53,803 bases of DNA from positions 1 to 53,803 of the forward strand of contig NW_021833818.1 in assembly GCF_006345805.1 (NCBI RefSeq), in the 5' to 3' direction. The position numbers and the translations under genes were made by a program. This DNA comes from Octopus sinensis. Lineage: Eukaryota. The notes under the pieces are model-generated. The model made no database searches, was not told the DNA's origin, and saw only the letters and a list, made by a program, of their open reading frames with translations. Positions 1 through 53,803 of this stretch are shown here, piece by piece. Position 1 is the stretch's first letter. Every line of letters starts with the position of its first letter.

Positions 1-25552: not shown

Positions 25553-25991
25553 TATAATAATAATGATGATGATGATTATGATTATGATGATGATTTAGGC
25601 ACCACACCAGTAATTTCGAGTGGTAGGTGGCTAGTCGAGTACATAATTTCAAGTACTTGACTGGTTCTTTATTTCTATCGATGGTAGAAGAAGGATGAGA
25701 GTTAGAGTTGTCTCTGATGAAATCTGCTCTCAGAACGTAAATAACCGATGCAAGTACGGTGAAGAATTTTTCTGAAGCTCTAAAAATCCTCTCCAATCCA
25801 CGGTTCCAGAGCAATTTCTTGCATGTGCCCAAAGTCAGAAATATTGAGGAGGAATCGGTTGATTCTATTGGTTCTAGGACTTCACTGGAACTTCTTTTGT
25901 CGATTCCCGAATGGGGATGGGGAGTTGATTTTGGTAGGATTTGAACAGAAAACTAAAGCAACATAAGCAAGTATGAAGAAAAAAAAACATA

Positions 25992-26156
25992 GGCGCAGGA
26001 GTGGCTCTGTGGTAAGTAGTTTGCTTACGAATCACATGGTTCCGGGTTCAGTCCCACTGCGTGGCACCTTGGGCAAGTGACTCCAGCTATAGCCTCGGGT
26101 CGACCAAAGCTTTGTGAGTGGATTTGGTAGACAGAAACTGAAAGAAGCCCGTCGTA

Positions 26157-26188
<32 letters not shown>

Positions 26189-26403
26189 AATGTGTGTGTG
26201 TGTGTGTGTGTGTGTCTGTGTTTGTCCCCCAACTTCGCTTGACAACCGATGCTGGTGTGTTTACGTCCCCGATAGAATAAGTACTAATAAGTACTGGGCG
26301 TCCAAAGAATAAGTCCTGGGTTCGATTTGCTCGACTGAAGGCGGTGCTCCAGCATGGCCGCAGTCAAATGCCTGAAACAAGTAAAAGAGTAAAGAGAAAG
26401 AGA
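25992..26403 (+). mobile_element. SINE family A
   Basis: Full copy with a small internal deletion. Confidence 0.92.
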
Positions 26404-26814
26404 ATATCTTTCGTGTGCTTGTCATTTCTGCTTTTGGTCATTCTTCAATCATAATAATCATGATATATGGCTTAGGCATACAACTGCGCACTTCTCAGGT
26501 GAAGTGCAGTTGTTTAATTAACCCCTGCACTTCATCGTTTCGAAAACAATAAAAAAAACTGCCGCGAGAATTCTCCATTAAGAACGATGGAATAACTGTG
26601 TAAATAATACCGTAATTCATTTTGATATTATTGCCTAATATGAGTTACTGGTATTAAATGATTAATATCAGTGATTTATTTTTTCATGGTATAAATTATA
26701 TATTGCTTGCAGTGACACTAATCATCGATTACCACCACAGCCAGACAAACAAAGCGAAAACAATTCAACATCAAATTTATTTTAACGAAAACAAAATATG
26801 CGCTTGCACAAACC

Positions 26815-27597
26815 TATTTCTTTACTACCCACAAGGGGATAAACACAGGGAGGACAAACAAGGACATACAAAAGGATTAAGTCGATTATATTGATCCCAG
26901 TGCGTAACTGGTACTTAATTTATCGACCCCGAAAGATGAAAGGCAAAGTCGACCTCGGCGGAATTTGAACTCAGAACGTAGCGGCAGACGAAATACCTAT
27001 TTCTTTACTACCCACAAGGGGCTAAACACAGAGAAGACAAACAAGGACATACAAAAGGATTAAGTCGACTATATCGACCCCAGTGCGTAACTGGTACTTA
27101 ATTTATCGACCCCGAAAGGATGAAAAGCAAAGTCAACCTCGCCGGAATTTGAACTCAGAATGTAGCGGCAGACGAAATGCCTATTTCTTTACTACCCACG
27201 AGGGGCTAAACGCAGAGAGGACAAACAAGGACAGACAAAGGGATTAAGTCGATTACATCGACCCCAGTGCATAACTGGTACTTATTTAATCGACCCCGAA
27301 AGGACGAAAGGCAAAGTCAACCTCGGCGGAATTTGAACTTAGAACGTAGCGGCAGACGAAATACCTATTTCTTTACTACCCACAAGGGGCTAAACACAGA
27401 GAGGACAAACAAGGACAGACAAACGGATTAAGTCGATTATATCGACCCCAGTGCATAACTGGTACTTATTTAATCGACCCCGAAAGGATGAAAGGCAAAG
27501 TCAACCTCGGCGGAATTTGAACTCAGAACGTAGCGGCAGACGAAATACCGCTAAGCATCTCGCCCGGCGTGCTAACGATTCTGCCAGATCACCGCCT
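26815..27597 (-). mobile_element. SINE B tetramer (head + 4 units)
   Basis: Units start near 26812, 26995, 27179 and 27364; TSD tgcgc(t/a)tgcacaaacc at 26799-26814 and 27601-27616. Confidence 0.92.
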
Positions 27598-27670
27598 CTT
27601 TGCGCATGCACAAACCGTTTCATTCGGCTGATGATTAAAATGGGAAATGAAATATGTGGATTCAATGCTA

Positions 27671-27851
27671 GGCGCAGGAGGGGGCCGTGTTGTAAGTAGC
27701 TTGCTTACCAATCACATTGTCCCGGGTTCAGTCCCACTGCGTGGCACATTGGGTAAGTGTCTTCTACTATAGCCTTAGACCGACCAAAGCCTTGTGAGTG
27801 GATTTGGTAGACGGAAACTGAAAAGAAACCCGTCGTATATATGTATATGTC

Positions 27852-27883
<32 letters not shown>

Positions 27884-27909
27884 TGTGTGTGTGTGTGCGT
27901 GTGTGTGTG

Positions 27910-27957
<48 letters not shown>

Positions 27958-28171
27958 TGTGACTGTGTTTGTCCTCCCAACATCGCTTGGCAACCGATGC
28001 TGGTGTGTTTACGTCCCCGTAACTTAGCGGTTCGGCAAAAAGAGACCGATAGAATAAGTACTAGGCTTACAAAGAATAAGTCCTCGGGTCGACTTGCTCA
28101 GTCGACTAAAGGCGGTGCTCCAGCATGGCCACAGTCAAATAACTGAAACAAGTAAACGAGTAAATGTAAAG
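27671..28171 (+). mobile_element. SINE family A
   Basis: Full copy with expanded internal microsatellite. Confidence 0.92.
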
Positions 28172-28384
28172 TATAACAGAAGCGGAAACTTTTGCAACAC
28201 TGCAAAGGAATATACACGAAATTGATAAAAAGATAATCACATCTAAATACACGGCCGGATATTACTTTATAAGTCTCACATAAAAAGCAGAAAATCAGAT
28301 ATGGACTGAGAGTAAATTTTTATACTATAAAAACATTTAACAAGTTTACTCTTCTCCAGGAACTGTAACTACCACAATATACTT

Positions 28385-28799
28385 ACTCTTTTACTCTTTT
28401 ACTTGTTTCAGTCATTTGACTGCGGCCATGCTGGAGCACCGCCTTTTAATCGAGCAACTCGACCCCGGGACTTATTCTTTTGTAAGCCCAGTACTTATTC
28501 TATCGGTCTCTTTTTGCCTAACCGCTAAGTGACGGGGACGTAAACACACCAGCATCGGTTGTCAAGCAATGCTAGGGGAACAAACACAGACACACAAACA
28601 TATACACACACATATATATATATATATACATATATACGACAGTCTTCTTTCAGTTTCCGTCTACCAAATCCACTCACAAGGCATTGGTCGGCCCGGGGCT
28701 ATAGCAGAAGACACTTGCCCAAGATGCCACACAGTGGGACTGAACCCGGAACCATGTGGTTGGTTAGCAAGCTACTTACCACACAGCCACTCCTGCACC
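28385..28799 (-). mobile_element. SINE family A
   Basis: Full reverse copy. Confidence 0.92.
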
Positions 28800-29479
28800 T
28801 TGTACATAATCTTCGGAAAAAATAATTCTGATCTGAAACTTACCGAAAATCTCAACAATCTAAGTATTTTGGGAACATACGTACTTACGATATCAAACAA
28901 GTATTAAGATTTTTTTAACATTGAGAAAACTAGACAGAAGATTAGACTTAGTTCAAATAAACAAACTAATGACGAATCGAATAGGACTCAAAATGAGACT
29001 ACTATGGAATAATCGACCGTCCGAAGCCAAAACAGAACTATACAAACGAGAAGCAGCACATAAATAAATTAGGAGTAGAAAGTTTTAAAGATGGGAATTT
29101 CGAATCTTATGATAATCTAAATGTAGAAATTGTTGAAGTATTAAAATCGATTGAAGATCTTAGAGGCCAATGAAAGACATCCCAGAGATAAAACGATAAC
29201 ATAATGTATCTATAACATTTAAAAAAAGAAGAGAAAAAATAATGAAAGAAAATAAGAGTTTTGACCATCGTAGACATCGTGGAGACACATGCAAACATTT
29301 GATATAACGATCATAAATGCACCAGGCACAGTTGTAGACGGGGAAGACGGAGAATAAAAGAAATATCTCAATCATTAATGAAGTCTGAAACGATAAGATA
29401 AAAGAAAAGAAAGTTAGACAATTGCTACAGAAATACAGCGAACGACATAGCAAAAGAAGAACCAGCGAGCCAACAATAG

Positions 29480-30240
29480 TTCCTCTATGTTGTTTCTCAA
29501 TATGCTGGAAATAGCAGCTGAATCTCCTTAAAATTTCACTCTGTCAGTGTTGATGACTTAATCAGAGAAACAGGGCAGTACGCGTATGATTATTTTCAGG
29601 GCTTCCGTGAGAGATGGTCCTTAATTCTTGCAACAAAGTGGGCTCAGCTCCAGCCGCCGCAAGGTTAGATTGTAATGTTAATCCGGGTCAGGGATTCGCG
29701 CCTAAACAGCAAAGTTGAAAAACAAAAAGCAAATTGGACATTGTGCATTGCAGTCCTAGATACACAAAATGACGGAATGTTCATGGCTGGAATGTCTCAA
29801 TCAGAGCAGACTTGTGACTAAACAATGACAAAAGAACTGGAGATCAAAGAGCAACGCAGATAAGAGAACTTCGTTAAACCATTAAGAATCTGTCAAAAGC
29901 GACGACATTATACAAAACAATTTGCTTGAAACTGTCTGCCATCTTTCTAAGATCAACAACATAAACAAAACACTGATTGAGAACGAAGAAAATGGACAAA
30001 GATCTGTGAACAAGAAATGGAAGCCTGCTATAAACAATGGTCATTCATTGTGCTAGAAATAACAGCTAAATCTCTCTCAAATCGAACCCTTCTGCTAACA
30101 ATGGGAAGTACACCGTCAATGATAACTGTTCTCAGACACAGACCGCCTTCTCCACCTGCACCCACCAGAATGCAAGAGAACCTACAAGGAAGACTCTATG
30201 TTAGTCACTCTGCTAGAAATAGCAGTTACATTTCTTTCAG
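29480..30240 (+). mobile_element. Cluster of old SINE fragments sharing tgctagaaatagcagc.aaatctc
   Basis: Motif recurs near 29503, 30051 and 30211; related reverse fragment near 32470-32630. Confidence 0.45.
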
Positions 30241-30329
30241 TTAAAATAAACAACAGACATGCTCTGTTCGTTGCAGAAACTGCAGGGGCTACTTAAAGAT
30301 GTTACAAACTCTTCTGATCACGACTAAAG

Positions 30330-31432
30330 CCATTGCGATTTTGGAAACATTATTCAACCTTCAACTGTTCCAGGACATCTTCCTTGCAATATTCTGGGGC
30401 AACGCCTTAACCAATTTGTCTGACATCGAAAGAGGTCAAGTCTTGCTGAGTCATTTTCTCCCATACCAAAACATCCATTCTCAAATATTCAGAGCTTATT
30501 CCTGTGTTTTCTCCTAGATTGCCAGCTTTATTAGTCTCCTCAGTAGCAGTGGGAAGTTTTTGTGGATCTTATATATAATACTAGATGGTCCTGGAGCAGT
30601 GCATATCCAAGCTGTTACTTCATTGAGAGTGAAATCTGTCATATTGAAAGGGACATGTGGCGTTAGCAACAAGAAAGGACAGTCTGCTTGTGGAATGTCT
30701 TTCTTGGGGTCACAATGTACTGCTGCCACTCTTCCTTAAAATGTATCACCTTCCCTCTTTTCGGTCTTCCAACGAGATCAGTTGGGAACCAGAAGTATTT
30801 TTAATACTCTTTTACTCTTTTACTTGTTTCAGTCATTTTGACTGCGGTCATGCTGGAGCACCGCCTTTAGTCGAGCAAATCGACCCTGGGACTTATTCTT
30901 TGTAAGCCCAGTACTTGTTCTATCGGTCTCTTTTGCCGAACCGCTAAGTGACGGGGACGTAAACACACCAGCATCGGTTGTCAAGCAATGCTAAGGGGAC
31001 AAACACAGACACACAAACACACACATATATATACATATATACGATAGGCTTCTTTCAGTTCCCGTCTACCAAATCCACTCACAAGGCATTGGTCGGCCCG
31101 GGGCTATAGCAGAAGACACTTGCCCAAGATGCCACGCAGTGGGACTGAACTCGGAACCATGTGGTTGGTTAGCAAGCTACTTACCACACAGCCACTCATG
31201 CGCCTATAAATATTTTCTCTCTTTCTCTATTTTTATCTTATTCCTGCTCTACGAAGCTGCACCAAGTCTTTCCATATTTCTGAGCTCCACAGGTTTAACG
31301 CTTCTTTTTCTTTATCATTTGCTTCTCTCCGCCTTTTCTTCAGCCGTTTTAGCTCATTCGTCAGTTCTTTAAGCTGATGTTGCCTTCTACTGTGACAAAG
31401 AAGCTTCCCGTTTTTCCTTCCTTCATGTCAAA
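30330..31432 (-). pseudogene. HERO/NeSL-like (R2 superfamily) non-LTR retrotransposon relic, RT N-terminal region
   Basis: Minus strand reads SRRQHQLKELTNELKRLKKRRREA..LVQLRRA, then ORF 30514-30729 HCDP..EV..APGPSSIIYKIHKNFPLLLRRL; interrupted by SINE A. Confidence 0.7.
30806..31204 (-). mobile_element. SINE family A
   Basis: Full reverse copy. Confidence 0.92.
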
Positions 31433-31440
31433 TGCATCTT

Positions 31441-31846
31441 GGATCTTTTCGGTTTGAACGGCAGTTTTTTCTAGCAATGTCATATGAAATTTTCACCCAT
31501 AATTATGACCCTAGTATCGATCTATTGCATTTCAATCTGTTTTAGGGTTAGGGTTAGGGGTGGGGGGAAGGATATCTTTTTTCTTCACAAATGTAAATAA
31601 ACCCAATCTGTTTCTTAAACGAGGGACATATTCATACGGCACAAAATGTTTTCACTTCAATAGACGTCATTGATTGGTTGAAATTTCAGAAATTGAAGAA
31701 AAAACCAACAAATATCTTACAAACTATAGAATTTTCTCAATAAAGCCAAGATGTTTTATAAATACATTCTACCAGTATACGAAGTTTAAAATTTTTTAGT
31801 TACCTAGAAATTATGTTAAAAACTGCCTTTCAAACCGAAAAGATCC
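31441..31846. mobile_element. MITE with ~29-bp TIRs, 8-bp TSD and internal TTAGGG repeats (Merlin-like)
   Basis: TIRs ggatcttttcggtttgaacggcagttttt / aaaaactgcctttcaaaccgaaaagatcc; TSD tgcatctt at 31433-31440 and 31847-31854. Confidence 0.9.
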
Positions 31847-32067
31847 TGCATCTTGACATGAACTTGCATTTTGGTTCCTGTCTTCTTTCTTCAATATCCT
31901 TTCAGAATATTACTTAAAATGAGGCTTAGCTATTACAGGTGTTAAATACTCCATTGTCAAATTCACAGAGATGCTACGAAGACTGAATTTAAAAAATAGT
32001 TGTTGATCAACAAAGGCATAACTGAAGATGGTCCGATGGATTAATTACCAGAAGAATTTTTACAGTT

Positions 32068-32442
32068 AGTGTTGTTGCTGTTGCTGTTTGTTTGTTGAGC
32101 GAAGCGGTCTTCGTCCCAGAGTGGGAGAAGTCCAAAACGTAGTCCTTTGCTATTCGTAAGACCCGCAGAAGAGAAAGCAGGTCAACCCCCGACACCGAGA
32201 GCATCGACGGATGGATGAATGCGCATCCAGGCTCAGCGGTTGCGTAGGAAGTCGGGGACAAGAAACAGAAAGAAAGAGTGAGAGAAAATTGGAGCGAAAG
32301 AGTACAACAGGGGTCACCACCACCCCCTGCCGGAGCCTCGTGGAGCTCTAGGTGTTTTCGCTCAATAAACACACACAACGCCCGGTCTGGGAATCGAAAC
32401 CGCGAGTCCGCTCCCCTAACCATTGGGCCATTGCGCCTCCAC
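32068..32442 (-). mobile_element. SINE C, tail type 4, ending in (CAA)-rich repeat
   Basis: C head and body on the minus strand; unique tail at about 32100-32270. Confidence 0.85.
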
Positions 32443-33271
32443 TTGCTGTTGCTGTTGTTGTTGTTTTTGTTGTTTTTAACCCCAGGTTAGTCATTTCCAT
32501 CACGTCCATTTTAAGTCAGTGTAAGTAGAAATTCAATATCATATACCACCGTCCCATTCTTTTCAAGACGGTAATTTGAGGGATGTTTGGCTGTTATTTT
32601 GTTTTCGGGTCCAGTGACTGCATAAAGGTTCCGTCGCTGATTCCTCTTTTGAACTTCACGTCACAGCTCCAGGTTCTGGCAATATTTACCATGACTTTAA
32701 AGCAGCAGCGTTTACAAGTAAATACATCGAATTAATTATGTCGTGAGCAAACAGAAACATTTCTACAGCTCTAAACAGAAGAAAGGATTGTAAAACCGAT
32801 CGCTGTTTGTAGAAGAATATTCTAAACGACTGTTTCTTTGTGTCTCTCTTTTTCTCTCCCTCTTTTTCTTTCCCTCCCCCTCTCTCTCTCTCTTTCCCTC
32901 CCTCTCTCTCTCTCTCACTCATTCTCTCTATTCCTTTTCTATCTGGCATTAATACCATTAAACAACATTCTAAATCAAACATTATACGTTTACTATAGCT
33001 TGGCAATCAACCATTTCCGTCCAATGGATGATTAATTTGTACTGTAGATATTTTTAATGATTTTTTTTTTCACAATGGCTGTAACTGGAGCGGAAAAGTA
33101 CAAACGATTGTACTTGAAGCATTCGAGGCCTGAAAGCTTAAAGCAGAGTGGAATTGACTGAAATCTGTTGAGTAAAGTGCACGGATTTAGTAGAGATATT
33201 AACATAAATTCAGTTTAGAGAAAATACACTGAGGCAAACTTTGAAGAAAGGGAATCATTAAAAATCATTTA

Positions 33272-33769
33272 TACCTATTTATTTACTACCCACAAGGGAT
33301 TAAACACAGAGAGGACAAACAAGGACAGACAAACGGATTAAGTCGATTATATCGACCCAGTGCGTAACTGGTACTTATTTAATCGACCCCGAAAGGATAA
33401 AAGGCAAAGTCGACCTCGGCGGAATTTGAACTCAGAACGTAGCGGCAAACGAAATACCTATTTCTTTACTACCCACAAGGAGCTAAACACAGAGGGGACA
33501 AACAAGGCCAGACATAGGTATTAAGTTGATTATATCGACTCCAGTGCATAACTGGTACTTATTTAATCGACCCCGAAAGGTTGAAAGGCAAAGTCGACCT
33601 CGGCGGAATTTGAACTCAGAACGTAACGTCAGACGAAATACCTATTTCTTTACTACCCACAGGGAGCTAAACACAGAGGAGACAAACAAGGCCAGACATG
33701 GGTATTAAGTCGATTACATCGGCTACGCATTTCACCCGGCGTGCTAACGTTTCTGTCAGCTCACCGCCT
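33272..33769 (-). mobile_element. SINE B trimer (one unit partly deleted)
   Basis: Flanked by ttaaaaatc..tttatacc on both sides. Confidence 0.88.
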
Positions 33770-33857
33770 TAAAAATCCCTTATACCATGTTAGATGAAGA
33801 AACAGAGTTGAGAGATTTAGGTCGAATGCAGACATAGACTTGTTTATGAATTAATGA

Positions 33858-34155
33858 TCACCGTGATCACCGTGACCGACCAGGCTATCAGATGTTGCTA
33901 CACATCGCTGGTCACAATGCGCTTCACATTGTTTTAGCCTTCAAATTACGCCACCCCGCTGGCTAAGCGAGCAGGCCAACAGAAGAAAGAGTGAGAGAAA
34001 GTTGTGGCGAAAGAGTACAGCGGGGGTCGCCTCCACCCCCTGCCGGAGCCTCGTGAAGCATTAGGTATTTTCGCTCAATAAACACTCCCAACGCCCGGTC
34101 TGGGAATCGAAACCGCAAGTCCGCTGCCCTAACCACTGGGCCATTGCGCCTCCAC
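33858..34155 (-). mobile_element. SINE C, tail type 5
   Basis: TSD atg(a/g)attaatga at 33846-33857 and 34156-34167; ends in (tcacggtga)-type repeats. Confidence 0.88.
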
Positions 34156-34169
34156 ATGGATTAATGAAT

Positions 34170-34376
34170 TGGACAGAATACAAGATATGTAAATGAAGGA
34201 AATGCTTAGGAAGGAATGTTATAGTTCTATTAGTTTAATACTAAAATCTGAGGTAAATAACATGAAATAAATATAGTAGAAGGTATTAGTAGTCTTCGTT
34301 CAACATATAGGTCTCTTTTGATATTCTGAACTGATTAAAGGTGAAGGGAAATTATGACTAGATTTATGTTACACAA
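34170..34376 (+). pseudogene. Highly degraded R4/Dong-type RT fragment
   Basis: KEMLRKECYSSISLILKSEVN resembles KE..RKEY.RR.R.ILKSELN; may continue at about 35540-35660. Confidence 0.5.
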
Positions 34377-34646
34377 GTGGATGCGCGTGGCTTAGTGGTT
34401 AGGGTGTCAGCATCATGATCGTAAGATTATGGTTTCGATTCCTGGACCGGGCGACGCGTTGTGTTCTTGAGCAAAACACTTCATTTCACGTTGCTCCAGT
34501 CCACTCAGCTGGCAAAAATGAGTAACACTGCAATGGACTGGCGTCCCGTCCAGCTGGGGAACACATACGCCATTGAAACCGGGAAACCGGGCCTATGAGC
34601 ATGGCTAGGCTTGAAAAAGGGTGCATTTAGCTATTTATTTATTTAT
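34377..34646 (+). mobile_element. SINE family E (tRNA head, CORE-like domain, (ATTT)n tail)
   Basis: A box tggcttagtgg, B box ggtttcgattcc, cttgagcaaaacactt; TSD tttatgttacacaa at 34363-34376 and 34647-34660. Confidence 0.88.
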
Positions 34647-34839
34647 TTTATGTTACACAAAAAGCTAATAGAGAAAGATACGATAGAGGCTCTTTCAACA
34701 AGGAAATTAATATAAAATATTCCGGTAAAACGAAAGTGTTACAAGTAGCTACAAAAAATATATAACACTAAATTTTTAAAATCTGGTTTTTCAAATTGTG
34801 AGTTAAATGACACTTGGAAACAAAAACAATAGCAAATAT

Positions 34840-35035
34840 TGCCACAAAGCTAGCAATCTCGGGGTATGGTCAGTCGATTGCATCGACCCTTCTACTTAAC
34901 TGGTGTTTATTTTATCGACCCCGAAAGGATAAGAGGTAAAGTTGACCTGTATACAGTTTGAACACAGAACGTAAAGATGGACAAAATGTCGCTGTTTCGC
35001 CTGGAGTACTTAAGATTCTGCCAGCCCACCGCCTT
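34840..35035 (-). mobile_element. Degraded SINE B, B2 tail
   Basis: atcgaccccgaaaggat..ctgccagcccaccgcc. Confidence 0.75.
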
Positions 35036-35117
35036 AGCAAGTATTAATATATTAAAAAACAATTTTAATGATATTAAGGAAGGAGTTGTAAAGTATGCTT
35101 AAACGTTGACAACGAAC

Positions 35118-35533
35118 GTATCTTTTCGGTTTGAACGGCAGTTTTTCTAGCGTTGTCATATGAAATTATCACCCATAATTATGACCCTATTGCATTTCAA
35201 GCTATTTTAGAGTTAGGGTTAGTTAGGGTTAGGGGTGGAGGGAAGGGTATCCTTTTTTCTTCACAAATGTAAATAAACCCAATCTGTTTCTTAAACGAGG
35301 GACATATTCATACGGCACAGAATTTTGTTTACCTCAATAGACGTCATTGATTGGTTGAAATTGCAGAAATTGAAGAAAAACAACAACAAATATCTTACAA
35401 ACTATACAATTTTCTCAATAAAGCCAAGAGAAAAAGATGTTTTATGAACACATTCTACCAGTATACGAAGTTTAAAATATTTTAGTTACCTAGAAATTAT
35501 GTTAAAAACTACCGTTCAAACAGAAAAAGATTC
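35118..35533. mobile_element. Second copy of the TTAGGG-containing MITE
   Basis: Collinear with 31441-31846; TSD caacgaac / caacaaac. Confidence 0.88.
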
Positions 35534-35733
35534 CAACAAACACCTTTATGTGGTTAATAAATAGCAAAACTAAATAATTAAACGGAGAGAAAATTTAGCA
35601 GCACTGGTCGAGAAATCCAGAACTCCGACCAAAGAGCTCAACAGAAATATCCATCCAAAAATATTTACTGGAAAAAATTTAGAGGCTTCCATTCACAAGA
35701 AACAGCTGATTGCCAAGCAACAACCGTTGTATA

Positions 35734-36134
35734 CCTATTTCTTTATTACCCACAGGGGGCTAAACATAGAGAGGACAAACAATGCCAGACATAGGTATGA
35801 AGTCGATTACATCGACCCCAGTGTGTAACTGGTACTTATTTAATCGACCCCGAAAGGATGAAAGGCAAAGTCGACATCGGCGGAATTTGAACTCAGAACG
35901 TAGCGGCAGACGAAATACCTATTTCTTTACTACCCTCAAGGGGCTAAACATAGAGAGGACAAACAAGGCCAGACATAGGTATTAAGTCGATTACATCGGC
36001 CCCAGTGTGTAACTGGTACTTAATTTATCGACCCCGAAAGGATGAAAGGTAATTTGAACTCTGAACGTAGCGGCAGACGAAATACTGCTAAGCATTTCGC
36101 CCGGCGTGCTAACGTTTCTGCCCGCTCGCCGCCC
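35734..36134 (-). mobile_element. SINE B dimer
   Basis: TSD caaccgttgtatac. Confidence 0.9.
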
Positions 36135-36323
36135 TAATTCAACCGTTGTATACGGTCTGGTTTAAACTTTTGTTAAAGATCTTAATGCAAGAGCGAAAAC
36201 GAATACAAAAAACGAATTGGAGAGGGATCCCTGGGAATATTCGTCTTCTGATAATGATAGATTTTGCAATTTGCACGATTGGTTTTAATAGAAGGTCTAT
36301 TTACTCTTGATATAATAGAATTC

Positions 36324-37005
36324 AGGCGTGGCTGTGTTGTAAGAAGCTTGCTTTCCAACTCCATGGTTTTGAATTCAGCCCCACGGCATTGCACCTTGGC
36401 CAAGTGTCTTCTGCTATAGACTCGGGCCGACTAGGGACTTGTCAGCGGATTTGGTAGACGAAAACTGAAAGAAGCCTGTCGTATCTGTGTGTATGTGTTT
36501 GTGTGTGTGTGTTTGTGTGTCTGTGTTTGTGTGTGTGTGTGTGTGTCTGTCTGTCTGTATGTGTGTTTGTCCCTGCTACCTATTTCTATTTCTTTACTAC
36601 CTACAAGGGGCTAAACACAGAGAGAACAGACAAACGGAGTAAGTCGATTACATCGATTCCAGTGCGTAACTGGTACTTATTTAATCGACCACGAAAGGAT
36701 GAAAGCCAAAGTCGACCTCGCCGGAATTTGAACTCAAAAGATAACCGCAGACGAAATACCACTAAGAATTTCACCCGGCGTGCTACCGTTTCTGCCAGCT
36801 CGCCTTGTCCCTGCTACCGCTTGACAACTCGTATTGATGTGTTTACGTCCCCGTAAGCTAGCGGTTCGGCAAAAGTGAACGATAGAATAAGTACCTGGTT
36901 TTTAAAAAATAAGTACTGAGGTAGATTCATTTTCGACCAAAGATTCTTGAAAGCAGTGCTCCAGCATGGTCGCAGTCTAATGAGTGAAACGAGTAAAAGG
37001 TAAAA
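36324..37005 (+). mobile_element. Older SINE A with nested SINE B
   Basis: A halves lie on either side of 36581-36804. Confidence 0.8.
36581..36804 (-). mobile_element. SINE B monomer nested in SINE A
   Basis: TSD ttgtccctgctacc at 36567-36580 and 36805-36818. Confidence 0.9.
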
Positions 37006-37123
37006 CGTTTTACATATTTTTTTTTATCTAAACTCTTACCCAACCCTATATTTATTCTGGACCGTCCTTGTAATGTACTTTCTCATTCCATGCTTCTGTG
37101 GCAAATACGAGAAATCATTATCA

Positions 37124-37160
<37 letters not shown>

Positions 37161-37294
37161 CAGTTTTATTGAATGTAATTGTTTGAAGTGTTTTTTTATA
37201 GCAGCAAAAAGTGATTTTCTTTGTCCGCCAAAAAGACCGAAATCTTGTCATGAAATAGAGGAAAAAAACGCAACCGCAGAATATTTACGGGATG

Positions 37295-37810
37295 TAAAAA
37301 AACAACAACCACATACATTATTTCTGGTTGCCCATTCTTAACCAGAAGAGAGAATATAAACGAACATGACTGAGCTTGCAAATTGGCAATAATACCACCA
37401 TTATATAATACCCACATAGAACGGGATAGTACAAACACAACTTAGCAGATCACAGAGAATGATATAAAGACTACATTCTGGAATTAGGGGATTCTAAAAA
37501 TATGGAGATTAGGGGAAGATTATCCTGATAATATTATGAATGACAGTAGGAGAAGAGCTCCAAATCGTGATATCGGTTTTAATGGATGGTTTTTATAGCT
37601 CTGAAAGAAAAGGGGAAAATATTCCCATGCAAAATCTTGGTAATAAGAGTGGCTGTGTGGTAAGTAGCTTGCTAACCAGCCACATGGTTCCGGGTTCAGT
37701 CCCACTGCGTGGCAACTTGGGCAAGTGTCTTCTGCTATAGCCTTGGGCCGACCAAAGCCTTGTGAGTGGATTTAGTAGACGGAAACTGAAAGAAGCCTGT
37801 CGTATATATG

Positions 37811-37862
<52 letters not shown>

Positions 37863-38245
37863 TGTGTGTGTGTTTGTCCCCTAGCATTGCTTGACAACCG
37901 ATGCTGGTGTGTTTACGTCCCCGTCACTTAGCGGTTCGGGAAAAGAGACCGATAGAATAAGTACTGGGCTTACAAAGAATAAGTCCCGGGGTCGATTTGC
38001 TCGACTAAAGGCGGTGCTCCAGCATGGCCGCAGTCAAATGACTGAAACAAGTAAAAGAGTAAAAGAGAGAGTAATAGAGATAGCTACAGTGTGAAGTTAG
38101 AAAACAAAATTAACTCTCTTAAAGATATAGAGAGTTGTACTGACAAAGCAGGGACATCTCAAGACGTAAGCATATAAACAACATGGAAAAGATAGCATCA
38201 CCACACACTGCAAAGATTTGGCATAGAACACTTTGATACATCAGA
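37295..38245 (+). pseudogene. Degraded R4/Dong-type C-terminal region split by SINE A
   Basis: TYIISGCPFLTRRE..EHD; YPDNIMND; after the SINE: VIEIATV*..MEKIASPHTAKIWHRTL*. Confidence 0.65.
37647..38070 (+). mobile_element. SINE family A
   Basis: Near-full copy. Confidence 0.92.
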
Positions 38246-38387
38246 GAGGGGAAAATGCATGTGTACTGAAAGACTCAGAGAATCGTGTTCTTTCTTATCA
38301 GAAGAGAGCTCAATAAAAGTACAAGACTACTGGAATGATAAAGATTATAATGATGATGGTCGCTTGCGTCATTGTCGATGTATGAGT

Positions 38388-38645
38388 GTTTGAAGAGGAG
38401 GATTTAAAAACAAAAACAAAAAGAGAGAGAGAAGGGCAGAGAGAGAAAACAGGTTTTAAAAATTAAAGAACAAAAGAAGCTACATCTACTGGTGATAGAT
38501 GCTTGAATGAAATTTGAGTCCTGGGTTATGGATTTTGCTATGAAGGCGCAATGGGGAGGGACACTGGTGATTATGATTTTGCCTGGGATTGTCTGTTGAT
38601 TGCATGATGTAGTTCTTTTATTGCCCTTTTTCTCCATCTCAAATA
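38388..38645 (+). mobile_element. Unclassified repeat F ending in (AAT)n
   Basis: Second copy at 42632-42892; both end ctcaaataataat. Confidence 0.8.
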
Positions 38646-38741
38646 ATAATGATAATAATAATAATAATAATAATAGCAATAATAATAATAATGATGATGA
38701 TGGTGATGACGACGACGATGATGATGATGATGATGATGATA

Positions 38742-38932
38742 GTTTCTAATTTTGGCTCAAGGCCAGCAATTTCGGAGGAGGGTGTAAGAGTCAATTACAT
38801 TGACCCCGGTGCTCAACTGGTACTTATTTGTAGGCCCCGGAAGGATCAACTGTAGAACTCAGGTAGTGGAGGCGGACGAAATGCTGCTAAGCTTTTCGTC
38901 TGGCATAATAACGATTCTGACAGCTGTCCGCC
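38742..38932 (-). mobile_element. Degraded SINE B, B2 tail
   Basis: tttggctcaaggccagcaatttc..ctggtactta. Confidence 0.7.
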
Positions 38933-38944
38933 CTACGTGTGTAT

Positions 38945-39400
38945 GTATGTGTATGGCGCACAAGGAGGACGAAGACCGAAACAACCAAAGAACTACAAAC
39001 AAAATAACAACCGTAAGACTAGAAAAAACTACTTAAAACCAGTCAAAGAGCCAAAGGAAGCTAATGAGCCTAATAAAATACATGAAAAAGACCTTTTTCT
39101 GTATATATTTAAGGAGATGGCAAAATATATATATATACAGGAAATCAATAACACTAAAATATCAAATGAACGAAACGAAAGGGTGAGAAAAGCAGAGGGG
39201 AACACTCAAAATAGATTTTGCAAAAACATATTAAAGAGAAATGGAGAGAGAAAAAAATTCCCCATGGCTAATATCCTGTGAGACTCAACAGAACAGGAGT
39301 GAGAGCGGAAGCCAAGAATGGGTCGCAGGCTAGGGCTGAATGCAGAAAGTAACTGCTCGGGACTAATCGTTGGCCACGAATAAATACAGAGATAAAACAG
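38945..39400 (+). pseudogene. R4/Dong-type fragment downstream of RT
   Basis: QGGRRPKQ / TTNKITTVRLEK / HEKDLFLYIFKEMAKY / KEKWREKKIPHG*YPVR resembles GGRGL.Q.E..YK.TTIGL..YL and W.EK..HG.YP.R. Confidence 0.65.
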
Positions 39401-39417
39401 TGAGAGAATACATAGGT

Positions 39418-39627
39418 ATCAAATTTTGGCACAAGGCCAGCAATTTCGGGGGAAGGGGCAAGTCGACTACATCGACCCCAAGATTGAACTGGTACTTATT
39501 TTATTGACCCCAAAACGATGAAAGGTAAAATCCACTTCGGCGGAGTTTGAACTCAGGACGTAAAGACAGACTTAATACTGCTAAGCGTTTTGTCTGATAT
39601 GCTAATCATTCTGCCAGCTCACCGCCT
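39418..39627 (-). mobile_element. SINE B monomer, B2 tail
   Basis: Full reverse copy. Confidence 0.85.
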
Positions 39628-39635
39628 AAATACTG

Positions 39636-40302
<667 letters not shown>

Positions 40303-40303
40303 A

Positions 40304-40339
<36 letters not shown>

Positions 40340-40340
<1 letters not shown>

Positions 40341-40550
40341 TTCAAAATTTGGCACAAGGCCAGCGTTTTCAGGGGAGAATTATATCGATTACATCGACCC
40401 CAGGATTCAACTGGTACTTATTTCATCGACCCCGAAAAGATGAAAGGCTAGGTCGACCCCGGCGGAATTTGAACTCTGAACATAAAGACGGACAAAATGC
40501 CACTGAGTATTTTGCTCGGCATGGTAACGACTTTGTCGGTTAGTGGCCTT
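40340..40550 (-). mobile_element. SINE B monomer, B2 tail
   Basis: Reverse copy. Confidence 0.82.
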
Positions 40551-40569
40551 AGCGATAGAATATATTACC

Positions 40570-40985
40570 TATTTCTTTACTACCCACAAGGGGCTAAACA
40601 CAGAAGGGACAAACAAGGTCAGACATAGGTATTAAGTCGATTATATCGACCCCACTGCGTAACTGGTACTTATTTTATTGACCCCAAAAGGATGAAAGGT
40701 AAAGTCGACCTCGGCGGAATTTGAACTCAGAACGTAGCGGCAGACGAAATACCTATTTCTTTACTACCCACAAGGAGCTAAACACTGAAGGGACAAACAA
40801 GGACAGACAAACGGATTAAGTCGATTATATCGACCCCAGTGCGTAACTGGTACTTATTTAATCGACCCCAAAAGGATGAAAGGCAAAGTCGACCTCGGCG
40901 GAATTTGAACTCAGAACGTAACGGCAGACGAAATACAGATAAGCATTTCGCCCGGCCTGCTAACGTTTATGCCAGCTCGCCGCCT
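40570..40985 (-). mobile_element. SINE B dimer
   Basis: TSD tagaatatattacc. Confidence 0.9.
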
Positions 40986-41026
40986 TTTAGAATATATTAC
41001 CATTAAGTACAAACTATGGAACCAAT

Positions 41027-41306
41027 GTGGAGGCGCAATGGCCCAGTGGTTAGGGCAGCGGACTCGCGGTCGTAGGATCTTTCACCACAACTTTCTCTCA
41101 CTCTTACTTCCTGTTTCTGTTGTACCTGTATTTCAAAGGGCCGGCCTTGTCACTCTCTGTGTCACGCTGAATATCCCCGAGAACTGCGTTAAGGGTACAC
41201 GTCTGTGGAGTGCTCAGCCACTTACACGTTAATTTCACGAGCAGGCTGTTCTGTTGATTCGGAACAACCGGAACCCTCGTCGTCGTAACCGACGGAGTGC
41301 TTCCCA
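41027..41306 (+). mobile_element. SINE C, tail type 2, internal deletion removing the B box
   Basis: TSD tatggaaccaat at 41015-41026 and 41307-41318. Confidence 0.9.
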
Positions 41307-41545
41307 TATGGAACCAATATAATGTGAAAGTTGACCGCATCATCTCTGGCTACCCACCACTTAGTAAGTCTACATACGCGTACGTGCGCAGTCTCAATCG
41401 GATCGTTAGCTGTCTTAATTGTATGATATGTTGACAGTTACGATATGAAAACGGACAAGACAAGAAATAAACTGGACAAATACGATGCATGGCAATGATG
41501 CAACTACGACCCATGTCTATCGAAAGATTGGAAATAAAAATACAT

Positions 41546-41769
41546 GCGCAATGGCCTAGTGGTTAGGGCAGCGGACTCGCGGTCGCAGGATCGCGGTTTC
41601 GATTCTCAGACCGGGCGTTGTGTGTGTTTATTGAGCGAAAACACCTAAAAGCTCTACGAGGCTCCGGCAGGGGGTGGTGATCCCTGCTGTACTCTTTCAC
41701 CACAATGGCGGTGCCCCAGCATGGCCACAGCTCAAGAGCTGAAACTGGAAAAACAAAAACAAAAACAAA
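41546..41769 (+). mobile_element. SINE C, tail type 6 (ggcggtgccccagcatggcc..(AAAAAC)n)
   Basis: C body to caccacaa, then a short tail related to the SINE A 3' end. Confidence 0.85.
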
Positions 41770-41901
41770 TGCGTGTTATTAATACGCTTTCGTTTCTGAC
41801 TTAAACATTGTATAAAAACAACAGGTGAAGCGGGAGAAGTACAAGCGTCTTGTAAATGGCGTAAAAGGATATGCGATATGAAAGTAAAACGAATACCAAT
41901 A

Positions 41902-42072
41902 GGTGCAGGAGTGGCTGTGTGGTAAGTAGCTTGCTTACCAACCACATGGTTCCGGATTCAGTCCCACTGCGTGGCAACTTGGGCAAGTGTCTTCTGCTAT
42001 AGCCTCGGGCCGACCAATGCCTTGTGAGTGGATTTGGTAAACGGAAACTGAAAGAAGCCTGTCGTATATATG

Positions 42073-42122
<50 letters not shown>

Positions 42123-42372
42123 TGGTGTGTGTGTGTGTGTGTGTGTGTTTGTGTGTCTGTGTTTGTCCCCCTAGCATTGCTTGACAACCGATGCTGGTAT
42201 GTTTATGTCCCCGTCACTTAGAGCTCGGCAAAAAGAGACCGATAGAATAAGTACTGGGCTTACAAACAATAAGTCCCGGGGTCGATCTGCTCGACTAAAG
42301 GCGGTGCTCCAGCATGGCCGCAGTCAAATGACTGAAACAAGTAAAAAAGAGAAAAAAAGAAAAAGAAAGAAA
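41902..42372 (+). mobile_element. SINE family A
   Basis: Full copy. Confidence 0.92.
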
Positions 42373-42532
42373 ATAATTATTGGAGCAGTAAGCATGATTA
42401 AAACATGAGCAAAAGCATACGAGCCGTAGCAGAGCTCACAATGCTATGTAAAGTGCATCTCACATCATGCTTCGGACGCTTTTGTTTTAATAGGACAACT
42501 TGAGCATCGTACATTCTGCACAGAACATATGT

Positions 42533-42613
42533 AGGAGCACTCCGTCGGTTGCGACGACAAAAGTCCCAGCTGATACGATCAACGGAACAGCTTGCTCGGG
42601 AAATTAATGTGTG
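42533..42613 (-). mobile_element. Headless fragment of SINE C tail type 2
   Basis: Reverse complement of ttaatttcacgagc..accgacggagtgct. Confidence 0.7.
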
Positions 42614-42631
42614 ACAACATGTATGGTCGCT

Positions 42632-42892
42632 TGTTTGAAGAAGAGGATTTAAAAACAGAAAACAAAAGAGAGAGAGAAGAGGGAGAGAGAAAACAGGTTT
42701 TAAAAATAAAAGAACAAAAGAATCTGCATCTACTGGCGATGGATGCTTGCATGTAATTTGAATCCAGGCATGGATTTTGGTATGGAGGCGCAATGGGGAC
42801 ACTGGTGGGTTTGATTTTGCCTGGGTTTGGGTAAATGTGTCTGTTGGTTGCAAGATGTAGTTCTTTTATTGCCTTTTTCTCCAACTCAAATA
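42632..42892 (+). mobile_element. Unclassified repeat F, copy 2
   Basis: Collinear with 38388-38645; followed by (AAT)n(AAG)n. Confidence 0.8.
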
Positions 42893-42901
42893 ATAATGAT
42901 G

Positions 42902-42972
<71 letters not shown>

Positions 42973-42981
42973 AAGAAGAAG

Positions 42982-43053
42982 AATACTGATGCAGTACCAG
43001 GCATGGCTCTCGTGGCTTCTGATCTTAACTGATTGGAAGTGTTATCATGTACA
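42982..43053 (+). mobile_element. Fragment of repeat D
   Basis: tggctctc.tggctt.tgatcttaa.tgattggaagtgttatcatgtacat is shared with 2315-2364. Confidence 0.75.
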
Positions 43054-43062
43054 TCATAGATG

Positions 43063-43190
43063 ATCGAGTGGACTGGAGTAACGGGAAATAAAGTGTCTTG
43101 CTCAAGGACACAACGCACCGCCGGGAATTGAACTCATGGCCTTAGGATCATGAGCCGAATGCCCCTAACCACTAAGCCACGCGCCTTCAC
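43063..43190 (-). mobile_element. SINE E-related 5' half
   Basis: Minus strand gcgcgtggcttagtggttaggg..gagttcaattccc..cttgagcaagacactt. Confidence 0.8.
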
Positions 43191-43811
43191 ATAACATACG
43201 TAATATTTACCCAAAACTATAATCAATCAATGAAATAAGAGTCCACATATAACATACAATACACGACCACCATACCGGAAAATTATGCAGGAAGGTCCCT
43301 ACATAATCAATAACTAACACTGTTTCTTCAACGACTCGCACACATCTCATGCTTCACACAACTTCCAACGCCATTAACTCCACACAGACCATTCACCACA
43401 TATTTACATATAATAACCATCTGGTACTGAAATATTAATATATATATCACGAATTAATAAGCATTCGAGACATGTTAATCACCAGGCCAAAACAAATAGC
43501 AAAAGTAAAAGAGGGAACACACTAACATAGATCGACAAACAGAAAACGGAATGGTGCAAAAACGAGGAGGGATTGGTGATGCAGTGGACATTCGCTAGAA
43601 ACCGACAACAAGAGGATTTTTAATATAGGCAGACGGCTTGAATTTTGGGGCGAGGTATTAGAAGTAATGGTCTGGTAAGTTATCTCATTGACCACAGAAA
43701 GGTGAAAGGTAAAGTTGATGTAAGTGGGATTTGAACTCGGAAGGTAAAGAACTGCAAACAAAAACTATATAGCATACATGGCCGCATGTACGTAATACTT
43801 CATGTAAATAC

Positions 43812-44323
43812 GTGTGGCTGTGTGGTGAGTAGCTTGCTTACCAACCACATGGTTCCGGGTTCGGTCCCACTGCGTGGCATCTTGGGCAAGTGTCTTCTAC
43901 TATAGCCTCGGACCGACTATAAGCCTCGGACCGACTAATAATATAGCCTCGGACCGACTAATAATATAGCCTCGGACCGACTAATAAGCAGCAAAGTACA
44001 GCATGACACTTTTTCTTACGTACATCTGTAACCTAAAATTTGTGAGTGGATTTGGTAGACGGAAACTGAAAGAAGCCCGTCGTATATATGTGTATATATA
44101 TGTATGTGTGTGTATGTTTGTATGTCTGTGTTTGTCCCCCTAGCATTGCTTGACAACCGATGCTGGTGTGTGTTTACGTCCCCGTAACTTAGCGGTTCGG
44201 CAAAAGAGAACCGATAGAATAAGTACTAGGCTTACAAAGAATAAGTCCTGGGGTCGATTTTCTCGACTAAAGGCGTTGCTCCAACATGGCCACAGTCAAA
44301 TGACTGAAACAAGTAAAAGAGTA
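43812..44323 (+). mobile_element. SINE A carrying an internal tandem amplification and a captured 56-bp segment
   Basis: agcctcggaccgacta x4 (43901-43985), then an insert matching 46424-46479. Confidence 0.9.
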
Positions 44324-44485
44324 ATAGGTAATGTGGAAATTAACCCCCTTTTATAAAAGACTATTTCTTCGCGGGAAAGGCTTCTTTAAACGTCTCTCCA
44401 GAAGTTTTAATTATACAAAATTACACAAAATCTCCTATATTTAGTTTTATTACAATTCAGAATAAGATGTTTTTCATGCATACAT

Positions 44486-44779
44486 ACTCTTTTACTCTTT
44501 TACTTGTTTTAGTCATTTGACTGCGGCCATGCTGGAGCACCACCTTTAGTCGAGCAGATCGACCCCGGGACTTATTCTTTGTAAGCCCAGTACTTATTCT
44601 ATCGGTCTCTTTTGCCGAACCGCTAAGTGACGGGGACGTAAACACACTAGCATCGGTTGTCAAGCAATGCTAGCGGGACAAACACAGACACACAAACACA
44701 AACACACACACAACACACCACACACACACACACCACCACACACCCACACACACACATATATATTATATATATAGATATA

Positions 44780-44818
<39 letters not shown>

Positions 44819-44990
44819 TTCAACAATTGAGGGCAAAATAATTATTATTAATCAATTTCACCATTCACCATGTTCATAGGCAAGGCCATTCAAGGCGAAT
44901 TCAAATTATTACATTATATAAAGGCTTAGTAAAATAAATTCTTTGCCGCATACAGTATGCGGCAAAGTAATTTATTTTACTAAGCCCTTT

Positions 44991-45039
<49 letters not shown>

Positions 45040-45193
45040 CGACAGGCTTCTTTCAGTTTCCGTCTACCAAATCCACTCACAAGGCATTGGTCAGCCCGGG
45101 GCTATAGCAGAAGACACTTGCCCAAGATGCCACGCAGTGGGACTGAACCCGGAACCATGTGGTTGGTTAGCAAGCTACTTACCACACAGCCAC
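44486..45193 (-). mobile_element. SINE A with an insertion in its internal (TA)n
   Basis: A halves flank 44815-44998. Confidence 0.9.
44815..44998. mobile_element. (TA)n-inserted fragment ending in an ~86-bp palindrome
   Basis: Arms 44913-44953 and 44955-44998 with a 1-nt centre. Confidence 0.7.
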
Positions 45194-45830
45194 ATATAAA
45201 TTCACCAGCATATGCACATAGATACAGTCAGGCACGCATACAATCATACACACACATACTATGTGTATGTGTGAGCGTGTGTGCGCTTTTGTGCAAGTCT
45301 GTGTATACCCGGAGAAAAGGGTACAGCAAGTCATGCTCTTCACATCGAGGTAACCTTATCCCTTCCATCAATAATGCCCGATAAAATAAATAATAGATTA
45401 GTATTAGTTCTGTTGTCGACATGACAGACAAAATTCTATTGAATGCTGTGTCGCCCTATGACTAAAGGCCAGGACTACAATCAGTAAAACTTTAAGGCCA
45501 CACACGTTGATAATCTCTAGTCGGATAAATCTGGTGCCGTTCTATTATTGTAGTTTCTCCTCGCAAAAGTCAATAATATTAATCTGCTGTCATCAGTTGC
45601 GCTCGGAAGTTGCACTGACGGATCACGATGCAGCATGCGAGAAAACTAAAACTGAGAAACATTGTGTGGTAAGTAGCTTGCTTACCGACCACATGGTTCC
45701 GGGTTCAGTCCCACTGCGTGGTATCTTGGGCAAGTGTCTTCTACTATAGCCTCACGCCGACCAAAGCCTTGTGAGTGGATTTGGTAGATGGAAACTGAAA
45801 GAAGCCCATCATATATATGTATATATATAT

Positions 45831-46119
45831 CAGAAATATTAAATTTCTAAACGGTGGTGGGGTGATAGAATGGTTGTCAATCTAATGGTTGTCAATCTAA
45901 CGTGAACGTGACAGTAGGGGGTTACACCACCGCTGTTTAGCCCTAGGAAGCATCGACGCCTCCTGATGGCTTTGACACATATTTCCTGTGTCCTTATATA
46001 CATTTACGAAGGGAAGACAAACACCCACAGCAGCCAGACCTGCATCTAGAGACACACATGTTTCAGGACCATCGGTCTAGAGTAGCAGACGCGCGCCAGC
46101 CACGGATATCTGTCACGAT
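45831..46119 (-). mobile_element. Small (TA)n-inserted element H3 with hammerhead-like motif
   Basis: ~290 bp of non-SINE sequence with (TA)n on both sides; single copy in the window. Confidence 0.7.
46038..46090 (-). ncRNA. Putative minimal type I hammerhead ribozyme variant (H3)
   Basis: UCUAGA-CCGAUGG-UCCU-GAA-ACA-UGUG-UGU-C-UCUAGA: stem I 6 bp plus CUGC/GCAG extension, stem III 3 bp, GUC triplet; stem II essentially absent. Confidence 0.55.
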
Positions 46120-46154
<35 letters not shown>

Positions 46155-46786
46155 ATATGTTTGTGTGTCTGTGTTTGTCCCCCCAACATCGCGTGACAAC
46201 CGATGTCGGTGTGTTTACGTTCACATAACTTAGCGGTTCGGCAAAAGAGAACCGATAGAATAAGTACTAGGCTTACAAAAATATAAGTCCTGGGAGTCGA
46301 TTTGCTCGACTAAAGGCGGTGCTCCAGCATGGCCGCAGTCAAATGACTGAAACAAGTAAAAGAGTAAAAGAGTAATTCTTCATTTTCTGAAAGTGCATTA
46401 CTTCATACAAACTGATACGAAAAAAGCAGCAAAGTACAGCATGACTCTTTTTCTTGCGTACATCTGTAACCTAAAATTTCCAAACATTGTAAACCCTCTC
46501 TAAAGAAATGAGAATAGAAAATCTGTTGAGTCAGTCGAGCTTGAAATAAAGACCACCATAACGAATTATTGAATGTTCGAAAGGAACGGCATGTTTTTGA
46601 AATTTCACTTTCCACTCGTTAACGGCATAGGCTTTCAAAAAAGTGGTCTTCCTTATCGCCAGAGTAACTATTCTTTGGGGTAAATGTGAATTAAGACATC
46701 GAGATGATAGTGACAGATTACTGTCAGTGAAAATTCCGGATAAAACGGAGACAGAGAACTGCATAAATTGCGAAAAAAAATTGATG

Positions 46787-46896
46787 ATACACAGACCCTG
46801 TAACATTGACAACCCATCTCGTTGCACGGAAAATGGATCATACACAGACCCTGTAACATTGACAACCCATCTCCTTGCACGGAAAATGGATCATAC
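46787..46896 (+). repeat. 53-bp tandem duplication (2 copies)
   Basis: atacacagaccctgtaacattgacaacccatctc(g/c)ttgcacggaaaatggatc x2. Confidence 0.92.
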
Positions 46897-47109
46897 CAGC
46901 AAAAATTCTTTAAAAGCTTCCGAAATGAAACGTTTTTAAATGGAAACTAAAACGCATAACTTCGATTCATTGTCTAGTTTCATTATCATAAAAGTCGATA
47001 ACATACGGAAGCGGTGCTGTGACGATACAAAGTTATATGATTCAAAATATAAGTAAATTCATAGAATACTGAATTTCCATAGGTCCTGCCCCGCTAGTAG
47101 AAATAATAA

Positions 47110-47312
47110 TTCTTTCTGTACCTATAGGCACAGAGGCTGAAATTTTGGTGGAAGGAACTAGTCGATCACATCAAAACAGAATTTTATCGAACCCCTATTG
47201 GATGAAAGGCGCAATTGACCTCGGTGGAATTTGAACTAAGGAACGTAGAAACGGACGAAATGCCACCAAGTATATTGTTCGGCGCGCTAACGATGTTGCC
47301 AGTTCGCTGCCT
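47110..47312 (-). mobile_element. Degraded SINE B, B2 tail
   Basis: aggcacagaggctgaaatttt..ggaatttgaact..gccagttcgctgcc. Confidence 0.75.
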
Positions 47313-47652
47313 GATAAATACAAACAGTAACAATTGTTTGTAATTTAGAGACAAGGTGTGCCAACTGTTTTTAACTTGGACTTCAAGGCTGAAATTTTGA
47401 TGGAATAAATCCATAAATTAAAAGGTAAAACCCGATATTCAGACAGCAATTTGACTGTACTCTTTGTGTACTTCTGTCTCCTTATACACACACACACATA
47501 CACACACGCACGCACATACATATGCACACATAATATATGTGCATATGTATATGTGCGTATGTACGTAGGTAAGTATGTATGCATGTATGTATGTATGCAT
47601 GTATGTATGTATATATGTATATATATATACATATATATATACATATATATAT

Positions 47653-47845
47653 CAGACGCCATGATAGATCGTTAGCCACTACACATATTTTTTTCTCTCC
47701 TTGTTTTCTGTGTCCCTTTCTGTAGAAGAGTGCAGGCTCGAAACGTAAAAGACTTTTTCCATTCCTGAGCGTTATACTAATACTCTGTTTGTTTTTGGTA
47801 CACCACCTGTCTTCGTCTTTCGTTGTTTTTTTCGTAAACTCTCCC
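47653..47845 (+). mobile_element. Small (TA)n-inserted element H1, copy 1
   Basis: Three copies in the window; (TA)n on both sides. Confidence 0.85.
47712..47753 (+). ncRNA. Putative minimal hammerhead variant (H1 copy 1)
   Basis: CUUU-CUGUAGA-A-GAGU-GCAG-GCUC-GAA-ACGU-A-AAAG. Confidence 0.5.
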
Positions 47846-47871
47846 TATATATATTATATACATATATATAT

Positions 47872-47930
<59 letters not shown>

Positions 47931-47942
47931 TATATATAATAC

Positions 47943-47975
<33 letters not shown>

Positions 47976-47980
47976 CATAT

Positions 47981-48026
<46 letters not shown>

Positions 48027-48150
48027 TATATATTATATACATATATATATTATAATATACATATATACATATATACATACAATATAATATATATATATAA
48101 TATATATATATATATATAATATATACATATATCTATATATGATATATAGA
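47846..48150. repeat. (TA)n tract
   Basis: Direct reading. Confidence 0.95.
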
Positions 48151-48151
48151 T

Positions 48152-48306
48152 AAATGAAAGAATGGAGTTGAACGACGAATTAACAAAATTCCTTTATTTT
48201 ATTTTCGACATTGTTTCGATCGAAGGCTGCATTTTCGACTGAATTTGCTACCAGTATTCCGTTAACCGAATTATCCATAAAAGATAATTCACAACACACT
48301 ACTCAA

Positions 48307-48311
<5 letters not shown>
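48152..48311 (-). mobile_element. (TA)n-flanked fragment H4 with the 3' half of a hammerhead-like motif
   Basis: Minus strand tcGAAACaatGTCgaaaataaaaataaa; no CUGANGA found in the retained part. Confidence 0.4.
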
Positions 48312-48359
<48 letters not shown>

Positions 48360-48707
48360 AGCAAAACACCCTCCCCCGTCCAATGGACGGTGCTGAGTTG
48401 TCAAACATTTAAACCAAAGTTTCTCAAAACAACTTGTCCAACCGTTCCATAGGCCTCCCCTTTGAGAAACACCAACTTAACCTAAATTTGAGACACCAGC
48501 AAAAGAAGAAATAAAGATAGACTTTTTTTTTCTAATCCAAAGAATGCTTTATCGATCGCATTCTCACCTGGAATCGATTTTTGTAATTTTTTCAAGACTT
48601 ATCTACGCCCTGATACCGCCGGTATCTACATATGAAATTTGGCCGAATTATTTGAAAATGCTTATAAGATTCTTGCTCAATTCATCCATTGTGTATGTTA
48701 TGTCGCA

Positions 48708-49092
48708 TGGAGGCGCAATGGCCCAGTGGTTAGGGCAGCGGACTCGCGGTCATAGGATCGCGGTTTCGATTCCCAGACCGGGCGTTGTGAGTGTTTATTG
48801 AGCGAAAACACCAAAAAGCTCCACGAGGATCCGGCAGGGGATGGTGGTGATCCCTGCTGTACTCTTTCACCACAACTTTCTCTCACTCTTACTTTCTGTT
48901 TCTGTTGTACCTGTACTTCAAAGGGCCGGCCTTGTCACTCTCTGTGTCACGCTGATTATCCCCGAGAACTACGTTAAGGGTACACGTGTCTGTGGAGTGC
49001 TCAGCCACTTACACGTTAATTTCACGAGCAGGCTGTTCCGTTGATTCGGATCAACCGGAACCCTCGTCGTCGTAACCGACGGAGTGCTTCCA
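48708..49092 (+). mobile_element. SINE C, full length, tail type 2
   Basis: A and B boxes, body, tail ending accgacggagtgcttcca. Confidence 0.92.
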
Positions 49093-49671
49093 CCACTAAC
49101 TGTTCGCTACTCTGACTCTAGTCTGTGCTGTCTGATGTCGTCTAGACTTCTCCCTCTATATCTACGTATTGGGCTAGCCTACTTCATCGTCTGGGGGCGT
49201 CCACACAACAGTATAGTAATTCATATGACATGTATTTGTTACTCTTCCTTTCATGTACAAGACTGAAAAGGGTTGAATCGTAGGTTTATCTAATAGAAAA
49301 CATCTATATTACTATTGTGGCATTATATCCTCTCCGAGTGTCGTCCTCTTGTCCCACAATTGCCCAACTAAAATTACACTATGCAGGTATGGTTGACACT
49401 AAATATGAAATGGGACCTGACAGCAGCTGAAGGGCTGCCTCAGTATTTGACGCAGCTAAACTCTCAAAATCTACAGAATGCCGACAGCCTGGCATCATTA
49501 AGCTGTCCCCCCTACTATGTAGAACATGTATAAATTCAGTCGCCGTGATAGATCGTTAGCCACTACACTTTTTTTAACTCCTTTTTTTTCTCCCTTTTAT
49601 CTTTCTTTTTTTTCTCTCCTTTTTTCTCTCCCCTTTTTTCTCTCCTTGTTTCTCTCCTTGTTTCTTTCTGT

Positions 49672-49713
49672 GTTCCTTTCTGTAGAAGAGCGTAGGCTCG
49701 AAACGTAAAAGAC
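49672..49713 (+). ncRNA. Putative minimal hammerhead variant (H1 copy 2)
   Basis: CUUU-CUGUAGA-A-GAGC-GUAG-GCUC-GAA-ACGU-A-AAAG. Confidence 0.5.
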
Positions 49714-49899
49714 TTTTTCTATTCCTGAGCGTTATACTAATACATCCGTTTGTTTTATACACAACCTGTCTTCGTCTTTTGTTTTTTTCGTAAACTTTCT
49801 CTCTCTCTATATATATATATATATGAGACGCCATGATAGATCGTTAGACACTACACACATTTTATTCTCTCCTCTTTTTCTCTCCTTGTTTTTTTCTGT

Positions 49900-49941
49900 G
49901 TCTCTTTCAGTAGAAGAGCGTAGGCTCGAAACGTTAAAGAC
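49900..49941 (+). ncRNA. Putative minimal hammerhead variant (H1 copy 3)
   Basis: UCUUU-CAGUAGA-A-GAGC-GUAG-GCUC-GAA-ACGU-U-AAAGA. Confidence 0.45.
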
Positions 49942-50231
49942 TTTTTCTATTCCTGGGCGTTATACTAATACATCTGTTTGTTTTGTACACCACCTGTCTT
50001 CGTCTTTTGGTTTGTTTTCTTAAACTCTCCCTATAAATTCAGCTGCTTTCCTAGATGTTGCTTCTTTGTTAAATTATACACGCGGCCTAAACTGAGAAAC
50101 GGAGGACCAAATATTCTCACCAAGAAGCTATATTCAAATTCTGTTTGCTCCTGTTTGCTCTACACCTGAAGGTATAGATATGGAATTTCAGCTACGATTC
50201 TTTAAGTAATGGAAAGTCGATTGAATCCGTC

Positions 50232-50475
50232 ACACACACACACACACACACACACACCACACACACACACACACACACACTCATACATGTAAATCACCAA
50301 GACTACAGATACACATCCATACGTACACACAATCATGCGTACACACATACGTACATACATACATACATACATACATACATACATACATACATACATACAT
50401 ACATGCATACATGTGTGTGTGTGTGCGTGTATGAGTTAATGTGTGTGTGTGTGCGTGTGTGCGGGTGTGTGTGTT
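50232..50475. repeat. (CA)n/(ACAT)n/(TG)n microsatellites
   Basis: Direct reading. Confidence 0.9.
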
Positions 50476-50811
50476 GCGTCTGCATTGTAAAGCTGTTTTT
50501 TTTTTTTTCTTATTTTATTTCGCCTTCGGGAGATATGAAACAAATGGTTTTCAACGGTGAGACTTGAAGCAGATAAAGCTTCATCTACTTAAAGCGATTT
50601 ATTTCATATCTTGCGAAGTTTGTAAAAACAAAATTTTAAAATTACTTAAAATGCAAACAATCATACAACTGTTGCTCGTAAGAACAAATCTTTAAAAATG
50701 GATACAGAAAAACCCAAGATTAATATTTGTACAATGTTAACGTATCTCTTATGTTCAAAGAAGATAAGGGTTTCGGATTTTAAGGGCAACCTTCGTGCAT
50801 TTTCTATCCAA

Positions 50812-50975
50812 GGTGTTGATGTTGGTGTGTTTACGTCTCCGTAACTTAGCAGTTTGGCAACAGAAACCGATATAAGTACTAGACCCTAATGGAAAAACCT
50901 GATTCGTCCCACTAAAATCCTTCCAGACGGTGACCTCACCCTGGCCACCGGGTTACGATTGAAACACGTAAAAGT
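50812..50975 (+). mobile_element. Degraded SINE A 3' half
   Basis: gatgttggtgtgtttacgtctccgtaacttagcagtttggcaa..gaaacacgtaaaag. Confidence 0.65.
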
Positions 50976-51021
50976 TAGAGCAGAGTCATTCAAACTGAGG
51001 TTGCTGTAATTGTGATATTGA

Positions 51022-51236
51022 ATTCAAATTTTGGCACAAGGCCAGCAATTTCGGAGGAGGGGGTTAAGTCGATTACATTGACCCAGTATTCAGCTGGTAC
51101 TTATTTTATCGACCGTGAAAAAAATGAAAGGCAAAGCGGACATCGGCGGAATTTGAACTCAGAAAACGAAGACAGACGAAATGCCGCTAAGCCTTTAGCC
51201 CGGCGCTTTAACGATTCTACCATCTGCCTCCTCGGC
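51022..51236 (-). mobile_element. SINE B monomer, B2 tail
   Basis: Reverse copy. Confidence 0.8.
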
Positions 51237-51304
51237 GTAATAGTGATATCAAACTTGCGTAGTTAGCTTACGGCTGTTGCAATAGCAGTAGCATCATCAA
51301 CAAC

Positions 51305-51377
51305 AGTAGTAGTAGTAGTAGTAGTAGCGATGGTGTTAGTGATGGTGGTAGTAGTGGTGGTGGTGGTGGTGGTGATT

Positions 51378-51412
<35 letters not shown>

Positions 51413-51756
51413 GGTGGTGGTGGTGATGATGGTGATTGTAGTAGTAGTGGTGGTGGTAGTATAGTAGTAGTGGTGGTGGTATAGTAGTAGTAGTAGTGGT
51501 GGGTGGTTGGTGATGATGGTGATTGTAGTAGTAGTGGTGTTTGTAGTAGTAGTAGTAGTGGTGGTGGTGTTGGTGTGGTGGTAGTAGTGTGGTGGTGGTG
51601 GTGGTGGTGGTGGTGGTGGTTATGTTAGTAGTAGTGGTGTGGTGGGTGGTGGGTGGTGATTGTAGTGTAGTGGTGGTGGTGGTGTGGTGGTGGTTTGTAG
51701 TGTGTGGTGGTGGTGGTGGTGGTGGTAGTAGTGGTGGGTAGTGGGGGGGGTGTGAT

Positions 51757-51792
<36 letters not shown>

Positions 51793-52180
51793 TGGGTGGT
51801 GGTGGTGATGATGGTGATTGTAGTATTAGTGTGGTTTTGTATAGTAGTAGTAGTAGTAAGTAGTGGTTGGTGGTGTGGTGGTGGTGGTGGTGGTAGTAGT
51901 GGTGGTGTGTGGTGGGTGGTGGTGGTGGGTGATTGTAGTAGTAGTGGTGGTGGTGTGGTGATGATGGTGATTGTAGTAGTAGTGGTGGTTGTAGTAGTAG
52001 TAGTAGTGGTGGTGGTTGGTGGGGGTGTGGTAGTAGTGGTGGTTGGTGGTGTGTGTGGTGGGTGGTGTGGATTGTAGTATTAGTGGTGGTGGTGGTGGTG
52101 GTGGTGGTGGTGTGGTGGTGGTTGTAGTAGTAGTGGTGGTGGTGGTGGTGGTGGTGGTAGTAGTGGTGGTGGTGGTGATT

Positions 52181-52218
<38 letters not shown>

Positions 52219-52261
52219 GGTGGTGGTGGTGATGATGGTGATTGTAGTAGTAGTGGTGGTT

Positions 52262-52296
<35 letters not shown>

Positions 52297-52312
52297 GGTG
52301 GTGGTGGTGATT

Positions 52313-52347
<35 letters not shown>

Positions 52348-52486
52348 GGTGGTGGTGGTGGTGGTGGTGGTAGTAGTGGTGGTGGTGGTGATTGTAGTAG
52401 TAGTGGTGGTGGTAGTAGTAGTGGTGGTGGTGGTGGTGGTAGTGGTGGTGGTGGTGATGATGGTGATTGTAGTAGTAGTGGTGATT

Positions 52487-52521
<35 letters not shown>

Positions 52522-52529
52522 GGTGGTAC

Positions 52530-52563
<34 letters not shown>
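51305..52563 (+). repeat. (GTG)n/(GTA)n compound tract
   Basis: Direct reading; source of the poly-V ORFs. Confidence 0.95.
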
Positions 52564-52564
<1 letters not shown>

Positions 52565-52697
52565 ACTATGTAAATAAGTAGGTATGCGGCACTAGGAACT
52601 GAAAATTAATCGGATCTTTCCGTCAGCCAGGAAGTTTGTCAAGTAAATTTTACTGCTGGGGGATCCGATCAATTCTAAGTCGGTGAGCGAGGAGATT

Positions 52698-52925
52698 TAC
52701 TACTACTACTCCTACAACTACCACCACCACCGCCACTACTACTACTACTACCACCACCACCACCACCACACTACTACTACCACCTCCACCACCCCCACCA
52801 CCACTACTACTACTATACTACTACTACTACTACAACTACTACTACTACCCACCACTACTACTACTAATACCACCACCACCACTACTACTACAACCACTAC
52901 TACTACAACTACTACTCTACCCACC

Positions 52926-52958
<33 letters not shown>

Positions 52959-53122
52959 GCTATTACTACTACCCCACCACCACCCCCACAACCCTACCAC
53001 TACCACCACCCACCCACCACCATCTCCACACCACCCCTACTAACTACTACTACTACTACTATTCTAATACTACTACTACTTCTACTATTACTACTACTAC
53101 TACTGCTGCTGCTACTACTACT
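52698..53122 (+). repeat. (CAC)n/(TAC)n compound tract
   Basis: Direct reading; complementary in composition to 51305-52563. Confidence 0.95.
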
Positions 53123-53489
53123 TACCAATGCTGGTGCTGACAATTGCTATCTTAACTCTCGACTGCGAATAATTCCGTTCCACGCACACTCCACCAATAA
53201 AGATTAGGCAATAATACATTTAAAACACACACGACGTTTATCGAAACGGGAAGAATCACATTAACAATGTCTCGTTTTTCTCACCAGAAAGCTGCTCTTA
53301 CGGTTCAGGCGGTTACTCACAAAGCATGAAACGAGATCTTCTTTTCACATTCATTTTTTCTCCCCTCTCTCTCTCTGTTGGTACGACGTGTTTGGGGCAG
53401 ACATTTTGTGCTTTTTTCTTCTTTATTTTGGCGCAAGGAAGAAAAAATAGCAAATATAGGGATTTTAGGTTTAACTTACTTTTTTTTTT

Positions 53490-53720
53490 ACTCTCTTTTA
53501 CTTGTTTCAAGTCATTTGACTGTGGGCCATGCTGCAGCACCGCCTTTTAGTCGCTCGAGCAAAATCGACCCCAGGACTTATTCTTTGTAAGCCTAGTACT
53601 TATTCGGTCGGTTCTCTTTTTTGCCGAACCGCTAAGTTACGGGGACGTAAAGCACACCACAAGCATCGGTTTGTCAGCGATGTTGGGAGAACAAACACAA
53701 ATGCATAAACACACACACAA

Positions 53721-53755
<35 letters not shown>

Positions 53756-53803
53756 CATATATACGACGGGTTTCTCAGTTTCCTTCTACCGAATCCACTC
53801 ACA
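53490..53803 (-). mobile_element. SINE family A, cut by the window end
   Basis: Reverse 3' two-thirds of A. Confidence 0.9.

Follow-up and report, generated by a model that had tools for sequence, protein, structure and literature searches.

Introduction

The pLTRs of Penelope-like elements (PLEs) carry hammerhead motifs, and both the cleavage of these motifs as dimers and the derivation of retrozymes from pLTRs have been published (PMC4209133; PMC6765202; PMC7229834; bioRxiv 10.64898/2026.07.22.740005). RNA circles arising from cleavage at pLTR motifs have already been proposed, and minimal PLE hammerheads are described as weak cleavers even with A at core position 6 (A6) (PMC4209133). The published descriptor demands 'cuganga', and all 44 alignment rows examined have A6; because the descriptor requires CUGANGA, it would miss a family with U at this position (U6). 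A natural substitution confined to position 6 of the core is described for the phage Bcep176 hammerhead (A6C), a single phage locus that cleaves slowly (kobs below 0.1 per min) and prefers Mn; in another hammerhead the A6C change gave 3.6e-6 vs 0.3 per min at 0.3 mM Mg, with Mn activity kept (PMC3088659, PMC7151607). Mutations in the CUGA turn are reported to have low activity in pairwise mutagenesis (PMC9901934). An octopus repeat annotation, in the passages considered, names Penelope and no ribozyme (PMC13282606).

Here we describe a hammerhead-like motif from a 53,803-nt stretch of the Octopus sinensis genome (the window; G000:C10289, where G000 denotes the source assembly of 2.72 Gb). What is new here is a fixed U6 core in an active PLE family. 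Our literature search returned no report of a U6 hammerhead family; Lunse et al. 2017, said to contain many PLE hammerhead variants, may hold U6 rows.

The motif resembles the minimal type I hammerheads described for metazoan PLE pLTRs in its pLTR position, its short stem I and its thousands of solo copies, and also in the extra base after A9 (between positions 9 and 10.1), the G10.1-C11.1 pair closing stem II and the GAAA-C-G-U-H palindromic stem III (PMC4209133). The palindrome lies at 15.2-16.2 and is accompanied by an NUH triplet. Unlike the published PLE examples, the core here is CUGUNGA instead of CUGANGA, with U6 throughout the family and U4A in addition in one unit of the window (unit B), and stem II has 4 bp as opposed to 7-8 bp in the schistosome examples. 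Compared with the Neptune-type EN+ PLEs of PMC8557442, as described there, the element differs structurally in nothing but the U6 core. The Bcep176 hammerhead shares a natural change at position 6 but has C, not U, at one phage locus with measured activity, whereas the present family has ~20,000 copies in an animal retroelement. Metazoan non-LTR retrozymes are described as small type I tandem repeats and kin of PLE pLTRs (PMC7229834; bioRxiv 10.64898/2026.07.22.740005); five arrays elsewhere in the assembly (L349, L313-L316) resemble them, whereas the pair of units in the window is inhomogeneous, has no defined monomer, bears a minimal altered core and belongs to a coding family.

Results

Three copies of the repeat in the window

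A ~200-nt repeat was present in three copies in the window, and a 22-nt motif matched three times against none expected. The cores begin at 47720, 49680 and 49908, the last two separated by 228 nt. The features of the locus are as follows.

47653..47845, + strand: third copy, solo, truncated, within (TA)n; core at 47720
49529..49539, + strand: 5' copy of the 11-bp direct repeat; begins TATA; likely target-site duplication; flank single-copy in the source assembly
49540..49799, + strand: unit A, almost certainly the 5'-truncated 3' end (pLTR) of a PLE, apparently Neptune-type, CUGUAGA subfamily; 78-79% identical to the pLTR of full-length L122
49676..49711, + strand: unit A minimal hammerhead-like motif; predicted cut after 49707
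49800..49825, + strand: (TC)n(TA)n spacer between units A and B
49826..50031, + strand: unit B, a second 5'-truncated 3' end of the same probable PLE subfamily as unit A
49904..49939, + strand: unit B motif, CAGUAGA (U4A plus U6), GUU triplet; predicted cut after 49935
50032..50042, + strand: 3' copy of the 11-bp direct repeat, sharing its TATA with the TA-run end of the element

The original prediction, made from the letters of the window, had described three copies, a direct repeat of 11 bp and a spacing of 228 nt between motifs, all of which were recovered by motif matching and an exact-repeat search; stem I, stem II, the extra A, the ACGU palindrome and the GUA and GUU triplets were also as it had described them. 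It had the two units joined by (TA)n; a TA-run spacer does join them, and is in fact (TC)n(TA)n. Unit A starts at the 5'-end hotspot of the family and has an expanded pyrimidine tract. Its motif comprises stem I, the core CUGUAGA (U6), the extra A, a 4-bp stem II, GAAA, the ACGU palindrome and a GUA triplet. In the copy at 47.7 kb, stem II contains a U·G pair that arises from a C-to-T change at a CpG and is therefore no evidence of selection.

An Rfam scan of positions 46000-52000 matched no hammerhead model up to E 10 and gave only microsatellite-driven miRNA hits. The folding energy of the motif was not significant relative to shuffled sequences (z -0.9 to +1.05), nor was that of the pair, and no coding remnant was found in the window. 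The locus is ordinary retroelement (PLE) debris. Elsewhere in the window, a long (GGT/AGT)n tract lies opposite a (TAC/CAC)n tract at 51228-53130, forming an imperfect inverted repeat ~400-640 nt apart, and the regions 45021-45830, 44210-44606 and 48704-49092 hold inverted-repeat elements with arms of 168 and 125 nt plus a SINE-like repeat. The sequence of this SINE-like repeat recurs in several of the loci examined.

The units as ends of a Penelope-like element

A 27-nt motif pattern had 13,792 exact matches in the assembly (control 0), and a 19-mer near the 3' end had 17,835, compared with 251 5'-UTR starts. Copies of the family share a fixed 3' end running into (TA)n and have staggered 5' ends; inverted copies also occur (L131, L075). 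Upstream of the unit, the longer copies contain a low-complexity 3' UTR and, before it, a GIY-YIG open reading frame on the sense strand, in which a CxxxxCxxC linker, agreeing with the CX2-5CxxC linker that EN+ PLEs have between RT and EN, precedes a YIGQT motif. At all of the best 30 endonuclease loci (one being the source of the query) the motif lay 943-1239 nt downstream on the same strand, with the core CUGUUGA intact in 28, one deletion and one insertion accounting for the other two. The link of this Penelope-type minimal hammerhead architecture to PLEs, which had been proposed from the window, is thereby upheld.

The motif was found in both pLTRs, 4.4-4.5 kb apart, at 5 of 12 long-ORF loci examined, and pLTR length was variable. 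At one of these loci, L122, pLTRs of ~780 nt surround an ORF of over 1000 aa that matches RVT_1 (E 1.3e-7) and, weakly and below the cut-off, GIY-YIG (E 0.008); relatives of this ORF in public collections have the same domains. L122 represents a sister of the window's CUGUAGA subfamily, which is ~77-80% identical to the last ~200 nt of the L122 pLTR and has its own pLTR-to-5'-UTR junction. Of 30 copies selected from the window's subfamily because their upstream homology was long, 13 run into frameshifted RT/EN remains, the best stretches of which are 61-93% identical. The unit was thus found as the terminal repeat of an RT/GIY-YIG ORF, a check that the original prediction had named, both at long-ORF loci (5/12) and among long copies (13/30). 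L122 and 149 other loci form a very young PLE subfamily, in which 150 of 150 scored endonuclease matches are 95-100% identical and open frames reach 1009 aa. At 2920-2970 of L122, the 5' UTR contains two antisense words that we take to resemble strong splice donors.

The features listed for Neptune-type EN+ PLEs in PMC8557442 fit the unit. We regard it as almost certain that the units are 5'-truncated 3' ends (pLTR) of a PLE; linker and domain order, in place of a tree, would put this PLE in the Neptune clade.

Conservation of the U6 core

U at position 6, seen beforehand in the three copies of the window, proved to be a family-wide trait. With one pattern applied to the whole assembly, U6 had 19,572 matches and A6 609 (controls 1 and 0), and among the 13,792 matches to the exact stem II of the family only 140 had A6. 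Of the 30 A6 copies inspected, most are similar to U6 subfamilies, and they give the impression of sporadic back-mutations. The family, which has ~20,000 copies, is fixed for U6, its intact young copies included.

We then considered 88 copies chosen by the 3' 19-mer only, of which 68 reached the motif and 20 were dropped as truncated or too degenerate. Position 6 was U in 65 of these 68 copies chosen without the motif. Polymorphic columns numbered 2 of 37 in the motif and 31 of 75 in the flanks (Fisher p 5e-5), or 12 of 46 when the motif was compared with downstream columns alone (p 0.017). The two variable motif positions were N7, with all four bases, and H17 (A 40, U 26, C 1, G 0, gap 1). 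These are the two positions that are free in hammerheads. We counted the deficit of polymorphic columns for selection on the motif. N7 and H17 were variable too in contigs from four public runs with four organism labels, in a table that omitted three rows. When 254 copies were clustered on their flanks alone, eight groups of three or more were obtained, 12-32% apart. The majority base at position 6 was U in all eight of these subfamilies, the youngest included, and the N7 majorities were A, U, G and C. Neither loop II nor the extra A varied.

Other repeat families in the assembly have an A6 core at the same spacing (L358, L363, L364, L369, L377; L357, L360-L362, L366, L370, L371). These are sister and older families, some with a compensated stem II and a GUC triplet; a search of them for an RT match gave only L367, weak and on the opposite strand. 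Stems I and II covaried across a set of 13 related rows, consisting of the two window units, L122 and 10 rows hand-picked by eye from 21 A6 loci, and none of 500 shuffles reached the score.

Origin of the pair of units

The direct repeat TATAAATTCAG occurs exactly twice in the window, at 49529 and 50032, and none of 100 shuffles gave two occurrences. It is plausibly a true target-site duplication, with the proviso that the first four bases of the 3' copy are also the element's own TA-run end. A search of the source assembly for an empty site of the insertion found none, the flank being single-copy. Across the family, a target-site duplication was scored in 11 of 60 copies (control mean 7.15, maximum 14) and, under a stricter first criterion, in 7 of 118 (control 3.95); four loci (L005, L008, L236, L258) have clear flanking repeats of ~10-14 nt that start with TATA.

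Units A and B show 9 differences over 117 sites, and 9 and 8 over 116 relative to the solo copy, similar to the median of 6.1% for 66 random pairs from the subfamily; units of true arrays differ at 0-3 of ~120 sites. On its own this divergence does not decide the matter, since two units copied long ago from one template would have diverged too. In true pLTR tandems the TA run leads into a 5'-UTR start, which is missing from the spacer between A and B. A single direct repeat without a middle copy fits one insertion event, and both units were likely inserted together at a TATA target. The pair may have formed through a template switch across TA runs, or two insertions lying next to each other may have been transcribed into one read-through RNA that was then copied. 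Had A and B been inserted one after the other at this unique site, a third 11-mer would be expected between them; there is none, and we rejected this route.

In the hammerhead dimer model, each core of a crossed dimer cuts the triplet of its partner. Two cuts are needed for a 228-nt monomer, and one of them would consequently fall to the doubly altered core of unit B. Release of such a monomer from this locus is unlikely, because the units are as divergent as unrelated copies are and U4A is present in one; the 228-nt spacing also takes in a microsatellite.

Tandem arrays elsewhere in the assembly

Regular head-to-tail arrays with 3-5 motifs were observed at L349 (G000:C4:78780500-78782200), L313, L314, L315 and L316. 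Their units, of 259, ~510, 328-343, ~450 and ~605 nt, consist of the pLTR end plus the 5'-UTR start. Four of the arrays start mid-unit and all end at or near the normal 3' end of the element; the junction is different in each array, lies away from the predicted cut in every case and in three falls at about -84. These arrays resemble newborn retrozymes, or the products of rolling copying on small circles, and short arrays suggest repeated copying round small templates. As their junctions lie off the cut, and the one that was checked is confined to a single locus, the arrays are not evidence of ribozyme action. We also looked for a parent locus of the L349 junction, and the four matches to this junction all lay within L349. 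Back-splicing was considered as a source of the junctions, and no GT donor followed the junctions inspected by eye in L122. In addition, L018 (G000:C17, about 3507500-3508200) is a trimer whose units come from the window's subfamily, have the same 5' start, are separated by (TACA)n spacers and differ at 0-3 of 117 sites.

5' ends and predicted folds

No pile-up of 5' ends was found at the predicted cut: 3 of 88 solo copies start there, and of 59 copies with a 5'-UTR start none begins there by alignment (one possibly does by eye). By contrast, 23 of the 88 5' ends fall at -112 to -99 from the predicted cut and only 1 between -113 and -200. The templates were therefore mostly uncut RNA. The pile-up is family-wide, coincides in the window with 49540 and 49826, and is likely the RNA 5' end; it sits at a CA(G/T)TC-like word which we take to resemble an initiator. 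Among 41 young-family rows with a 5'-UTR start (array units included), 27 extend upstream past -120, which needs a circular template or a template jump.

Pairing between U6 and A15.1 was predicted with a probability of 0.42-0.98 in six U6 copies and of 0 in six A6 copies. This pair would hide the palindrome needed for dimers and so counts against activity. The predicted hammerhead dimer lay 8-22 kcal/mol above the minimum in all 12 copies, A6 ones included. Nothing in a hammerhead calls for loop II and the extra A to be invariant, and their invariance was likewise counted against activity.

Discussion

We propose that the element is transcribed from a start within the pLTR, ~110 nt upstream of the predicted cut, as has been described for Penelope, the transcript of which starts in its pLTR (PMC2377424). 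Reverse transcription would be primed on genomic TA targets at the TA run of the element, which lies ~110 nt downstream of the cut; the enzyme would copy back to the RNA 5' end or fall off earlier, giving units of ~200-220 nt. With a start near -110 and priming near +110, the abundant ~220-nt unit needs no separate non-autonomous family. Rare cleavage at both pLTR motifs of the full-length RNA could release a unit-length circle, and more-than-unit copying of this circle would rebuild a promoter-bearing pLTR, keeping the motif under selection. Whether the U6 hammerhead-shaped RNA still cuts itself slowly we judge, from sequence and predicted folds, to be an evenly balanced question. Against cleavage stand the low rates published for changes at A6 and in the CUGA turn, and the weakness of minimal PLE hammerheads; the slow cleavage of the natural A6C hammerhead speaks for it. 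We put about equal weight for and against the reading as a whole, namely that the window holds truncated PLE ends inserted in one event, from a family in which a slow, dimer-dependent U6 ribozyme would act in full-length transcripts and not at this locus.

One alternative is that the motif is a hammerhead that has lost catalysis and been retained as a hairpin or a protein-binding signal such as an RT recognition or promoter-proximal element, with U6 closing the junction into a continuous bulged stem. We consider this possible, though on the doubtful side. The predicted folds agree with it, in that copies with U6 gain U4·G16.2, G5-C15.2 and U6-A15.1 pairs, as do the invariant loop II, the scarcity of ends at the predicted cut and the absence of any reversion to A6 among the sampled subfamilies; moreover, Naiad PLEs are described as having spread without canonical hammerheads (PMC8557442). 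A hairpin of this kind, however, has no need of C3, U16.1 or the exclusion of G at H17, all of which are retained, and the sole free positions are the N7 and H17 of a hammerhead. It is much less probable that the motif is both dead and neutral and owes its sameness to hitch-hiking through a few master copies. Master lineages are indeed few, some flank blocks are well conserved too, and several loci were selected by the motif itself; yet the set chosen without the motif has 35 of 37 columns fixed across subfamilies whose flanks differ by 12-32%, and the current counts already suggest a motif substitution rate below that of the flanks.

The original prediction had instead inferred a non-autonomous PLE-dependent or retrozyme family that could release a monomer of ~228 nt, possibly circular. 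One direct repeat does enclose both units, a size of ~210 nt is common to many copies, and regular short arrays across the motif occur elsewhere in the assembly. A separate retrozyme family of this kind is nevertheless not supported, and we now think it highly improbable. The copies grade continuously into the PLE ORF and form no separate non-coding family, and the window units are not homogeneous: their 5' starts and lengths differ, and their 9 differences in 117 sites are what unrelated copies show, although a pair copied long ago from a single template would look much the same. The U4A change in unit B and the microsatellite within the spacing count against it too, as does the occurrence of the single array junction checked (L349) at one locus only.

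The most far-reaching reading is a recently active PLE built on a natural A6U ribozyme that is slow and self-locking, with rare dimer cuts, circles that rebuild the pLTR, and ever-new retrozyme-like arrays. We offer it tentatively and would not be surprised to see it fail. If it is true, each new retrozyme-like array would be born with its own junction, the ribozyme would be invisible to published searches, and PLE families reported without hammerheads may hide similar core variants. The natural A6 copies on the same subfamily backgrounds provide ready matched controls. In this family a supposedly invariant base changed and expansion through at least eight subfamilies followed, the rest of the motif staying fixed apart from N7 and H17. 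Either A6U is an active natural core, in which case the hammerhead consensus would be wider and descriptor searches would miss whole families, or this PLE needs the fold but not the cut.
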